A DNA stretch of 64,000 bases, from assembly GCA_043803385.1 (NCBI GenBank), contig JAZDKA010000009.1:3092-67091 (forward strand), in the 5' to 3' direction. A program made the translations under genes and the position numbers. Shown piece by piece: positions 1 through 64,000 of the stretch. Numbering within the stretch: position 1 is the first letter of the stretch; each line of letters opens with the position of its first letter. This DNA comes from Patescibacteria group bacterium. Lineage in GTDB: Bacteria; Patescibacteriota; Minisyncoccia; Moranbacterales; JAKLHP01. The notes beneath the pieces were generated by a model. The model was not told where the DNA came from. It did not search any database and saw nothing but the letters and a program-made list of their open reading frames with translations.

Positions 1-722
1 CAAGATCAAACGCGGCTACTTATACGGGAATTTTTTCCCATATCAGAGATATTTTTTCCAGCCTCGAAGAATCAAAAAACAGGGGATACAGCGCCAGCCG
101 ATTCAGCTTTAATATGAAAGGCGGAAGATGCGAAGTATGTCAGGGAGACGGAAAGAAGAAAATTGAAATGTATCTGATGCCGGATATGTATGTGAAGTGC
201 GAAGGATGCGAGGGAACAAGGTATAACAAAAAAACTTTAGAAGTTGAGTTTAAAGGATTTAATATTGCCCAAATTTTAAATATGGATGTGAGTTTTGCTC
301 TTAGATTTTTTGCCAGCTACCCTTTGATCATTGAGAAACTTCGCACAATGGAAGAAGTGGGATTGGGATACTTAAAACTGGGGCAAAGCGCGACTGATTT
401 ATCCGGAGGAGAAGCGCAAAGAATAAAACTGGCGACTGAACTTGCCAGAAAATCAACCGGAAAAACATTGTATATTTTAGACGAACCGACAATCGGACTT
501 CATTTTGAAGATATTAAACGATTGCTAAAAGTGCTGGATACTCTCGTTGAAAAAGGAAATTCAGTTGTGGTTGTCGAGCACAATATAGATGTAATAAAAA
601 ATTCCGACTGGGTAGTCGAACTTGGGCCGGACGGAGGAGAAAAAGGAGGAGAAATCATTTACGAAGGAGCTCCTGACAAGATGAAAAAATGCAAAAAGAG
701 CTGGACGGCGAAGTATTTGTAA
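1..722 (+). CDS. uvrA: Excinuclease ABC subunit A, C-terminal portion; 5' end lies outside the window
   Basis: Frame 3 is open from nt 3. It reads ...TYTGIFSHIRDIF...SRFSFN.KGGRCEVCQGDG (UvrA zinc-finger/ABC signature), then LSGGEAQRIKLA (ABC signature) and ILDEPTIGLH (Walker B). Confidence 0.9.
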   Translation, partial: RSNAATYTGIFSHIRDIFSSLEESKNRGYSASRFSFNMKGGRCEVCQGDGKKKIEMYLMPDMYVKCEGCEGTRYNKKTLEVEFKGFNIAQILNMDVSFALRFFASYPLIIEKLRTMEEVGLGYLKLGQSATDLSGGEAQRIKLATELARKSTGKTLYILDEPTIGLHFEDIKRLLKVLDTLVEKGNSVVVVEHNIDVIKNSDWVVELGPDGGEKGGEIIYEGAPDKMKKCKKSWTAKYL

Positions 723-771
723 AAGTTGAAAGTTCATAAAGTTTTTAAAGTTCGTAAAGGTTGTGTTTTTA

Positions 772-1260
772 TTAGAAAAATACAAGTATTGAAATAGAAG
801 CTAAAAATATTATTATTTCATAAGTTTCGTTTTTTAGATTCCATTGGCGTTCTGGGGAAAATCGGGGAAGATGATGGCACCAGGAATGAAATTTGTATAA
901 TTTTTCAAAAAACTTCCAGCGGAATTTCCAATAGATGAAGGTAAATAGGTCAGGAAGCATTGAGAAAAACATTCCAATAAAGATATTTCTGACAGTTATC
1001 GCATCGAATTTATTAAAGTGGATTATAAGTAAAATTATTGCCAAGCCGATCGAAAAATCCAAAACAACTTTCCACCAAGTATTTTTAAAAGCTACTTTGC
1101 TGTCAAAAGTCTCAACATATTCCCCATGCCTTATCAAATCCAGTAAATAATGAAAGACAAGCGATAACATTGCGATAATCCAAGGATTTTCAATATTTTT
1201 TCCGATAACTGCTCCGACGAGAGCGTGAGTGGTAAGAATCATAATTAAAATATTATCCAA
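772..1260 (-). CDS. Membrane protein, YdjM/DUF457-like putative membrane-bound metal-dependent hydrolase
   Basis: N-terminal LTTHALVGAVIGK motif and several TM helices. Paralogous to the ORF at 39743..40192. Confidence 0.4.
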   Translation of the reverse strand: MDNILIMILTTHALVGAVIGKNIENPWIIAMLSLVFHYLLDLIRHGEYVETFDSKVAFKNTWWKVVLDFSIGLAIILLIIHFNKFDAITVRNIFIGMFFSMLPDLFTFIYWKFRWKFFEKLYKFHSWCHHLPRFSPERQWNLKNETYEIIIFLASISILVFF

Positions 1261-1328
1261 TTAATGAATTAGCGAATTAACGGATTGTTTTAAACTCGTT
1301 AATGCATTAACCCTTTAATTCATAATTT

Positions 1329-2003
1329 ATGAATAATTTCGGTATTTTATACATCGTCGCTACTCCCATAGGAAATCTTGAGGATATTACTCTCCGTGCT
1401 TTAAAAACCCTTAAAAGTGTTGATTTTATTGCCTGCGAAGACACAAGAGTGGCGAATAAGCTTCTTAATCATTATAGCATACGAAAGACACTGATATCAT
1501 ACCATCAGCATAGCGAGCTTAAAAAAATCGATTTGATTGTGAATAAGCTAAAAGAAGGAAAAAATATTGCGCTTATCACTGATGCCGGAACGCCGGGAAT
1601 TTCAGATCCGGGAAATATTCTGATTGCCGAAGCAATAAAAAATAACATTGAAATCCATCCAATTCCCGGCCCGTCTGCCTTGGCGGCAATGATTAGCGTG
1701 GCTGGAATCGATCTTCAGAAATTTTTGTTTTTTGGATTCCCTCCGCACAAGAAAGGGCGAGAAACATTTTTTAAAGAAACCATTAATTCCGAATACCCGG
1801 TTGTCTATTATGAATCTCCGCATCGTTTTATGAAAAATTTGGAACTTTTGAAACTTCTGGGAACCGATAAGCGTATTATTATAGGCAGGGAACTCACCAA
1901 AATTTTTGAGCAGGAAGTAAGAGGCGATGTCAATGAAGTCTTGCTCTATTTCAAGGAAAATGAAGATAAAATCAAAGGCGAATTTGTGGTAATTGTTTAT
2001 TAA
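1329..2003 (+). CDS. rsmI: 16S rRNA (cytidine1402-2'-O)-methyltransferase
   Basis: GILYIVATPIGNLEDITLRALKTL...ACEDTR tetrapyrrole-methylase-fold signature of RsmI. Confidence 0.9.
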   Translation: MNNFGILYIVATPIGNLEDITLRALKTLKSVDFIACEDTRVANKLLNHYSIRKTLISYHQHSELKKIDLIVNKLKEGKNIALITDAGTPGISDPGNILIAEAIKNNIEIHPIPGPSALAAMISVAGIDLQKFLFFGFPPHKKGRETFFKETINSEYPVVYYESPHRFMKNLELLKLLGTDKRIIIGRELTKIFEQEVRGDVNEVLLYFKENEDKIKGEFVVIVY

Positions 2004-2011
2004 CTAAAAGA

Positions 2012-3193
2012 TTGATAGAATATAAATATATGAAAATAGGAATTGATGCGAGAACAATTTTAAATCCTGAAAAAGGGGAAGATATCGGATCAGGGCACTA
2101 TACTTATCAGCTGATAAAGAATCTTTTGGAATTGGACACAGAGAATGAATACGTGCTGTTTTTTGATTTTCACGTTAGGGAAAAGGACATCAAAAAATTT
2201 ACCAAGCCCAATGTTAAGATAAAATTCTATCCGTTTTCAGACTACAAGAAATATCTTCCGGGAGCTTATAGTGAAATTCTCGGAACGGCTACTCTTTCCA
2301 GGGAAAAGCTAGACATTCTTCACTCGACTTCTCCGCACAGCCGCATCCCTCTGGGATACAGAGGAAAGTGCATAGTTACTTTCAATGATCTTGCTATGTA
2401 TAAAGTTCCTCATTGCTATCCAAAAATAAAAGTTGCCAAGGACAAAGCAGTATATAAGCTGATGGCGGGAAAAGCTGAAAAAATCATTGCCGTTTCGAAT
2501 TCAATAAAAAATGACATAGTCGATATTTTTAAAGTTCCTTCGGAGAAAATTTCAGTTGTGTATAGTGGATTGGATAAAAGATTTTTTTCCGAGCCCAATG
2601 GAAATATCCAAAAAATTCTGGAAAAATTCGGAATAACGAAAAAATATATCCTTTTTCTCGGGACTCTGTGTCCGTCAAAAAACATTACCGGGCTTTTGGA
2701 ATCTTTCGTTCTATTTAAGGAAAAAATCAAGAAAGAAAGCATGTCCTTTAACTACCAGCTGGTTTTGGGAGGGAAAAGAGGATGGCTATCAAAGGAATAT
2801 GCCCAGCAAGTCAAAGATTTTGGCCTTTCTAAAGACGTTATTTTTACCGGGTATGTCGTAGGCGACGAAGTGGTTGCGCTTTTCAAGAATGCCCAATTTT
2901 TTGTGATGCCGTCGCTGTATGAAGGCTTTGGAACCACCGTACTTGAAGCTTTTGCTACCGGAACTCCGGCTATTGTTTCCAAAGTTTCTTCCATTCCGGA
3001 AATTACGGGGGATTCCGCCTATTTCGTCGATCCGATGAATAAACAGGAAATTTCTGAAGCGATGTATAAATTTTCCCAAGATGAAAATCTCCGGAATGGA
3101 TATAAAATGAAAGGATTAGAACAGGCGAAAAAATTCGATTGGCAAAAAACCGCCAAAGAAACGCTGGAGATTTATAAAAGCATAATTCACTAA
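2012..3193 (+). CDS. Glycosyltransferase family 4
   Basis: KIGIDARTI N-terminus and C-terminal EGFGTTVLEAFATGTPAIVS GT-B donor-binding motif. Confidence 0.8.
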   Translation: MIEYKYMKIGIDARTILNPEKGEDIGSGHYTYQLIKNLLELDTENEYVLFFDFHVREKDIKKFTKPNVKIKFYPFSDYKKYLPGAYSEILGTATLSREKLDILHSTSPHSRIPLGYRGKCIVTFNDLAMYKVPHCYPKIKVAKDKAVYKLMAGKAEKIIAVSNSIKNDIVDIFKVPSEKISVVYSGLDKRFFSEPNGNIQKILEKFGITKKYILFLGTLCPSKNITGLLESFVLFKEKIKKESMSFNYQLVLGGKRGWLSKEYAQQVKDFGLSKDVIFTGYVVGDEVVALFKNAQFFVMPSLYEGFGTTVLEAFATGTPAIVSKVSSIPEITGDSAYFVDPMNKQEISEAMYKFSQDENLRNGYKMKGLEQAKKFDWQKTAKETLEIYKSIIH

Positions 3194-3243
3194 TCCTGCG
3201 AATTATTATTTGCGAGCATTCGCGAAGTAATTAGTGTTGATTA

Positions 3244-6200
3244 GTGATTTTTATTATCATGTTTAAAAAAATCGATCCAAAAATGAAATTTCCCGAGGTG
3301 GAAAAAGAGATACTGAAGTTTTGGGAAGAAAACAAGATATTTGAAAAGTCAGTTGAAAAAAATCCTGAGGACAACTCTTTTATATTTTACGAAGGTCCGC
3401 CAACGGCTAATGGTGTGCCGGGGCTTCACCATGTCTTAGCCCGGGCTTTTAAAGATATTATTCCAAGATACAAGACCATGAAAGGCTATCGAGTGGAAAG
3501 AAAAGCCGGTTGGGATACTCACGGGCTTCCGGTTGAAATCCAAGTCGAGAAAGAATTAGGAATCCATCAAAAATCCGAAATTGAAAATATTGTTCCGGGA
3601 AATCCAAGAGAAAGCATCATTGAGTTTAACAAGAAATGTAAAGAATCAGTTTGGAAATTTAAGGATTTATGGGAACAAATGACTAGAAGGATGGGATATT
3701 GGGTGGATATGGAACATCCTTATATTACTTATGAAAATAAATACATTGAATCGGTCTGGTGGGTGATAGCACAAATTGCCAAGCTAAAAACAGAAAAAGG
3801 CGAACCGGTTTTATATCAAGGGCATAAAGTTATTCCCTATTGTTACCGATGCGGAACAGCGCTTTCTTCGCATGAAGTCGCGCAAGGATACCAGAAAGTG
3901 AAAGACAATTCAGTTTTTGTAAAATTTCATTTAAAACTTGGACAAAAGTGGGCGGGGGAAAAATACGAGACAAAAGAATCAGTCTATGCGCTTGTCTGGA
4001 CAACTACGCCGTGGACATTGCCTGGCAATGTTGCATTAGCAGTTAATGAAAACATTTCTTATACCGCATTAAGAATAAATGGCATAAAAGAGCTGATAAT
4101 CTTAGCTAGTGATCAAGTTAAGAATATTCTAAGCGATAAAGATATTGAAATTATTCATAATGATATCAAGGGGAAAGATTTATTGGGTCTTGAATATGAA
4201 CCGCTTTATAAAACTAATAATACTGATAAAAAAGCTTATTATGTAATTTCCGGAGATTTTATCACCACTCAAGAAGGAACGAGCATTGTCCATATTGCTC
4301 CGGCTTTTGGGGAGGATGATTCTAATGTTGGTAGGGAAAACGATTTGCCAACACTTTCTACTGTTGATATTGAGGGAAAAATAATTAAAGGAATGAATAT
4401 TCCTGGAGAAGGTATTCCCGTAAAGAAAAAAAATGACAAAAATAAATATGAAGTTGATAATTTAATCATTGAAGATTTAAAGAATAGAAAATTATTATTC
4501 AAAGAAGAACTTTATGAGCATGATTATCCTTTCTGCTGGAGATGTGATACCCCTCTCATTTATTATGCCAAACCGTCGTGGTTTGTCCGAATGAGCGCAT
4601 TCAGAGAAATACTCGAAAAAAATAATCAAAATATAAATTGGATTCCGGAATATATCAAAGAAGGAAGATTTGGCGAGTGGCTTCGCGATGCCAAAGACTG
4701 GGCGATTTCAAGAGACCGATATTGGGGAACCCCGCTTCCGATTTGGAAATGTAAAGAATGCGGGAAAATAAAAGTTGTTGAATCAGTCGATGAAATAAAA
4801 GAACAGCTGGGAAATCCGAATAAATTATTTTTAATCCGCCACGGAGAAGCGGAGAATAATATTGAGGAAATTATTAGTTGTTTCCCCGAAAAAATCGATT
4901 ATCATCTTACTCCGAAAGGAAAAGAACAAATTAAAACAGTAGCTGAGCAATTTAGAAGTGTAAAGATTTCTGCTATATATTCCTCTCCACTTAAGCGCGC
5001 ACAAGAAACAGCCGAGATTATTTCCCAGATTACTGGAGCTGAAGTTATTATTGATGATCGTATCAGGGAGATGGATCTTAACGGGTTAAATGGAATAAAA
5101 ACAGATGATTTCAGAAAAATATATCTAAATGAAATACTTAATTTGAATACCGATGAACATGGAGTAGAAGGTTATAATCAGGCAGCAGAAAGATTAAAAT
5201 CATTTGTTAGCAATATAAACGAAAAATATCAAAGTGAGAATATAATAATTATATCACATGGAAATCCGCTGAAAGTTTTAGAAGGAATATGCAATGGCAA
5301 GAAAATAGAAGAATTAAAAAATGATACATATCTTGGAAAAGGAGAAATTAGAACCGTATATTCCAAATTATTTGATTTGCATAAACCATATATTGATGAA
5401 ATAACTTTCAAATGCGAATGCGGAGGAGAAATGAAAAGAGAATCGGAAGTGATGGATGTTTGGTTTGATTCCGGCTCAATGCCGACCGCCCAATTCCATT
5501 ATCCATTTGGCGCATCAAAAGAAGACAAGGAAAAAATCGAAAGTGGTAAATTCTATCCGGCGGATTTTATTTCCGAAGCGATTGATCAGACTAGAGGATG
5601 GTTTTACACTCTGCATGCAATTTCTACCCTCTTAAATGCGAACAAAAAAGTTCCGACCGGGCTTGCCTTTAAAAATGTAATTTGTTTGGGTCATGTTCTT
5701 GACGCACAAGGAAAGAAAATGAGCAAATCCAAAGGGAATATTATTGATCCGATGGAAGTGATGGATAAATACGGAGCCGATATACTCCGCTGGATGTTAT
5801 ACACGATAAATCAGCCCGGACTTCCTAAAAGATTTGATATCAAGAAAATGAACGAAATCATGAATCGGGTTTTCCGAATGCTTTGGAATTCGTATTCGTT
5901 TTTTGTGATGTATGCGAATATAGATAAATTCAAGCCAGTGAACAGTGAACAGGGAACAGGGAACAGTAAAAATTTATTAGACAAGTGGATTTTGTCAGAG
6001 CTTCAGGTTTTAATAAAAAATGTTGACGAAAAATTAAATAAATATGATATTTATAATGCTGGAAATTTAATCGAAAAATTCATTGATAATCTTTCCAACT
6101 GGTATATCCGCCGAAGCAGAAAGAGATTCTGGAAAAGCGAGAATGACGCAGATAAAAATGAAGCCTATCAAACTTTGCATTATGTCCTAGTTGAACTTTC

Positions 6201-6957
6201 AAAATTAATGGCGCCGTTTACGCCGTTTATCTCCGAAGAGATTTATCGAAATCTAGTTGCCCCTCACCCCAACCCTCTCCCAGAGGGAGAGGGGGGTGTT
6301 GTGTCTGTACATCTAGCTGATTTTCCCAAAGCGGATGAAAGCTTGATTGATGAGAAATTGAATGGGGAAATGAAATTGGTTCGCAACATAGTAACTCAAA
6401 ATCTAGAAGTGCGTGCAGCATCAAGAATAAAAGTTCGTCAGCCGCTAAATACGTTATTGATTTCTGGATATGAATTTAATAAAAATTTATTGGAAATTAT
6501 TTCTAATGAAGTAAATGTAAAAAAATGTGTTGTATCAGATGAGTCTGGCATTGAAGACGCAGAGAAAAAGGGATATATAAAGAGAGTTTTCTTTGATGAA
6601 TCTATCCAACAAGGAAAAAGATATTCTATTCAGGAGCCAATTAAACCAAGTCAGGCAGGCGTTAGGTTAAGCACTGCTTTAGACACCGAAATTACCGAAG
6701 ACCTGAAGCTTGAAGGGCAAGCTCGGGAAATTATTCGCCATATCCAGGAAATGCGGAAAGAAGCAGGCTTTGAAGTTGACAACCGGATAAAAATAGGATA
6801 TATTGGAATGTCTAAGGTTTTTGATAAATTTAGTTCCTTGATAACCAAAGAAACTTTGGCTGAAAATATGGATCTTGAAATTATAGAAGAATGTGATCTT
6901 AAGAAAGAATTTAAGATCGATGGAGAAAAATTAGAACTAAGTATCAAAAAAATATAA
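3244..6957 (+). CDS. ileS: Isoleucyl-tRNA synthetase carrying an inserted histidine-phosphatase (PGAM-like) domain and a 20-aa palindromic mini-insertion
   Basis: HIGH-like PTANGVPGLHHV, TTTPWTLP editing motif, CWRC zinc knuckle, KMSKS. Residues ~528-715 (LFLIRHGE...IIISHGNPL) match histidine-phosphatase branch-1 motifs. They lie between the WKCKEC and FKCECG cysteine pairs. Confidence 0.9.
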   Translation: MIFIIMFKKIDPKMKFPEVEKEILKFWEENKIFEKSVEKNPEDNSFIFYEGPPTANGVPGLHHVLARAFKDIIPRYKTMKGYRVERKAGWDTHGLPVEIQVEKELGIHQKSEIENIVPGNPRESIIEFNKKCKESVWKFKDLWEQMTRRMGYWVDMEHPYITYENKYIESVWWVIAQIAKLKTEKGEPVLYQGHKVIPYCYRCGTALSSHEVAQGYQKVKDNSVFVKFHLKLGQKWAGEKYETKESVYALVWTTTPWTLPGNVALAVNENISYTALRINGIKELIILASDQVKNILSDKDIEIIHNDIKGKDLLGLEYEPLYKTNNTDKKAYYVISGDFITTQEGTSIVHIAPAFGEDDSNVGRENDLPTLSTVDIEGKIIKGMNIPGEGIPVKKKNDKNKYEVDNLIIEDLKNRKLLFKEELYEHDYPFCWRCDTPLIYYAKPSWFVRMSAFREILEKNNQNINWIPEYIKEGRFGEWLRDAKDWAISRDRYWGTPLPIWKCKECGKIKVVESVDEIKEQLGNPNKLFLIRHGEAENNIEEIISCFPEKIDYHLTPKGKEQIKTVAEQFRSVKISAIYSSPLKRAQETAEIISQITGAEVIIDDRIREMDLNGLNGIKTDDFRKIYLNEILNLNTDEHGVEGYNQAAERLKSFVSNINEKYQSENIIIISHGNPLKVLEGICNGKKIEELKNDTYLGKGEIRTVYSKLFDLHKPYIDEITFKCECGGEMKRESEVMDVWFDSGSMPTAQFHYPFGASKEDKEKIESGKFYPADFISEAIDQTRGWFYTLHAISTLLNANKKVPTGLAFKNVICLGHVLDAQGKKMSKSKGNIIDPMEVMDKYGADILRWMLYTINQPGLPKRFDIKKMNEIMNRVFRMLWNSYSFFVMYANIDKFKPVNSEQGTGNSKNLLDKWILSELQVLIKNVDEKLNKYDIYNAGNLIEKFIDNLSNWYIRRSRKRFWKSENDADKNEAYQTLHYVLVELSKLMAPFTPFISEEIYRNLVAPHPNPLPEGEGGVVSVHLADFPKADESLIDEKLNGEMKLVRNIVTQNLEVRAASRIKVRQPLNTLLISGYEFNKNLLEIISNEVNVKKCVVSDESGIEDAEKKGYIKRVFFDESIQQGKRYSIQEPIKPSQAGVRLSTALDTEITEDLKLEGQAREIIRHIQEMRKEAGFEVDNRIKIGYIGMSKVFDKFSSLITKETLAENMDLEIIEECDLKKEFKIDGEKLELSIKKI

Positions 6958-6968
6958 AGGGGGTATTT

Positions 6969-7139
6969 ATGACAGTATATATCTGGGGATCATTGTTTGC
7001 GGGAGTACTTTTCATATCGTTGCTCTTTAAAACCTTTGGATTGAAGTGCCCAAAATGCAAGAGCAGCAATGTGAAATACATTGCAGGCAGAAATGTTATT
7101 CACTGCAACAAATGCAGAAAAGCATATTATGCAAATTAA
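6969..7139 (+). CDS. Small membrane-anchored zinc-ribbon protein (56 aa). Not in the ORF track (below its size cutoff)
   Basis: AAGGGGG SD 6 nt upstream of the ATG. One TM helix then CPKC...CNKC. Paralog of the next gene. Confidence 0.5.
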   Translation: MTVYIWGSLFAGVLFISLLFKTFGLKCPKCKSSNVKYIAGRNVIHCNKCRKAYYAN

Positions 7140-7149
7140 GGAGGTTAAG

Positions 7150-7311
7150 ATGAACTTTTGGTCAAGTCAGTTGTTTAATCTACTGGTAGGTATAATCGTA
7201 TTTGCTATAGGAATTTTTGGCATTTGCAAGCCGCATGAGTGTCCCAAATGCGGAAAACATATACTTTTCCATAATCCGTGGAAGAGACACGAATGTGCGC
7301 CGGGAGGATAA
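7150..7311 (+). CDS. Small membrane-anchored zinc-ribbon protein (paralog of 6969..7139)
   Basis: AAGGAGG SD, TM helix, CPKC...HEC. The track ORF 7081 starts at TTG; ATG 7150 with the SD is the likelier start. Confidence 0.55.
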   Translation: MNFWSSQLFNLLVGIIVFAIGIFGICKPHECPKCGKHILFHNPWKRHECAPGG

Positions 7312-7321
7312 GAGTTTTCAT

Positions 7322-7355
7322 GCCCAACCTTAGAAGTTTCAAGGTTGGGCGTTTT
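7322..7355 (+). terminator. Rho-independent terminator
   Basis: GCCCAACCTT-loop-AAGGTTGGGC followed by GTTTT. Confidence 0.7.
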
Positions 7356-7371
7356 AATTTATAATGAATAT

Positions 7372-8088
7372 ATGGACTACAAATATACAGGCATAATTTT
7401 GAATAAGAAAGACGTTGGCGAAACCGACCGGATTTATACTATTTATACTTTAGAATCCGGAAAAATCATGGTTTTGGCCAAAAGCGTCCGCAAAGCCAAT
7501 GCAAAACTAGCCGGATTTCTGGAAAACTTTACTTTGGCGGAAATCTTTATTGCCAAGAGCCAGGGAATGGGAAAGATTACCGGTTCTCTGGTAATCAACA
7601 ATTTTCCCAAAATGCGGGAAAATCTTGAAGCGGTCGGAAGTGTTTTTAAATCTACGGAACTTTTGAATAAACTGATCAAGGACGAAAACGATGACCCAAA
7701 AATATTCGAGCTTCTCAAGGAATACCTCGAAACAATGAATAATCTGGATAGCCAGGAAGATAATTTCAAATTGGAAATAATTTCTTTGGGTTTTATTTTC
7801 AAGCTTCTTGAAGAATTGGGATATAAAATAGAAGCGAATAATTGCTTGGAATGCGGGGAGAAAATAAAAGAAGGGAACAACTTTTTCGATCCGGAGCAGG
7901 GCGGGATATTGTGCGGAAAATGTTATCCGAACATCAGAAAAGGCATTAAAATAAACTCCAATTCAATAAAAATATTAAGGATTTTTTTCCAAAACAGCCT
8001 AAAGTCTCTTCTTAAACTCAAAGCTGACAAAAAAGATATCGATAACTTGAAAATCGTAAAACAAGAATTCTTGCGTTGGGTAGAGTAG
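7372..8088 (+). CDS. recO: DNA repair protein RecO
   Basis: YKYTGIIL...E.DRI OB-fold N-terminus. C-terminal CLECG...CGKC zinc finger. Likely start is ATG 7372 (track ORF begins at TTG 7345 inside the terminator). Confidence 0.75.
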   Translation: MDYKYTGIILNKKDVGETDRIYTIYTLESGKIMVLAKSVRKANAKLAGFLENFTLAEIFIAKSQGMGKITGSLVINNFPKMRENLEAVGSVFKSTELLNKLIKDENDDPKIFELLKEYLETMNNLDSQEDNFKLEIISLGFIFKLLEELGYKIEANNCLECGEKIKEGNNFFDPEQGGILCGKCYPNIRKGIKINSNSIKILRIFFQNSLKSLLKLKADKKDIDNLKIVKQEFLRWVE

Positions 8089-8124
8089 TTTGTTTTAAAT
8101 GGCTGTTTTTGGTAAAATAGACTT

Positions 8125-10029
8125 ATGTCTCTCGACGATCTTGAAAAAAAATTATACGATCCCGATTCCGGAATAGAAAAAAGAACCCATGAGGAAAGCC
8201 AGTTTAATCCTCTTAGTTCTTCGAATAGCGGCCTGGATTCTCTCAAAGAAGAAAAACAATGGTCAGAGCAGGAGAATGTTCCCGGGATTGATAAGAAAAA
8301 ATTTATTAAAATCGGAGCAATAGCGCTTGGCTCTATTATTCTCGTGGCGGCTTTTATTGTTGGATTTGTGAAATATAGACAGTCGGCTTTCAAACAAGAA
8401 AGAGTTTCAATAAAAATAGAAGGTCTCGCTCAAGTGAATGGTTTTGAAAAAACAGCTTATAAAATAATTTTTAAGAATGATAATCGGGCAAGCCTCGATA
8501 ATGCAAAGATCCTTTTGAATTATTCAGAAAATTTCAGGCCTGATGAAAGCCAGAACTTGAAAATTGACAATCCCTCCAATAGCAGAATAATCCTCGGAAC
8601 CATAAAAGGAAATTCAGAAGGAGAAATAGATATTGCTGGCTCGTTTCTCGCCGCTAAAGACTCGACTGTTTACATAAATTCGACTTTGGAATACACACCC
8701 AGCAGTTTTAGCATCGCTTTCCAATCCAAAAGCCAATTTGGGGTAAATATTGAATCATCGCCTTTGTTTTTGGAAGTGGAAGCTCCTTTAGAAGCCGTTG
8801 ATGGGAATAAAATTGATTATGTGGTTAATTACAGAAATACGAGCGGAGAATATTTTGACGGCGTTAGGCTCAAAGTTGAATACCCGGAAGGATTTTCTTT
8901 CATTTCTTCGAACCCGTCTCCTTCGGAGGGAAACATAATTTGGTATTTGGGAAGCATCGCTCCCAATCAAGACGGAAAAATTGTTATAACCGGGATGATA
9001 AATGGCTCGGAGCAGGAAGAGAAAGTAATCAAGGCATATTTAGGATACGCCAGTGGAAATGGATATTTTGTCGTTTACAACCAAAAGGAAAAGCTTACTA
9101 AAATTTCATCTTCTCCTCTTTTTATTCTTCAGCAGATTGACGAGAAAGCTGATTCCAATGTGGATGCCGGAGAACTTTTAAGATATTCTATTGAGTACAA
9201 AAATAATGGAAGTATTGCTATGCAGGACGTGGTCATAACGGAAGAAATTGACAGCCGAGTTTTGGATTTTTCAAAATTAGAATCAGGAAAAGGCTCTTAT
9301 GATGCTTCAAAAAAAATAATTATCTGGAAAGCTTCTGATATTCCTGCTCTTTCGAGTTTGGCTCCCGGACAAGGAGGAAAAATATCTTTTTCTGTCCCGA
9401 TTTTGGGCCGTATCCCGGTAGGGAATATTAACGACAGCAATTTTACCGTTATTAGTACGGCAAAAATCGACAGCCCATCAATCGCCAATCCGATAGGATC
9501 AAATAAAACAATAGCCAGCAGCACGCTGAACCTGAAATTGAATTCCAGAGCTGTTCTCGAGGTGAAAGGATATTACAATGACAGCGGAATTCCTAATTCC
9601 GGACCAATTCCTCCCAAAGTGGGACAGGAAACATCGTATACCATCCATTGGAAAATTATTAATGTTTCCAATAATTTGAGCGATGTCAAGGTAGTATCGT
9701 CGCTTCCTTCCGGAGTGAAATGGAACGGAAAATTTTTGCCTAACGATGAATCGCTAAGTTTTAACGAAAGGACAAATCAAGTCGAATGGGCGATTGGAAA
9801 TATGAAAAACGGCGTGGGAATTTTAGAGCCCGCAAAGGAAGTAAGTTTCCAAATAAGTGTTGTCCCGCAGGTTAATCAAGTGGGAGAAGAATTGGTGCTT
9901 GTCAATCCTTCGATTCTCACCGCCAAAGATGTTTTTACCGGTGTTGATATAAAATCTGAAGTCGGGCAAAAAGATAATAATATTTCAGAAGATACTGGCG
10001 CAAATGGAAAATATAGGGTAGAAAATTAG
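8125..10029 (+). CDS. Large membrane-anchored surface protein with repeated beta-sandwich (DUF11/CARDB-like) segments
   Basis: Single N-terminal TM (IGAIALGSIILVAAFIVGF) followed by ~550 aa of repetitive Ser/Asn/Gly-rich beta-rich sequence. Confidence 0.45.
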   Translation: MSLDDLEKKLYDPDSGIEKRTHEESQFNPLSSSNSGLDSLKEEKQWSEQENVPGIDKKKFIKIGAIALGSIILVAAFIVGFVKYRQSAFKQERVSIKIEGLAQVNGFEKTAYKIIFKNDNRASLDNAKILLNYSENFRPDESQNLKIDNPSNSRIILGTIKGNSEGEIDIAGSFLAAKDSTVYINSTLEYTPSSFSIAFQSKSQFGVNIESSPLFLEVEAPLEAVDGNKIDYVVNYRNTSGEYFDGVRLKVEYPEGFSFISSNPSPSEGNIIWYLGSIAPNQDGKIVITGMINGSEQEEKVIKAYLGYASGNGYFVVYNQKEKLTKISSSPLFILQQIDEKADSNVDAGELLRYSIEYKNNGSIAMQDVVITEEIDSRVLDFSKLESGKGSYDASKKIIIWKASDIPALSSLAPGQGGKISFSVPILGRIPVGNINDSNFTVISTAKIDSPSIANPIGSNKTIASSTLNLKLNSRAVLEVKGYYNDSGIPNSGPIPPKVGQETSYTIHWKIINVSNNLSDVKVVSSLPSGVKWNGKFLPNDESLSFNERTNQVEWAIGNMKNGVGILEPAKEVSFQISVVPQVNQVGEELVLVNPSILTAKDVFTGVDIKSEVGQKDNNISEDTGANGKYRVEN

Positions 10030-10033
10030 AATT

Positions 10034-11158
10034 ATGTTTGAAATAGTAAACTCTAACGGGAAAAAAAGAATAGGAAAATTATTGACTAACCATGGGGAGC
10101 TCGAAACTCCCTTTTTTATGCCTGATGCGACCAGGGGATTTGTGAGGTCTTTGGATAATGAAGATTTAATTAAGGCCAGCGTCAGTCCAATAGTAGTCAA
10201 TACTTATCATCTCTACTTAAAGCCCGGAATGGAATTAATAAAAAAGGCTGGAGGCATTCATAATTTTATGAACTGGCAAAAACCTCTCCTTTCTGACTCC
10301 GGCGGATACCAAGTTTTTTCCCTGATTCACAAAAATCCAAAAATGGGAAAAATTACCAAGAATGAAGTTATCTTCAAATCTCCGTATGACGGCTCAATCC
10401 ACAAATTAACGCCCGAAAAATCAATCCAGATCCAGTTTGATCTGGGAGTGGATATGATGGTGTGCCTGGATGATCCGCCACCCAATAATTATTCCAAGGA
10501 AAAAATAGAAAAAGCGGTGGAAAGAACGATAATATGGGCGGAAAGATGCAAGAAAGAATATAATAAACAAGTTAAAAGTCGAAAGCTTAAAGTCAAAAGC
10601 CAGCCGCTTATTTTCGGAGTAATTCAGGGCGGAAAATATCTAGATCTCCGAAAGCATTGCGCGGAAGAATTGGTTAAAATCGGTTTTGATGGATATGGTT
10701 TCGGAGCCAGGCATATTGATGAGGAAGGAAATATTATGGATAAAGTCCTGGAAGAAGTGGCCAGCTACATACCGGAAAATTCCTTGCGCTTTGCTTTAGG
10801 GGTAGGAACGCCGGAAGATATTGTTAAATGCGTAAATTATGGATGGGATATGTTTGACTGCGTCATTCCGACAAGAGAAGGAAGGCACGGTCGGATTTTC
10901 GTTAGAAAATCCGAAGTCAAAAGTCAAAAGTCAAAAGTCAAAAGTGATTTCTATGAAACAATAAATATCAATAATGAGAAATATGCCAATGATTTTTCGA
11001 AAGTTGATGAAAATTGCGGCTGTGAAATGTGCCAAAATTATTCCAAATCCTATATGCGGTATTTATTCTCCCAGAAAGAGCCGATGGCCATGCGCCTCGC
11101 CAGCCTCCATAATCTAAAATTCTATATGGATTTGATGGAAAATTTAAGAAATAAATAA
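10034..11158 (+). CDS. tgt: Queuine tRNA-ribosyltransferase
   Basis: GELETPFFMPDATRG N-terminus, DSGGYQ, zinc site CGCEMCQNYS...H. Contains in-frame (GTCAAA)4 insert at 10917-10945. Confidence 0.9.
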   Translation: MFEIVNSNGKKRIGKLLTNHGELETPFFMPDATRGFVRSLDNEDLIKASVSPIVVNTYHLYLKPGMELIKKAGGIHNFMNWQKPLLSDSGGYQVFSLIHKNPKMGKITKNEVIFKSPYDGSIHKLTPEKSIQIQFDLGVDMMVCLDDPPPNNYSKEKIEKAVERTIIWAERCKKEYNKQVKSRKLKVKSQPLIFGVIQGGKYLDLRKHCAEELVKIGFDGYGFGARHIDEEGNIMDKVLEEVASYIPENSLRFALGVGTPEDIVKCVNYGWDMFDCVIPTREGRHGRIFVRKSEVKSQKSKVKSDFYETININNEKYANDFSKVDENCGCEMCQNYSKSYMRYLFSQKEPMAMRLASLHNLKFYMDLMENLRNK

Positions 11159-11211
11159 AGTTATCCACAAGGCTGGCATTGACAGAAATACTGATAGTGA
11201 TACAATATCAC
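11159..11211 (+). promoter_or_regulatory. Conserved promoter/operator module, copy A (DnaA-box-like TTATCCACA, TTGACA -35, 16 nt, palindrome GTGATACAATATCAC containing -10 TACAAT)
   Basis: Near-identical architecture at 35719..35772 and 49226..49278. Confidence 0.6.
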
Positions 11212-11411
11212 CATAGAAACATCTAAATAAAAACAAGCCATGGACCACAACGGGCGACGCTTGTTTTCCTAGATGCTATGAATAATAACATCTAATGTGA
11301 GTATAGCATCATTCAATAATCTGTCAAGTTGAAATTTTCCCGATGAGTTGATAATAAAGCCGAAATATGAGAATATTAAGATGTTGATAAATATTAAATA
11401 AACTTAAAAAT

Positions 11412-12170
11412 ATGAGTCTAGTAATCGCAACATATGTGCCGGAAGGCATAGTCATGGCGTCCGACAGCCGGCAATCTATAACGCTTGAAGGTAAAACACC
11501 CGATGGCAAAGATTTACCGAAAATCGACACAGTAAATTCCGATAACGTCTATAAAACCTATCTTATATCCAGAAAAGATAATGATGGAAAACCGATTTTT
11601 GAAATTGGCATTAGTTCTTTTGGTCAGGATCTTTTAGGCGGCATTCCCACTGCCAGCCATATAAAAAGATTCACGGAAGAAGAATTGACAGATGAAGATG
11701 ACATCACGATAATTCCCAAGAAGCTAGTTGATTTTTTTATAAAATTATTTCCAAAAGCAGACACAGGATTTCATGTTGCCGGGTATAAAAAAGAAGGAAA
11801 GATAAGTATCCCATATATTTTCAATTGTCATGTGGCTAAAAATATAGTTGAAAGAAGAAACGAAAAACCTGATAAAACATTAGCCTATGGAGCGACTTGG
11901 TCAGGACAAATCGATGTTTTGGCGGGGATTTTACAGCCCTCCGCATTGCCAGGTCCCGAGGGAAAAACTTTAACGATGCCAAAACCGCCGATAATTTGGG
12001 ACGCAATGGCGCTTCAAGACGCGATTGACTTTTCCACTTATGCGATAAGGACAACGATTGACACTATTCGTTTTCAAGCACGACCGAAAAATGTCGGTGG
12101 TCCCATTGATGTTTTAGTAATTACTCCCGATGGAGCAAAATGGATTCAAAGAAAAGAATTAAAAGGATAA
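11412..12170 (+). CDS. Hypothetical protein, possible proteasome-fold Ntn-hydrolase (Ser N-terminal nucleophile)
   Basis: MSLVIATYVPEGIVMASDSRQS resembles proteasome beta/HslV T1...GxxxxADSR spacing (nucleophile at position 2, Asp at 17). Confidence 0.3.
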   Translation: MSLVIATYVPEGIVMASDSRQSITLEGKTPDGKDLPKIDTVNSDNVYKTYLISRKDNDGKPIFEIGISSFGQDLLGGIPTASHIKRFTEEELTDEDDITIIPKKLVDFFIKLFPKADTGFHVAGYKKEGKISIPYIFNCHVAKNIVERRNEKPDKTLAYGATWSGQIDVLAGILQPSALPGPEGKTLTMPKPPIIWDAMALQDAIDFSTYAIRTTIDTIRFQARPKNVGGPIDVLVITPDGAKWIQRKELKG

Positions 12171-12180
12171 AAATAAGTTT

Positions 12181-12873
12181 ATGGAAAAAGAAATTTCTAA
12201 ATATTTGGTTGTTGATGCTTCTGGTTTAGACCCCATCAGGTATTCAATTAAAAGTGGTTGGATGAAAATGGAGGATATAAATAAATTTTTAGAGAGTGGT
12301 AAGATACAAATATGTATAACAAATTCCGCTTTACAATGTGGAGAATTTAGTTATTCTGAAACGCCAGATCTCTTTACTCATAATATAATTAATTCTGGCA
12401 CAAATTCTTCTGTGTATATTAAAGACGAAAAAGTGCTAAAACGTGGCATAAGTTTCTGGCTTACTTCTAATGGTACAATTACACTCGATCAAAGTTTATC
12501 TAAAAACGGACTAGAATTTAGTGTTTTTAATACGACAAGCGGAACTCTGTCTGATTGTTCAAAATTATCCGTTCCGGATAAATCAGCCATTTCTTTAGCA
12601 AGATATCTTTTAAATATTAAAAAGACTGCGATTCTGGTTCATGACAAAAAAATACGAAAACAAGCTCGATGTAAAAAAATTTCTTTTTATGGTTCTGCCT
12701 CATTTCTTGCAGGTATGGCTATTTCCAGGATATATGCATATCAAAAAGCTACAAGGTTGTATTATAAATGGAAAAATCAGGATAAACGTTGGATACCAAA
12801 TAAGATGAATTTTAAAGAAGTATTAGGTATTGAAAAATTACGTTTTCAAAAAGGAGAAAGTTTTTGGCTATAA
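12181..12873 (+). CDS. Hypothetical protein with basic C-terminus
   Basis: Long ORF with no recognisable motifs. Confidence 0.35.
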   Translation: MEKEISKYLVVDASGLDPIRYSIKSGWMKMEDINKFLESGKIQICITNSALQCGEFSYSETPDLFTHNIINSGTNSSVYIKDEKVLKRGISFWLTSNGTITLDQSLSKNGLEFSVFNTTSGTLSDCSKLSVPDKSAISLARYLLNIKKTAILVHDKKIRKQARCKKISFYGSASFLAGMAISRIYAYQKATRLYYKWKNQDKRWIPNKMNFKEVLGIEKLRFQKGESFWL

Positions 12874-13136
12874 CGATTAGTTTTTATCTATGAAAAATAG
12901 GACATTATATTTCGGTGATAATTTAGAAATACTCCGCAAGAAAATTACGGAAACCTTGACTTTTGGCTTAAAATACGCTATAATTAGACATAGTGAATAG
13001 AAAGCCTAGCAAAGAAGGCTTTAAAAAAGGGGAAATTGGAAGGGTGTTTCGAGGGTGAAACACTTTTTTGTTTTTTCCTGTAAATTACGCCAGCCCAAGG
13101 CTGGTCCGCCTATGGCGGAAATATGCGAATATTATT

Positions 13137-13988
13137 ATGAAAATTAAGGAATTATTTAAAAAAAGAAGGATAGTTTATTCAGCTACGGTCTTAGCTGTGT
13201 TTTTTGCCTGCTTTAATTTTGCTTTTGCCAGTGAGATTACCAGGGAAAATATTGTAAATCTGGTCAATCAGTCAAGAACGGAAAACGGGCTTCCTGCCCT
13301 TTCCGAGAACGAAAAACTCGATAAGGCCGCCCAGGACAAGGCAAATGATATGATAGCCAATAATTATTTTGCCCATACTTCTCCCAGCGGGATAACACCT
13401 TGGTTTTGGATCGAAAAAAACGGATACGATTACCAATATGCCGGAGAAAATCTGGCACTTGGATTTTCAACAGTGGAAAATGAACACCAAGCGTGGATGA
13501 ACAGCCCGACTCACAAAAAAAATATTCTTAATACTAATTATGAAGAAATTGGGGTTGCAGTTGGCAAAGGAGTGATAGAAAATAACACGGTAACTGTTGC
13601 TGTCCAAACATTTGGAACGCAAGCCGGAAGTTTAAAAGAAGAAAAAAAAGAAAATAATATTCCGGACATTAAGCCGAAAAATGATGGCAACGGAATTGTC
13701 CTTAACCTGGACGGATCAAAAAATTCCGGAAGCGGAAATTCCAGCGATTTGTTCAAGGGAAATGAATTTAAGCTCAAGGCAAACTGGTCTAGCGTGAAAG
13801 AATTTTTATCTAATCCCTGGATTGCGTCAATGGTTATCGTTCTGGCATTTTGCCTAATTATAAATATTTTTGTGCTAATGATAATATTTCTGCATCATGC
13901 CAACAACAGGTTGAGAAAAAATCAGGAAGCATTTAAAATGGTTAATACAATAATTATTCTATTGATCATTGCCTCGATAACATTCTAA
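13137..13988 (+). CDS. CAP/SCP/PR-1 domain protein (YkwD-like), N-terminal signal anchor and C-terminal TM
   Basis: NNYFAHTSPSG...GENLA...HQAWMNSPTHKKNIL CAP signature. Likely start MKIKELFKK at 13137 (track ORF extends to 13068). Confidence 0.75.
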   Translation: MKIKELFKKRRIVYSATVLAVFFACFNFAFASEITRENIVNLVNQSRTENGLPALSENEKLDKAAQDKANDMIANNYFAHTSPSGITPWFWIEKNGYDYQYAGENLALGFSTVENEHQAWMNSPTHKKNILNTNYEEIGVAVGKGVIENNTVTVAVQTFGTQAGSLKEEKKENNIPDIKPKNDGNGIVLNLDGSKNSGSGNSSDLFKGNEFKLKANWSSVKEFLSNPWIASMVIVLAFCLIINIFVLMIIFLHHANNRLRKNQEAFKMVNTIIILLIIASITF

Positions 13989-14239
13989 AAACCAATATTT
14001 TTGATAGTTCATCCCCCACCACTTTTTCTTGTAAATAGTAATTTATGGAAAAATTTAGTCTAACTAGGAAATTTCGAGTGAAAGTGGTGGGGGACAAGAA
14101 ATAAAAATAAATAAAAAACAAAAAACTAAAGACAAAATTCTTTGTCTTTGCCCTTCGAGGGCAAACAATAGCAAATCAAATCCCGAGAAATCGGGATTTT
14201 TGCTTGAAATAACTTACTTATTAAGCTATACTATCAGAT

Positions 14240-15535
14240 ATGGAATATTTTGAGATTATTGGGGGAAAAAAGCTGAAAGGCGCGATTGAAGTCAGGGGAT
14301 CTAAGAACGCCACTACCCCTATTTTGGCAGCTTGTCTTCTAACCAAAGAAAAATGCGTAATTTCCAACATTCCTCTAATTGAGGATGTTTTTAGAATGCT
14401 CGAGATTATTGGGAGCTTGAGCGCTAAAGTTTCATGGAAAGGAAAAAGAACTATTGAAATCGAAGCCAAGAATGTTGATGCTTCAAAAATGGATCTGGTG
14501 GCGGTAAAAAAGCTTCGTTCTTCGATATTGCTGTTAGGCGCTCTTTCCGGAAGACTGGAAAATTTTAAAATTCCTTATCCCGGAGGATGCACTATTGGAG
14601 CCAGACCACTCGATACTCATTTCGATGCTCTTTCGAAGATGGGGGTAAAGATAAGAGATAAGAGATTCGGGATAGAGATAGAGAAGAATAAAAAAATAGA
14701 TTGTTATGAGGTTAATGCAAGAGGCAGGCATAGTAATTCGATAGTTCTTAAAGAATTTTCAGTTACCGGAACGGAGAATGCGATGATGCTAGCCGCTTCT
14801 ATCCCTGGAAAAACTGTAATAAAAATAGCAGCTTCTGAACCGCATGTTGAAGACCTGGGAAAATTTTTGATAAAAATGGGGGCTGAAATAAAAGGATTAG
14901 GAACGCATACTTTGGAAATTTGGGGAAACAAGAATCTTAAAGGAATTAGACATGATGTTATTCCCGATGCCAATGAAGCGGCAACCTTTCTGATTATGGG
15001 CGTAGCCACCAGAAGTCCGATTGTTGTCAAAAATGCCAGAAGAGATCATCTGGATTTGGTTTTGGAGAAACTCAAGGAATTCGGAGCTAATTTTAAAATA
15101 AAAGGAAATAGCATCCAGGTTATTCCTCCGAAACTAATCAAAGCTGTTTCCAAAGTCGATACTCGTCCATATCCCGGAATTCCGACCGACGCTCAAGCTC
15201 CATTTGGAGTTTTGGCAACGCAAGCCAAAGGAAAAACATTTATTCACGATTCATTATATGAAGGACGCTTTAACTATATTTCTGAAATAGAAAAAATGGG
15301 AGCCAAGGCCAAAGTGCTGGATGTCCATCGGGCAATTATTCAAGGACCGACAAAACTCAAGGGGAAAACAATAGAAAGCTTTGATCTTCGGGCTGGCGCA
15401 TCTCTTATAATCGCGGCTCTGGTCGCAGAGGGTAAAACTATTATCCAAAATATTTATCAAGTAGACAGGGGATATGAACGCATAGAAGAGAGATTATCGA
15501 AGTTGGGAGCGGAGATAAAGAGAATAACTAAATAA
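14240..15535 (+). CDS. murA: UDP-N-acetylglucosamine 1-carboxyvinyltransferase
   Basis: MEYFEIIGGKKLKGAIEVRGSKNATTPILAACLL plus conserved C-terminal DRGYE..E.L..LGA. Confidence 0.95.
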   Translation: MEYFEIIGGKKLKGAIEVRGSKNATTPILAACLLTKEKCVISNIPLIEDVFRMLEIIGSLSAKVSWKGKRTIEIEAKNVDASKMDLVAVKKLRSSILLLGALSGRLENFKIPYPGGCTIGARPLDTHFDALSKMGVKIRDKRFGIEIEKNKKIDCYEVNARGRHSNSIVLKEFSVTGTENAMMLAASIPGKTVIKIAASEPHVEDLGKFLIKMGAEIKGLGTHTLEIWGNKNLKGIRHDVIPDANEAATFLIMGVATRSPIVVKNARRDHLDLVLEKLKEFGANFKIKGNSIQVIPPKLIKAVSKVDTRPYPGIPTDAQAPFGVLATQAKGKTFIHDSLYEGRFNYISEIEKMGAKAKVLDVHRAIIQGPTKLKGKTIESFDLRAGASLIIAALVAEGKTIIQNIYQVDRGYERIEERLSKLGAEIKRITK

Positions 15536-15553
15536 TTTTTTGAGAAAAATGGC

Positions 15554-16561
15554 ATGTTCATCAGAAAGATCGGAATAGATTTAGGCACTGCGAATACGCT
15601 AGTCTTTGTTCCTGGCAAAGGTGTTGTTGTTAATGAGCCTTCAGTAGTAGCTGTGTCGCTCACCGAAAACAAGATTTTGGCAGTGGGAAATGAAGCCAAA
15701 GAAATGATAGGAAGGACTCCCGATAATATTGTTGCCAGCCGGCCGCTTAAAGACGGAGTTATTGCTGATTATAGGGTAACCGAGGCAATGCTCAAATATT
15801 TTATCAACAAAGTAAGCGGAAAAGTGAGATTTTTTCGTCCGGAAGTGATGATTTCTATTCCTGCCGGAGTTACTTCCACCGAGAGAAGAGCGGTTGTCAA
15901 TGCGGCGATTAAGGCAGGGGCAAAGTCTGCTTATGTCGTAAAAGAGCCTCTTTTGGCGGCTATTGGCGCCGGAATAGCAGTGAATAACGCTCAAGGAAAT
16001 ATAATAATCGATGTTGGAGGAGGAACTTCAGAAATCGCTGTCATTTCGCTTGGAGGAATTGTGGCTGCTCATAGCGCCAGGGTCGGGGGAAACAAACTTG
16101 ACCAGGCTATTTCTGACTATATCAAAAGAAAATTCGGATTGGTAATAGGCGAAAGAACAGCGGAGGAAGTAAAGATTTCTATTGGTTCGGCAATCGCCCA
16201 AGTCAAGGAAGAATATATGGAAATTAGAGGAAGAGACTTGATGGGAGGGCTTCCCAAAATAATTAAAATTTCTTCTAATGAAGTGACGGAAGCTATCCAA
16301 GACGAACTTCGGGAAATTATTAATGCGATTAAAAAAGTTTTTCAAGAAACTCCTCCAGAACTCGCTGCTGATGTGATTGACAAAGGAATGGTTCTTTCCG
16401 GAGGAGGGGCGCTGCTTCGAAATCTTGACCAGTTAATAACAAGAACTATCGGGGTGCCGTGCTATGTGGCTGACAATCCATTGTTTTGCGTTATCAAAGG
16501 AATTGGAGTTGCGCTTGATAATTTAGAAACATACAAAAGGACGATAATGATGACGAAATAG
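15554..16561 (+). CDS. mreB: Rod shape-determining protein MreB
   Basis: IGIDLGTANTLVFV...NEPSVVA actin-fold phosphate-1 motif. DVGGGTSEIAVIS. VLSGGGALL. Confidence 0.95.
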   Translation: MFIRKIGIDLGTANTLVFVPGKGVVVNEPSVVAVSLTENKILAVGNEAKEMIGRTPDNIVASRPLKDGVIADYRVTEAMLKYFINKVSGKVRFFRPEVMISIPAGVTSTERRAVVNAAIKAGAKSAYVVKEPLLAAIGAGIAVNNAQGNIIIDVGGGTSEIAVISLGGIVAAHSARVGGNKLDQAISDYIKRKFGLVIGERTAEEVKISIGSAIAQVKEEYMEIRGRDLMGGLPKIIKISSNEVTEAIQDELREIINAIKKVFQETPPELAADVIDKGMVLSGGGALLRNLDQLITRTIGVPCYVADNPLFCVIKGIGVALDNLETYKRTIMMTK

Positions 16562-16562
16562 T

Positions 16563-17690
16563 ATGAAAATTGGCATTGATGCTTCGCGGGCTTTTATCAA
16601 AAACCGCACTGGCATTGAAGAATATTCCTATCAAGTAATTAAGAACCTGATGAATAAGTTAGAAGAACATCAGGTTATTTTGTATATAAGGCGGAGTCAA
16701 AAGTCAAAAGTCGAAAGTCAAAAGCTTCCGGAAAGCTGGAGGATAAAAGTTATAAAATGGCCGTATTTATGGACTCAAGTCGGATTATCGCTGGAATTAT
16801 TTTTCCATACAGTAGACGTCTTATTTATTCCAGCGCATACTGTTCCCTGCATACATCCTAAAAACACAATAGTGACAATTCATGGTTTAGAATATGAATT
16901 TTGTCCTAAGGCATATTCATTTTGGGCAAGATTATATATGCGCTGGTCGATAAAAAATTCCTGCAAATGGGCAAAGACTATTATAGCTGTTTCTAATAAT
17001 ACCAAGAATGATTTAGTTAAATTATATAATGTTCCAGAAGAGAAAATAAACGTAGTATATGAAGGAACAAATTTAATTAAAAATTTAAAAATCAAAAATC
17101 AAAATGACAATTCAAAATTCAAAATTGATAAATACTTATTGTTTATTGGCAGATTAGAAAAGCGAAAAAATATTTTGGGAATAATTGAAGCTTTTGAAAT
17201 ATTAAAAGAAAAATATAAAATTCCGCATAAGTTAGTTTTAGCAGGTGAACCCGGATACGGATATCAAAATGCAAAAACCAAAATGCAAAAATCAAAATAT
17301 AGGAATGAAATTATTTTCAATGGATTTATTGGGGATGAGGAAAAATATAACTTACTGAAAAATGCGGATGTTTTTTTATTCCCCAGTTTTTATGAGGGCT
17401 TTGGATTGCCGATTTTAGAAGCGCAAAGTGCCGGCGTGCCGGTCGTAACGTCAAATATATCTTCGATACCCGAGATTACAGGAGCTAAGCTCCTTGAGCT
17501 CAAGGAGCTTAGCTCCTGTTCGGCAATATTGATAAATCCTAACAAACCAGATGAAATAGCCAAAGCGGCATACAAGTTTATTTCCGATGAAAATTTGAGA
17601 AATGATATAATAAATAAAGGGTTTGAGAATGTGAAAAGATTTAGTTGGGAGAAATGTGCAAATGAAATTAGCAAGCTAATTTTATGCTAA
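16563..17690 (+). CDS. Glycosyltransferase family 4 (with in-frame repeat and palindrome insertions)
   Basis: KIGIDASRAF N-terminus. EGFGLPILEAQSAGVPVVTS. Carries (GTCAAA)n at 16696-16727 and a 36-bp perfect palindrome at 17481-17516. Confidence 0.8.
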   Translation: MKIGIDASRAFIKNRTGIEEYSYQVIKNLMNKLEEHQVILYIRRSQKSKVESQKLPESWRIKVIKWPYLWTQVGLSLELFFHTVDVLFIPAHTVPCIHPKNTIVTIHGLEYEFCPKAYSFWARLYMRWSIKNSCKWAKTIIAVSNNTKNDLVKLYNVPEEKINVVYEGTNLIKNLKIKNQNDNSKFKIDKYLLFIGRLEKRKNILGIIEAFEILKEKYKIPHKLVLAGEPGYGYQNAKTKMQKSKYRNEIIFNGFIGDEEKYNLLKNADVFLFPSFYEGFGLPILEAQSAGVPVVTSNISSIPEITGAKLLELKELSSCSAILINPNKPDEIAKAAYKFISDENLRNDIINKGFENVKRFSWEKCANEISKLILC

Positions 17691-18850
17691 AAAAAGATTT
17701 AAAAATAGCATTAGTCCATGACTTTCTGGTTCAATATGGCGGGGCGGAGAGGGTTTTGGAAGTGATTTCAGAAATGTTTCCGGAAGCGCCGATTTATACA
17801 TTACTTTATGATAAAGAAAAACAAGGGAATAAATTCAGAAATAAGGAAATTCGAACTTCATATCTCCAAAAATTTCCCAAATTTTTGCGGAAGCATTATC
17901 AATGGCTCCTGCCTTTTTTCATGGTAGCTCCGGAAACGTTCGACCTTCGCGATTTTGATATGGTGATTTCCTCAACCGGAGCTTGGTCTAAGGGAATCAT
18001 CGCTAGGCTTAATACTATCCATATTTCATATCTTCATTCTCCGATGAGATTTGTCTGGGACCACAATGAAGAATATCTGAAAGAAGAAAAGAAAAGGTGC
18101 TTTTTTGCAAGAATTATATTAAATTATGTCCGGATGTGGGATAAATTGGCAGCAGAAAGACCGGATTATTTGATTGCTAATTCAAAATATACACAAAGCC
18201 GTATTTCTAAGTATTATCGCAGAAGCAGCACTGTTATATATCCGCCGGCATATGATGAAAATAAAGATTTTAAATTCCAAATTCCAAATCCTAAATCCGA
18301 AACAAATTTAAATAATCAAACTACAAACTACAAACTACAAGCTACAAACTATTTTTTGATTGTTTCCCGTCTTTCTCCTTATAAAAAAGTCGATTTGGCG
18401 ATTGAGGCTTTCAATAAATTGGGATTGCCGCTAGTAGTAATCGGAGAAGGAAAACAGAAAAAATATCTTGAGAAGATTGCTAAGGACAATATTAAAATTT
18501 TAGGCTGGGTTGATGAAAATAAATTAAGGGATTATTATTCTAAGGCTAGGGCTTTTATCTTTCCTTCCTGTGATGATTTCGGAATGACAATAGTGGAGGC
18601 AATGAGCTATGGAGTACCTGTTATTGCTTATGAAAAAGGAGGAGCGCTGGAAATAATTGAAGAAGGAAAAACCGGAGAATTTTTCGAGGCTCAAACGGCG
18701 GAAGTATTGGCAGACGGAGTGAGAAGATTAATGGAAAATGAAAATAATTACAAGAAAGAAGATATAATCAATAAAGCAAGGGAGTTTTCGGTTGATAGAT
18801 TTAAGAGAGAATTAAGAGAATTTATAAACAAAGTAATTAGATTTAACTAA
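17684..18850 (+). CDS. Glycosyltransferase family 4
   Basis: IALVHDFLVQYGGAERV. DDFGMTIVEAMSYGVPVIAYEKGGALEII. Contains CTACAAA repeat insert at 18319-18350. Confidence 0.8.
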   Translation: MLKKDLKIALVHDFLVQYGGAERVLEVISEMFPEAPIYTLLYDKEKQGNKFRNKEIRTSYLQKFPKFLRKHYQWLLPFFMVAPETFDLRDFDMVISSTGAWSKGIIARLNTIHISYLHSPMRFVWDHNEEYLKEEKKRCFFARIILNYVRMWDKLAAERPDYLIANSKYTQSRISKYYRRSSTVIYPPAYDENKDFKFQIPNPKSETNLNNQTTNYKLQATNYFLIVSRLSPYKKVDLAIEAFNKLGLPLVVIGEGKQKKYLEKIAKDNIKILGWVDENKLRDYYSKARAFIFPSCDDFGMTIVEAMSYGVPVIAYEKGGALEIIEEGKTGEFFEAQTAEVLADGVRRLMENENNYKKEDIINKAREFSVDRFKRELREFINKVIRFN

Positions 18851-19015
18851 TTTTATCCCGCAACAAATTTTTATATTGCCGGGATATAATCGAAACTATT
18901 AATTTCAAAAACGCCTAACGGCTTTCCTGGTTAATATTATAGATTTTTGTTAGAAATTTGTGCGGGATGCTCATTTTTCTAGCAAAAATTATAAATAATT
19001 TTTGAGAAAAATGGC

Positions 19016-19897
19016 ATGTTTATCGGAAACCAAAAAATAGTTCAGTTTTTATCTAAAGTAGCGGGGAGCAATAAAATCGCCCAAGCTTATCTTTTTTCCG
19101 GTCCGGAAAGAGTGGGAAAATTTACGCTAGCCAAAATTTTTGCCAAGAGCTTGATTCAAAGAAAACCATCGAAACTTGAAAATGACAATAAAAATATTCC
19201 AGATCTCATCATCATAGAACCGGAAGTAGAAGAAAAAAAAGGAGTTATCAAAGAAAAAGATATAAAAATAGAGAAAATACGGGAAATCCAAAAAGACCTT
19301 GCCTTGTTTCCATATAGCGGAAAATTCAAAGTTTTGATTATCAACAATGCCCATAGAATGACCGTTTCCGCCCAAAATGCCCTGCTTAAAATACTGGAAG
19401 AACCAAATGAAACTTCTGTCATTATTCTGATAACGCACGAGGAATCAAAAATACTTCCCACCATAAAATCGCGCTGCCAGAAACTCAGTTTTTCCCTAGC
19501 CAGTGCGGAAGAAATTGTGAACATTGTTTCTGATAGCAAAGAAGCCAAAAAATTAGCGGTATTTTCTATGGGACGGCCAGGATTAGCTTTGGAAATAAAA
19601 GAAAATAAAGATATTTTTGATTTAAGGAATGAACACCTGAACTGCCTTAACAGGTTTCACTCAATGGGAATAAATGAAAGATTCAATCTGTCCGAAAAAC
19701 TTTCTTCGAATATTTCCGAATTAATTAATTTTTTGGAATTCTGGGTATGGATAATTAGAATAGAAGCGCTGAAAAGGGGAGAAAGAAAATTTTTTAATTT
19801 TCAAACAATTGAAAAGATAGGGAAAAGTTTGGAAATAATAAAAAATACCAATGCTAACGTGAGATTAGTTATTGAAAATTTATTTTTAGAAATATAA
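19016..19897 (+). CDS. holB: DNA polymerase III subunit delta'
   Basis: AQAYLFSGPERVGKFTLAKIFAK (AAA+ Walker A-like), NALLKILEEP, TIKSRCQKLSF (SRC motif). Confidence 0.8.
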   Translation: MFIGNQKIVQFLSKVAGSNKIAQAYLFSGPERVGKFTLAKIFAKSLIQRKPSKLENDNKNIPDLIIIEPEVEEKKGVIKEKDIKIEKIREIQKDLALFPYSGKFKVLIINNAHRMTVSAQNALLKILEEPNETSVIILITHEESKILPTIKSRCQKLSFSLASAEEIVNIVSDSKEAKKLAVFSMGRPGLALEIKENKDIFDLRNEHLNCLNRFHSMGINERFNLSEKLSSNISELINFLEFWVWIIRIEALKRGERKFFNFQTIEKIGKSLEIIKNTNANVRLVIENLFLEI

Positions 19898-19898
19898 A

Positions 19899-20852
19899 AT
19901 GTTTTGGAGAAAAAAGAAAAACAAAAGACTGGATCTCGAATCAAGAGCTCCCAAGAAAAGGAGAAGCTTTTTTGAAAAGAAAGAAAAAGAAAGAAATAAT
20001 CCAGTTTTTTTAAGAATAGTTTCCAAAATGCTCCGGACAGTTTTTCTTGCTTTAGTCGGATATGTCTTGTTTTTTTCTCCTTTTCTGGAAATAAAAGAGA
20101 TATCCGTTAAGGGAATTTCAGAATTGAATTATGGCGATGTTCTCCAAAAAGCAGTTGGAATTTCCAAGGAAAAATATCTTCGCTTAATACCAAAGAATAA
20201 TTTGATAATTTTTCCTTCAAATAAAGCAGAAAGAGAGATATTGAATAGCTTTAAAAAAATAAGCTCCGTGGAAGTAAAAAAAGTTTTTCCTGACAGAATA
20301 GAGGTAGCAGTTGTTGAAAGAAAGTCTCTTTTGATTTGGTGTTCAGCTGGGCCATGCTACGTTATCGATGAAAACGGCTATGCTTACAATAACGCTGATT
20401 TTGAATCAGAAGAAATAAAGCAGAATAATTTGCTCACCATAATTGATGACAGCGCCAAGCCGGTAATTTTAGGGGAAAAAGTATTAAATAAGAACTATAT
20501 TGATTTCGTTTCCGATTCAGGAGACGAGCTTAATAAAGAATTAGGAATGAAAATAACAGGCGAGTACCGGACGAAGTCAAGAATAGCAGAAGAAATAAGA
20601 ATTAAAGCCGAAGAAGGATTTGAAATATTTTTTTCCACCAGCCTTCCAATGAGCGGAAGCATGCAAACGCTTAAAACGTTTTTGGAAAAGGAAATGGCAG
20701 GCAAAGATAAAAGCAAACTTGAATATATTGATCTTCGAGCGGAAAATAAAGTATATTACAAATTTAAAGACGGAGAATCACAAAATAACACAGAAACGCA
20801 ACAGCCAGCACAGCAAGATAATAAAAAAGATACGAAAAAGAAGAAAAACTAA
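19899..20852 (+). CDS. ftsQ: Cell division protein FtsQ/DivIB-like (TM + POTRA)
   Basis: Basic N-terminus, TM helix, LEIKEISVKGISELNYGDV, KVFPDRIEVAVVERK. Confidence 0.6.
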   Translation: MFWRKKKNKRLDLESRAPKKRRSFFEKKEKERNNPVFLRIVSKMLRTVFLALVGYVLFFSPFLEIKEISVKGISELNYGDVLQKAVGISKEKYLRLIPKNNLIIFPSNKAEREILNSFKKISSVEVKKVFPDRIEVAVVERKSLLIWCSAGPCYVIDENGYAYNNADFESEEIKQNNLLTIIDDSAKPVILGEKVLNKNYIDFVSDSGDELNKELGMKITGEYRTKSRIAEEIRIKAEEGFEIFFSTSLPMSGSMQTLKTFLEKEMAGKDKSKLEYIDLRAENKVYYKFKDGESQNNTETQQPAQQDNKKDTKKKKN

Positions 20853-20856
20853 TCGG

Positions 20857-20965
20857 AAATTTTCAATTTTCAATTTACAATTTTCAATCGATTTACAATT
20901 TTCAATTACCCAAACTTTGAAAATTAAAAATTTAGTTATTGAAAATTCATTGTAAATTAATCATT
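20857..20965. repeat. Array of direct and inverted ~15-mer repeats (TTTACAATTTTCAAT)
   Basis: Three direct copies of AATTTTCAAT/TTTACAATTTTCAAT. One inverted copy ATTGAAAATTCATTGTAAATT. Confidence 0.7.
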
Positions 20966-20970
20966 GATAA

Positions 20971-22068
20971 TTGAAATTTATGAAAATAGGTATTGTAGGA
21001 TTACCAAATGTAGGCAAGAGTACTCTTTTTAAAGCCTTGACCAGAAATCCGGTGGATATTAATAATTATCCATTTTGTACGATTGAGCCGAATGTAGGAA
21101 TTGTGAAAGTGCCCGATGAAAGGCTGGAAAAACTGGCTGAAATGTCAAAAAGCAAGAAAATTGTTCCGGCGATTGTGGAGTTTGTGGATATTGCCGGCTT
21201 GGTCAAGGGAGCAAGCGAAGGCGAAGGATTGGGCAATAAATTTTTGTCGCATATCCGGGAAGTGGACGCAATCATTGAAGTTGTCCGCGTGTTCGATAAT
21301 TCCAATATTATCCATGTCTATAATCGGGTAGATCCGCTGGAAGACATCGAAATAATAAATACGGAATTAATTTTGGCGGATTTGGAAACAGTTAAGAAAG
21401 TAGAGTCGAGGTTTGAAAAAGAGAAGAAAGGGAATGCTAAAGATGCGGATAAAAAACTGGAAATTGTTGGGGTTATTAAAAAAAATCTTGAAAGTGGAAA
21501 ATTAGCTATAGAATCGGAGATAGATTTAAAAGATGAAACTACAAAAATAGTTGTCAGGGAATTATCGCTTTTAACAATAAAACCATTTTTGTATGTCTAT
21601 AATGCTTGCCCCGTTAAATCCGACGAAGTCGGAGCGAAGCTGTTTAACGGGGTGTGTTACAAGCTTTTAGAAGAATTAATTGAGAGGAAGAACTTTATTG
21701 TTTTGGATATTAAGATTGAAGAGGAATTAAACGAAATGTCGAAAGAAGAAATTGAAGAAATGGAACTAAAAAGCAATATTAATGAACTAATATTAAAATC
21801 CTATGAACTTTTAGGCTTGATAACATTTTTAACTACTGGAGAAGACGAAAGCCGAGCTTGGACTATTGAAAATGGATCGACAGCACCGGAAGCCGGAGCG
21901 GCAATTCACAATGACTTTAAAGATAAATTTATCTGCGCTGATGTAATTTATTGGGAAAAGCTTCTGGAAGCCGGCTCTTGGACGAAAGCGCGGGAATTCG
22001 GCTGGCTAAGGACGGAAGGTAAAGAATATGTTGTGAGAGACGGGGATGTGGTAGAATTTAAGATTTAG
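20971..22068 (+). CDS. ychF: Ribosome-binding ATPase YchF
   Basis: KIGIVGLPNVGKSTLFKALT G1 motif. C-terminal TGS domain (VVRDGDVVEFKI). Confidence 0.95.
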   Translation: MKFMKIGIVGLPNVGKSTLFKALTRNPVDINNYPFCTIEPNVGIVKVPDERLEKLAEMSKSKKIVPAIVEFVDIAGLVKGASEGEGLGNKFLSHIREVDAIIEVVRVFDNSNIIHVYNRVDPLEDIEIINTELILADLETVKKVESRFEKEKKGNAKDADKKLEIVGVIKKNLESGKLAIESEIDLKDETTKIVVRELSLLTIKPFLYVYNACPVKSDEVGAKLFNGVCYKLLEELIERKNFIVLDIKIEEELNEMSKEEIEEMELKSNINELILKSYELLGLITFLTTGEDESRAWTIENGSTAPEAGAAIHNDFKDKFICADVIYWEKLLEAGSWTKAREFGWLRTEGKEYVVRDGDVVEFKI

Positions 22069-22092
22069 TCTTGACACGAAACAAAATATTTT

Positions 22093-22119
22093 CTAGAATG
22101 TATTAGCAGTCTATCGGAT
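22093..22119 (+). promoter_or_regulatory. CIRCE (HrcA operator) upstream of groEL
   Basis: TTAGCAGTC-N9-GATTGCTAA versus consensus TTAGCACTC-N9-GAGTGCTAA. Sits downstream of TTGACA-17-TAGAAT promoter. Confidence 0.7.
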
Positions 22120-22142
22120 AGATTGCTAAATTTTATAATTAA

Positions 22143-23858
<1,716 letters not shown>

Positions 23859-23908
23859 GACGCAGACTTACGCAGAATTTGTAAAGGATGAAATTTTAAA
23901 GACAGGGA

Positions 23909-24901
23909 ATGCGGAAAGTATTCCCTGTCTTTTTGTTTTGTGTTATAATTCAGATAATGAAAATTATAAATTTCGTAAGTAAATCGAATATAAAACGGGA
24001 AGCGGAGGATCTGGGCGTTTCTGTCTGGCAAACTCCGAGTTTTTTATTTTTAATAATGGGAATTTTCATAGTGATTGTTATGACTGTCGTCTATTATCTT
24101 TCCCGCTTTTATGATTCTCCGGAGATTTTGATTTTTAGCGAAAGCGCCGTAGTAATAGTCATTTTATCAATTGGAAATGTCATAATCCAAAGCATTGAGC
24201 AGATAGCCAGAGCCAATAAGATAAAATCAGAATTTATTACTATCGCCTCCCATCAGCTAAAAACGCCTCTTTCTCAAATAAACTGGGAGCTAGAGATACT
24301 TCTTTTTAAAAATAAAGAAGGATTAACTCCGAAACAGCTGGAATTAATAAATACGATAAAACAGTCCCATACAACAATGACTAGGCTGGTTAATGACCTT
24401 TTGGATGTGGCGAGAATCGACCAGGGGAAATTCATTCTTAATAAAGAAAAAATAAATATTATTGAAATTATTGATGAAATTATTGATAATAATAAAGTTT
24501 TGGCCAAAGCCAGCAATGTCGAGATAAATTTAATAAAACCGGAAAAAGTTCCGGGAATCTTGGCGGATAAAAAAAGAATCGGCGTGGCGATAGACAACCT
24601 TATTTCTAACGCAATAAAATACATAGAGAAAAAGGGACTTGTTGAGATAAAAATTAAGCCAGATGACAAAAATATCATTGTTTCTGTGAAAGATAGCGGA
24701 GTAGGAATACCAAAAAATCAGCAAGACAAAGTTTTCCAGAAGTTTTTTAGAAGCAATAACGTGGTAAAATATCAAACAGAGGGAACTGGATTAGGACTTT
24801 TTATAAGTAAAAATATTATAGAACAATCAGGAGGAAAAATATGGTTCAAATCGACAGAAAAAGAAGGATCTGATTTTTGTTTTTCATTGCCAATTAATTA
24901 A
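23909..24901 (+). CDS. Sensor histidine kinase (2 TM, HisKA + HATPase)
   Basis: ITIASHQLKTPLSQI H-box. DNLISNAIKY N-box. GTGLGLFISKNIIEQSGGKIW G2-box. Confidence 0.85.
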   Translation: MRKVFPVFLFCVIIQIMKIINFVSKSNIKREAEDLGVSVWQTPSFLFLIMGIFIVIVMTVVYYLSRFYDSPEILIFSESAVVIVILSIGNVIIQSIEQIARANKIKSEFITIASHQLKTPLSQINWELEILLFKNKEGLTPKQLELINTIKQSHTTMTRLVNDLLDVARIDQGKFILNKEKINIIEIIDEIIDNNKVLAKASNVEINLIKPEKVPGILADKKRIGVAIDNLISNAIKYIEKKGLVEIKIKPDDKNIIVSVKDSGVGIPKNQQDKVFQKFFRSNNVVKYQTEGTGLGLFISKNIIEQSGGKIWFKSTEKEGSDFCFSLPIN

Positions 24902-24989
24902 ACTCGCTAATTAAGAGCGAATTTAAAGCTAATGGATGCGAATATTGGCTCTAATTCGCCAACATTAGCTCTTCATTCGCGAGTATTTT

Positions 24990-25367
24990 ATGGAAAAAAA
25001 GAAACTATTAATCGTGGAAGATGACAGTATTTTGCAAAAAGCGCTTCAAGAATTTTTGTCAGAAGAAGGATTTGAAATTTTTAGCGCATTAGACGGAGAA
25101 GAAGGAGTAAAAATGGCTAAGGAGAACATGCCAGATTTAATTCTATTGGATATTATTCTTCCCAGGAAAGACGGCTATGAAGTTCTAAGAGAGTTAAAAG
25201 CCGAAGATTCTACAAAAAACATTCCGATAGTTCTTCTCACTAATCTCGGCAGCCTTAATGATGTCGAAAAGGCCATTGGGTTGGGTGCCACCACATACTT
25301 GATAAAAGCAGATTATAAACTCGAAGAAGTATCCAAGAAAATAAAAGAAGTATTAAAAATAGAGTAG
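24990..25367 (+). CDS. Stand-alone response-regulator receiver domain (CheY-like)
   Basis: KKLLIVEDD...DLILLDIILP...T.LG REC motifs. No output domain. Confidence 0.9.
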   Translation: MEKKKLLIVEDDSILQKALQEFLSEEGFEIFSALDGEEGVKMAKENMPDLILLDIILPRKDGYEVLRELKAEDSTKNIPIVLLTNLGSLNDVEKAIGLGATTYLIKADYKLEEVSKKIKEVLKIE

Positions 25368-25507
25368 CGATACGAACAATACGAACTATCATACGAATAT
25401 AACGAACAGTTCGCAGCATTCGTATTTACCCTGTTAAATCCCGCTAAGCGGGACGACCTCGTTGTATTCAACAGGGTGAATTCGTAGATTAGTGTCGCTA
25501 TAAATTT

Positions 25508-27265
25508 ATGAGAATTGAAAGTGAACGCCTTAGGGATTTCATACTAGACGCTAATCTTATAGACAAGGATAAGCTTGAGGAAGCTTATTCTGCTGCAACT
25601 AAGGAGGGAAAGCATTTGGGAGATCTTTTGCTGGAGAAAAAAATAGTGAGTGATATAGAACTTAGAAAACTATACGCATATATTTTAGGAATTCCTTATG
25701 TTGATTTGAGAAAAAATATAATATCTCCTGATATTTTACAAATTGTTCCCGAGCCCATTGCCAAAAAATACAACATTGTCGCCTTTGAAAAAATAGGAAA
25801 CGATCTCAAAGTCGCGATGCTTAATCCCGAAAATCTTCAGATCATAGACTTTATCAAAAAAAAGACTGGACTAAAAATTGTTCCCTGCCTGACTTCACTC
25901 GATAGCATTAAAGCGGTAATAAAGCAATATGAAAAAAGTCTTAAAGCTGAATTTGGAGACATAATAGAAAAAAGTTCACAGGAAATAACGGGACAAACCG
26001 AAGAGGAAAAAGAAAAAGATCTTGAAGAAATAGCCCAGGGACTTCCGGTAATCCGGATAATTGACACCTTACTTAAACATGCCATTTTGCAATCTGCCAG
26101 TGATATCCACATAGAACCCTGCGAAAAAGAGGTGATAGTGCGTTATAGGATAGATGGCATTCTTCACGACGCAATGACGCTTCCCCGAGAAGTTCTTTCG
26201 GGAATTGTAGCCAGGATTAAGGTATTATCTAATTTGAAATTAGATGAGCATCGGCTTCCTCAAGACGGAAGATTTAAAATCGAAAATGAAAATTATAAAT
26301 TCTCTCTGCGTGTAAGCATACTTCCTGTTTTTGACGGAGAGAAGGTTGTCATGAGACTTCTAGACGAATCATCTAAGGGTCTGACTCTGGAAAAAATGGG
26401 ACTTTCCGGAAAATCTTTAGAGATAGTCCACCAGGAAATTAAAAGGCCCAATGGGATGGTCTTGGTTACCGGGCCGACTGGAAGCGGAAAAACTACGACT
26501 CTCTATACCGTGATGGACATAATTAATACTCCGGATGTCAATATCAGCACCGTTGAAGACCCGATAGAGTACAGAATGCCAAGAGTAAATCAGACCCAAG
26601 TCAATCCTAAAATAGGCATGACTTTCGCTTCAGCGTTAAGGTCTTTGGTCCGCCAAGACCCAGATATTATTATGGTTGGAGAAATTAGGGACAAAGAAAC
26701 TCTGGAAATTGCCATTCACTCAGCGCTTACGGGACATCTAGTGCTTTCTACTCTTCACACCAATAGTGCCGCTGGAGCTCTCCCTAGGATGATAGATATG
26801 GGAGCGGAACCCTTTCTCATTGCTTCAACAGTTAATGTGATTATTGCCCAAAGATTGGTAAGAAAGCTTTGTCCTGAATGCAAAGCGGAATATACTTTGA
26901 CGGAAAAAGAAATAAAAACGCTAAAAAATACAGTCAATGTTGATGGAATTATGGAATATATGAAAAAAGAAAATGAATTGAGCAAAATAGTCAAATCAGC
27001 TAGCAGTTTGTCTGATATTAAATTTTATAAGCCGAAAGGATGTGATCAATGCGGAAATGAAGGATACCATGGAAGAATTGGTATTTTTGAGGTTTTGGAT
27101 GTCAATGAAGATATTGAAAAAATGATAGTGGGACTAGCTTCAACGGAAACAATTGAGAGAAAAGCAAAGGAAAATGGAATGGCCACAATGATCGAAGATG
27201 GATTTGCCAAGGCAGTCCAAGGAATAACTTCAATTGAGGAAGTTTTGAGAGTAACCAAGGAATAA
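25508..27265 (+). CDS. pilB: Type IV pilus assembly ATPase PilB (GspE family)
   Basis: GSPII_E N-domain, VTGPTGSGKTTTLY Walker A, Asp and His boxes, CxxC...CxxC. Confidence 0.9.
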   Translation: MRIESERLRDFILDANLIDKDKLEEAYSAATKEGKHLGDLLLEKKIVSDIELRKLYAYILGIPYVDLRKNIISPDILQIVPEPIAKKYNIVAFEKIGNDLKVAMLNPENLQIIDFIKKKTGLKIVPCLTSLDSIKAVIKQYEKSLKAEFGDIIEKSSQEITGQTEEEKEKDLEEIAQGLPVIRIIDTLLKHAILQSASDIHIEPCEKEVIVRYRIDGILHDAMTLPREVLSGIVARIKVLSNLKLDEHRLPQDGRFKIENENYKFSLRVSILPVFDGEKVVMRLLDESSKGLTLEKMGLSGKSLEIVHQEIKRPNGMVLVTGPTGSGKTTTLYTVMDIINTPDVNISTVEDPIEYRMPRVNQTQVNPKIGMTFASALRSLVRQDPDIIMVGEIRDKETLEIAIHSALTGHLVLSTLHTNSAAGALPRMIDMGAEPFLIASTVNVIIAQRLVRKLCPECKAEYTLTEKEIKTLKNTVNVDGIMEYMKKENELSKIVKSASSLSDIKFYKPKGCDQCGNEGYHGRIGIFEVLDVNEDIEKMIVGLASTETIERKAKENGMATMIEDGFAKAVQGITSIEEVLRVTKE

Positions 27266-27403
27266 ATACGAAATACGAAATCCGAAGCACGAAACAAATT
27301 CAAAATTATAATTTTTGAATAACCAAAACATTTTTGTCATTTGAATTTAGATATTGGATATTGTTTCGAATTTCGAGTTTTGATATTCGGATTTAAAATC
27401 GTT

Positions 27404-28624
27404 ATGCCTAAATTTTATTTTACCGCGAAAAGCTTCGATGGAAAATTTCGAGATGGAGAAGCTGAAGCAAGGGATGAAAGGACATTGGCTCAAAGTCTCC
27501 GAAGCGAGGGTTTTTTGATGACATCCATAAAATCTCTGAGTTCCGAGAAGAAAGAAGCAGGAATAAAATTCCTTGATCGTTTTTTTGGCGTTCCCCTTAA
27601 AGAAAAAATGATGTTTGCCAGAAATTTGAGCGTTATGATTGCTTCAGGACTTCCTATTTCCAAAGGAATCAAAAATCTTTCAATCCAGACAAAAAATAAA
27701 AAATTTAAAAAAATACTCGTGGAAATAAATGAAGAATTGCAGAAAGGAACGTCTCTCAATGAAAGCCTCAAAAAATATCCGGCTGTTTTTAGCGATTTGT
27801 TTGTAAGCATGGTAAAGGTAGGCGAAACTGGCGGAACTTTAGAGGAAACTTTGAATATGGTCGCTACTCAATTGGAAAAGGAGCATGATCTTATAAGCAA
27901 AATAAGAGGCGCAATGATGTATCCTTCGGTTATTCTTGTAGCAATGACAGGGATAGGAATATTGATGATAACTTTTATACTGCCAAAGCTCATGGGAGTT
28001 TTCAAGGATATGAACGTAGATTTGCCTCCAACGACGAAAGCAATGATTGGTATCAGCGATTTTTTGAGGAATCATAGCATAATATCAGTGATTTCCTTTT
28101 TAATATTTCTCATAGTTATGAAATTATTTTGGGGCTCAAGGTCCGGAAAAAAGTTTTTTGGGCTTGTCGCAATAAAGCTTCCCTTAATAAAAAACATTAT
28201 AATCAAAGTGAATTGCGCACGTTTCGCCAGAATTTATAGTTCGCTTCTGAAAAGCGGAATCTCAGTCATTGACGCCTTGAAAATATGCTCCGATACTCTA
28301 GGAAATTATTATTATAAAAAAGCAATAAATGACAGCATAGACAAGGTGCAAAAGGGCATAGCCCTAAGCAACATTATTTCTTCTTATCCCAATATTTTTC
28401 CTCCCCTGGTTTATCAAATGGTCGAAGTAGGCGAAGAAACCGGAAAGATAGAAGCAGTTCTGATGAAACTGGCTGAATTTTACGAAGAAGAAGTCGAACA
28501 AATTACCAAGAACATGTCTTCCATCATAGAGCCGGTTCTCATGCTTATTATTGGGTCTGCGGTAGGACTTTTTGCAGTGTCGATGCTTCAGCCAATGTAT
28601 AGCTTGATGGACAATATTAAATAG
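27404..28624 (+). CDS. pilC: Type IV pilus platform protein PilC (GspF family)
   Basis: Two GspF repeats, polytopic membrane protein. Likely start MPKFYF at 27404. Confidence 0.85.
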   Translation: MPKFYFTAKSFDGKFRDGEAEARDERTLAQSLRSEGFLMTSIKSLSSEKKEAGIKFLDRFFGVPLKEKMMFARNLSVMIASGLPISKGIKNLSIQTKNKKFKKILVEINEELQKGTSLNESLKKYPAVFSDLFVSMVKVGETGGTLEETLNMVATQLEKEHDLISKIRGAMMYPSVILVAMTGIGILMITFILPKLMGVFKDMNVDLPPTTKAMIGISDFLRNHSIISVISFLIFLIVMKLFWGSRSGKKFFGLVAIKLPLIKNIIIKVNCARFARIYSSLLKSGISVIDALKICSDTLGNYYYKKAINDSIDKVQKGIALSNIISSYPNIFPPLVYQMVEVGEETGKIEAVLMKLAEFYEEEVEQITKNMSSIIEPVLMLIIGSAVGLFAVSMLQPMYSLMDNIK

Positions 28625-28720
28625 TATTTAGTATATCGTATCCAGTATCTAGTATTATTTTTTTATAAAATAATTATTTTGCTAAGTAATATCGGATACT
28701 GCGTATGACAATTTTTATTT

Positions 28721-30130
28721 ATGATACAAAATACTAAATACAAAATACTAAATACAAAAAATGGTTTTACCATCATTGAAGCGCTGGTCTTGCTTTTTAT
28801 TTTTTGCCTAGTTACAGTAAGTTTTTATTCAACTCTCACACTGGGGTTAAGGTATATTCAGGATTCCAAGAATCGCTTGGGTGCCACTGCCTTGGCTAAC
28901 GAAAGAATGGAAATTGTAAGGAATTTAAAATATGATAGTATCGGGACAGAAGGAGGAGAGATCGAAGGGAATATTCTTCAAGATGAGAACGTTGCTGAAA
29001 ATACTAGGCAATACTCTGTCCATACTCTGGTTGAATACGTGGACGATCCGATCGATGGGCTGGCAGGCGAGGATTCTGCATGGTGGGCTGATTATAAAAG
29101 GGTTACAATCACTGTCTCTTGGAATAATAGCAATTTATCTAATGGCAAGGTAGTTCTTTCTTCTTTTTTTCCTCCTCCTGGACGGGAGGTCCAGCATCTT
29201 GGAGACGGAATACTTTCAGTGAATGTCTGCAGTGATCAAGGAGAAAAAAAAGGAGTTCCCGATTCTTACGTCCATATACAAAATTCAGAGACAGGGTTAA
29301 ATACCGGAAAAGACACAGATACTTCCGGCTACGCGGTTTTTATGGGAAGCAATGTGAGGGATTCAGTCCAAAAATACGAAATAACGGCGAGCAAGGATGG
29401 ATACGAAACGGTAAGCACGATGCCTCCTTATCCGATAACTTCCTATATTCCGGATTTTCCTCATGCTACTGTTATTACCGCGGGCGGGGCAGTTAATGTG
29501 GCCTATATTATTCAGAATAAATTAGCAGAAAATCTCACCATTTTTACCGAAAATTATCTCGGAGAATCTTTGCCCAATATAGATTTTCACTTGATAGGAG
29601 GGAAAAAAATAGGAAAGCAGCCAGCCGAGCCTTTTGACGCTGTCTATAATCTTGATTCCAATGAAAAAACTAATGGAGATGGAAAAAAGGATTTAGGCGC
29701 GGTAAGTCCGGGAGACTACACTTTTTCTCTTGTCAATCCTGCGCTTGCAAACTATGAAATAATATCAGCTGACCCTTATTTGCAATCCGGTTCTTCTTTT
29801 GAGCAATTTAGTCTTTCTTCTGACCAATCTCTAAATTTCAAAATCAAATTGGCTAGTAAAAGCGAAACCTCTATTTTAGTTAAAGTTGTAGACACCAATA
29901 GTTCTCCGATTTCCGGAGCGCAGGTAAAGTTAAGCAATACTAGCGGATACGATATTACGCAATCTACAACGAGCGAAGGCAATGCATTTTTCCCTACCAC
30001 GAGCGATTTATTTGCCAGCGGTACGTATGATCTCAAAGTGACAGCTGATGGTTTTCAGGATAATGATTCCCAGGTAATAATTAGCACGAATCAGCTAAAA
30101 GTAGAAACAATAACTTTGTTAGCTCCATAA
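28721..30130 (+). CDS. Prepilin-type protein (class III signal) with two carboxypeptidase-regulatory-like beta-sandwich domains
   Basis: Leader MIQNTKYKILNTKNG|FTIIEALV (G|F...E+5 prepilin cleavage motif). Tandem ATACTAAATACAAA repeat inside the leader. Confidence 0.7.
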   Translation: MIQNTKYKILNTKNGFTIIEALVLLFIFCLVTVSFYSTLTLGLRYIQDSKNRLGATALANERMEIVRNLKYDSIGTEGGEIEGNILQDENVAENTRQYSVHTLVEYVDDPIDGLAGEDSAWWADYKRVTITVSWNNSNLSNGKVVLSSFFPPPGREVQHLGDGILSVNVCSDQGEKKGVPDSYVHIQNSETGLNTGKDTDTSGYAVFMGSNVRDSVQKYEITASKDGYETVSTMPPYPITSYIPDFPHATVITAGGAVNVAYIIQNKLAENLTIFTENYLGESLPNIDFHLIGGKKIGKQPAEPFDAVYNLDSNEKTNGDGKKDLGAVSPGDYTFSLVNPALANYEIISADPYLQSGSSFEQFSLSSDQSLNFKIKLASKSETSILVKVVDTNSSPISGAQVKLSNTSGYDITQSTTSEGNAFFPTTSDLFASGTYDLKVTADGFQDNDSQVIISTNQLKVETITLLAP

Positions 30131-30131
30131 A

Positions 30132-30782
30132 ATGATTCTTAGAAAAAAATCACAATTTAAGCGGGGACTTACGCTGGTTGAAATGCTGGTAGCCATAGCG
30201 ATTTTTGTCATCGGAATGGAAGGATTTACTCTGCTTTTTACCCGGACTTGGAAAGCCAATTCTTACACATTGGAAATGGGGCAGTCGTCCATGGCGGTTT
30301 CCCAAGGGCTAAGCAAAACAGTGAATTATATTCGCGGAGCCAGGCAGGCAGATAATGGTTCTTATCCAATAAAATCAGCTAGCGATAATGATTTTGTTAT
30401 TTACTCTGATTATAACAAGGACGGAATAACGGAAAGATTGCATTTTTACAAAAATAATCAAAATATTTTGATGGGAGTTACAAATCCTACAGGTGCAATA
30501 CCTAAGACATATCCTTCTGGAGACCAGCAAATAATCACTATCGCCAGCTATATCGTGAACGATGCCAATACGCCGATCTTTTATTATTACAACAAAGATT
30601 ATCCCGGAGATGCTGAAAATAATCCAATGAGCGCTCCGATAGACATTTCAAAAATCCGGTTAATGAAAATATATCTGAAAATAAACATAAATCCCAATAG
30701 GACTCCTGATAATATCGAAATGCAATCTTTTGTGGAAATTAGAAATCTTAATGATTATGACAAAGTTGGAAGTCAAAGTTAA
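30132..30782 (+). CDS. Prepilin-type pseudopilin/minor pilin
   Basis: KRG|LTLVEMLVAIAIF class III signal. Confidence 0.8.
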   Translation: MILRKKSQFKRGLTLVEMLVAIAIFVIGMEGFTLLFTRTWKANSYTLEMGQSSMAVSQGLSKTVNYIRGARQADNGSYPIKSASDNDFVIYSDYNKDGITERLHFYKNNQNILMGVTNPTGAIPKTYPSGDQQIITIASYIVNDANTPIFYYYNKDYPGDAENNPMSAPIDISKIRLMKIYLKININPNRTPDNIEMQSFVEIRNLNDYDKVGSQS

Positions 30783-32205
30783 AAAAAATAATAAAAAGGG
30801 TTCGGCTTTAGCTTATGCCCTGGTTATCATAGCTATCGTTATGATCATTTTGGTGTCTATGCTGGGATATGTCGTTTCCCAATTAAAATTCAGCTTTAAC
30901 CGAGCGGAAAGGGAAAAGGCTTTTCAAATAGCTGAAGCCGGAGCCTACTATTACCGCTGGTATTTGGCCTATGAAACTTCCGGAAAAACACCCCTGGACC
31001 TTGAAAATTTTTGGCAGGGCGGAACAGCCCTGGGAACATCAGTTCCTTATCCGGAAATAGATTATGGAGGAATAGGCAAATATAAGCTTGAAGTTACTGC
31101 CCCGCAGCCAGGATCAACGATTGTGATTGTAAAGTCAACCGGATGGACATACAAAGAACCGAATACGAAAAGAATTGTACAGGTGAGATTTCGAAGGCCT
31201 TCCTGGAGTGAATATGTAATGCTGAGTGAAAGCTTTATTAACGTGGGAAGCCAAGCTGAAATCTACGGGAAAATGCATTCAAACACGGGAATACGCTTTG
31301 ACGGTAAAGCATATAACGTGATAAGCTCGCTTCCTTATTCTTTTGATGATCCTTCTCATGGAAGCCATAGTTTGGAATTCGGGGTCCATACCCATGATAC
31401 TCCAACTGATCCCTTAGCTCCAGATTATCCATGGCCGGAAGGTACTGTTCCGGATCGTGCCGATGTCTTTACAGCCGGAAGGGAATTTCCAGTTCCGGAA
31501 GTGAGCTTTAGCGGTGTTTCTTCTAGTTTTACCACCATGGAAAGCGCAGCCAATGGCGGTCATGGGCAATATTTTGATTCAACTGGATTCGGGAGAAGGA
31601 TTATCCTTAAAACTAACGGAACTTTTGACATTTGTACGGTGAATTCTTATCAAAGCGGCTCTTTTGCTATCAGTTCGCATAATGGGTACAAAAAAAGCAG
31701 CGGAAGCGGGACATGTGATACCTGCAGCGGGCAGTGTTTAAGCAATTATTCCATTCCCGATAACGGAGTAATCTATGTGAATGATAATATTTGGGTGGAG
31801 GGAACTATAAATGATAAAAGAGTGACTATAGCGGCAGGCGGAAGCCAATCCGATATTTATATCGGAATGAACAATATCCGTTATACAAATTACGATGGAA
31901 GCGACATAATAGGATTGGCAGCTAGGCGTGATATAACTGTTATCAAAGATTGTCCCGATAATTTTATTGTTGACGCGGCTTTAATTGCCCAATCGGGACA
32001 GGTGGGAATATGCCAGAATTTTACTAGCAAGAACTCAATTACCCTTAACGGAGCTTTAGCATCATTCCTCCAGCCTTTTATGGTTCATGGATCAAGCGGT
32101 TTTGGTGAAAGAACATATAATTTTGATAATAATCTTTTGTATTTTCCTCCCCCGTATTTTCCAACAGGCACAGAGTATTCCATAGATTTGTGGGAAGAGT
32201 TATAA
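30730..32205 (+). CDS. PilX-N-like minor pilin/tip protein with beta-helix-like C-region
   Basis: KKGSALAYALVIIAIVMIIL PilX_N-like hydrophobic segment. Likely start near 30757. Confidence 0.5.
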   Translation: MWKLEILMIMTKLEVKVKKNNKKGSALAYALVIIAIVMIILVSMLGYVVSQLKFSFNRAEREKAFQIAEAGAYYYRWYLAYETSGKTPLDLENFWQGGTALGTSVPYPEIDYGGIGKYKLEVTAPQPGSTIVIVKSTGWTYKEPNTKRIVQVRFRRPSWSEYVMLSESFINVGSQAEIYGKMHSNTGIRFDGKAYNVISSLPYSFDDPSHGSHSLEFGVHTHDTPTDPLAPDYPWPEGTVPDRADVFTAGREFPVPEVSFSGVSSSFTTMESAANGGHGQYFDSTGFGRRIILKTNGTFDICTVNSYQSGSFAISSHNGYKKSSGSGTCDTCSGQCLSNYSIPDNGVIYVNDNIWVEGTINDKRVTIAAGGSQSDIYIGMNNIRYTNYDGSDIIGLAARRDITVIKDCPDNFIVDAALIAQSGQVGICQNFTSKNSITLNGALASFLQPFMVHGSSGFGERTYNFDNNLLYFPPPYFPTGTEYSIDLWEEL

Positions 32206-32309
32206 TATAATTGTTTCATATAACACATAGCATAAAACACGGAACATTTTAATTTAAAAATTATAAAAATTAAATGTTATTATGTTCCATGCTTTATGTT
32301 TCATGATTT

Positions 32310-33386
32310 GTGGGTTTTTACGATAAGAAAATTTTTAGCATATCCCGCGGAGCTTTCGGATTGGATCTTAGCGATCTTTCTGTTAAAGTTGTCCAAATGA
32401 AAGAAAATAATGGCGACAAAAAAGTTGTGAGTTTTGGATCAGCAGATATTTCTCAAGGAAGCATTATTGATGGAGAAATAATAAAGCAGGAAAATGTTGT
32501 TATGGCCATTAAAAAAGCGATAAAAGGAGCAGGTCCTAATAAAATAAAAACAAGAAAAGTGATTTGTTCTCTTCCGGAAACTAAAGCTTTTCTTCGAATT
32601 ATCAATTTGCCAGAAATGCGGGAAGATGAAATGCAGGAAGCTATAAAATGGGAAATTGAAGCCAATATCCCGATGTCGGCCGACCAGGTGTACTATGACT
32701 GGCAAATTATTGATAAAAATTTAATCAAAGAAAAAGGAAAGGAGAGCATATTGGTAGTGGCTTTTTCCAAAAAAGTTATTGGCCAATTTTTAGAAACTCT
32801 GGAGCTTTCTGGGCTGGAAGTGGTTGGGATGGAAATAGAATCAATCGCCCAAGCAAGAAGCTTGCTCCAGGAAAATGACGAAAGAACATCATTAGTAGTC
32901 GATTTAGGAGATAGAAGAACAAGCCTTTTAGTTATCATCGCCAATATTCCTTGTTTTACCTCCAGTATTCCTGTTTCAGGCAGCGGGATGACGGATGCTA
33001 TTTCAAAAATGCTTAATAGCAGCTTTGATGAGGCGGAAAAAACAAAGCTGGCTTATGGGATAGGGTCCATTTCACAGCAAGATGCCATTTTCAGGTCAGT
33101 CAAGCCCATTCTCGATGGATTAGCAACGGAAATAGAAAGAACTATAGATTTTTATCTTAGCAATCTTAATTACTCTTTGTCCGTAGACAGGATAATTATG
33201 TGCGGAGGGGGATCTAATATGCAAGGAATACTGCCGTATCTTTCCAAAAGGCTTAATCGAGAAATAGAGCTGGGAAATCCGTGGATTAATTTTTTATCTC
33301 TGAAAAAAATTCCAATAATAGACAGGAGAAAATCTGTCCAATATTCGACCGCCATAGGCTTGGCGATAAAAGGGCTGTATTTGTAA
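32310..33386 (+). CDS. pilM: Type IV pilus assembly protein PilM (actin-like fold)
   Basis: FGLDLSDLSVKVVQ..., DLGDRRTSL, MCGGGSNMQGI. Confidence 0.8.
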   Translation: MGFYDKKIFSISRGAFGLDLSDLSVKVVQMKENNGDKKVVSFGSADISQGSIIDGEIIKQENVVMAIKKAIKGAGPNKIKTRKVICSLPETKAFLRIINLPEMREDEMQEAIKWEIEANIPMSADQVYYDWQIIDKNLIKEKGKESILVVAFSKKVIGQFLETLELSGLEVVGMEIESIAQARSLLQENDERTSLVVDLGDRRTSLLVIIANIPCFTSSIPVSGSGMTDAISKMLNSSFDEAEKTKLAYGIGSISQQDAIFRSVKPILDGLATEIERTIDFYLSNLNYSLSVDRIIMCGGGSNMQGILPYLSKRLNREIELGNPWINFLSLKKIPIIDRRKSVQYSTAIGLAIKGLYL

Positions 33387-33390
33387 AAAA

Positions 33391-33948
33391 ATGATAATAT
33401 ATCTTGATCTTCTTCCTCCCGAGAAAAAGGAGGAATTAAAAAAGAAAAAAGCATTTTTAAAAATCATAAGAAATGAGTTTCTTTTTTCTATTCCTATAGC
33501 TTCCTTATTTTTGATTCTTATTACGGCAAGCTTCTCCTTAAATATTAAAAGCCAGAGTGCCAATGAAAATTTAAGTTCTGGCAATTCGCAGAAAGAATAT
33601 CAAGAGCTGGCAGCCTACGAGGAAAAATTCAACGAGGCTAATTCTAAAATTGCATATATTTCCAAATTGCAAAAAAATCATTTAAATTGGCTGGAAGCAT
33701 TCGATAAAATAAACAACATTGTTCCGGAGAATGTTTATCTTACGGATTTGTCAACTAGCAACTACGTATTTTCGCTGGCCGGAAAAGCGAAAACAAGAGA
33801 TGGCTTTCTTAGGCTTCAGGAAAATATAAAATCGGAAAGCTGTTTTTCTGAAGTCAAAGCGCCTCTTTCCAGCTTGGCTTCCAAAGAAGATGTAGTGTTT
33901 CGAATAGATTTTAGCGTGAAAGAAGAATGCTTAAAAATAAACAAATGA
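33391..33948 (+). CDS. pilN: PilN-like protein
   Basis: IYLDLLPPEKKE (PilN INLLP motif) + single TM. Confidence 0.6.
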   Translation: MIIYLDLLPPEKKEELKKKKAFLKIIRNEFLFSIPIASLFLILITASFSLNIKSQSANENLSSGNSQKEYQELAAYEEKFNEANSKIAYISKLQKNHLNWLEAFDKINNIVPENVYLTDLSTSNYVFSLAGKAKTRDGFLRLQENIKSESCFSEVKAPLSSLASKEDVVFRIDFSVKEECLKINK

Positions 33949-34607
33949 AAGAATTTTTGAAAAAAAACAGAATCCCTCTTTCGATAATATCCTATCTGGC
34001 TATCTTGGGCGTCCTTTATTTTTTTTCCGCCAGGCCGATGGTTTCCAGCATAGAGAAAAAAAATAATGAAATTCAAGAAAGAATAGCGAACCAAGAAATA
34101 AGAAAAGAAAAAATAACAGAACTGCCATCAATAAGAAAACAATCCGAAATGCTGGGAAATCAGGAAGAAAAGCTAAAAATTCTCCTTAGCGAAAACAATA
34201 CGGTGAATTTGATAGAAAAAATAGAAAAAATAGCAGATGAAACGGGAAATAAAATAAAAATAGAGCTTCCCGAAAAGCAAGAAGATACAAAGAAAGCATC
34301 GAAACCGAAAAAAACAGGCGAAAAAGAAACCAAACCAATATCAGAAAATCTTCCTAGTGATAAATATACAAAGATAAACATAACGTTGTCTGGAAAATAT
34401 CAAAATTTTATTAGTTTCATGAAAAAAATAGAAAATACGGAATATTACTGCGATGCAATATCATTTAAAGTTTCAATCGATAATAGCGGATCTTCCAAGG
34501 GCAATCCCTTCCAAGATAATTTATCCAGTAGCGATGGCAGCATCACCCAGGATAAAGATAATATATCCTCTAAAATAGAAGCTGTTTTTTATCTAAATAA
34601 CAATTAA
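33927..34607 (+). CDS. PilO-like protein (TM + coiled coil)
   Basis: Gene order and TM + coiled-coil architecture; weak. Confidence 0.45.
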   Translation: MLKNKQMKEFLKKNRIPLSIISYLAILGVLYFFSARPMVSSIEKKNNEIQERIANQEIRKEKITELPSIRKQSEMLGNQEEKLKILLSENNTVNLIEKIEKIADETGNKIKIELPEKQEDTKKASKPKKTGEKETKPISENLPSDKYTKINITLSGKYQNFISFMKKIENTEYYCDAISFKVSIDNSGSSKGNPFQDNLSSSDGSITQDKDNISSKIEAVFYLNNN

Positions 34608-34609
34608 AT

Positions 34610-34981
34610 ATGGATTTTTCAAAATTTAAAAATAATTATCTCGATCCCAAAAAGATCATGGGCGTATGCTCTGCTTTTTGGAACAATCACTCAAAACTCA
34701 TCTTTGCTATTTTTTCATTTGCGATAATATTCCTAGGCACTTTTTTCTGGTATCGAATCATTTACAAGTCAGATTGGAGCAGTGAAGAAAAAGAGCAATA
34801 TAAAAATTCGCAAAATAAAGAAGTTCAACTGAAAGATAAAGAATTAAAGTTGATAATAGAAGAAATAGATAGAAAAAAGAGCGTGTATGGCGAACCTGCT
34901 AAAGAATACAAAAACATTTTTGCTCCTTATATCGGAAAGAACGATTTAGAGGTCGGTATAAATAATAATGTTAATCCATAG
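34610..34981 (+). CDS. Hypothetical membrane protein (pilus cluster)
   Basis: Single TM. Directly follows pilO-like gene. Confidence 0.3.
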   Translation: MDFSKFKNNYLDPKKIMGVCSAFWNNHSKLIFAIFSFAIIFLGTFFWYRIIYKSDWSSEEKEQYKNSQNKEVQLKDKELKLIIEEIDRKKSVYGEPAKEYKNIFAPYIGKNDLEVGINNNVNP

Positions 34982-35044
34982 ATTTTAAATAATCTGATGC
35001 TATAACTGATCCGATAGTTCTAAAATAAGCCAACAGTATATTTT

Positions 35045-35080
35045 AAAAACCTCGTAATTTAGTACGAGGTTTTTAAAAAT
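35045..35080 (+). terminator. Rho-independent terminator AAAAACCTCG-loop-CGAGGTTTTTAAAAATTT
   Basis: 10-bp stem + T-tract. Near-identical stem at 38785..38818. Confidence 0.7.
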
Positions 35081-35160
35081 TTGGCGTGAAAATGGGCTAA
35101 AATCCTTTACTTTCGAGCCAATTGGCGGTAAAATAAAGGCAGATTAAGCTTTCAAAAAAT

Positions 35161-35694
35161 ATGGATGATAAATACGAACATTATTATGATGCCATGGATT
35201 CTCTAAATGCAGGCAATGTTTCAAGGGCGAAGAAATTATTAAAAAAAGCATTGCAATTGGATGTTGAATTCATAGACGGATATAACGGGCTGGCGGCAGC
35301 TTATGAAGATGAAAAAAATAAGAAAAAAGCTCGAGAATCCGCTGACACGGCTTTTAAGCTGACAAGAGAAAAATTTTTAAAATGGCCAAAAGAAATGCAC
35401 TGGGGCGAATTGGATAATCGGCCATATCTGCGAGCGATTTGCAATAAAGCAATTTATTTTCACGAAGAAGGAAAAACAGATGAGGCTGAAAAATTATATC
35501 GCCTTCTGCTTAAACTGAATCCTGGTGACAATCAGGGAGTGCGCTATCTATTAGCGGCGTTATTTGCAGGTAAACATCCCAAAATCACCGATAAGCTAAT
35601 GGAAAAAGGAAACAGATTGCAAGACTGGAGCGAAATTGAAAAGCTCTTGGAAAATCAAAATAAAAAGCATAAATTTTGGTCGGAAGAAGCGTAA
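35161..35694 (+). CDS. TPR-repeat protein
   Basis: Repeated A..Y...G...A TPR-like helices (AEKLYRLLLKLNPGDNQGVRYLLAALF). Confidence 0.55.
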   Translation: MDDKYEHYYDAMDSLNAGNVSRAKKLLKKALQLDVEFIDGYNGLAAAYEDEKNKKKARESADTAFKLTREKFLKWPKEMHWGELDNRPYLRAICNKAIYFHEEGKTDEAEKLYRLLLKLNPGDNQGVRYLLAALFAGKHPKITDKLMEKGNRLQDWSEIEKLLENQNKKHKFWSEEA

Positions 35695-35718
35695 TTTTAG
35701 ATAGTAGACAATGTAAAA

Positions 35719-35772
35719 AGTTATCCACAGAGCAAAGTATTGCAATAATTCATATTAGTGATACAATATCAC
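35719..35772 (+). promoter_or_regulatory. Conserved promoter/operator module, copy B
   Basis: GTTATCCACAG, TTGCAA -35, 16 nt, GTGATACAATATCAC. Confidence 0.6.
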
Positions 35773-35783
35773 TGTAATTAAAA

Positions 35784-36005
35784 ATGCATCATAAGCTTAT
35801 GGCTCAATTCACAGAAAAACAAATTAAAAGACAAGATTTTGTGGATAATGAGATTTTTGAGTTGATTCAACAGCTTGTGCCATCCGCAAAAATTAAATGG
35901 GATATTGAGATGATAGGAAATGTTCGGGACTCAATACAGACACAGCTTGCTGATAAGCAAAAATTAATGAGCGAAACGATATTTTATCCATATCTAAAAA
36001 TATGA
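35784..36005 (+). CDS. Small hypothetical protein, first gene behind module B (possible controller/accessory of RM system)
   Basis: 73-aa ORF 12 nt after the -10 palindrome. No clear HTH. Confidence 0.35.
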   Translation: MHHKLMAQFTEKQIKRQDFVDNEIFELIQQLVPSAKIKWDIEMIGNVRDSIQTQLADKQKLMSETIFYPYLKI

Positions 36006-36072
36006 AATTTGAAGTTAGAGAATAGTAAAAGTCCTTGATGTGTCGGTTGATAATTCGATGAAATAAATATTT

Positions 36073-36939
36073 ATGATAGTTAGCACTATAGAAAAATTGA
36101 ATTTATTCACTGTAAAGACAAAAGCTAAGGTAAAAGCCGATGTTATTTTAGGCGATTGCTTCAATGCCTTAAAAAATATGCTGGACAACTCCGTAGATCT
36201 CATTGTTACATCACCTCCGTATGCCGATCAGAGGAAAGACACTTATGGGGGGATTAGCCCCGACAAATATGTTAAGTGGTTTTTGCCAATAACAAAAGAG
36301 TTATTGCGTGTTCTACATCCGAAAGGAACATTCATTTTGAATATTAAAGAAAAAGTTGCAGATGGTGAACGTCATACCTATGTCATGGAGCTAATTATTG
36401 AAATGAGAAAACAGGGCTGGCATTGGACAGAAGAATTTATTTGGCACAAAAAAAATTGCTTTCCGGGCAAGTGGCCCAACCGTTTTCGTGATTCTTGGGA
36501 GCGACTTTTGCAATTCAACAAAACAAAAGATTTTAATATGTATCAAAACGAGGTAAGAGTGCCTATGGGTAATTGGGCAAAAACTCGTCTGAAAAATCTT
36601 AGCGAAACGGACAAACGAAGAGACAACTCAAGGGTGGGCAGCGGTTTCGGGAAAAACGTATCTAATTGGGTAGGTCGCGAATTGGCTTATCCTACGAATG
36701 TGCTTTCAATGGCTACGGAGAGCTCTAATAAAAAACACAGCGCAGTTTTTCCGAAAGAACTACCGAGCTGGTTTATTAAGCTTTTTACAAAACCCGGCGA
36801 TGTGGTTCTCGATCCATTTTTGGGCTCTGGTACGACTTCAGTTGCGGCATTTCAGCTTGATCGTAACTCTATAGGTATTGAAATACAAAAGGAGTATCAC
36901 GAACTTGCTGTCGAAAATATTAACGAACAAACAAAATAA
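36073..36939 (+). CDS. Beta-class DNA methyltransferase (SPPY motif IV first, FxGxG motif I last; likely N4-cytosine, possibly N6-adenine)
   Basis: DLIVTSPPYADQR near N-terminus. DVVLDPFLGSGTTSVAA near C-terminus. Confidence 0.85.
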   Translation: MIVSTIEKLNLFTVKTKAKVKADVILGDCFNALKNMLDNSVDLIVTSPPYADQRKDTYGGISPDKYVKWFLPITKELLRVLHPKGTFILNIKEKVADGERHTYVMELIIEMRKQGWHWTEEFIWHKKNCFPGKWPNRFRDSWERLLQFNKTKDFNMYQNEVRVPMGNWAKTRLKNLSETDKRRDNSRVGSGFGKNVSNWVGRELAYPTNVLSMATESSNKKHSAVFPKELPSWFIKLFTKPGDVVLDPFLGSGTTSVAAFQLDRNSIGIEIQKEYHELAVENINEQTK

Positions 36940-36940
36940 T

Positions 36941-37699
36941 ATGAAAAAACTAAACTACGGAAAACTTAATACATTTATTGCATCTGATGTAATAAAGCCA
37001 TTCTACGAGATAAGGCTTAATCGGCTTGAATCTGCAAGGCTGTCCGTTATTTCAAAACGAAAAAATCCCTACTTGTTCAAAGCAAAAAATATTGAAACTG
37101 CGGGCGATTTAGCGAAGAGCATTCTTGACGCGTTTTTATCCTCCCAAGAGGAAACGATTTTCGGAGATCTCATGGAAAATCTTGCTATTCATGTCTGCCA
37201 TGAGGTATTTAAGGGCAAGAAAGCTGAGGAAGGAAAATATCGCAGTGTTGATTTAATCTTTGATCGTGATAAGAAAACTTACATTGTTGGTATCAAATCT
37301 GGACCAAATTGGGGCAATTCTGATCAAGTGAATACAATGAAAAGAAATTTGAAAATTGCTAAAAAGTTTCTTCGTGCTGAACTCAAGAAAAGTAACGTCG
37401 TTTCTGTAAATGGATGTATTTACGGGCGAGACAATAATCCGCACAAAGTGAACAAAGACCCCGACCTTAGCTATTATAAAATCTGTGGGCAATCTTTTTG
37501 GGAACTGATCTCTAGTGATGACCAATTGTACAAGAAGATAATCCAACCACTCGATAAAGAGGCAAAGAAAAGGGACGATGTATTTAAGAAATTGTATGTA
37601 AAGAAAATTAACGAAATGACCAAGGATGTCGTTAATCTTTTCTACACAAAAGACTGTTTGGATTGGGATAAAATAATTGACTATGTCTCAAAAAAGTAA
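36941..37699 (+). CDS. Putative type II restriction endonuclease (cognate of 36073 methyltransferase)
   Basis: Starts 2 nt after methyltransferase stop. No methyltransferase/other motifs. Weak PD...xK-like VDLIFD...IVGIK. Confidence 0.4.
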   Translation: MKKLNYGKLNTFIASDVIKPFYEIRLNRLESARLSVISKRKNPYLFKAKNIETAGDLAKSILDAFLSSQEETIFGDLMENLAIHVCHEVFKGKKAEEGKYRSVDLIFDRDKKTYIVGIKSGPNWGNSDQVNTMKRNLKIAKKFLRAELKKSNVVSVNGCIYGRDNNPHKVNKDPDLSYYKICGQSFWELISSDDQLYKKIIQPLDKEAKKRDDVFKKLYVKKINEMTKDVVNLFYTKDCLDWDKIIDYVSKK

Positions 37700-37799
37700 C
37701 GGCAATTATTTTATAGTTAATTATTTTTTAAGTTTTGCGGATTTGGGAGTATGAAATTGAAAAAGATCCTGAAAAGGCGGTTCAAAAAATAGTTAAATT

Positions 37800-38594
37800 A
37801 TGAATCCAAAGAATAAAAAACTTTTAATCACTGGAACTGGAATTTTGATTTTGCTTTTGGGAATCGGAATTGGGCTTGGGCTGGGGAAAATATTTTCATT
37901 ATCGAAAAGCCAGAGCGCACAGAGTGAAAATAAAATCACAAAGGAAAAGGGTGGCGAAAATCAATCTTCGGTTGGCGAATTTAAGGTCAGCCGTGTTATT
38001 GACGGCGACACGATTGAAATTGAGGGCGGGGAGCGGGTGAGATATATCGGCATTGATACGCCCGAAACGGTTGATCCTCGAAAACCGGTCCAATGTTTTG
38101 GTGTAGAAGCGTCTAATAAAAATAAAGAACTAGTGGAAGGTAAAACTGTGCGTTTAGAAAAAGACACGACTGATCGAGATAAATATAATCGGCTGTTGCG
38201 CTATGTTTATGTTGGCGAGACTTTCATCAATTTGGAATTAGTGAAGCTTGGTTTTGCTTATTCCTATTCCTATCCGCCGGACATCAAGTATCAAGATCAA
38301 ATTGTGAAAGCCCAGCAAGAAGCGGAAAAATCCAAAAACGGACTTTGGAACGCTTGTCCTCTGGATGCGTCTAAATCCACTACTGTTTCCAAAGAGGATA
38401 TTCCCAAAAAAGATGCTTCCAATGATTGCGCTATTAAGGGCAATATCAGCACGAGCGGTGAAAAAATTTATCACCTTTCCGTCTGCGGTTCTTATGCTAA
38501 AACAACCATTGAAGAAATCCGCGGGGAACGCTGGTTCTGCTCAGAAGCCGAAGCCCAAGCCGCTGGCTGGCGAAAGGCTCTGAATTGTCAATAA
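37800..38594 (+). CDS. Membrane-anchored/secreted thermonuclease (SNase-like) with Cys-containing C-terminal domain
   Basis: [10 protein letters not shown]...[10 protein letters not shown] Staphylococcal-nuclease motif. N-terminal TM. C-terminal GE.WFC.EAEA.AAGWR module. Confidence 0.85.
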
Positions 38595-38784
38595 AGAATT
38601 TCAGCCCAAGGCTGATCCCCTCCAAAGGCAGGCAGGCACCTCTGGCGGAAATTACATATCTAATTACTTACGTAATAAATTTATAGCCAAACGTGTCATT
38701 TATCTACGGCCGTGGGAAGATGACACATTCTATAAATTAAAAATAACAAAAAATCATAATTTCCGATTGGAAAAAATAGCAAGT

Positions 38785-38818
38785 AAAAACCTCGCCTTCA
38801 AAAGCGAGGTTTTTAAAA
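38785..38818. terminator. Bidirectional rho-independent terminator (same stem as 35045)
   Basis: AAAAACCTCG-CCTTCAAAAG-CGAGGTTTTTAAAAATTT between convergent genes. Confidence 0.7.
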
Positions 38819-38854
38819 ATTTCTATATTGACAATATAAATTTAAAATACAAAA

Positions 38855-39604
38855 CTATTTAGCTATCCATCCGCCATCAACCACCAAAACCTCGCCATTA
38901 ACGAAATCCGATTCATCGGAGGCTAAATAAACAACGGCCATCGCAATATCTTCCGGTTCGCCAAGGCGGGGATAAGGAGTAGAACTTTCAAAAAATTGTT
39001 TTTGGGCTGGATCAGCAATCATATCTTTGGTCATCGCGGTTTTAATCACTCCCGGAGCGATGCAGTTGACATTAATTTTTTTCGGAGCATATTCTAAGGC
39101 CATTTCTTTGGTTAAAGCAATTATCCCGCCTTTTGAGGCGCAATAAGCGCCGCTTTGAGCAAATCCAACCAAACCGGCAATCGAAGCTATATTGACAATT
39201 TTACCTTTGCTTTGTTTAAGCATTTCGGGGATAACTTTTTTAGAAGCCAAAAAAACGCTTTTGAGGTTAACATTTAAAACCACATCCCAGTCTTCTTCCG
39301 GTGTTTCGTGAAGGGCGCCGAATTTAACAATACCGGCATTGTTGATTAAAATATCCACCCGGCCGAATTTGTCCAGGCAGGTTTTTACCATCTGTTCAAT
39401 ATCAGTTGCTTTGCTAACATCAGTTTTGACAAAAACAGCTTCTCCTCCTGCCTTTTTAATTTGTTCTACCGTTTTTTTTCCGCCCTCTTCTGACCAATCG
39501 GCTACTACAATTCTTGCTCCTTCCTTAATAAAAGCTAGAGCTATTCCCCGGCCAATGCCGGAACCGGCACCAGTAATAATGGCGATTTTGTTTTGTAAGC
39601 GCAT
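38855..39604 (-). CDS. SDR-family oxidoreductase (FabG-like 3-oxoacyl-ACP reductase)
   Basis: IAIITGAGSGIGRGIA, NNAG, YCASKGG catalytic YxxxK. Confidence 0.9.
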   Translation of the reverse strand: MRLQNKIAIITGAGSGIGRGIALAFIKEGARIVVADWSEEGGKKTVEQIKKAGGEAVFVKTDVSKATDIEQMVKTCLDKFGRVDILINNAGIVKFGALHETPEEDWDVVLNVNLKSVFLASKKVIPEMLKQSKGKIVNIASIAGLVGFAQSGAYCASKGGIIALTKEMALEYAPKKINVNCIAPGVIKTAMTKDMIADPAQKQFFESSTPYPRLGEPEDIAMAVVYLASDESDFVNGEVLVVDGGWIAK

Positions 39605-39742
39605 AAGTTTTTTTTAATGCTTAAACTTTACTATGAGTTAATCATAACTCATTACAGTAAATTTTTCAATAAATTTAAATTGGTTTTTTTATTCTGGTGC
39701 AGTATTCTTGAAAATGTATTTTACTAAGAATTCAGAGATAAA

Positions 39743-40192
39743 TCAAACAACAAAAAGAGTAGCGAAAACTAGAATTAAAAACACATCAAAAATAATTTCT
39801 TGCTTTGAATAGTATTTTACGAATCCTTTTATGACAAATTTTCGAAAAGGGAAAAATGGATAAAAATCCGCACCATCCAAAGCATCGAAAACTAAATGAA
39901 AAAAATAAGCTATGGAAAATACTAAACCAAGATTGAAGTTAATTGTTAAAAGTAAAATGGAGATTGCAACCCAACTAAAAATGCTGTGCAAAAAATTTCT
40001 TTGGTCGCCCCAAGGGTCTGCCTCATCTGAAATTGCCTTAAATAACTGGCAGGGCTTAAATAGAATATCGTGGCGAAAGTACGAAATCGTATGGTCTAGA
40101 TCCATTACTAGAGAACCGGCAAGTGCCGCAGGAAAATCTCCAGTTATTTTGCCAATTATTAGTCCAGCTAATACATGTGTAGGTAAGGTCAT
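39743..40192 (-). CDS. YdjM/DUF457-like membrane protein (paralog of 772..1260)
   Basis: MTLPTHVLAGLIIGK + TM helices. Confidence 0.4.
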   Translation of the reverse strand: MTLPTHVLAGLIIGKITGDFPAALAGSLVMDLDHTISYFRHDILFKPCQLFKAISDEADPWGDQRNFLHSIFSWVAISILLLTINFNLGLVFSIAYFFHLVFDALDGADFYPFFPFRKFVIKGFVKYYSKQEIIFDVFLILVFATLFVV

Positions 40193-40230
40193 TTGGAATC
40201 ATCAGGAAAGGATTAAAAAAATTTCTTCCG

Positions 40231-40307
40231 TGGTGCGCCCTGAGGGATTCGAACCCCCGACCCTCACGTCCGAAGCGTGATGCTCTAATCCGCTGAGCTA
40301 AGGGCGC
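40231..40307 (-). tRNA. tRNA-Arg (anticodon TCG), CCA encoded
   Basis: Cloverleaf on reverse complement: GCGCCCT/AGGGCGC acceptor, anticodon arm TCACG-CTTCGGA-CGTGA, TTCGAAT T-loop. Confidence 0.75.
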
Positions 40308-40321
40308 ATATTTTATCTATG

Positions 40322-40393
40322 GGTGGGTAGAGGGAATTGGACCCTCGTACCTGGTACCACAAACCAGTGTTCTACCATTGAACTATACCCACC
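40322..40393 (-). tRNA. tRNA-His (anticodon GTG) with encoded G-1
   Basis: G-1 + GTGGGTA acceptor pairing to C73. Anticodon arm CTGGT-TTGTGGT-ACCAG. Confidence 0.8.
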
Positions 40394-40410
40394 ATTATTT
40401 TTTTACTTTG

Positions 40411-40482
40411 TACGCCCAGGGGGAATCGGACCCTCATATCCAGCTTAGAAGGCTGGTGTTCTATCCATTGAACTATGGGCGC
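40411..40482 (-). tRNA. tRNA-Arg (anticodon TCT)
   Basis: GCGCCCA acceptor. Anticodon arm CCAGC-CTTCTAA-GCTGG. Confidence 0.75.
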
Positions 40483-40502
40483 ATAATCGTATCATTTTTC
40501 TG

Positions 40503-40575
40503 TGCGCTGTGAGGGATTCGAACCCACGACCGTTTGCTTAAGAGGCAACTGCTCTACCAACTGAGCTAACAGCGC
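40503..40575 (-). tRNA. tRNA-Lys (anticodon CTT)
   Basis: GCGCTGT/ACAGCGC acceptor. TAGCTCAGTTGGTAGAGC D-arm. Anticodon loop CTCTTAA. Confidence 0.75.
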
Positions 40576-40637
40576 ATTTAGTGAATAACAGAAAAAATAA
40601 TAACAAAACAAAACTCCTTAGTCAATTAAAACAAAAA

Positions 40638-41951
40638 TTATATTCCGTTAGTCTTCTTGTATTTTTTCCACTCGTTGTCTGACCATCCTTTCGGCTTTGA
40701 AGTTATTTTTTCTTCTCCCGGATGCGGATATTTACTGGGAGAATCATAGTTGCTGTTAAAAACGTCATTGATTATAAGATTGCCGTCTTTGTCTGTGACT
40801 TTCTGGGTAAAAGTGGCTTTCATCGACCCATCAGGATTTCTTTCAATAACTTTCGGTCCGATTATTTCAACTTTTCTGCCGTCATCAGTTCCAAAAAACT
40901 GGAAAGTGAGTATAGTACCCTCTATTTTTGTTTGGATCAAAATATTATTAGGAGTATTATTGATGAAACGCAAATCCGGTCTGGGAATATATACCGTAGC
41001 GTCCATTCCCTGGGGATTGTAATAGGCTACTGGGTAAGCATGATTCCTTCTGGCGGTAATTTCCAGTCCGCTATTAATTGCCGCTCTGAATGCGGTCGTG
41101 GAAACCTGGCAAATTCCTCCTCCGAATTCCGGTTCAGTCTTATCTTTTTTTATCACTAGTTCTGGAGCATAGCCGTGTTCTTCGTCTACCGGGCCTAATG
41201 TTTCGACAAAAGAAAATTCTTCTCCCAGCTTTATTAAAACTCCGTTGAATTTTTTGATAGCCACATTGATATTAAAGATCCTGTTTTTTGGAGAACCCCT
41301 GAAGTTAGATTTTCCTTCTCCGATAATCGTGTTGATTCCCAGATTGTTGACATCCGATGTCTTTACTTTCGGATCAGTAGTTTCATACGGAAGCGATATT
41401 TCTTTGGTTTCTTTAAAATCCCCGCTGCTTATTAAATTTTCTGATAGGACGACGATGCTTTCTTCAGGCTTAATCATTAAGCCTTCTTGTTCCGGAGTAA
41501 AGGAAACAGTCCCATCGCCTTCCAATTTGAATTTTGCATCCACTGGATCCCTATCGAATTTTTCCGAAATTGAATTGACAAAGATTTCAATTTTCTGTTT
41601 GTCCGGAAAAAATTTAGTTTCTTTTCTCAAAAACAGCATCCTGTTTATGCTTGAAAGTAACTTGCAGGCAGGCTTGCTGGTAGGGCAGTAATTTATATTT
41701 TCTATCTCTGATCTTTTTGCGGAATTAATTTTTAAAGACAATTCAGTCAAAATTAGTCCCTCGAGCTGCGCCCTGCTTATTATTTCTTTTTGATCGCCGA
41801 CTGCGACAGACAATTCGTTAAATGAAAAAGGCGATAAAGATTGGCTGGCATCGGTATTCGGTGATTGATTTTTTGTAGCTTTAACCGGCAGGCTGAAAAA
41901 CGCAAGCGTTAAGAATAAAATAAAAATATAGAAAATATTAATCTTCTTCAT
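40638..41951 (-). CDS. Secreted VanW-family protein
   Basis: Signal peptide. C-terminal VanW signature FGGGICQVSTTAFRAA. Confidence 0.7.
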   Translation of the reverse strand: MKKINIFYIFILFLTLAFFSLPVKATKNQSPNTDASQSLSPFSFNELSVAVGDQKEIISRAQLEGLILTELSLKINSAKRSEIENINYCPTSKPACKLLSSINRMLFLRKETKFFPDKQKIEIFVNSISEKFDRDPVDAKFKLEGDGTVSFTPEQEGLMIKPEESIVVLSENLISSGDFKETKEISLPYETTDPKVKTSDVNNLGINTIIGEGKSNFRGSPKNRIFNINVAIKKFNGVLIKLGEEFSFVETLGPVDEEHGYAPELVIKKDKTEPEFGGGICQVSTTAFRAAINSGLEITARRNHAYPVAYYNPQGMDATVYIPRPDLRFINNTPNNILIQTKIEGTILTFQFFGTDDGRKVEIIGPKVIERNPDGSMKATFTQKVTDKDGNLIINDVFNSNYDSPSKYPHPGEEKITSKPKGWSDNEWKKYKKTNGI

Positions 41952-42030
41952 GCTACTTGTTAAGAATAACTTAATTTTGAGCTAAAGAAAAGAGCCAGAC
42001 ATCGAAGAGTGCAGCTCTCTCAAATATTTA

Positions 42031-42137
42031 GGACTTACGCATTTGTCTCTGCCAATCCCGCTGCTCCGGCGCGATAACGGACTATTTTATAATCGCGCCT
42101 CCGAAAAGCGTATTGCCATAGCCAAACGCGTAAGCCC
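42031..42137. repeat. GC-rich ~107-nt structured repeat element, copy 1
   Basis: GGACTTACGCATTTG...GGCGCGAT-loop-ATCGCGCC...CAAACGCGTAAGCCC. Homologous copies at 43365..43470 and 63075..63182 with compensatory changes. Confidence 0.8.
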
Positions 42138-42159
42138 TGTATTATTGTAAGTTGAAATA

Positions 42160-42696
42160 CTAAAAACCCCGTACTTGTATTTTCTTGATTTTATTTACAT
42201 CAGCTTTAGGAAGCCGTATTGTGAGAATTCCATTTTTAAGGGAAGCTTCTGCTTTTTCCGCAATTATGTCTACCGGAAGCACCACTGATCTTGAAAATGA
42301 TCCCCAATAGCATTCTTGGTAATAATAATTTTCCGATCCGACCATTTCTTCGTTTTTCCTTTCTCCCCTTATTGTTACCATATCGTTATTAATTGCGACG
42401 TCCAAATCTTCAGGCTTCACTCCAGCAATAGTTGATTTTATAACGATGTCATTGTCAGTCTGGTATACGTCAATGGTAAGCTGCCCCTCAATGTCACTGC
42501 TTGCTCCCCATGATCCGGACTGGACATTTTGGGAGCCCATTGGAGACATTTCCGGCCGGGTCATCATATTCGGACGCTGGCTCATCATTAACTCGGTCTC
42601 TTCTTCTGAGTAAACAGGCATAGAATTGGCATTTCCTTCATCGACTTTTTTTGTTCCGGTAAGAATTTCCAAAAAGGATTTTTTTACTTTTGTCAT
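42160..42696 (-). CDS. Small heat-shock protein, Hsp20/alpha-crystallin family
   Basis: ACD domain: LTIDVYQTDNDIVIKSTIAGVKPEDLDVAI...FSRSVVLP...GILTIRLPK. Confidence 0.9.
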   Translation of the reverse strand: MTKVKKSFLEILTGTKKVDEGNANSMPVYSEEETELMMSQRPNMMTRPEMSPMGSQNVQSGSWGASSDIEGQLTIDVYQTDNDIVIKSTIAGVKPEDLDVAINNDMVTIRGERKNEEMVGSENYYYQECYWGSFSRSVVLPVDIIAEKAEASLKNGILTIRLPKADVNKIKKIQVRGF

Positions 42697-42765
42697 ATGG
42701 TTGGCTGTGGTTATTTGTTAGCTTATTTTAGTATAAGATAAGGTTTCCCAAAATGCAAGAATATT

Positions 42766-43356
42766 TCAAATTTTGTCTTTGGCGGCAGAATTTCTCGACA
42801 CAATCAAGAGGATAGCAGCCACAGTCAGCGCGATAACCATTATGGAAATATTGGCTGATTTCTGGCTTGAAATTTCTGAAATCCTGGAAATATTATAGGC
42901 GGAGTGTACTAAAAAAGCAGGAACAAGCCCGAAGAAAAATTTGAAGATGGCGTTATTTTTTTGTTTCCCGATCGAATAGGCAATTATTGCAGATGTCGAA
43001 GCATGAATTATCACTATTCCGGCAGTTCCCAAGAAGTCCGGGGAAATTCCTTTGGTAAAATTCCAATAGGCGAAGAAAAGCTCCAGCACGGAAAATCCCA
43101 AACCAAAAAACAAAGAATTAGAAACAATAGTTCTCTCTTCAGAGATTCTTTTTATCGGATTGGAAATAAAAGCATACTTGCTAAGCTCCTCGATTAAAAT
43201 TACAACAAAAAATAGATAATTCAGTGAATTCAATACTCCGTAAACGGATTCCGTGCTGATGGCTGATGGAGCAAATAAAATCAGCGCTATAATTTCCAGC
43301 ATCAAAGCGCCAATTGCTCCGAATATTCCGAGTAAAAATGACTGGATAAACTTCAT
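42766..43356 (-). CDS. Intramembrane metalloprotease, PrsW/CPBP-like
   Basis: Polytopic. EELSK (EExxK) and HSAYN (HxxxN) motifs. Confidence 0.45.
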   Translation of the reverse strand: MKFIQSFLLGIFGAIGALMLEIIALILFAPSAISTESVYGVLNSLNYLFFVVILIEELSKYAFISNPIKRISEERTIVSNSLFFGLGFSVLELFFAYWNFTKGISPDFLGTAGIVIIHASTSAIIAYSIGKQKNNAIFKFFFGLVPAFLVHSAYNISRISEISSQKSANISIMVIALTVAAILLIVSRNSAAKDKI

Positions 43357-43364
43357 TTATTTCA

Positions 43365-43470
43365 GAACTTACGCATTTGCCTCTGCCAAGGCCGTAGCTC
43401 TGGCGCAATGCCGGACAATTCTATAATTGCGCCTCCGAAAACGGCTTGCCATAGTCAAATGCGTAAGTCC
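43365..43470. repeat. GC-rich structured repeat element, copy 2 (compensatory variant)
   Basis: GGCGCAAT...ATTGCGCC and CCGT...ACGG replace GGCGCGAT...ATCGCGCC and CGCT...AGCG of copy 1. Confidence 0.8.
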
Positions 43471-43475
43471 TATAG

Positions 43476-45902
43476 TTATTTTTCTATTTCTATTGCCAGC
43501 TTTTTTGAATCAATAAGCCCTATTTCTTCGGCATGGGAAAGATTTTTGAGATCACTGGAAATTTTTTTAACGAATTCACTTTCAGTCCCGATAGCCAGTT
43601 TTTTAAATGATTCCCCGAGTTTTATGCCTTTTTCGGCCTTAATTCTTCGAATTTCAGCTATTGTTTCCAGAATTATTTTTCCATTCTCCAGATAATTTTT
43701 ACTTTCGAATTCTTTATTTTCCTTTGGCCAAGCGCTTATATGGATTGAAATTGAGTTATCGCTACTAATGAAGAATTGCTGATAAATTTCTTCGCTAACA
43801 TGGGGAAGCATCGGAGCAAAAAGTTTTATCAAAGTGCTTATAGCTGAATATAAAGTAAATTGAGCAGATAATTTTATTTTTTTATCTTCCCCGTAAAGCC
43901 TTCCTTTTATAAGCTCGATATAATTGTCAGCGAATTTTATCCAGAAAAAATGTTCCAGAAGAGTTTTGGCTTTGGCGAATTCATAATTTTCAAACTGCTC
44001 GGTTACGTTTTTGATGAGTTCTTGGAGTTCGGCTAATATCCAAGCATCCGCTTCACATAAATCTTCCGCATTAATAAAAGTTTTTCGATTATAATCTTCG
44101 AGATTCATCATCACAAATCTAGTAGCATTCCATAATTTAGTCAGAAGTTTCTGTCCGGCTCGCATATCATCTTCACTGAAGCGGAGATTCATTCCCAGCG
44201 TTGCTCCGCAGGACCAGAAGCGAAGGGCATCAGCGCTGTATCTTTCAATCATACTCTCGGCGGTTATGAAATTATTAAGCGATTTGCTCATCTTTTCTCC
44301 ATTTCTTGCCAGCCCCCAGCCGGAAATCATTACATTTTTCCAAGGAATAGAATTAGTATTGAGATGCGATTTTACCAAAGTATAAAAAAGCCAGGTTCTG
44401 ATTATTTCAAATCCCTGAACCCGGAGGCTCATGGGATAAATATTTTTTTCATCTTTTTCTTTCCAATGATTATTAATAAGCGGAGTAGTGGAAGAAGTAG
44501 CCCAGGTATCCATTACTTGCGTTTCTCCTTTAATCTTTTTGCTTTGGCATTTTGAGCAAACCGGATTTTTTGGAAGATTTTCCCGAGGATCAACCGGAAG
44601 CTCATTATCTTTAGGCAAGATTATTTCTCCGCAGTTTTCGCAGTACCAAATTGGAAAAGGAACTCCGTAAAACCTATCGCGGGAAACGCACCAATCCCAT
44701 TTGAGTCCGTCAATCCAGTTGTCCAGCTGGACTTTCATAAATTTCGGATACCAATTCAATTCTTCTCCCCGTTTTTTGAACGCGTCCTTTATGTCCAAGA
44801 TCTTAATAAACCATTGCGGAGAAACAAAAAAATCTATCGGATGTTTGCATCGTTCATGAATATTCAATGTGTGGATAATTTCCATTTTATTTTTCAGAAG
44901 TCCTGATTCCTCCAAATCTTTAATTATCTCTTCGCGGGCATTGCTAAGTTTCATACCTTGGTATTTTCCTCCTTTTTCATTTACTCTTCCGCTTTTATCT
45001 ATAATTAGCTTAGTTTCCAGCTTATCTGCCTTCCATTTTTCAATGTCTTCCGTGTCTCCCCAGGTGCAAACCATCATAAGTCCGGTACCCTTGTCCATTT
45101 CAACGTCTTTGCTGGTTTTAACCGGTATTTTTGCTTCCATTAAAGGAGAAATGGCATATCCTCTGGCATATTTTTTGTATCGAGAATCATCGGGATTGAC
45201 ATATAAAGCCACGCAAGCAGGAATTAATTCTGGCCTGGTTGTGGAAATTATGGCCGGATCTCCATTTTCAAACTTGAATTCAATATCATACATCAATGAT
45301 TTTTCTTCTTTATCTTCAAGATCTGCCTGGGCCAGCGATGTCTGGCACTGGGTGCACCAAAAAGTAGGAGATTCTTCGCGATAAACTCTTCCCTTTTTAT
45401 ACAAATCAATAAAAGATCGCTGGGATATTTTTTGGGAAAGCGGGCTGATGGTGGAATAAAGAAGAGACCAGTCAACGCTTAAGCCCAAGCTCTTCCAAAT
45501 TTCTTCATATTTTTTCCCGCCTTCTTTTGTTTCCTTAAGGCAAAGCTCGACGAATTCTTTCTGGGTAATTTTTGATTTGTCCACTTTGTATTTCTTTTCG
45601 ACAAATCTTTCGGTCGGAAGCCCATTGTCATCAAAACCCATCGGATAGAAAACATTCTCGCCTTTCATCCGGTGGTAGCGGATAATAATTTCCGCCTGGG
45701 CATAGCTCATAGCGTGTCCAGTATGGAGCGAATCGGAGCTGATATACGGCGGGGGAGTATCGACGGAAAAAACAGGTTTTTTTGAATTCTCATCAAATTT
45801 ATAAATTCCTTCTTTTTCCCAGAAATCCTGCCATTTTTTTTCGGATTTTTTCGGATCGTAATTTTTTGGAAGTTCTTTATTCATATGGGTTAATGTTAAC
45901 AA
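43476..45902 (-). CDS. valS: Valyl-tRNA synthetase (compact form)
   Basis: HTGHA (HIGH), TTRPE editing-domain motif, KMSKS. No C-terminal coiled coil. Confidence 0.8.
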   Translation of the reverse strand: MLTLTHMNKELPKNYDPKKSEKKWQDFWEKEGIYKFDENSKKPVFSVDTPPPYISSDSLHTGHAMSYAQAEIIIRYHRMKGENVFYPMGFDDNGLPTERFVEKKYKVDKSKITQKEFVELCLKETKEGGKKYEEIWKSLGLSVDWSLLYSTISPLSQKISQRSFIDLYKKGRVYREESPTFWCTQCQTSLAQADLEDKEEKSLMYDIEFKFENGDPAIISTTRPELIPACVALYVNPDDSRYKKYARGYAISPLMEAKIPVKTSKDVEMDKGTGLMMVCTWGDTEDIEKWKADKLETKLIIDKSGRVNEKGGKYQGMKLSNAREEIIKDLEESGLLKNKMEIIHTLNIHERCKHPIDFFVSPQWFIKILDIKDAFKKRGEELNWYPKFMKVQLDNWIDGLKWDWCVSRDRFYGVPFPIWYCENCGEIILPKDNELPVDPRENLPKNPVCSKCQSKKIKGETQVMDTWATSSTTPLINNHWKEKDEKNIYPMSLRVQGFEIIRTWLFYTLVKSHLNTNSIPWKNVMISGWGLARNGEKMSKSLNNFITAESMIERYSADALRFWSCGATLGMNLRFSEDDMRAGQKLLTKLWNATRFVMMNLEDYNRKTFINAEDLCEADAWILAELQELIKNVTEQFENYEFAKAKTLLEHFFWIKFADNYIELIKGRLYGEDKKIKLSAQFTLYSAISTLIKLFAPMLPHVSEEIYQQFFISSDNSISIHISAWPKENKEFESKNYLENGKIILETIAEIRRIKAEKGIKLGESFKKLAIGTESEFVKKISSDLKNLSHAEEIGLIDSKKLAIEIEK

Positions 45903-46052
45903 GGAATGAAGTATTTTTCAAGGATTATCGTATCGATTTTACAAAAAAATAACAATGGTGGTATGATTGATATACAAGAATAGTAAAATTCATTGGGTTT
46001 TTCTGTAGTATTGCATATGCAAAATAAGCTATCTAGAGGGAGGTGATACAAT

Positions 46053-46286
46053 ATGAAAAACCTAAATGCTTTGGACTGGATTGCGATCATAGTCCTTATT
46101 GTTGGAGGCCTCAATTGGGGACTAGTTGGAGTTTTTAATCTTGATTTGATTAAGGCTATTTTCGGGGATATGTCTGCTTTGTCGAGAGTTATTTATTTAA
46201 TCGTAGGAACTTCAGCTGTTTATGTTTTGGCCATATCTTTCCAATTAGTTAAAATCAAAGGAGAACCGGTAAGCCAGCAAGATTAA
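46053..46286 (+). CDS. DUF378 family small membrane protein
   Basis: IVGGLNWGLVG signature. Confidence 0.6.
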   Translation: MKNLNALDWIAIIVLIVGGLNWGLVGVFNLDLIKAIFGDMSALSRVIYLIVGTSAVYVLAISFQLVKIKGEPVSQQD

Positions 46287-46606
46287 ATTCGGCCAGGGTT
46301 TTTCATATAGGCAAGGATTCTTTGGGCTTGCCCCGCACTAATTTTGTGCTGGCTGAAGCCAAATAGTGCTTCGCACTTGCACAAAGTTAGTGCGGGGTTG
46401 ACAACAATTTAAAAATACTCAAAAACACTGGCTTTTTTACAAGGGTGTGCTATAATAGATCTAATTCATCCCCACACCAAATTTTTAAAGTTTCTAATAA
46501 TTGTTGGTCTCGCAGTATAATCATCTGCTTTTTATTAAATACTGTAGAGAAAAATAGAATTTTGGTGTGGGGATAAAGGGGAATTAATTAATTAATATAA
46601 AAAACT

Positions 46607-46888
46607 ATGGCGAAGATGACCAAGTCACAGTTACTAGCAGCACTGGCCGAAAAGACCGGTATTGCCAAGAAAGATGTGACAACTCTAATGGAGGAACTCG
46701 TAAACATGGCTTACTATGAAGTCAAAAAGAGTGGGCTGTTTATTCTTCCAGGATTCGGAAAGATGGTTAAAATGAACAGAAAGGCTCGAGCTGGAATAAA
46801 CCCAGCCACTCAAGAAAAGATTCAGATTCCTGCCAAAACCGTGGTTAAATTCCGATTGGCAAAAGCCGCAAAAGAAGCGGTATTATAG
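46607..46888 (+). CDS. hup: DNA-binding protein HU
   Basis: MTKSQLLAALAEKTGIAKKDV...GFGKMVKMNRKARAGINPAT. Confidence 0.9.
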   Translation: MAKMTKSQLLAALAEKTGIAKKDVTTLMEELVNMAYYEVKKSGLFILPGFGKMVKMNRKARAGINPATQEKIQIPAKTVVKFRLAKAAKEAVL

Positions 46889-47035
46889 TTTTCGAAAAAA
46901 CTAGTTCTTTATACTAGCTCCGGTTAACCCCGGGGTTAGTTTTTTTATATTACATTTCATTTTCTTGAAATAGGCTAGTAAGAGTAGTATTATTGAGATA
47001 GGGAATAATTAAGCAAAATTAAAAACAACAGTTAA

Positions 47036-47668
47036 ATGTTTGGAATAGAAAAAAAGGAATTGAAAATTTTAAAAAAACTGAAAACTCCGAGAAAAATCCA
47101 GGACTTCATAAACAAAATCAGGATTAATTTTGAGGAGGACGGAGACACCAACTTGTCCCCAATGTCGGTTTTGGAAAAAAATACCTGCCATTGTTTGGAA
47201 GGAGCGGTTTTGGCGGCGCTGGCGCTCCGGGTAAATGGCTATCCAGCGCTCCTTATTGACCTCAAGGCGAACGATTACGACCATGACCATGTGGTAGCTG
47301 TTTTCAAGAAGCATAGCAAGTGGGGAGCAATATCAAAGACCAATCACGCAACTTTGCGCTACCGGGATCCGATTTACAATTCCATCCGGGAACTAGCAAT
47401 GAGTTATTTCCATGAGTATTACGACGAATACGGGGACAAAAATATGAGAAGCTATTCGGTTCCGGTAAATCTTAAGATATTCGATAAAAAAGGATGGATG
47501 GCAACCAAGGAAGAAGTCGGCTATATCTCGAAATATCTCGACAAAGTGAAACATTTCCCAATCCTGGGCAGGAAGCAAATTGCAAATTTGCGCAAAGCCG
47601 ACAAGATCCAGCTCAAAACGGATAAAATCGTAGAATGGAAATCGAAAAAGGGGCAGTGGTATTTATAA
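47036..47668 (+). CDS. Putative transglutaminase-like/papain-fold cysteine peptidase
   Basis: NTCHCLEGAVLAALAL (Cys), DHDHVVAV (His/Asp) arrangement; tentative. Confidence 0.3.
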   Translation: MFGIEKKELKILKKLKTPRKIQDFINKIRINFEEDGDTNLSPMSVLEKNTCHCLEGAVLAALALRVNGYPALLIDLKANDYDHDHVVAVFKKHSKWGAISKTNHATLRYRDPIYNSIRELAMSYFHEYYDEYGDKNMRSYSVPVNLKIFDKKGWMATKEEVGYISKYLDKVKHFPILGRKQIANLRKADKIQLKTDKIVEWKSKKGQWYL

Positions 47669-47801
47669 TTAACTGTGCCATTATATTTTGAAATAATATA
47701 AATTTTAAAAACATCCAAATTCCCGGGTGTTTTTTGTTTGACAAAACTGGCTAGTGGATGTATTCTAAGCTGTTGTTTAAAAAACGAGAGGAGGGTTTGA
47801 A

Positions 47802-48542
47802 ATGGAAGAATATAACATTGGCCCTAAAGAGTCTAGGGCGACAGTTTCATCGACGGGAGGAATCGCGACGCGTTTTGCCGTCGAGGGGAGAAATGTTTTT
47901 TATCCTTGGCGAATGATTGGAAACAAGTCGCGCGGCGGTTGTCCGATATGCGCTCCTTGGTTCGGTTCCTCTCCGCGAGGACTGAAAAAGCACGGATTTT
48001 TAAGGGATATGGAGTCGGAAGCTGGATCTATAGGCAGAAATGAAGTAAAATTTTCTTTTCGCCACGGGCAAATGCAGGGTTATCCCTGGAGCATGAGGTA
48101 CGAAACCGGAGCAAAAGTCAGCGAGGACGGCGTACTGACGATGTCTCTTGGTATTAGGCGCCTTGACGACGGGATTGACGGAAAGGCCTCCGTTCTTCCC
48201 GGATTCCATCCGTACCTTGAAGGAGATTCCTCGGAAGCGGAAGTTTATGTGGGAAGCAAAGAGTTCAAAGGCTTTGCGGAAGAATCAAGAATGATCCCGC
48301 TTACGAACCGGTTGATAACGATTGTTATCCCGGGCCCAAGCGAAAGGATCATTAAAATGGAGCTAGGCGGAGATTTCTTCCGATACGGTCAGCCCCAGAT
48401 GGTTTTCTGGAGCGATTCTCCCAGAGAATACTTCTGCGTCGAGCCGATCCTGTATGCAAAGGATCTCTTCGACACTCCGAAGGGGTATGGTCTTGAAAAG
48501 AACCAGGAAATGAATCTCTCGGTGTCGTTCAAGGTCATATGA
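47802..48542 (+). CDS. Aldose 1-epimerase (mutarotase)-family protein, GC-rich gene
   Basis: KKHGFLRD and GFHPYL motifs. Markedly higher GC than neighbours. Confidence 0.55.
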   Translation: MEEYNIGPKESRATVSSTGGIATRFAVEGRNVFYPWRMIGNKSRGGCPICAPWFGSSPRGLKKHGFLRDMESEAGSIGRNEVKFSFRHGQMQGYPWSMRYETGAKVSEDGVLTMSLGIRRLDDGIDGKASVLPGFHPYLEGDSSEAEVYVGSKEFKGFAEESRMIPLTNRLITIVIPGPSERIIKMELGGDFFRYGQPQMVFWSDSPREYFCVEPILYAKDLFDTPKGYGLEKNQEMNLSVSFKVI

Positions 48543-48678
48543 ACGGCGCAAAAAGAAGGTACGATTTAACCACTAATATAGCAATTCATCGCAATTGCTT
48601 GAGGTGGTTTTTTTATTTGATTTTAGACTAGTTTGAGAATAGAATTGAAAGGTAAGCAATAATTAAACAAGTAAATCT

Positions 48679-49218
48679 ATGAAAAATCCATTAGAATCGC
48701 CAATAGAAAGAAATGAAAATCCTCAATTAATTCAGATGAAAGAATTAGTTGATTTTTCCAAGAAAAATAATATTAGTAGTGAAGAGTTGAATGCTGCTTA
48801 TGAAATGGCGCTTGATTCCTTGACAGAAGAAGCGGATATTGAAAATCCTGTCCGTAAAGAAGTAGTTGCTTTAGCAAAAAAGATGGATGATTTTATGCGA
48901 AATGGGCTTCCAGCGAATAGGATTGCGGAGCTAATTGGCACAAAAAGAACCTATGAGTTATCTGAAGAAACTTACTATGCAATGGTTGATAATATGCAAA
49001 TTAACGAAAAGGGAAAAAAGGTGTTGAGATCTATTGTTGATAAAAAGAGAGCAGGAACGCTAACAATTATAGATCCGCAAACTCTGGAAGAACTCAATGA
49101 AGTTGTTGTTTCCAAGGATATCACTAGCAGTTATTCCCAGAATGACATAGCAGCGATTCTTTTAATACATCTGGCAAAGTTTAGAGATAAGAAAATTGAA
49201 ATAGTTTTTTCCGAGTAG
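48679..49218 (+). CDS. Hypothetical protein
   Basis: 179-aa ORF with no motifs. Ends at module C. Confidence 0.3.
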   Translation: MKNPLESPIERNENPQLIQMKELVDFSKKNNISSEELNAAYEMALDSLTEEADIENPVRKEVVALAKKMDDFMRNGLPANRIAELIGTKRTYELSEETYYAMVDNMQINEKGKKVLRSIVDKKRAGTLTIIDPQTLEELNEVVVSKDITSSYSQNDIAAILLIHLAKFRDKKIEIVFSE

Positions 49219-49225
49219 GGGCGGA

Positions 49226-49278
49226 GGTTATCCACAGGCGAAGGGTTGCAATAGTGTTGATAAGTGATATAATATCAC
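49226..49278 (+). promoter_or_regulatory. Conserved promoter/operator module, copy C
   Basis: GTTATCCACAG, TTGCAA, 16 nt, GTGATATAATATCAC. Confidence 0.6.
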
Positions 49279-49300
49279 TGTAAGTCATAATAAAACAAAA

Positions 49301-50467
49301 ATGAACGCGATATTAAAGAAAAAACAATTAGGGCAATTTTTCACCAAAAATGCAGAATATATTCTGAAAAATTTAGGTAAATATATAAAAGGGAAAAATG
49401 CCGTTGATCCTTTCGCTGGTAACGGGGATTTAATAGAATGGGCGAAAGAAAATGATGCGAAAACCATTAAAGGTTTCGATATTGATTCCAGATACATTGA
49501 TAACAAAAAAGTTTTCAAGAATGACAGTATAAAAAATGTCAAAAAATATAACTTTGTGATAACTAATCCTCCTTATTTGAATGTGAATAAGGCGAATAAG
49601 GAAATCAAAAAAGAGTATTTTGGAAGCAATGACTTTGAAGATTTATATCATATTTCCTTGAATTCGATAATGAATAGTGAGGAGGGGATAGCTATTGTTC
49701 CAATTAATTTCCTATCAGCTCAAAATTCAAAAAAAATCAGAAATATATTCTTTTCCAAATTTAGAATAGTCGAGATGAATTATTTCAAACATCAAGTTTT
49801 TCCAGATACTACTTATAATGTGATAGCTTTTTATTATCGGAAAAAAGACAATGCTTTCGACAATGGTTTTACAATCAAAACTCACATTTATCCAGAAGGA
49901 AAAAAGATTGACATAGAATTATGTAAAAATCATGATTGGTCAATTGGCGGGAAAATTTTTAAATTAATAAAAAATCAAAAGAATTTTTTGGGCGTGAAAA
50001 GACTTACAGAAAAAGATATAGCAAGTAAAAAGGGAAATATTAAAATCAAAGCAGCTTATAATCATGTTAAATGCAAAAAGGAATTCGCTGTTTCGAAAGA
50101 TATTTATGATGCTATAAAATCTAATATCATATTGTTAAAAGCGATAGATAGCGGTTCAGAAAAAGGAAAAATTGCCCTAGAAAATATTCGGGAATACGGA
50201 GTCGATTGTTTGGTGAGTAAAGAAACATCGAGGCATATGATTTATTTAGTGCTGGAAAATAAAATTTCTATTTCCGATCAAAAGAATATCATCAATTCTT
50301 TTAACAAGGAGATTAATAAATTACGCGAAGATTATCTCTCTCTTTTCCTTACTAATTATAGAGATAAAGATAGGAAAAGAATCAGTTTCGATTTCGTTTA
50401 TAAGTTTATTAATTATTTATATTTTAACAGCTTAAATTATGCTAAAAGACAATCAGTATTACTTTAA
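49301..50467 (+). CDS. Gamma-class N6-adenine DNA methyltransferase (TaqI-like) with C-terminal target-recognition domain
   Basis: GQFFTK (motif X), DPFAGNG (motif I), ITNPPY (motif IV). Confidence 0.85.
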   Translation: MNAILKKKQLGQFFTKNAEYILKNLGKYIKGKNAVDPFAGNGDLIEWAKENDAKTIKGFDIDSRYIDNKKVFKNDSIKNVKKYNFVITNPPYLNVNKANKEIKKEYFGSNDFEDLYHISLNSIMNSEEGIAIVPINFLSAQNSKKIRNIFFSKFRIVEMNYFKHQVFPDTTYNVIAFYYRKKDNAFDNGFTIKTHIYPEGKKIDIELCKNHDWSIGGKIFKLIKNQKNFLGVKRLTEKDIASKKGNIKIKAAYNHVKCKKEFAVSKDIYDAIKSNIILLKAIDSGSEKGKIALENIREYGVDCLVSKETSRHMIYLVLENKISISDQKNIINSFNKEINKLREDYLSLFLTNYRDKDRKRISFDFVYKFINYLYFNSLNYAKRQSVLL

Positions 50468-51347
50468 ATATTCATTGAATCATCCTGAGCCAATTTGGGA
50501 TGAGTACTTTTATCCCTTTCTGGAGTCAATAGTAAAAAAGAAAGAATATAAAAATATTCTAGATCTTGAAGATTATATCTCAAAAATGAGTAGCAAATTG
50601 ACAAATAAAGAAATTAAGAAGCTACTGGGCTTGCTTAAATGCAAAGGATGTGAAAAATCATACTTTGCTTTCTTTTTAAGAACATGTGATTTGAGTGTTG
50701 CAGAAATTACTGATCAGAAATATTACGACTCATCAGAACGCATTAATGCTACACGAAAAGCATTAGGAATTTACAAAAAGGAAAGAGGTACACCCAAAAC
50801 TGATAAATGTTCATTGCAAGCATATAACGATGCGCAAACTGCCAAAAGACGTAGTGACGCAGGAGAAAAGAAGGTAATTAAATTATCTGGATTGTCAATG
50901 GCATCAGATTTGTCTGGCTTGGACAATAAAATAGCAAAAATTAGTAAAGGTAGCGGAAAATTTAAAATCAAAGCCATTAAAAAATTATTTGGAATAAAAT
51001 TCAAGTTTAGCAAAAAAGACAAAGTGCCAGACTGCATTTTTAAGATAAAAGATAGAGTTTTCATACTTGAGGCCAAGCATGTAAATGGGCAAGGTGGCGC
51101 ACAAAATTCATCAATTAGTGAGTTGGTATCTATATTGGAACTCAAAGAAAAAAATCCTAAAATATTTTATATTGCTTTTCTAGACGGGTGTTATACAAAA
51201 TATTTAACTGTTTCCAAGTCTAATAAAGACGGAACGATGCCTGAAAAACAACTCTATAGAATTGAAAAAACTTTAAATAAAAATGAGAGCAATTACTTTT
51301 TGAATACAGCAGGATTCGTTCAGTTCATGAAAGATTTAAAAAAATAA
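50439..51347 (+). CDS. Putative type II restriction endonuclease (PD-ExK)
   Basis: PDCIFKIKDRVFILEAK = PD-x12-E-A-K. Overlaps methyltransferase stop. Confidence 0.5.
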   Translation: MLKDNQYYFKYSLNHPEPIWDEYFYPFLESIVKKKEYKNILDLEDYISKMSSKLTNKEIKKLLGLLKCKGCEKSYFAFFLRTCDLSVAEITDQKYYDSSERINATRKALGIYKKERGTPKTDKCSLQAYNDAQTAKRRSDAGEKKVIKLSGLSMASDLSGLDNKIAKISKGSGKFKIKAIKKLFGIKFKFSKKDKVPDCIFKIKDRVFILEAKHVNGQGGAQNSSISELVSILELKEKNPKIFYIAFLDGCYTKYLTVSKSNKDGTMPEKQLYRIEKTLNKNESNYFLNTAGFVQFMKDLKK

Positions 51348-51418
51348 TCTGAGAGCATGAAATAAAGAAAAATCCGGAAAAAGCGTTTGGGAGAATAATA
51401 AAATTTTTGAAGTAAGAC

Positions 51419-51793
51419 ATGAAAATTATTTTAGGAATCTGTACTATTTTAGGTGCAATAGGCGCAATAGCATATTTTAATTATTTGCTAGCAATTATTA
51501 AATGGTGGCCGAGTGGATGGCTCGTATCATTGTTTTTGGTTTTCACTATTATGTACCAGAAGAGGTTAGGATATTATAGAAAGAAATATGGACCAAATAA
51601 CGATAGAAAAGTAATAAATTTTGGCGGCAGAAAGACCTATCTTCTCGAGGATGATAAATATCTTAGATGGATTAAAAATGAAAAGACTTTTTTTGAACTT
51701 GGTTATGACTGGGAAAGTGTAATTCATTCTAGTAAAGAAAACAAAGATAGATATACCGAGCTCAATCCAATTTCCATTTGTTATTTCAAATAA
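51419..51793 (+). CDS. Hypothetical membrane protein
   Basis: Two TM helices. Preceded by repeat module R1. Confidence 0.3.
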   Translation: MKIILGICTILGAIGAIAYFNYLLAIIKWWPSGWLVSLFLVFTIMYQKRLGYYRKKYGPNNDRKVINFGGRKTYLLEDDKYLRWIKNEKTFFELGYDWESVIHSSKENKDRYTELNPISICYFK

Positions 51794-52026
51794 TTAATTT
51801 TAATTTAAAAAGAGATGATCTTGAAAGGCTCAAAAATTTATTTGTAAATTGTAAACAATTGATTGCGTACATGACAAAGTTATCCCAAAATCATCCTTTT
51901 ATAATCGCGGCTCGGAGGTTGGACACTATCTCTAATTCGCCCCAGAAGTACAGCGAAGCTGACTACGGGGCAAGCGTGAATAGGAGAATATGGAAAATAA
52001 GTAAGCAATTAATTGCGTACATAGTA

Positions 52027-52803
52027 ATGGAAAAACAAATCCTTAAAAAGAAGCTAATCTTAAAAATTGGAACTTCTACGCTTACGGCCGGTACGAATAG
52101 AATTTCATATGCAAAAATTGAAGATATCGCAAGACAAATAACCGTGCTTAAAGATGATTACGATGTTGTTTTAGTTTCTTCTGGTGCCATTGCGACTGCA
52201 AAACAATTCGTGGATATTACCGGTTGCAGTAAATACATAGATTCAAAACAAGCGATGGCTGCGATCGGACAGCCAAAATTGATGAAAATATATGACGAAA
52301 TTTTTAGTAGCTTTGGACTAAAAATTGCACAATGTCTGATGACTTACAGGGATTTTGAAAATGCGACAGCAAAAACAAACACTAAAAATACGGTTAGCAA
52401 GCTCTTAGAATATAATTACATTCCTATCATTAATGAAAATGATACAGTAGCGGTTGAAGAAATAATTTTAGGCGACAATGATAAATTATCCGCTCTGGTG
52501 GCAATAATTTTCAATGCTGATTTGCTAGTTATTGCTTCTGATATCAATGGGCTTTATGACCAAAACCCGCATCTTAATAAAGAAGCAAGACTTGTTCGGG
52601 AAGTAACAAATTTAAAACAAGCCAAGTCATTTACTCAAGAAAAAAAATCCAATCTGGGGACTGGGGGCATGACATCAAAAATCCAGGCTGCGGAGATCTG
52701 CAAGCAAAAACATGTTGAAATGTGGATTGTTAATGGCAGCAGAAATAATTTCTTAATTAATGCGCTTCATGGCAAAATATCCTTTACAAAATTTAGGCTA
52801 TAA
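52027..52803 (+). CDS. proB: Amino-acid kinase family protein, glutamate 5-kinase-like
   Basis: KKLILKIGTSTL, VVLVSSGAIA, DNDKLSALVA, GTGGMTSKI. Likely start MEKQIL at 52027 (track ORF from 51778 spans repeat modules). Confidence 0.65.
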   Translation: MEKQILKKKLILKIGTSTLTAGTNRISYAKIEDIARQITVLKDDYDVVLVSSGAIATAKQFVDITGCSKYIDSKQAMAAIGQPKLMKIYDEIFSSFGLKIAQCLMTYRDFENATAKTNTKNTVSKLLEYNYIPIINENDTVAVEEIILGDNDKLSALVAIIFNADLLVIASDINGLYDQNPHLNKEARLVREVTNLKQAKSFTQEKKSNLGTGGMTSKIQAAEICKQKHVEMWIVNGSRNNFLINALHGKISFTKFRL

Positions 52804-52935
52804 TCTATATCGAGGTCGAACCTCGATATAGTAGAACCATTGATTACTATCTCTAATTCGCACGAATAGGAGAATAAGGAAATAAGTCCCAGTTAAATAT
52901 GGCAAAGGCCATTTAACGGGATAAATAATTTCAAA

Positions 52936-53457
52936 ATGATTTTGAAAGGCGGGAAAATTTATTTGCAAGAAGGGTTAAGGGAGGAAGATTATCCTTTGAT
53001 TTTAAAAGGCTATACGGATTTGAGCGTGATTGGATTTGTGTGCTTTGCTAAAGAGTCAATTAAACTCAAAACAGTTGAAGAGACAAGAAGATTTTTTCAT
53101 GAAATTGAATCAGAAATTGTTTTTGGGATTTATGATTTGGAAGACAAATTTATTGGGTATACATCACTTGAAAAGATGAAAAATGGGGAATATGAATTCG
53201 GAATTTTAATTTTGGATAAAAATTGTTGGAACAAGGGAATTGGAGCGGAGGCAACGAGGTTGACCCTAGATTATGCTTTTAATAATCTTGGATTAAGCCG
53301 AGTGTTTTTGAATGTCAGTGAATATCATAAAAAAGCTATGGAGCTTTATGAAAACCTGGGTTTTAAAAAATTTAATTTAATTCCCAATGACCGGGAAATT
53401 TTTCTGGACGAAAAATGGCTTCCCAGCGGAACGGTGGAAATGGAATTAAATAAGTAA
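52936..53457 (+). CDS. GNAT-family N-acetyltransferase
   Basis: WNKGIGAEA...LGLSRVFLNV...AMELYENLGF. Confidence 0.75.
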   Translation: MILKGGKIYLQEGLREEDYPLILKGYTDLSVIGFVCFAKESIKLKTVEETRRFFHEIESEIVFGIYDLEDKFIGYTSLEKMKNGEYEFGILILDKNCWNKGIGAEATRLTLDYAFNNLGLSRVFLNVSEYHKKAMELYENLGFKKFNLIPNDREIFLDEKWLPSGTVEMELNK

Positions 53458-53543
53458 TTAAAATAACCCCAGCTAAATAATGCGGATATTTAACAGGGTA
53501 AAAATCCTGTGTGAATAATCCGGATATTCAACAGGGTAAAAAT

Positions 53544-54197
53544 ATGAAAAATATCTTGCGACCGGCTAAAACAAAAATAATTATTCATCTCCTTTTGTCT
53601 CTCTGTTTTATTTTGGCAGTTATTTTTTTGCCAATAAGCGGATTTGGCAAAGTTTTTTCCGAATTTTCTTTCCTAAGGAAGATTTCAAGTTTTTTCATTA
53701 GCTGGCTTGCCAGTTTTATTATTTATTATCCTTTGACTTTTGGCATTGCATATATTATCGGCTCTATCAGGAATTCTCTTTATAACGCTAAAGAAATTAT
53801 TCTGGCTTTAGTTTTTATCGCTATCTTTAATCCTTTCACACTGGCTTTTGCCGTTTCCAACCTGATTCCTAAAAAAGCATTAGCTCCCGGCAACGCTGTA
53901 GAAAATAATATCCAGCCGGAATCGGTTTGCGGGCTTAGAATCAATGATTTTGCTGCCGGATCAAAGATGGAAGAAGCGGGAATCGGAAAAGGGGATATCA
54001 TAATGAAATTCAATGAAGCGGAATTAAAATCTATCCAGGACATATTCAACCAATTGGAGAAAAAGAGACCGGGAGACAAGGTTAGCCTGGAAACAGACAA
54101 AGGATTAAAAACAGTGGAACTGATAAGAAACACCAATAATCCCAATGCTCCGGCTCTGGGAGTTGTATTAGAACCAAGCTCCTGCAGAAATGATTAA
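53544..54197 (+). CDS. Polytopic membrane protein with C-terminal PDZ domain
   Basis: GIGKGDIIMKFNEAELKSIQD PDZ core. Start MKNILRP at 53544 after second copy of upstream motif. Confidence 0.5.
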   Translation: MKNILRPAKTKIIIHLLLSLCFILAVIFLPISGFGKVFSEFSFLRKISSFFISWLASFIIYYPLTFGIAYIIGSIRNSLYNAKEIILALVFIAIFNPFTLAFAVSNLIPKKALAPGNAVENNIQPESVCGLRINDFAAGSKMEEAGIGKGDIIMKFNEAELKSIQDIFNQLEKKRPGDKVSLETDKGLKTVELIRNTNNPNAPALGVVLEPSSCRND

Positions 54198-54243
54198 TAA
54201 ATAACCCCAATTAAATAACTCGGATATTTAACAAGGTAAAAAT

Positions 54244-55350
54244 ATGAAAAAAGAACTTGTTAAAAGAGACAGTTTAATTTTTATCTTAGCAATGGCGTTT
54301 TTTCTGGTCGGATGCGCCAAGAATAATCAAAAAAATGTTCCGGAAGATAAGGAAATTGGCAGCGCTAAAAATATTTCGAACCAAGAAAATGTTGCCAATG
54401 CGAATTCGAAATTCGGATTTTTGGTTGATGCCAGAGATCCCCAGGACGTTTTCGTTGCTGTCCAAAAAACTGGAGCCGCTTGGCTCCGTCCGCATGTCGG
54501 AAGTTTTATCTGGGGAGAGATAGAAAAATCACCGGGCAATCTTAATTTCAGCCAGACCGATGCGTTGGTCAAAAAAGCCCAGCAATACAATTTTAATCTT
54601 TTGATAACTATCTGGCCGTATGCTAGCTGGCAATATCAGGACGCGGGAAGCCGCAGCCGCTGCGATGTCGGCGAAGAAAGCGGTTTTTCGGAAGATTTGC
54701 CACGTTATCGCTGCAATCCTACCGATTGGAATTTTTACCAGAAATGGCTTTCATCGGCAGTGGAACGTTATGACGGAGATGGCCAGGATGATATGCCCGG
54801 GCTCGCTAAACCTATAAAATACTGGGAAATAGGAAACGAACCGGATTTAAAAGACCCAGGACTTACTTTTTATAAAGGAACCCCCCAGGATTATGCAGAG
54901 CTTTTGCAAAAAAGTTTTGAAAGCGTGAAAAAAGCTGATTCGGAGGCAAAAGTAGTCATTGCCGGCGCAGCCGGAACGAGTCCTGATTTTGCCAAATTTT
55001 GGAATGAATTTTTTGGAATTAAAGATATTGGAAATTATTTCGATATCGGCAACATCCATGCGATATCGGGCGGAAATAGGAAGGATTTAAATGTTTCCGA
55101 TTATCAAAGGTGGCTTTCAGAAAGAAATATCAAGAAGCCGGTTTGGGTAACCGAAGCTGAAGGGAAGATAAAATCTAAAAATGTCCAGGATAACGCCAAG
55201 GAATTAAATGATTTAGTTGATAGCGCGCTTAAAGCAGGGGCCGAAAAAATATTTTTTACCCACGCTTCATTAACCGGCGCTCAAGACCGATATAACCCTC
55301 AAGTTATCGTAAAAGAAGCGCAATATTACAAAAATATCATCCAGCAATAG
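54244..55350 (+). CDS. Lipoprotein glycoside hydrolase, clan GH-A (GH5-like)
   Basis: Lipobox LVGC. WEIGNEPD (acid/base NEP). VWVTEAEG (nucleophile). Confidence 0.55.
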   Translation: MKKELVKRDSLIFILAMAFFLVGCAKNNQKNVPEDKEIGSAKNISNQENVANANSKFGFLVDARDPQDVFVAVQKTGAAWLRPHVGSFIWGEIEKSPGNLNFSQTDALVKKAQQYNFNLLITIWPYASWQYQDAGSRSRCDVGEESGFSEDLPRYRCNPTDWNFYQKWLSSAVERYDGDGQDDMPGLAKPIKYWEIGNEPDLKDPGLTFYKGTPQDYAELLQKSFESVKKADSEAKVVIAGAAGTSPDFAKFWNEFFGIKDIGNYFDIGNIHAISGGNRKDLNVSDYQRWLSERNIKKPVWVTEAEGKIKSKNVQDNAKELNDLVDSALKAGAEKIFFTHASLTGAQDRYNPQVIVKEAQYYKNIIQQ

Positions 55351-55416
55351 ATTTTTAATTGGCGTTTTTGTATTTTTTATTGTATAATTTAAGGCATAAA
55401 AAATAAAAACAAAAAT

Positions 55417-56405
55417 ATGCCAGAAGAATTAAAGCCCAATGCGGCGCCTATTCCCAAAAAAACTTTAACTAATTTCCAGACAGTAGTCATTACCGTCGTA
55501 GTTTTTCTGGTTTTGCTGGGCAGCGTTTTTTTGGCGATATATATGGTTAAAAAATACCGGAATGTAGCCGGCATTTTAAAAAGTTCAACTAATTCTCAAA
55601 AAACCGCAACTCCAAGCTCGCCAGCTGTTGAGTTGCCGGCGCCGCCTGCGGAAGATCTTAGCAGCGAAGCCGCTCTTCCTGAAGAGCCAGCTTTAGTTCC
55701 GGAGCCAACGGTTCCAGCAGTAGGCACTTCAGTAATAAAAAAGCCGATTTGTATGTTAAAAGTTACTATTTTAGTGAAACCCCCGAAGTTGACCATGAAT
55801 TTACCGTTTATGTAGTTATCGGCAACAAAGGACAAGCCGAAGCCAGAAACTTTTTTTGGGAATGGTGGCCGACCAGCGCTGGAAGGGCATGCAAGGAAGA
55901 AGTAGATGTTATCTGGGCTGGAGGCGTCAGAACAGTAGAATGCGATTATACTTATTCAGACCATGCGAATTATTCCACTAAAGTCATTGTTGATTCAGAA
56001 TACGATGTAGACGAAAGCAATGAATATAATAATATTTCCACTAGGGTAGTGAATCCCATTCATGAAGAGGAAAAGCCCGATTTGTATGTTAGCGCACTCT
56101 CATTCAATCATAATCCAGTAATGGGAGAAGAATTTAGAGTCAGGATCACTATTAAAAATAGGGGCGGGGAGACTTCTGAACATTCTGACTGGGAATGGTG
56201 GGCGACTATCTCAGCCCCAGCCCCGGCTTGCGACGGCGAGATTGGCGGGCTGGACGCTGGTGAAAGCGATACCGTCAATTGTGACTATACTTATGGAGGC
56301 TGGGCGAACTATACCACCAAAGCTATTGTGGACAAGAATGATGATGTTAATGAAAGCAATGAAGGCAACAACACTTACACTAAAACCGTAATGCCAATCC
56401 ACTAA
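55417..56405 (+). CDS. TM-anchored protein with Pro/Ala-rich linker and two CARDB domains; apparent frameshift at A6 run near 55735
   Basis: ORFs 55417..55815 and 55749..56405 join into KKPDLYV... with a +1 shift at AAAAAAGCCG. The second CARDB repeat begins EEKPDLYVSAL. Confidence 0.5.
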
Positions 56406-56426
56406 ATAAAAAAGATTAAATAAACT

Positions 56427-56454
56427 AGGCCGGGAATCTTCCTGGCCTTTTTTC
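56427..56454 (+). terminator. Rho-independent terminator
   Basis: AGGCCGGGAATCTTCCTGGCCTTTTTT. Confidence 0.65.
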
Positions 56455-56541
56455 TTGAAATAGGAGAGAAAGGGGAGTAATATTGAAATATAAGGAAATA
56501 CTTATTTAAATAAGTATTTTAATACGTATTTTATTAATATT

Positions 56542-56721
56542 ATGGGCATTAGAAAAACGGGGGAGGAAAATATTAGAAAATTAACCAAAATCGGAACTAC
56601 TTCCTTGGGTCTCACGCTTCCAAAGGAGATAGTGAAAAGTCTCGGCTGGCGCGAAAAACAAAGAGTTAAGATTAAACGAATAAAAGGCGGATTAGTTATT
56701 AGAGATTATAGAAATAAATGA
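56542..56721 (+). CDS. SpoVT/AbrB (MazE-like swapped-hairpin) small protein, 59 aa. Not in the ORF track (below its size cutoff)
   Basis: LTKIGTTSLGLTLPKEIVKSLGWREKQRVKIKRIKGGLVI. Orphan (no adjacent toxin). Confidence 0.5.
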   Translation: MGIRKTGEENIRKLTKIGTTSLGLTLPKEIVKSLGWREKQRVKIKRIKGGLVIRDYRNK

Positions 56722-56725
56722 TTTT

Positions 56726-57268
56726 ATGATTAAATGGATATTGATCGTAGCGACAGTAATATTTTACGCAATTCGTTTTAGAGTTGGTGTGCTCAAGCGC
56801 GCTTCAAAAAATAAAATCAGTATTCCACTTTTTATCGGTGAAATATTGATAGTAATTTTAGTCGTAGTTCAACTTTCCGATATCGATCCGTTTAAATTCA
56901 AAGTGCCGCTCTTAGTTAATTATCTCGGACTTGCGTTGGCTTTAGCGGCAGCACTATTTGCTAGTATTGCTAGGATTTCTCTCAAAAAAAATTACGTTCC
57001 TGCTTCGGCTGCCAGTTTGCCGGAAAATTTAACTACTGGCGGAGTATATAAAATAGTCAGGCATCCTTCGTATCTGGGAACACTTTTGGCGCTGATCGGC
57101 TTTGAGCTGACGCTAAGCAGTTATTTTATTTTTATCGCCTTGATTTTCCTGGTCATAATTGTGAAACAGATTGAAAAAGAAGAAAAGATGCTAGCTGAAT
57201 ATTATAAGGATGAATGGCAGGTTTTCTCGAAAAGAACACCATATAAATTAATTCCGTTTATTTATTGA
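56726..57268 (+). CDS. Isoprenylcysteine carboxyl methyltransferase (ICMT)-family membrane methyltransferase
   Basis: GVYKIVRHPSYLGTLLALIG. Confidence 0.7.
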   Translation: MIKWILIVATVIFYAIRFRVGVLKRASKNKISIPLFIGEILIVILVVVQLSDIDPFKFKVPLLVNYLGLALALAAALFASIARISLKKNYVPASAASLPENLTTGGVYKIVRHPSYLGTLLALIGFELTLSSYFIFIALIFLVIIVKQIEKEEKMLAEYYKDEWQVFSKRTPYKLIPFIY

Positions 57269-57462
57269 GAGATATTTAATTGCTAGAAGCATGAAATAAA
57301 GAAAAATCCGGAAAAATCATTGGGGGAAATAATAAAATTTTTAAAGTAAGTATTTAAATAATGATTTTGAAAGGCGGGAAGAAATGGCCCTGTTGAATGG
57401 TAAAAAAATTTAACAGGGTAAAAACTGAAAAACAAATATCCTGAATTTTTTATGATGAATAA

Positions 57463-57873
57463 ATGGAAAGAATAAAGCAGAAAGTGTTTAAGGGCATAGT
57501 AGAAACCGGAGTGGCTGATATTCCGGATAGATTTTTGCAGAAATTAAATAATGTGTCAGTGGTAATTGAAGGCGAGCCTGCGCCGGAGCAAATAGGAAAA
57601 TTCAATCTCCGCCACGGCTGGACATTATTCGGCCTTTATGAAGGCGTGCCCCAAATATCCCGAGGATCTAATTACGGATTGGTGCTTCCGGACAAAATAA
57701 CTATTTTTCAAAAACCAATCGAACAAGCGGCGAGGAATCTTGACGATGTTAAGGAAATTGTAAAAAATACAGTTTGGCACGAAATCGCCCACCATTTTGG
57801 CATGAACGAGGCAGAAGTGCGCCAATCGGAATCCAGAAGAAAAAGTAAAAAATCGAGGACCGTCCTCGAATAA
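57463..57873 (+). CDS. Putative zinc metallopeptidase (HExxH, DUF1025/zincin-like)
   Basis: VWHEIAHHFG. Confidence 0.5.
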   Translation: MERIKQKVFKGIVETGVADIPDRFLQKLNNVSVVIEGEPAPEQIGKFNLRHGWTLFGLYEGVPQISRGSNYGLVLPDKITIFQKPIEQAARNLDDVKEIVKNTVWHEIAHHFGMNEAEVRQSESRRKSKKSRTVLE

Positions 57874-57882
57874 ATAAGTAAG

Positions 57883-58953
57883 TTATTTCAGCTTTAAATT
57901 TGCGTCAGTTTCGAGGGTTTTCCAATTTTGGAAAGCCTTTTTCTTTTGCGCCTTTGCCATCTTATTCCATCTGAAATAAGCGGCAACAGCGATCATGGCA
58001 GCATTGTCGCCGGTATATTTAATAGGTGGTAGTTTGTAGGTGGTAGCTGGTAGGTTTTTTTTGATAGCTTCGCCTAATTGTTTGCGTAATTCTTTGTTGG
58101 CGGCAACGCCTCCGGCCAGCATAATTGTTTTGGGATTATATTTTTTGGCGGCCTTAATAGTCTTGGAAACTAAAACGTCAATGACTGCCTGCTGGAATTC
58201 ATGGCACAATTCAAAAATATTTTTTTTATTCTTTAACATTTTTTTGTTTTTTATGGTTTCATATAAAACCGCGGTCTTGAGTCCGGAAAATGAAAAGTCA
58301 AAATTATTCTTATTAATCATCGGACGAGGCAGATTTAGTTTGCAGCTTGTAGTTTGTAGTTTGTAGTCTTTCGCCCATTGGGCGATGGCTGGTCCTCCAG
58401 GATATCCAATATCTAAAATCCTGGCCACTTTATCAAAAGCTTCTCCAACTGCATCGTCCAGGGTCTGGCCAATAATTTCATAACTCATATTTTTTTTCAT
58501 ATATATAAGCTGGGTATGCCCGCCAGAAACGACAAGAGCCAAAATTGGAAATTGGTTATTGGAAATTCCGCTAATTTCATTTATGAAATTAGCGTATATA
58601 TGTCCTTCAATATGATGGATTCCGATGAGCGGTTTTTCCCAGACATAGGAAAGCGTCTTGGCAACATTAGTTCCAATGAGAAGCGCGGGAATAAGTCCCG
58701 GTCCGTTGGTAACAGCGATCAAATCCAAATCATCGGGCTTAACACTGGCCTCTTTGAGGGATAATTTCAGGACCGGAATGATGTTTTTGAGATGTTCTCT
58801 GGCGGCCAGATTAGGAACGACTCCGCCCCATTTGGCGTGAAGTTTGACTTGCGAAGAAACAACATGGGAAAAAATGTTAATTTTCCCATTTTTGCAGTCA
58901 ATTATGGATGCCGCGGTCTCGTCGCAGGATGTTTCAATTCCTAGGATTTTCAT
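57883..58953 (-). CDS. tsaD: tRNA N6-adenosine threonylcarbamoyltransferase
   Basis: MKILGIETSCDETAASIID...HIEGH...C-terminal motifs. Carries repeat insertions. Confidence 0.95.
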   Translation of the reverse strand: MKILGIETSCDETAASIIDCKNGKINIFSHVVSSQVKLHAKWGGVVPNLAAREHLKNIIPVLKLSLKEASVKPDDLDLIAVTNGPGLIPALLIGTNVAKTLSYVWEKPLIGIHHIEGHIYANFINEISGISNNQFPILALVVSGGHTQLIYMKKNMSYEIIGQTLDDAVGEAFDKVARILDIGYPGGPAIAQWAKDYKLQTTSCKLNLPRPMINKNNFDFSFSGLKTAVLYETIKNKKMLKNKKNIFELCHEFQQAVIDVLVSKTIKAAKKYNPKTIMLAGGVAANKELRKQLGEAIKKNLPATTYKLPPIKYTGDNAAMIAVAAYFRWNKMAKAQKKKAFQNWKTLETDANLKLK

Positions 58954-58993
58954 AATTTTAGAAGTTGATTTTTTAGAGGTTTAATGATATATA

Positions 58994-59683
58994 TTGATGG
59001 TAAACCTTAAATTGAAAAAAGCAATGACCATGTCTGATAAAGATTTAAAATCTAAGCATAAAGCCCTGGATCATAAATTAGACGGAATTAAGATGAAGGA
59101 ACTTAGCGATAATGAACTTATCAAGCTTCTTGAGTGCAAAGATTTCAGGGTGCATAATGAGCTGGTAAAAAGATACCAGAGGAGGCTTTTCGTTTATATT
59201 TACCGATTCATTGGAAATAAAGAGGAAGCGGAAGATCTTGTCCAGAACGTTTTTTTCAAGGTATATAAATATTGCAAAAATTTCGATATCGACAGAAAAT
59301 TTTCTTCCTGGATCTATCGGATCGCCCACAACGAAGCAGTCAATCACATGAAAAGAAAAAGCATTAAAAAATTTATTTCACTGGAAGATTTTGTTTCGGA
59401 GAAAGACAGAATAGAGACAAAATCGGAAGCGAAATCTCCCATGGAAGCCTGGATGAGCAAGGAGCTTCGGAAAGAAATGGAAGCTGCTCTCAAAAAAATT
59501 CCTGGCAAATACCGTGAAGTGCTGGAGATGAGATATTTTGCCGAAAAATCATATGAGGAAATAAGCAAGATTATAAAGAAGCCGGTAAATACGGTCGGCA
59601 CGCTTATTAGCAGAGCAAAGAAAAAATTGGAAAGCGTCGTGAGAGCTTCGAGAAAAAGCAGGTCTAAAAAAAGAGCATCTTAG
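58994..59683 (+). CDS. RNA polymerase sigma-70 family (ECF-type) sigma factor with N-terminal extension
   Basis: Region 2 DLVQNVFFKVYKY...WIYRIAHNEAVNH. Region 4 EVLEMRYFAEKSYEEISKIIKKPVNTVGT. Confidence 0.85.
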   Translation: MMVNLKLKKAMTMSDKDLKSKHKALDHKLDGIKMKELSDNELIKLLECKDFRVHNELVKRYQRRLFVYIYRFIGNKEEAEDLVQNVFFKVYKYCKNFDIDRKFSSWIYRIAHNEAVNHMKRKSIKKFISLEDFVSEKDRIETKSEAKSPMEAWMSKELRKEMEAALKKIPGKYREVLEMRYFAEKSYEEISKIIKKPVNTVGTLISRAKKKLESVVRASRKSRSKKRAS

Positions 59684-59821
59684 TTCAGCGGGGATATTTA
59701 GCTGGTTTTTTGAGAATCCGAAATAAAACTTGATTATTTTAGATTTCGTTGCTATTATTTTTATCGTTATAATCTGTTATAATACTTAAGGCATAGCCTT
59801 TGTTTTTATTTTCACGTTTTT

Positions 59822-59891
59822 GGCCCTATCGTCTAGTGGTCCCGCCGAAGGCGGACAAGTAGGACAACAGGTTTTATTCATCCCCGCACCA
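59822..59891 (+). pseudogene. tRNA-Glu-like 5'-half fragment carrying a 20-nt GC-hairpin insertion in the D-loop; no 3' half
   Basis: GGCCCTATCGTCTAGTGGT[CCCGCCGAAGGCGGACAAGT]AGGACAACAGGTTTT aligns to tRNA-Glu at 59911, then diverges to ...CCCCGCACCA. Confidence 0.4.
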
Positions 59892-59910
59892 AAAATTGAA
59901 ATATAAATAC

Positions 59911-59982
59911 GCCGCCATCGTCTAGTGGTTAGGACAACAGGTTTTCATCCTGTAAACAGGGGTTCGATTCCCCTTGGCGGTA
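59911..59982 (+). tRNA. tRNA-Glu (anticodon TTC)
   Basis: GCCGCCA acceptor. Short D-stem GTC/GAC. Anticodon arm ACAGG-TTTTCAT-CCTGT. TTCGATT T-loop. Confidence 0.8.
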
Positions 59983-60116
59983 CATTGATTATTTTAATTT
60001 TTTTGATATAATGAGTTTGTTTTGACAATTTAATATTATTCCGCGGTAGCCCCGACGCAAGGTCGGGGTCCCGACTGAAACGTCGGGACTCAATGGTCCC
60101 AGCACCAAACTTTTGC

Positions 60117-60188
60117 TCCGGCGTAGCTCAATGGTAGAGCAGTTGACTGTTAATCAATTGGTTGTAGGTTCGAATCCTACCGCCGGAG
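60117..60188 (+). tRNA. tRNA-Asn (anticodon GTT)
   Basis: TCCGGCG/CGCCGGA acceptor. TAGCTCAATGGTAGAGC D-arm. Anticodon loop CTGTTAA. G73. Confidence 0.8.
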
Positions 60189-60311
60189 CAAAAAGTTGGT
60201 ACGGGATAAGGCTTCGCTAAGGTTGAACCTTAGCGGCGTAAACAGGGCTCATAAAAATTCCAAAAATAAAATTAATAATCAGTTTATTTATTTTTTAATA
60301 GCTTAAAAAAT

Positions 60312-61010
60312 ATGAAAAATTTAAAAGGATTTTCATTTTTAGCGCTTATCTTCATTGTTGCCGGAATGGCTTTATTTTCGGCAGCGGCAATATATGCCGT
60401 GAAAAAAAATCCCGGAACATTCTCTTTAACAACACCGCAAGAAAAAGCGGAAGAAAAATCGACAGAAAGCGGAGCATCGGGAGGGGGAAAATCAATGGCG
60501 GAGAGATTTCTGGATATGGTCGGCCAAAAAATCAAATCTATCATTACCCCCAAGGCGCCCATAGGAAATTTGACGCCTGTCCGCGATCTTCGGGGAACCT
60601 GGAAGTCGTCTTTAGCGGGGAAAGGAATACAAGTCTATGGCCAATTCAAAACTGGCCCCGGAACTACTCAGGTTTACCAAGAAGGAGATATCAAATTAAT
60701 TATCACTTCTGTGGAAAACAACATTGCTTCTGGAACTATTCAATATACGAACTTATGCACTTGGGGCAGAACAACCGCGCCCAAAATACCCACTATTAGC
60801 ATACCTAAGAGATGTGCCAGTCCGAGCGCCAGTCCAATCGGAATCAGGGTCAGTGGCACTCGCCTGGATTTTGGCACAGTTGCTACTGGTGACACCACAG
60901 CTACTATGCAAGGCACCTACACTACTGACATCATAACTGGAAGCATGACAGTAAATCTTCCCGCCTATGGAGTCCTTAAGGGAGAATTCCATCTTAGCCG
61001 GGCTAAATAA
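60312..61010 (+). CDS. Hypothetical membrane-anchored protein
   Basis: N-terminal TM. Ser/Thr/Gly-rich. No motifs. Confidence 0.35.
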   Translation: MKNLKGFSFLALIFIVAGMALFSAAAIYAVKKNPGTFSLTTPQEKAEEKSTESGASGGGKSMAERFLDMVGQKIKSIITPKAPIGNLTPVRDLRGTWKSSLAGKGIQVYGQFKTGPGTTQVYQEGDIKLIITSVENNIASGTIQYTNLCTWGRTTAPKIPTISIPKRCASPSASPIGIRVSGTRLDFGTVATGDTTATMQGTYTTDIITGSMTVNLPAYGVLKGEFHLSRAK

Positions 61011-61065
61011 TTACATAAAAGTTATCAGATGGTTTTTGATAGCATCTATCCCGCGGAGCATACAA

Positions 61066-61096
61066 AACAAACCCCGCTTTAAAGGCGGGGTTTTTT
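61066..61096. terminator. Bidirectional rho-independent terminator
   Basis: AAAACCCCGC-TTTAAAG-GCGGGGTTTTTT between convergent genes. Confidence 0.8.
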
Positions 61097-61126
61097 GTAT
61101 GCAATTTTTTTCAAAACAGATTGAAG

Positions 61127-62095
61127 CTATTTGTTGATTGTCCAGCTGTCGGCGATTGTTTTAATGACATCCGAATATTTATCAAAGTTGTCAAACGGAG
61201 CCCGATAGGCCCAGGCATGGAAAGTCAGGCTATCGCCATGAGGAACAACAATTTGAAGCTGTTTGTATTTCTGCCCTTGATAAGTAAAGGCCATGGCAAA
61301 ACTTTTTGCGATGAGTTCAAGCCCGTCAGCTCTTTTTAGATTGATGTCCTGTGAATCGCCAATAACAGCTGATTTATCCATGCTTTGTACTTGTTTTTTT
61401 AGGTCTTTTACGACATCTCCGGAGTCAGTATATTTTCCTCCTCTATTTACTGACGCAAGATTTTGGACATTAACCGTAACGTCGGACATATTTTTCTCTT
61501 TTGGTCCCCTGAAGACAACCGTGACATTATCCGGTTTTTCGTAAGTCCAATCTTTCGGGTATTGTATTGAATATCCAAGAGTTGCATCGGAAAAAGTATT
61601 CATATCACTGGAATTTACTGACGCGGATTTATTTTCCAGGCTGCTGCTTATTCCGGAATCGGAAGAGCTTAAATCGACGGACAAAATCTTCCACTCCTTG
61701 TTTTCCTTGATAAATTGATATTTCACCGGCGTTACTGTGCCGTCTTTGGCTGAAAGCGTTCCCGTTATAGTTCCTGTTTCGCCTTTAATTTCCCGGCTGG
61801 TAAAAGTATGGCTTTTATAATTTTTGAGAACTTCGTAATTGTTTACATAATTTACAAATTTGTCATAGCTGACAGATCTTTGAAATTCGTTCGAAGTTAG
61901 ATTATAAGCGCCTTTGAAGTCTCCGCTGGCGATTAAATTTAGCTGTTTCTCGGATACTTTGACAATTCCGGAAGTTGCCTGAAAGGCCCAATAAATTATC
62001 AGCACGATAAAAATTCCGATTCCAATCAGAATTTTTTTCCATAATTGCATTTTCTTTTTCGGCTTTCCCTCTTTGGGAATAGTTGTGTTTTCCAT
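61127..62095 (-). CDS. Hypothetical membrane-anchored extracytoplasmic protein
   Basis: N-terminal TM, 322 aa, no motifs. Confidence 0.35.
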   Translation of the reverse strand: MENTTIPKEGKPKKKMQLWKKILIGIGIFIVLIIYWAFQATSGIVKVSEKQLNLIASGDFKGAYNLTSNEFQRSVSYDKFVNYVNNYEVLKNYKSHTFTSREIKGETGTITGTLSAKDGTVTPVKYQFIKENKEWKILSVDLSSSDSGISSSLENKSASVNSSDMNTFSDATLGYSIQYPKDWTYEKPDNVTVVFRGPKEKNMSDVTVNVQNLASVNRGGKYTDSGDVVKDLKKQVQSMDKSAVIGDSQDINLKRADGLELIAKSFAMAFTYQGQKYKQLQIVVPHGDSLTFHAWAYRAPFDNFDKYSDVIKTIADSWTINK

Positions 62096-62205
62096 TTTTT
62101 TAAGTTAATTTTTACGTTTTTATTATACCAGGTTATTGGGATTTTTGCAAAGAGACAAACCGTGGTAGAATTAACGCAAGGTTAATAATTAAATTCTTTA
62201 AAGGC

Positions 62206-62652
62206 ATGGTTTTATTTGACGAACTTAAAAAAATCGTCTCGGAAATTCCAGCCGAGCTTAATGAGAAAAAAGGGATTTACTCATTCGAAGTTCTAGTGGC
62301 GGAAAGAAAAGCTTTTCTTTCCAGGAAAAAGCTTACGTATTCTGCCAAGTTTCGGATCAATGAAGAAGGAAAAGAAGTGAAATTTACGGAAATGCTGAAA
62401 GAATCCGGATCGGGATTATCTTCCGGCGGAGGAGGATTTAACGGCGAAATGAGTGCCGGTTTCGGATTTAAAACGGAGAGCTATAACACGCTTTCCGGAG
62501 CGCGGGAGGGAAATATCGAAGAGCAATCCAATCTTTTCGGAAAAAAATATGAATACAAATTCGATTTCGGAGCCATAAGAAAGAAATTTGAAGAAAAAGC
62601 TAAGGAAAACGGATATCAATTCTCCTATCAAATTACCAGCATCGGGCTATAG
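62206..62652 (+). CDS. Hypothetical protein
   Basis: 148-aa ORF. Gly-rich central segment. Confidence 0.3.
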   Translation: MVLFDELKKIVSEIPAELNEKKGIYSFEVLVAERKAFLSRKKLTYSAKFRINEEGKEVKFTEMLKESGSGLSSGGGGFNGEMSAGFGFKTESYNTLSGAREGNIEEQSNLFGKKYEYKFDFGAIRKKFEEKAKENGYQFSYQITSIGL

Positions 62653-62780
62653 GCACAATTGACGGATATTTCAGAAGTGTTATTATATCCATATGCCACA
62701 GTGGCATGCAGAAGCAGCGTAGTCGAACTTTTCTTGCATAATAACCAAGTGAGCATTTAACTAATTTTCATACAAGCAAA

Positions 62781-62981
62781 ATGGCAAAAGGAACAATAAA
62801 GAAACTAACCGACAGAGGTTTTGGTTTCATTGCGCCTGAAGGGGAAGAAAAAGAACTCTTCTTCCATTCCACAGAACTTCAAGGAGTTCAATTCAATGAA
62901 CTTAAAGAAGGAGATGCTGTTGAATTCGAAGTAAGCGAAAGCCCTAAGGGACCGAATGCGACTCAAGTAAAGCGAGTTTAA
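62781..62981 (+). CDS. cspA: Cold-shock protein (CspA family)
   Basis: GTIKKLTDRGFGFIAPEGEEKELFFH RNP1/RNP2 motifs. Confidence 0.9.
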   Translation: MAKGTIKKLTDRGFGFIAPEGEEKELFFHSTELQGVQFNELKEGDAVEFEVSESPKGPNATQVKRV

Positions 62982-63004
62982 TTCGTTTTTACATTAGAGT
63001 TTTT

Positions 63005-63031
63005 AAAACCCGCCTCATCGGCGGGTTTTTT
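63005..63031 (+). terminator. Rho-independent terminator after cspA
   Basis: AAAACCCGCC-TCAT-CGGCGGGTTTTTT. Confidence 0.8.
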
Positions 63032-63074
63032 GGAATAGATTTTTATTCCTCTTTGTAATAAGATTATATTGTTA

Positions 63075-63182
63075 GGACTTGCGCATTTGCCTCTGCCAAT
63101 CCCGCTGCTCCGGCGCGATAACGGACTATTTTATAATCGCGCCTCCGAAAAGCGGATTGCCATAGCCAACCGCGCAAGTCCC
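63075..63182. repeat. GC-rich structured repeat element, copy 3
   Basis: Near-identical to copy 1 with compensatory outer-stem changes (ACTTGCGC...GCGCAAGT). Confidence 0.8.
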
Positions 63183-63186
63183 GATT

Positions 63187-64000
63187 ATGCTGCAGATGAA
63201 AATAAAAAATTTTTATGCCTTTTTTGTCATCCTGATGATAGCTTCTTTTACAGGAAGCCTGCTTTGGATTAAAACTCATTATTATTTTCCTGATTCTTCC
63301 CAAGTTATTATTTCCAGGAAAAAAGAAAGGAAACCGATGGAGTTTAAGAAAATAGAAAGGCCGAAGCCGAATCCCGTGTCCATGGAACGGCTGAAAAAGC
63401 AAGGGTGCGTGGCAGACGGCCTGCTTTCGGAATATAATCCGGACCGGGAACAGTACATTTCCTTAATTAACCGCTCTAATTGCTATTATCTCCATAGGGC
63501 AGTAGAAACTTGGCTTACCCCTCCAGATTTTGAAACTATAGAATATGTTATGAACCGGATTGAAAAGAAAGACGTGGTTTATGGGATGTTTATTGCCGAA
63601 GCGCTAAAAACCAACGCGCACTATGATTTTCCCAAAGAGAATCGGGAATTTGATTTTGGAAAAATGTGTCAGGAAGGAAGTGAAAATATCTGGGGAGAGC
63701 ATTCCTGCAAGCCGGATTTCGGAAGCGGAGAATACAGGGAATATTTAAGGCATATAACGGAAGGGGCAATTGATCTGGGAATCCAAAGCTTTATGCTCGG
63801 GCAGGTTTATTTCCAGGAAAACGGGAGGAGGGATCGTGTCATTGATATAGTGAAAGAAATGCGCGCCTATGCCAAGAAAAAAGGAGTGAACATAATTATC
63901 GGAGCGCAAACAGGAAAAATAACCGACCCTTCTTTTATATCGCGATTCGATTATATTGAAGGAGGAGTGGGTATCGATGAAAATGGCGTTCTCCCGGAAG
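63187..64000 (+). CDS. Hypothetical TM-anchored protein, 3' end beyond window. Not in the ORF track (no stop codon within the window)
   Basis: Uninterrupted reading frame of ~270 codons from ATG 63187 to window end in an AT-rich genome. N-terminal TM NFYAFFVILMIASFTGSLLWI. Confidence 0.5.
   Translation, partial: MLQMKIKNFYAFFVILMIASFTGSLLWIKTHYYFPDSSQVIISRKKERKPMEFKKIERPKPNPVSMERLKKQGCVADGLLSEYNPDREQYISLINRSNCYYLHRAVETWLTPPDFETIEYVMNRIEKKDVVYGMFIAEALKTNAHYDFPKENREFDFGKMCQEGSENIWGEHSCKPDFGSGEYREYLRHITEGAIDLGIQSFMLGQVYFQENGRRDRVIDIVKEMRAYAKKKGVNIIIGAQTGKITDPSFISRFDYIEGGVGIDENGVLPE

Follow-up and report, generated by a model that had tools for sequence, protein, structure and literature searches.

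The stretch of DNA which was analysed here, called the window in its whole length of 64,000 nucleotides, contains three copies of a hairpin-forming sequence, and four further copies were detected in related metagenomic contigs, giving a total of seven distinct copies at six sites (Table 1). They probably constitute a family of non-autonomous palindromic insertion elements of 105–112 bp, i.e., MITE- or REPIN-like selfish DNA, which is so far confined to a small clade of Patescibacteria. The original prediction, made for the three copies of the window, had named an RPE/MITE-like mobile palindrome besides a cis-regulatory leader RNA and a small RNA family; among these possibilities, the mobile palindrome is the reading favoured by the evidence. 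The element is multicopy, its copies are similar within a genome, orthologous sites either carry it or lack it, its orientation to genes is mixed, one copy is decayed and an assembly break is found at another; together these properties point to a non-autonomous mobile repeat, and the occurrence in tiny permissive gaps beside unrelated genes is further support for a mobile palindromic repeat.

Copies, anatomy and folding

All three sites of the original prediction were borne out as copies of about 107–112 nt on the + strand. A degenerate pattern of 26 nt matched exactly three sites of the window, all of them on the + strand, and gave no match in 100 shuffles; a covariance-model search of the 64 kb yielded no fourth copy. 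The copies of the window are mutually 83–94% identical, and their alignment is nearly free of gaps, with a column identity of 87–92%. The richness in GC which had been claimed was confirmed, with values of 0.50–0.56 for the element versus 0.31–0.42 for the window. Inspection of the copy sequences by eye showed no ORF that is conserved across copies; a conserved small ORF following a GGAGG on the minus strand was considered and rejected, since the ORFs differ between copies.

Table 1. Coordinates of element copies, their cores and adjacent signals. Positions refer to the window unless a contig is named; CM, covariance model.
Feature	Position	Strand	Remarks
Copy 1	42031-42137 (CM span 42029-42140)	+	132.6 bits on +, 61 bits on −
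Copy 2	43365-43470 (CM span 43363-43473)	+	
Copy 3	63075-63182 (CM span 63073-63184)	+	
Conserved apical core, copy 1	42061-42110	+	74.7 bits, core model R3; 8-bp GC stem, 16-nt loop with invariant CGGAC, CCUCCGAAAA
Conserved apical core, copy 2	43395-43444	+	68.6 bits, core model R3
Conserved apical core, copy 3	63105-63154	+	Sequence identical to copy 1 core
Native hsp20 terminator-like hairpin and U-run, GAGAGAGCUG...GGCUCUUUUCUUU	41981-42020	−	Kept in relatives (aligned with L007, L011)
cspA intrinsic terminator, CCCGCC-loop-GGCGGG-T6	63005-63031	+	Upstream of copy 3; equivalent hairpin in relatives
Motif TTTTTTGGAATAGATTTTTA...TTGTAAT	63026-63059	+	Kept ahead of the 385-aa gene in all relatives
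Copy 4 (c4)	L024 1438-1549		ENA contig with RsmH identical to that of L004; 112.6 bits
Copy 5 (c5)	L013 6570-6671		Follows the stop of a 185-aa gene, ahead of the terminator of this gene; covariance model
Copy 6 (c6)	L017 4277-4382		13 nt after PPIase stop; identical in four samples
Copy 7 (c7)	L015 11972-12073		Site orthologous to c6; core degraded, 37 bits, z −2.7

The helices which had been described (outer, internal, CGCT/AGCG and inner) and an unpaired segment were all found in the copies of the window. The outer stem consists of ACTTACGCATTTG/CAAA(C/T)GCGTAAGT, followed by an internal helix CTCTGCCAAT/ATTGCCATAG which carries C.U and C.C 1x1 mismatches, a further helix CGCT/AGCG, an inner 8-bp stem GGCGCGAT/ATCGCGCC and the unpaired segment UCC-GAAAA; the apical loop has a length of 16 nt and not of 15 nt, as had been stated. 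Either strand of each of these copies can be folded into one long hairpin, with RNA dG values of −39 to −57 kcal/mol and z-scores of −5.0 to −6.8, and none of 200 shuffled sequences folded as well. Across the copies examined, z-scores reach −5 to −11, apart from copy 7. Folds of single-stranded DNA are stable on both strands; GC-rich copies fold better by 6–12 kcal/mol on the − strand.

Covariation had been taken previously as a sign of selection on secondary structure. In an alignment of seven sequences, i.e., with the added copies, 18 of the 32 stem pairs change on both sides, and 35 cells with double changes were counted versus 3 with one-sided changes. Paired cells amount to 90.6% in the seven copies, versus 33–45% when the partners were slid by 1–3 columns, and the observed value was reached in none of 500 shuffles. 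A covariance-model alignment of four sequences contained 11 double and no one-sided changes. Selection or maintenance of the hairpin is thus supported by covariation. The individual paired substitutions which had been pointed out are also real, namely G-C to A-U in the inner stem, U-A to G-C in CAAU/AUUG, CGCU/AGCG to CCGU/ACGG in copy 2 and A-U to G-C in the outer stem of copy 3; RNAalifold, when applied to the copies of the window, reported 3 paired substitutions, to which the change to CCGU/ACGG in copy 2 adds 2 that are masked by alignment gaps.

The seven copies fall into subfamilies, between which an apical core of about 46 nt is 71–80% identical, with a GC content of 0.48–0.54 in every copy; identities of the basal arms are 32–58%, and their GC content ranges from 0.15 (c6, c7) to 0.61 (c3). 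The consensus of the core comprises an 8-bp GC stem (GGCRCGAU/AUCGYGCC), a 16-nt loop with CGGAC, which is invariant, and then a U-run, a 3-nt bulge and the tail CCUCCGARAA. A K-turn at the 3-nt bulge was rejected, since tandem G.A pairs are lacking. The basal stem of 25–31 bp varies in sequence while pairing stays; in copy 6, for example, about 30 bp of an AT-rich stem are paired perfectly. The conservation of the apical core rather than of the termini speaks against a mobile element, being the opposite of what is known from TIR-type MITEs and REPINs, and would also be expected of a functional RNA.

G.U pairs are rare, and A.C mismatches, which correspond to G.U pairs on the opposite strand, are about equally rare, so that the constraint looks symmetrical between the strands. 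This symmetry suggests a palindrome at the DNA level, or an element that is used in either sense, rather than an RNA made from one strand; Watson-Crick covariation without strand asymmetry is as predicted for a palindrome that is maintained at the DNA level on both strands. A call of the active strand from G.U versus A.C counts was rejected, since the counts are small and roughly balanced and copies 5–7 show no difference. In two stem pairs, the orthologous copies 6 and 7 are distinguished by transitions on both arms, despite the decaying core of copy 7. The pairing of the arms could therefore be partly mechanical, and may in part be kept by templated correction within palindromes.

The four copies outside the window were found in two ways. 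The pattern used for scanning metagenomes was specific to the GC-rich subfamily (copies 1–4) and not to the conserved core; it gave one true match (L004) and five chance matches in GC-rich coding repeats (L001–L003, L005, L006). The JGI contig L004 terminates inside the element, right after rsmH, as would be expected if a repeat interrupts assembly; copy 4 is present in a contig with the same RsmH. The diverged copies 5–7 were detected with covariance models near the gene for the 385-aa protein (see below) in other lineages. No core-only copies, including ends of insertion sequences or a copy beside a gene, were found by model R3 over 215 kb of related loci. Two exact patterns, when compared with 185,579 GTDB species genomes, gave one chance match only, in a GC-rich gene of Anaerolineae (L012), and there was no match in viral contigs (pattern scans) or in phage genomes and plasmids (blastn). 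A comparison with Rfam 15, which the original prediction had named as a check, gave no match to any copy at the gathering threshold, but tRNAs only; at E <= 10, no match was obtained across copies 1 and 2, and at E <= 1 the loci of copies 4–6 showed only a weak partial overlap of copy 5 with BTnc060 (28.9 bits versus a gathering threshold of 228.9).

Gene context and orthologous sites

The ValRS encoded beside copy 2 is 100% identical to a protein of a metagenome-assembled genome (MAG) of Patescibacteria, which is the source of the window and to which V1804_01190 (see below) also belongs. The genes of the window are located overwhelmingly on the + strand, except for a minus-strand block at 38.8–45.9 kb, which harbours copies 1 and 2. 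Copy 1 begins 22 nt past the stop codon of hsp20 (− strand), 80 nt ahead of the VanW start, and is antisense to both genes; it is placed between the hsp20 stop codon and the conserved terminator of this gene, which lies just downstream of the copy on the − strand, and is a 3'-UTR insertion of hsp20. Copy 2, 5 nt past the ValRS stop (43476) and 8 nt ahead of the start of a PrsW-like protein (43356), occupies the whole ValRS-PrsW spacer and is likewise antisense to both neighbours. Copy 3 is in the sense orientation; it follows cspA and its terminator and ends 5 nt ahead of ATG 63187, the annotated start of V1804_01190, which encodes a conserved hypothetical protein of 385 aa with an N-terminal membrane anchor. 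The distances of 5–80 nt to start codons in the original prediction were thus right, the values found being 80 nt for VanW, 8 nt for the PrsW-like protein and 5 nt for the 385-aa protein. Its association with genes for exported proteins holds for the three copies of the window; a consistent orientation towards these genes does not, since only copy 3 has the sense orientation and the two others are antisense.

The neighbours are of a different kind at the other sites: copies were located after rsmH, after the PPIase gene, after the gene for the 185-aa protein and before a gene for a cytoplasmic FAD oxidoreductase. Copies 3–7 are sense and copies 1 and 2 antisense to their flanking genes. Points of insertion are 0–23 nt after stop codons or 5–8 nt before start codons, and none of the seven copies is situated within a gene. 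The original prediction had held that copies at random locations, including the interior of genes, and with target-site duplications would indicate a MITE and not a regulatory RNA; copies at unrelated locations were indeed found, and neither a copy inside a gene nor a target duplication was seen.

Relatives for the sites of copies 1 and 2 were five contigs (L007–L011) whose ValRS proteins are 79–80% identical. The gene order ValRS-PrsW-Hsp20-VanW is kept in all of them, and no copy of the element was found there by either covariance model with filters off. The ValRS-PrsW spacer has a length of 3–9 nt in these contigs versus 119 nt in the window, and the difference is essentially the element. 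Following hsp20, the relatives possess about 30 nt and then the terminator hairpin and the box AAAATTRAGYTATTCTTA, which is conserved; both are retained in the window, with the element inserted between stop codon and terminator. A composite transposon, in which copies 1 and 2 would flank prsW-hsp20, was rejected, since the relatives have the same order without the elements.

At the site of copy 3, a motif TTTTTTGNAATAGATTTTTA...TTGTA, about 25–45 nt before the start of the 385-aa gene, is common to five related lineages. The same upstream motif is present in the window as TTTTTTGGAATAGATTTTTA...TTGTAAT, probably the promoter of the 385-aa gene, and copy 3 was inserted downstream of it, between motif and ATG. 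In L015, L017 and L020, where the cold shock domain gene (CSD) directly precedes the 385-aa gene, the spacer is 96–114 nt long, versus 205 nt in the window. VanW, PrsW and 385-aa orthologues in the relatives have no element upstream. The absence from all three orthologous sites indicates that the copies of the window are lineage-specific insertions beside pre-existing expression signals and not ancestral leaders.

Similar observations were made at the remaining sites. The 5' edge of copy 4, TAG, is the stop codon of rsmH, and a relative (L026, 79% identical) contains unrelated AT-rich sequence at this gap. Copy 5 is absent from the equivalent position in L014, L015 and L017, and the site of copies 6 and 7 is empty in L013 and L014, where the PPIase and 185-aa genes overlap. 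Native terminators persist beside copies 1 and 5. The decayed core of copy 7 is consistent with dispensability to the host. The retention of copies 6 and 7 at one orthologous site in two lineages counts against a mobile element and implies some vertical persistence.

A cis-regulatory 5' leader of exported-protein genes, as had been proposed, is not in agreement with these data: orthologous sites are empty, sense is mixed and the neighbours elsewhere are unrelated. This reading fails because the two defining features of leaders, conserved position and fixed sense, are both missing. In annotations, the hairpins should therefore not be labelled as leaders or riboswitch candidates of adjacent exported-protein genes. 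The heat-shock elements CIRCE and ROSE were also rejected, as neither the position nor the sequence agrees with them.

Alternative explanations and possible mobilisation

A functional structured RNA module which was multiplied in the genome, either as a family of small RNA genes or as a portable mRNA element, is considered an unlikely explanation. The long stem would serve for presenting the apical motif, and the unpaired CCUCCGA, which resembles an anti-Shine-Dalgarno sequence, could bind SD sites or a protein. In its favour, strong covariation is combined with conserved nucleotides in loop, bulge and tail, as is classically the case in functional RNA, the core remains at a GC content of about 0.5 even where the arms are eroded to 0.15, folds are very stable (z −5 to −11), all copies have one orientation relative to the main gene strand, and copies 6 and 7 were kept at an orthologous site. 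However, there is no space for a promoter or a terminator, the spacer of copy 2 being 3–9 nt long in relatives and copy 4 beginning at a stop codon, and no conserved signals of this kind were found; the TATAAT in the loop of the window copies has no counterpart in copies 5–7, and a search inside and beside the copies revealed neither promoter-like nor terminator-like signals. A free-standing sRNA gene is thus unlikely. Moreover, host transcription would produce + RNA at some sites and − RNA at others, G.U pairs are not enriched on either strand, no Rfam family matches, close relatives do not contain the element at orthologous sites, and the core of copy 7 is decaying.

The flanks and termini bear on the type of mobile element. 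Left flanks at the six sites are TTTAG, TTCAG, GTTAG, TATAG, ATTAG and TCTTG; for copies 1 and 4, the junction of the empty site contains TAG as well, and TAG might also belong to the element itself. A clear direct repeat, as expected for a target-site duplication, could not be identified in the sequences flanking the copies. The termini are conserved only within the GC-rich subfamily (copies 1–4) and are unrelated in copies 5–7. All six independent insertions are in + orientation relative to the majority gene strand of their contig (two-sided p about 0.03), including copies 1 and 2 inside the minus-strand block; the direction of replication was inferred only from this gene-strand bias, since GC and AT skews follow the coding strand and were not usable. 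Uniform orientation is an observation which counts against mobility inasmuch as it might just as well be due to a gene-like element located on the leading strand.

A conventional MITE of the TIR type, with a DDE insertion sequence as its source (for instance an IS630/Tc1-like element targeting TA) and a transposase that binds the terminal inverted repeats, in the manner of RUP, Correia or ERIC, is likewise considered unlikely. The size of 107–112 bp and the hairpin over the whole length correspond to those of RUP, ERIC and Correia elements, the ends form inverted repeats of 13–15 bp (GGACTTRCGCATTTG/CAAAYGCGYAAGTCC) within the lineage of the window, and the consensus could be read as TA-GGAC...GTCC-TA. 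The flanking dinucleotides of the four full GC-rich copies (TA/TG, CA/TA, TA/CG and TA/GC), however, contain no matching pair, the termini are unrelated in copies 5–7 while the centre is conserved, and symmetric TIR elements do not show a uniform orientation; a search of the window and of related loci (about 215 kb) yielded no insertion sequence with such ends. An attC-like integron site was also rejected, since the conserved R boxes at the base of the stem are absent.

A DNA site of the host, i.e., a palindromic site of binding or extrusion, for instance for a nucleoid, replication or recombination protein, or a bidirectional barrier for transcription in intergenic gaps, is very improbable: symmetrical constraint, stable folds of single-stranded DNA on both strands and uniform orientation versus the main gene strand would fit, but no U-tract (T-run) follows the hairpin on either strand, a terminator scan was negative, native terminators remain beside copies 1 and 5, relatives manage without the element at the same sites, and the copies are patchy and lineage-specific.

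As a mobile palindrome, the element would be accommodated in those few gaps of a compact genome which tolerate it, namely 0–23 nt behind a stop codon, in the space from a stop codon to its terminator, or a few nucleotides before a start codon. The neighbouring genes have nothing in common. Mobilisation would occur in trans, by an enzyme for which the apical module, folded on DNA that is single-stranded or extruded, serves as the recognition signal. A HUH/Y1-type transposase, with TnpA of IS200/IS605 or RAYT as a model, is a possible, if tentative, candidate for this enzyme. The proposal is based on four arguments, each of which is weak alone: the termini differ from one subfamily to another, a clean duplication is lacking, T-TAG is the usual left flank, and 6 of 6 insertions share one orientation towards the dominant gene strand. 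Neither the ORFs of the window (Pfam) nor the genes called in related loci of about 215 kb included a transposase of any kind; the window and these loci contained neither a PF01797-type (RAYT/Y1) protein nor TnpA or TnpB.

Copies would be co-transcribed passively into neighbouring mRNAs, where they would form a very stable hairpin in either sense. This hairpin may incidentally affect mRNA decay or initiation of translation, in particular at the two copies whose ends are 5 and 8 nt away from a start codon; such an effect on host mRNA would be a side effect and not the reason for the existence of the element.

Genomes of Patescibacteria are tiny and tightly packed and are generally regarded as poor in repeats. 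An element that spreads into gaps of a few bases could be used as a marker of recent genome dynamics in uncultivated organisms. It would also be a cause of contig breaks in assemblies of Patescibacteria, one related contig ending in a copy, and a lead to the enzyme by which it is moved. The pattern of a fixed core and free arms, if upheld in more genomes, would define the rules for the substrate of the mobilising enzyme. Two more far-reaching possibilities, which are rather improbable, are a hitherto undescribed mode of hairpin-guided mobility in CPR/Patescibacteria, where the conserved apical stem-loop instead of the termini would be recognised, any sufficiently long basal stem would suffice and insertion would be strand-specific, 3' of T-TAG, or a CCUCC-bearing module acting as a portable RNA device that is delivered by the element into mRNAs, in a genome which possesses very few regulators. 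Interest would be considerably greater if the core should define such a new transposition system or RNA device.

Comparison with known systems

Cis-regulatory leaders, such as riboswitches, leaders of ribosomal protein genes and RNA thermometers, share with the element the covarying helices and the conserved unpaired nucleotides, and two copies are less than 10 nt away from a start codon. In leaders, the sense is fixed and the place ahead of homologous genes is retained from species to species; neither applies to the element.

Among mobile sequences, MITEs of the RUP, ERIC, Correia (NEMIS) and RPE type resemble the element in their size of about 100–150 bp, the single long hairpin, the location in intergenic gaps and the occurrence in either orientation to genes. 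Such elements are co-transcribed with their neighbours and can alter the stability of mRNA. Features of TIR-type MITEs which were found here are the short length, the lack of coding capacity and the multiple copies (three in 64 kb); terminal inverted repeats that are conserved throughout the family were not. The families named, in contrast, possess conserved TIRs and, in the case of RUP, ERIC and Correia, TA duplications, and no similarity in sequence to them was seen. RPEs insert in frame into genes, and no such case was encountered here.

The IS200/IS605 insertion sequences and their ORF-less derivatives (PATEs) may be similar insofar as a folded hairpin is recognised in their case and insertion takes place 3' of a short sequence without duplication. 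The orientation of IS200/IS605 is reportedly biased with respect to replication. They differ by having distinct subterminal hairpins at the left end and the right end and by lacking a palindrome over their whole length; the element consists of one palindrome in which only one apical hairpin is formed.

REPINs are doublets of REP sequences that are mobilised by RAYT Y1 transposases (Bertels and Rainey 2011, PMC3116915; PMC3337134). Like REPINs, the element is extragenic, about 100 nt long, non-autonomous and multicopy, it forms one long hairpin whose pairing is kept by compensatory changes, shows no unambiguous target duplication and has a short motif 5' of the hairpin (GTAG in REPINs, T-TAG here). 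REPINs consist of two inverted REP units with a conserved stem and a variable spacer or loop; in the element, by contrast, it is the apical loop that is conserved and the stem that is variable, neither half is complementary to itself, T-TAG or CAG and not GTAG is found at the 5' flank, and no RAYT gene was present in the window or the related loci. REPINs are known from Proteobacteria and similar groups, with no report for Patescibacteria, and MITE- or REPIN-like elements in Patescibacteria/CPR were likewise not reported in the searchable full-text literature.

In its proposed mode of action the element is most similar to REPINs and the IS200/IS605 type, and in its appearance to RUP, ERIC and Correia MITEs, and it lacks defining features of each. 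The new aspects are the inverted conservation, i.e., a fixed apical core with free, though paired, arms, and the phylum of the host.

Other palindromes and hairpins in the window

Besides the main family of palindromic elements (~105–112 nt), the window contains two further long hairpins in intergenic gaps, the ends of which are alike, with the pattern TCATCCCC(C)AC(A)CC...GGTG(T)GGGGA; no alignment was obtained between their interiors. These two hairpins may represent a second family of palindromic elements, residing in the same genome as the main family. A shorter, GC-rich hairpin, positioned between the HU gene and the start region of ValRS, had no match in Rfam. Perfect palindromes are unusual in genes; a GT4 glycosyltransferase gene contains one in its coding sequence, with the arms ACAGGAGCTAAGCTCCTTGAG/CTCAAGGAGCTTAGCTCCTGT. 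An inverted repeat is located on both sides of a tRNA gene and would lengthen the acceptor stem of this tRNA in a precursor.

Locations of features in the window and in related metagenomic contigs
Sequence	Position	Feature	Details
Window	3244–6957	Class-I aminoacyl-tRNA synthetase ORF	1237 aa
Window	13999–14107	Long hairpin, intergenic	~110 nt
Window	16563–17690	GT4 glycosyltransferase ORF	
Window	17478–17519	Perfect palindrome	42 nt
Window	36073–37699	Restriction-modification pair 1	N6_N4 DNA methylase, EcoO109I-family endonuclease
Window	46331–46397	GC-rich hairpin	Arms 19 nt, 95% complementary
Window	46465–46577	Long hairpin, intergenic	~110 nt
Window	~46.9–57.9 kb	Region missing from relatives	About 11 kb
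Window	49301–51347	Restriction-modification pair 2	Eco57I-like methylase, Tsp45I/PstI-like endonuclease
Window	60099–60205	Inverted repeat	25 nt, 84% complementary
Window	60117–60188	tRNA	
L026	6091–6223, 6612–6694	AT-rich palindrome/hairpin features near rsmH	
L017	4383–4524	Additional sequence downstream of c6	~140 nt
L015	12074–12212	Additional sequence downstream of c7	~140 nt

Insertion sites in related contigs

Contig L024 carries a copy of the main family, c4, directly after rsmH. At this position its 79%-identical relative L026, which lacks c4, contains a different, imperfect palindrome of ~105 nt, which is AT-rich and in which TCTCGAAAATTAT is repeated; one gene further, an AT-rich hairpin of 83 nt is present. 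Elements may have landed repeatedly in the gap after rsmH; alternatively, L026 may carry a fully eroded copy there. The additional sequences next to the diverged family copies c6 and c7, which contain the motifs CCCAGTAG...CTACGGGG...CTACTGGG, are missing in L013 and L014, where the PPIase gene and the gene for a 185-aa protein overlap; therefore, the insertion at this site exceeded the size of the element itself.

Coding regions

The synthetase ORF has an IleRS-like domain set, and a histidine-phosphatase domain (His_Phos_1, residues 528–691) is inserted where the catalytic domain splits into two halves. Two restriction-modification gene pairs were present in the window, the second of them within the region which is missing from the otherwise syntenic contigs of the relatives. 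In those contigs TsaD and sigma-70 adjoin the HU gene; the region is a lineage-specific insertion or rearrangement.
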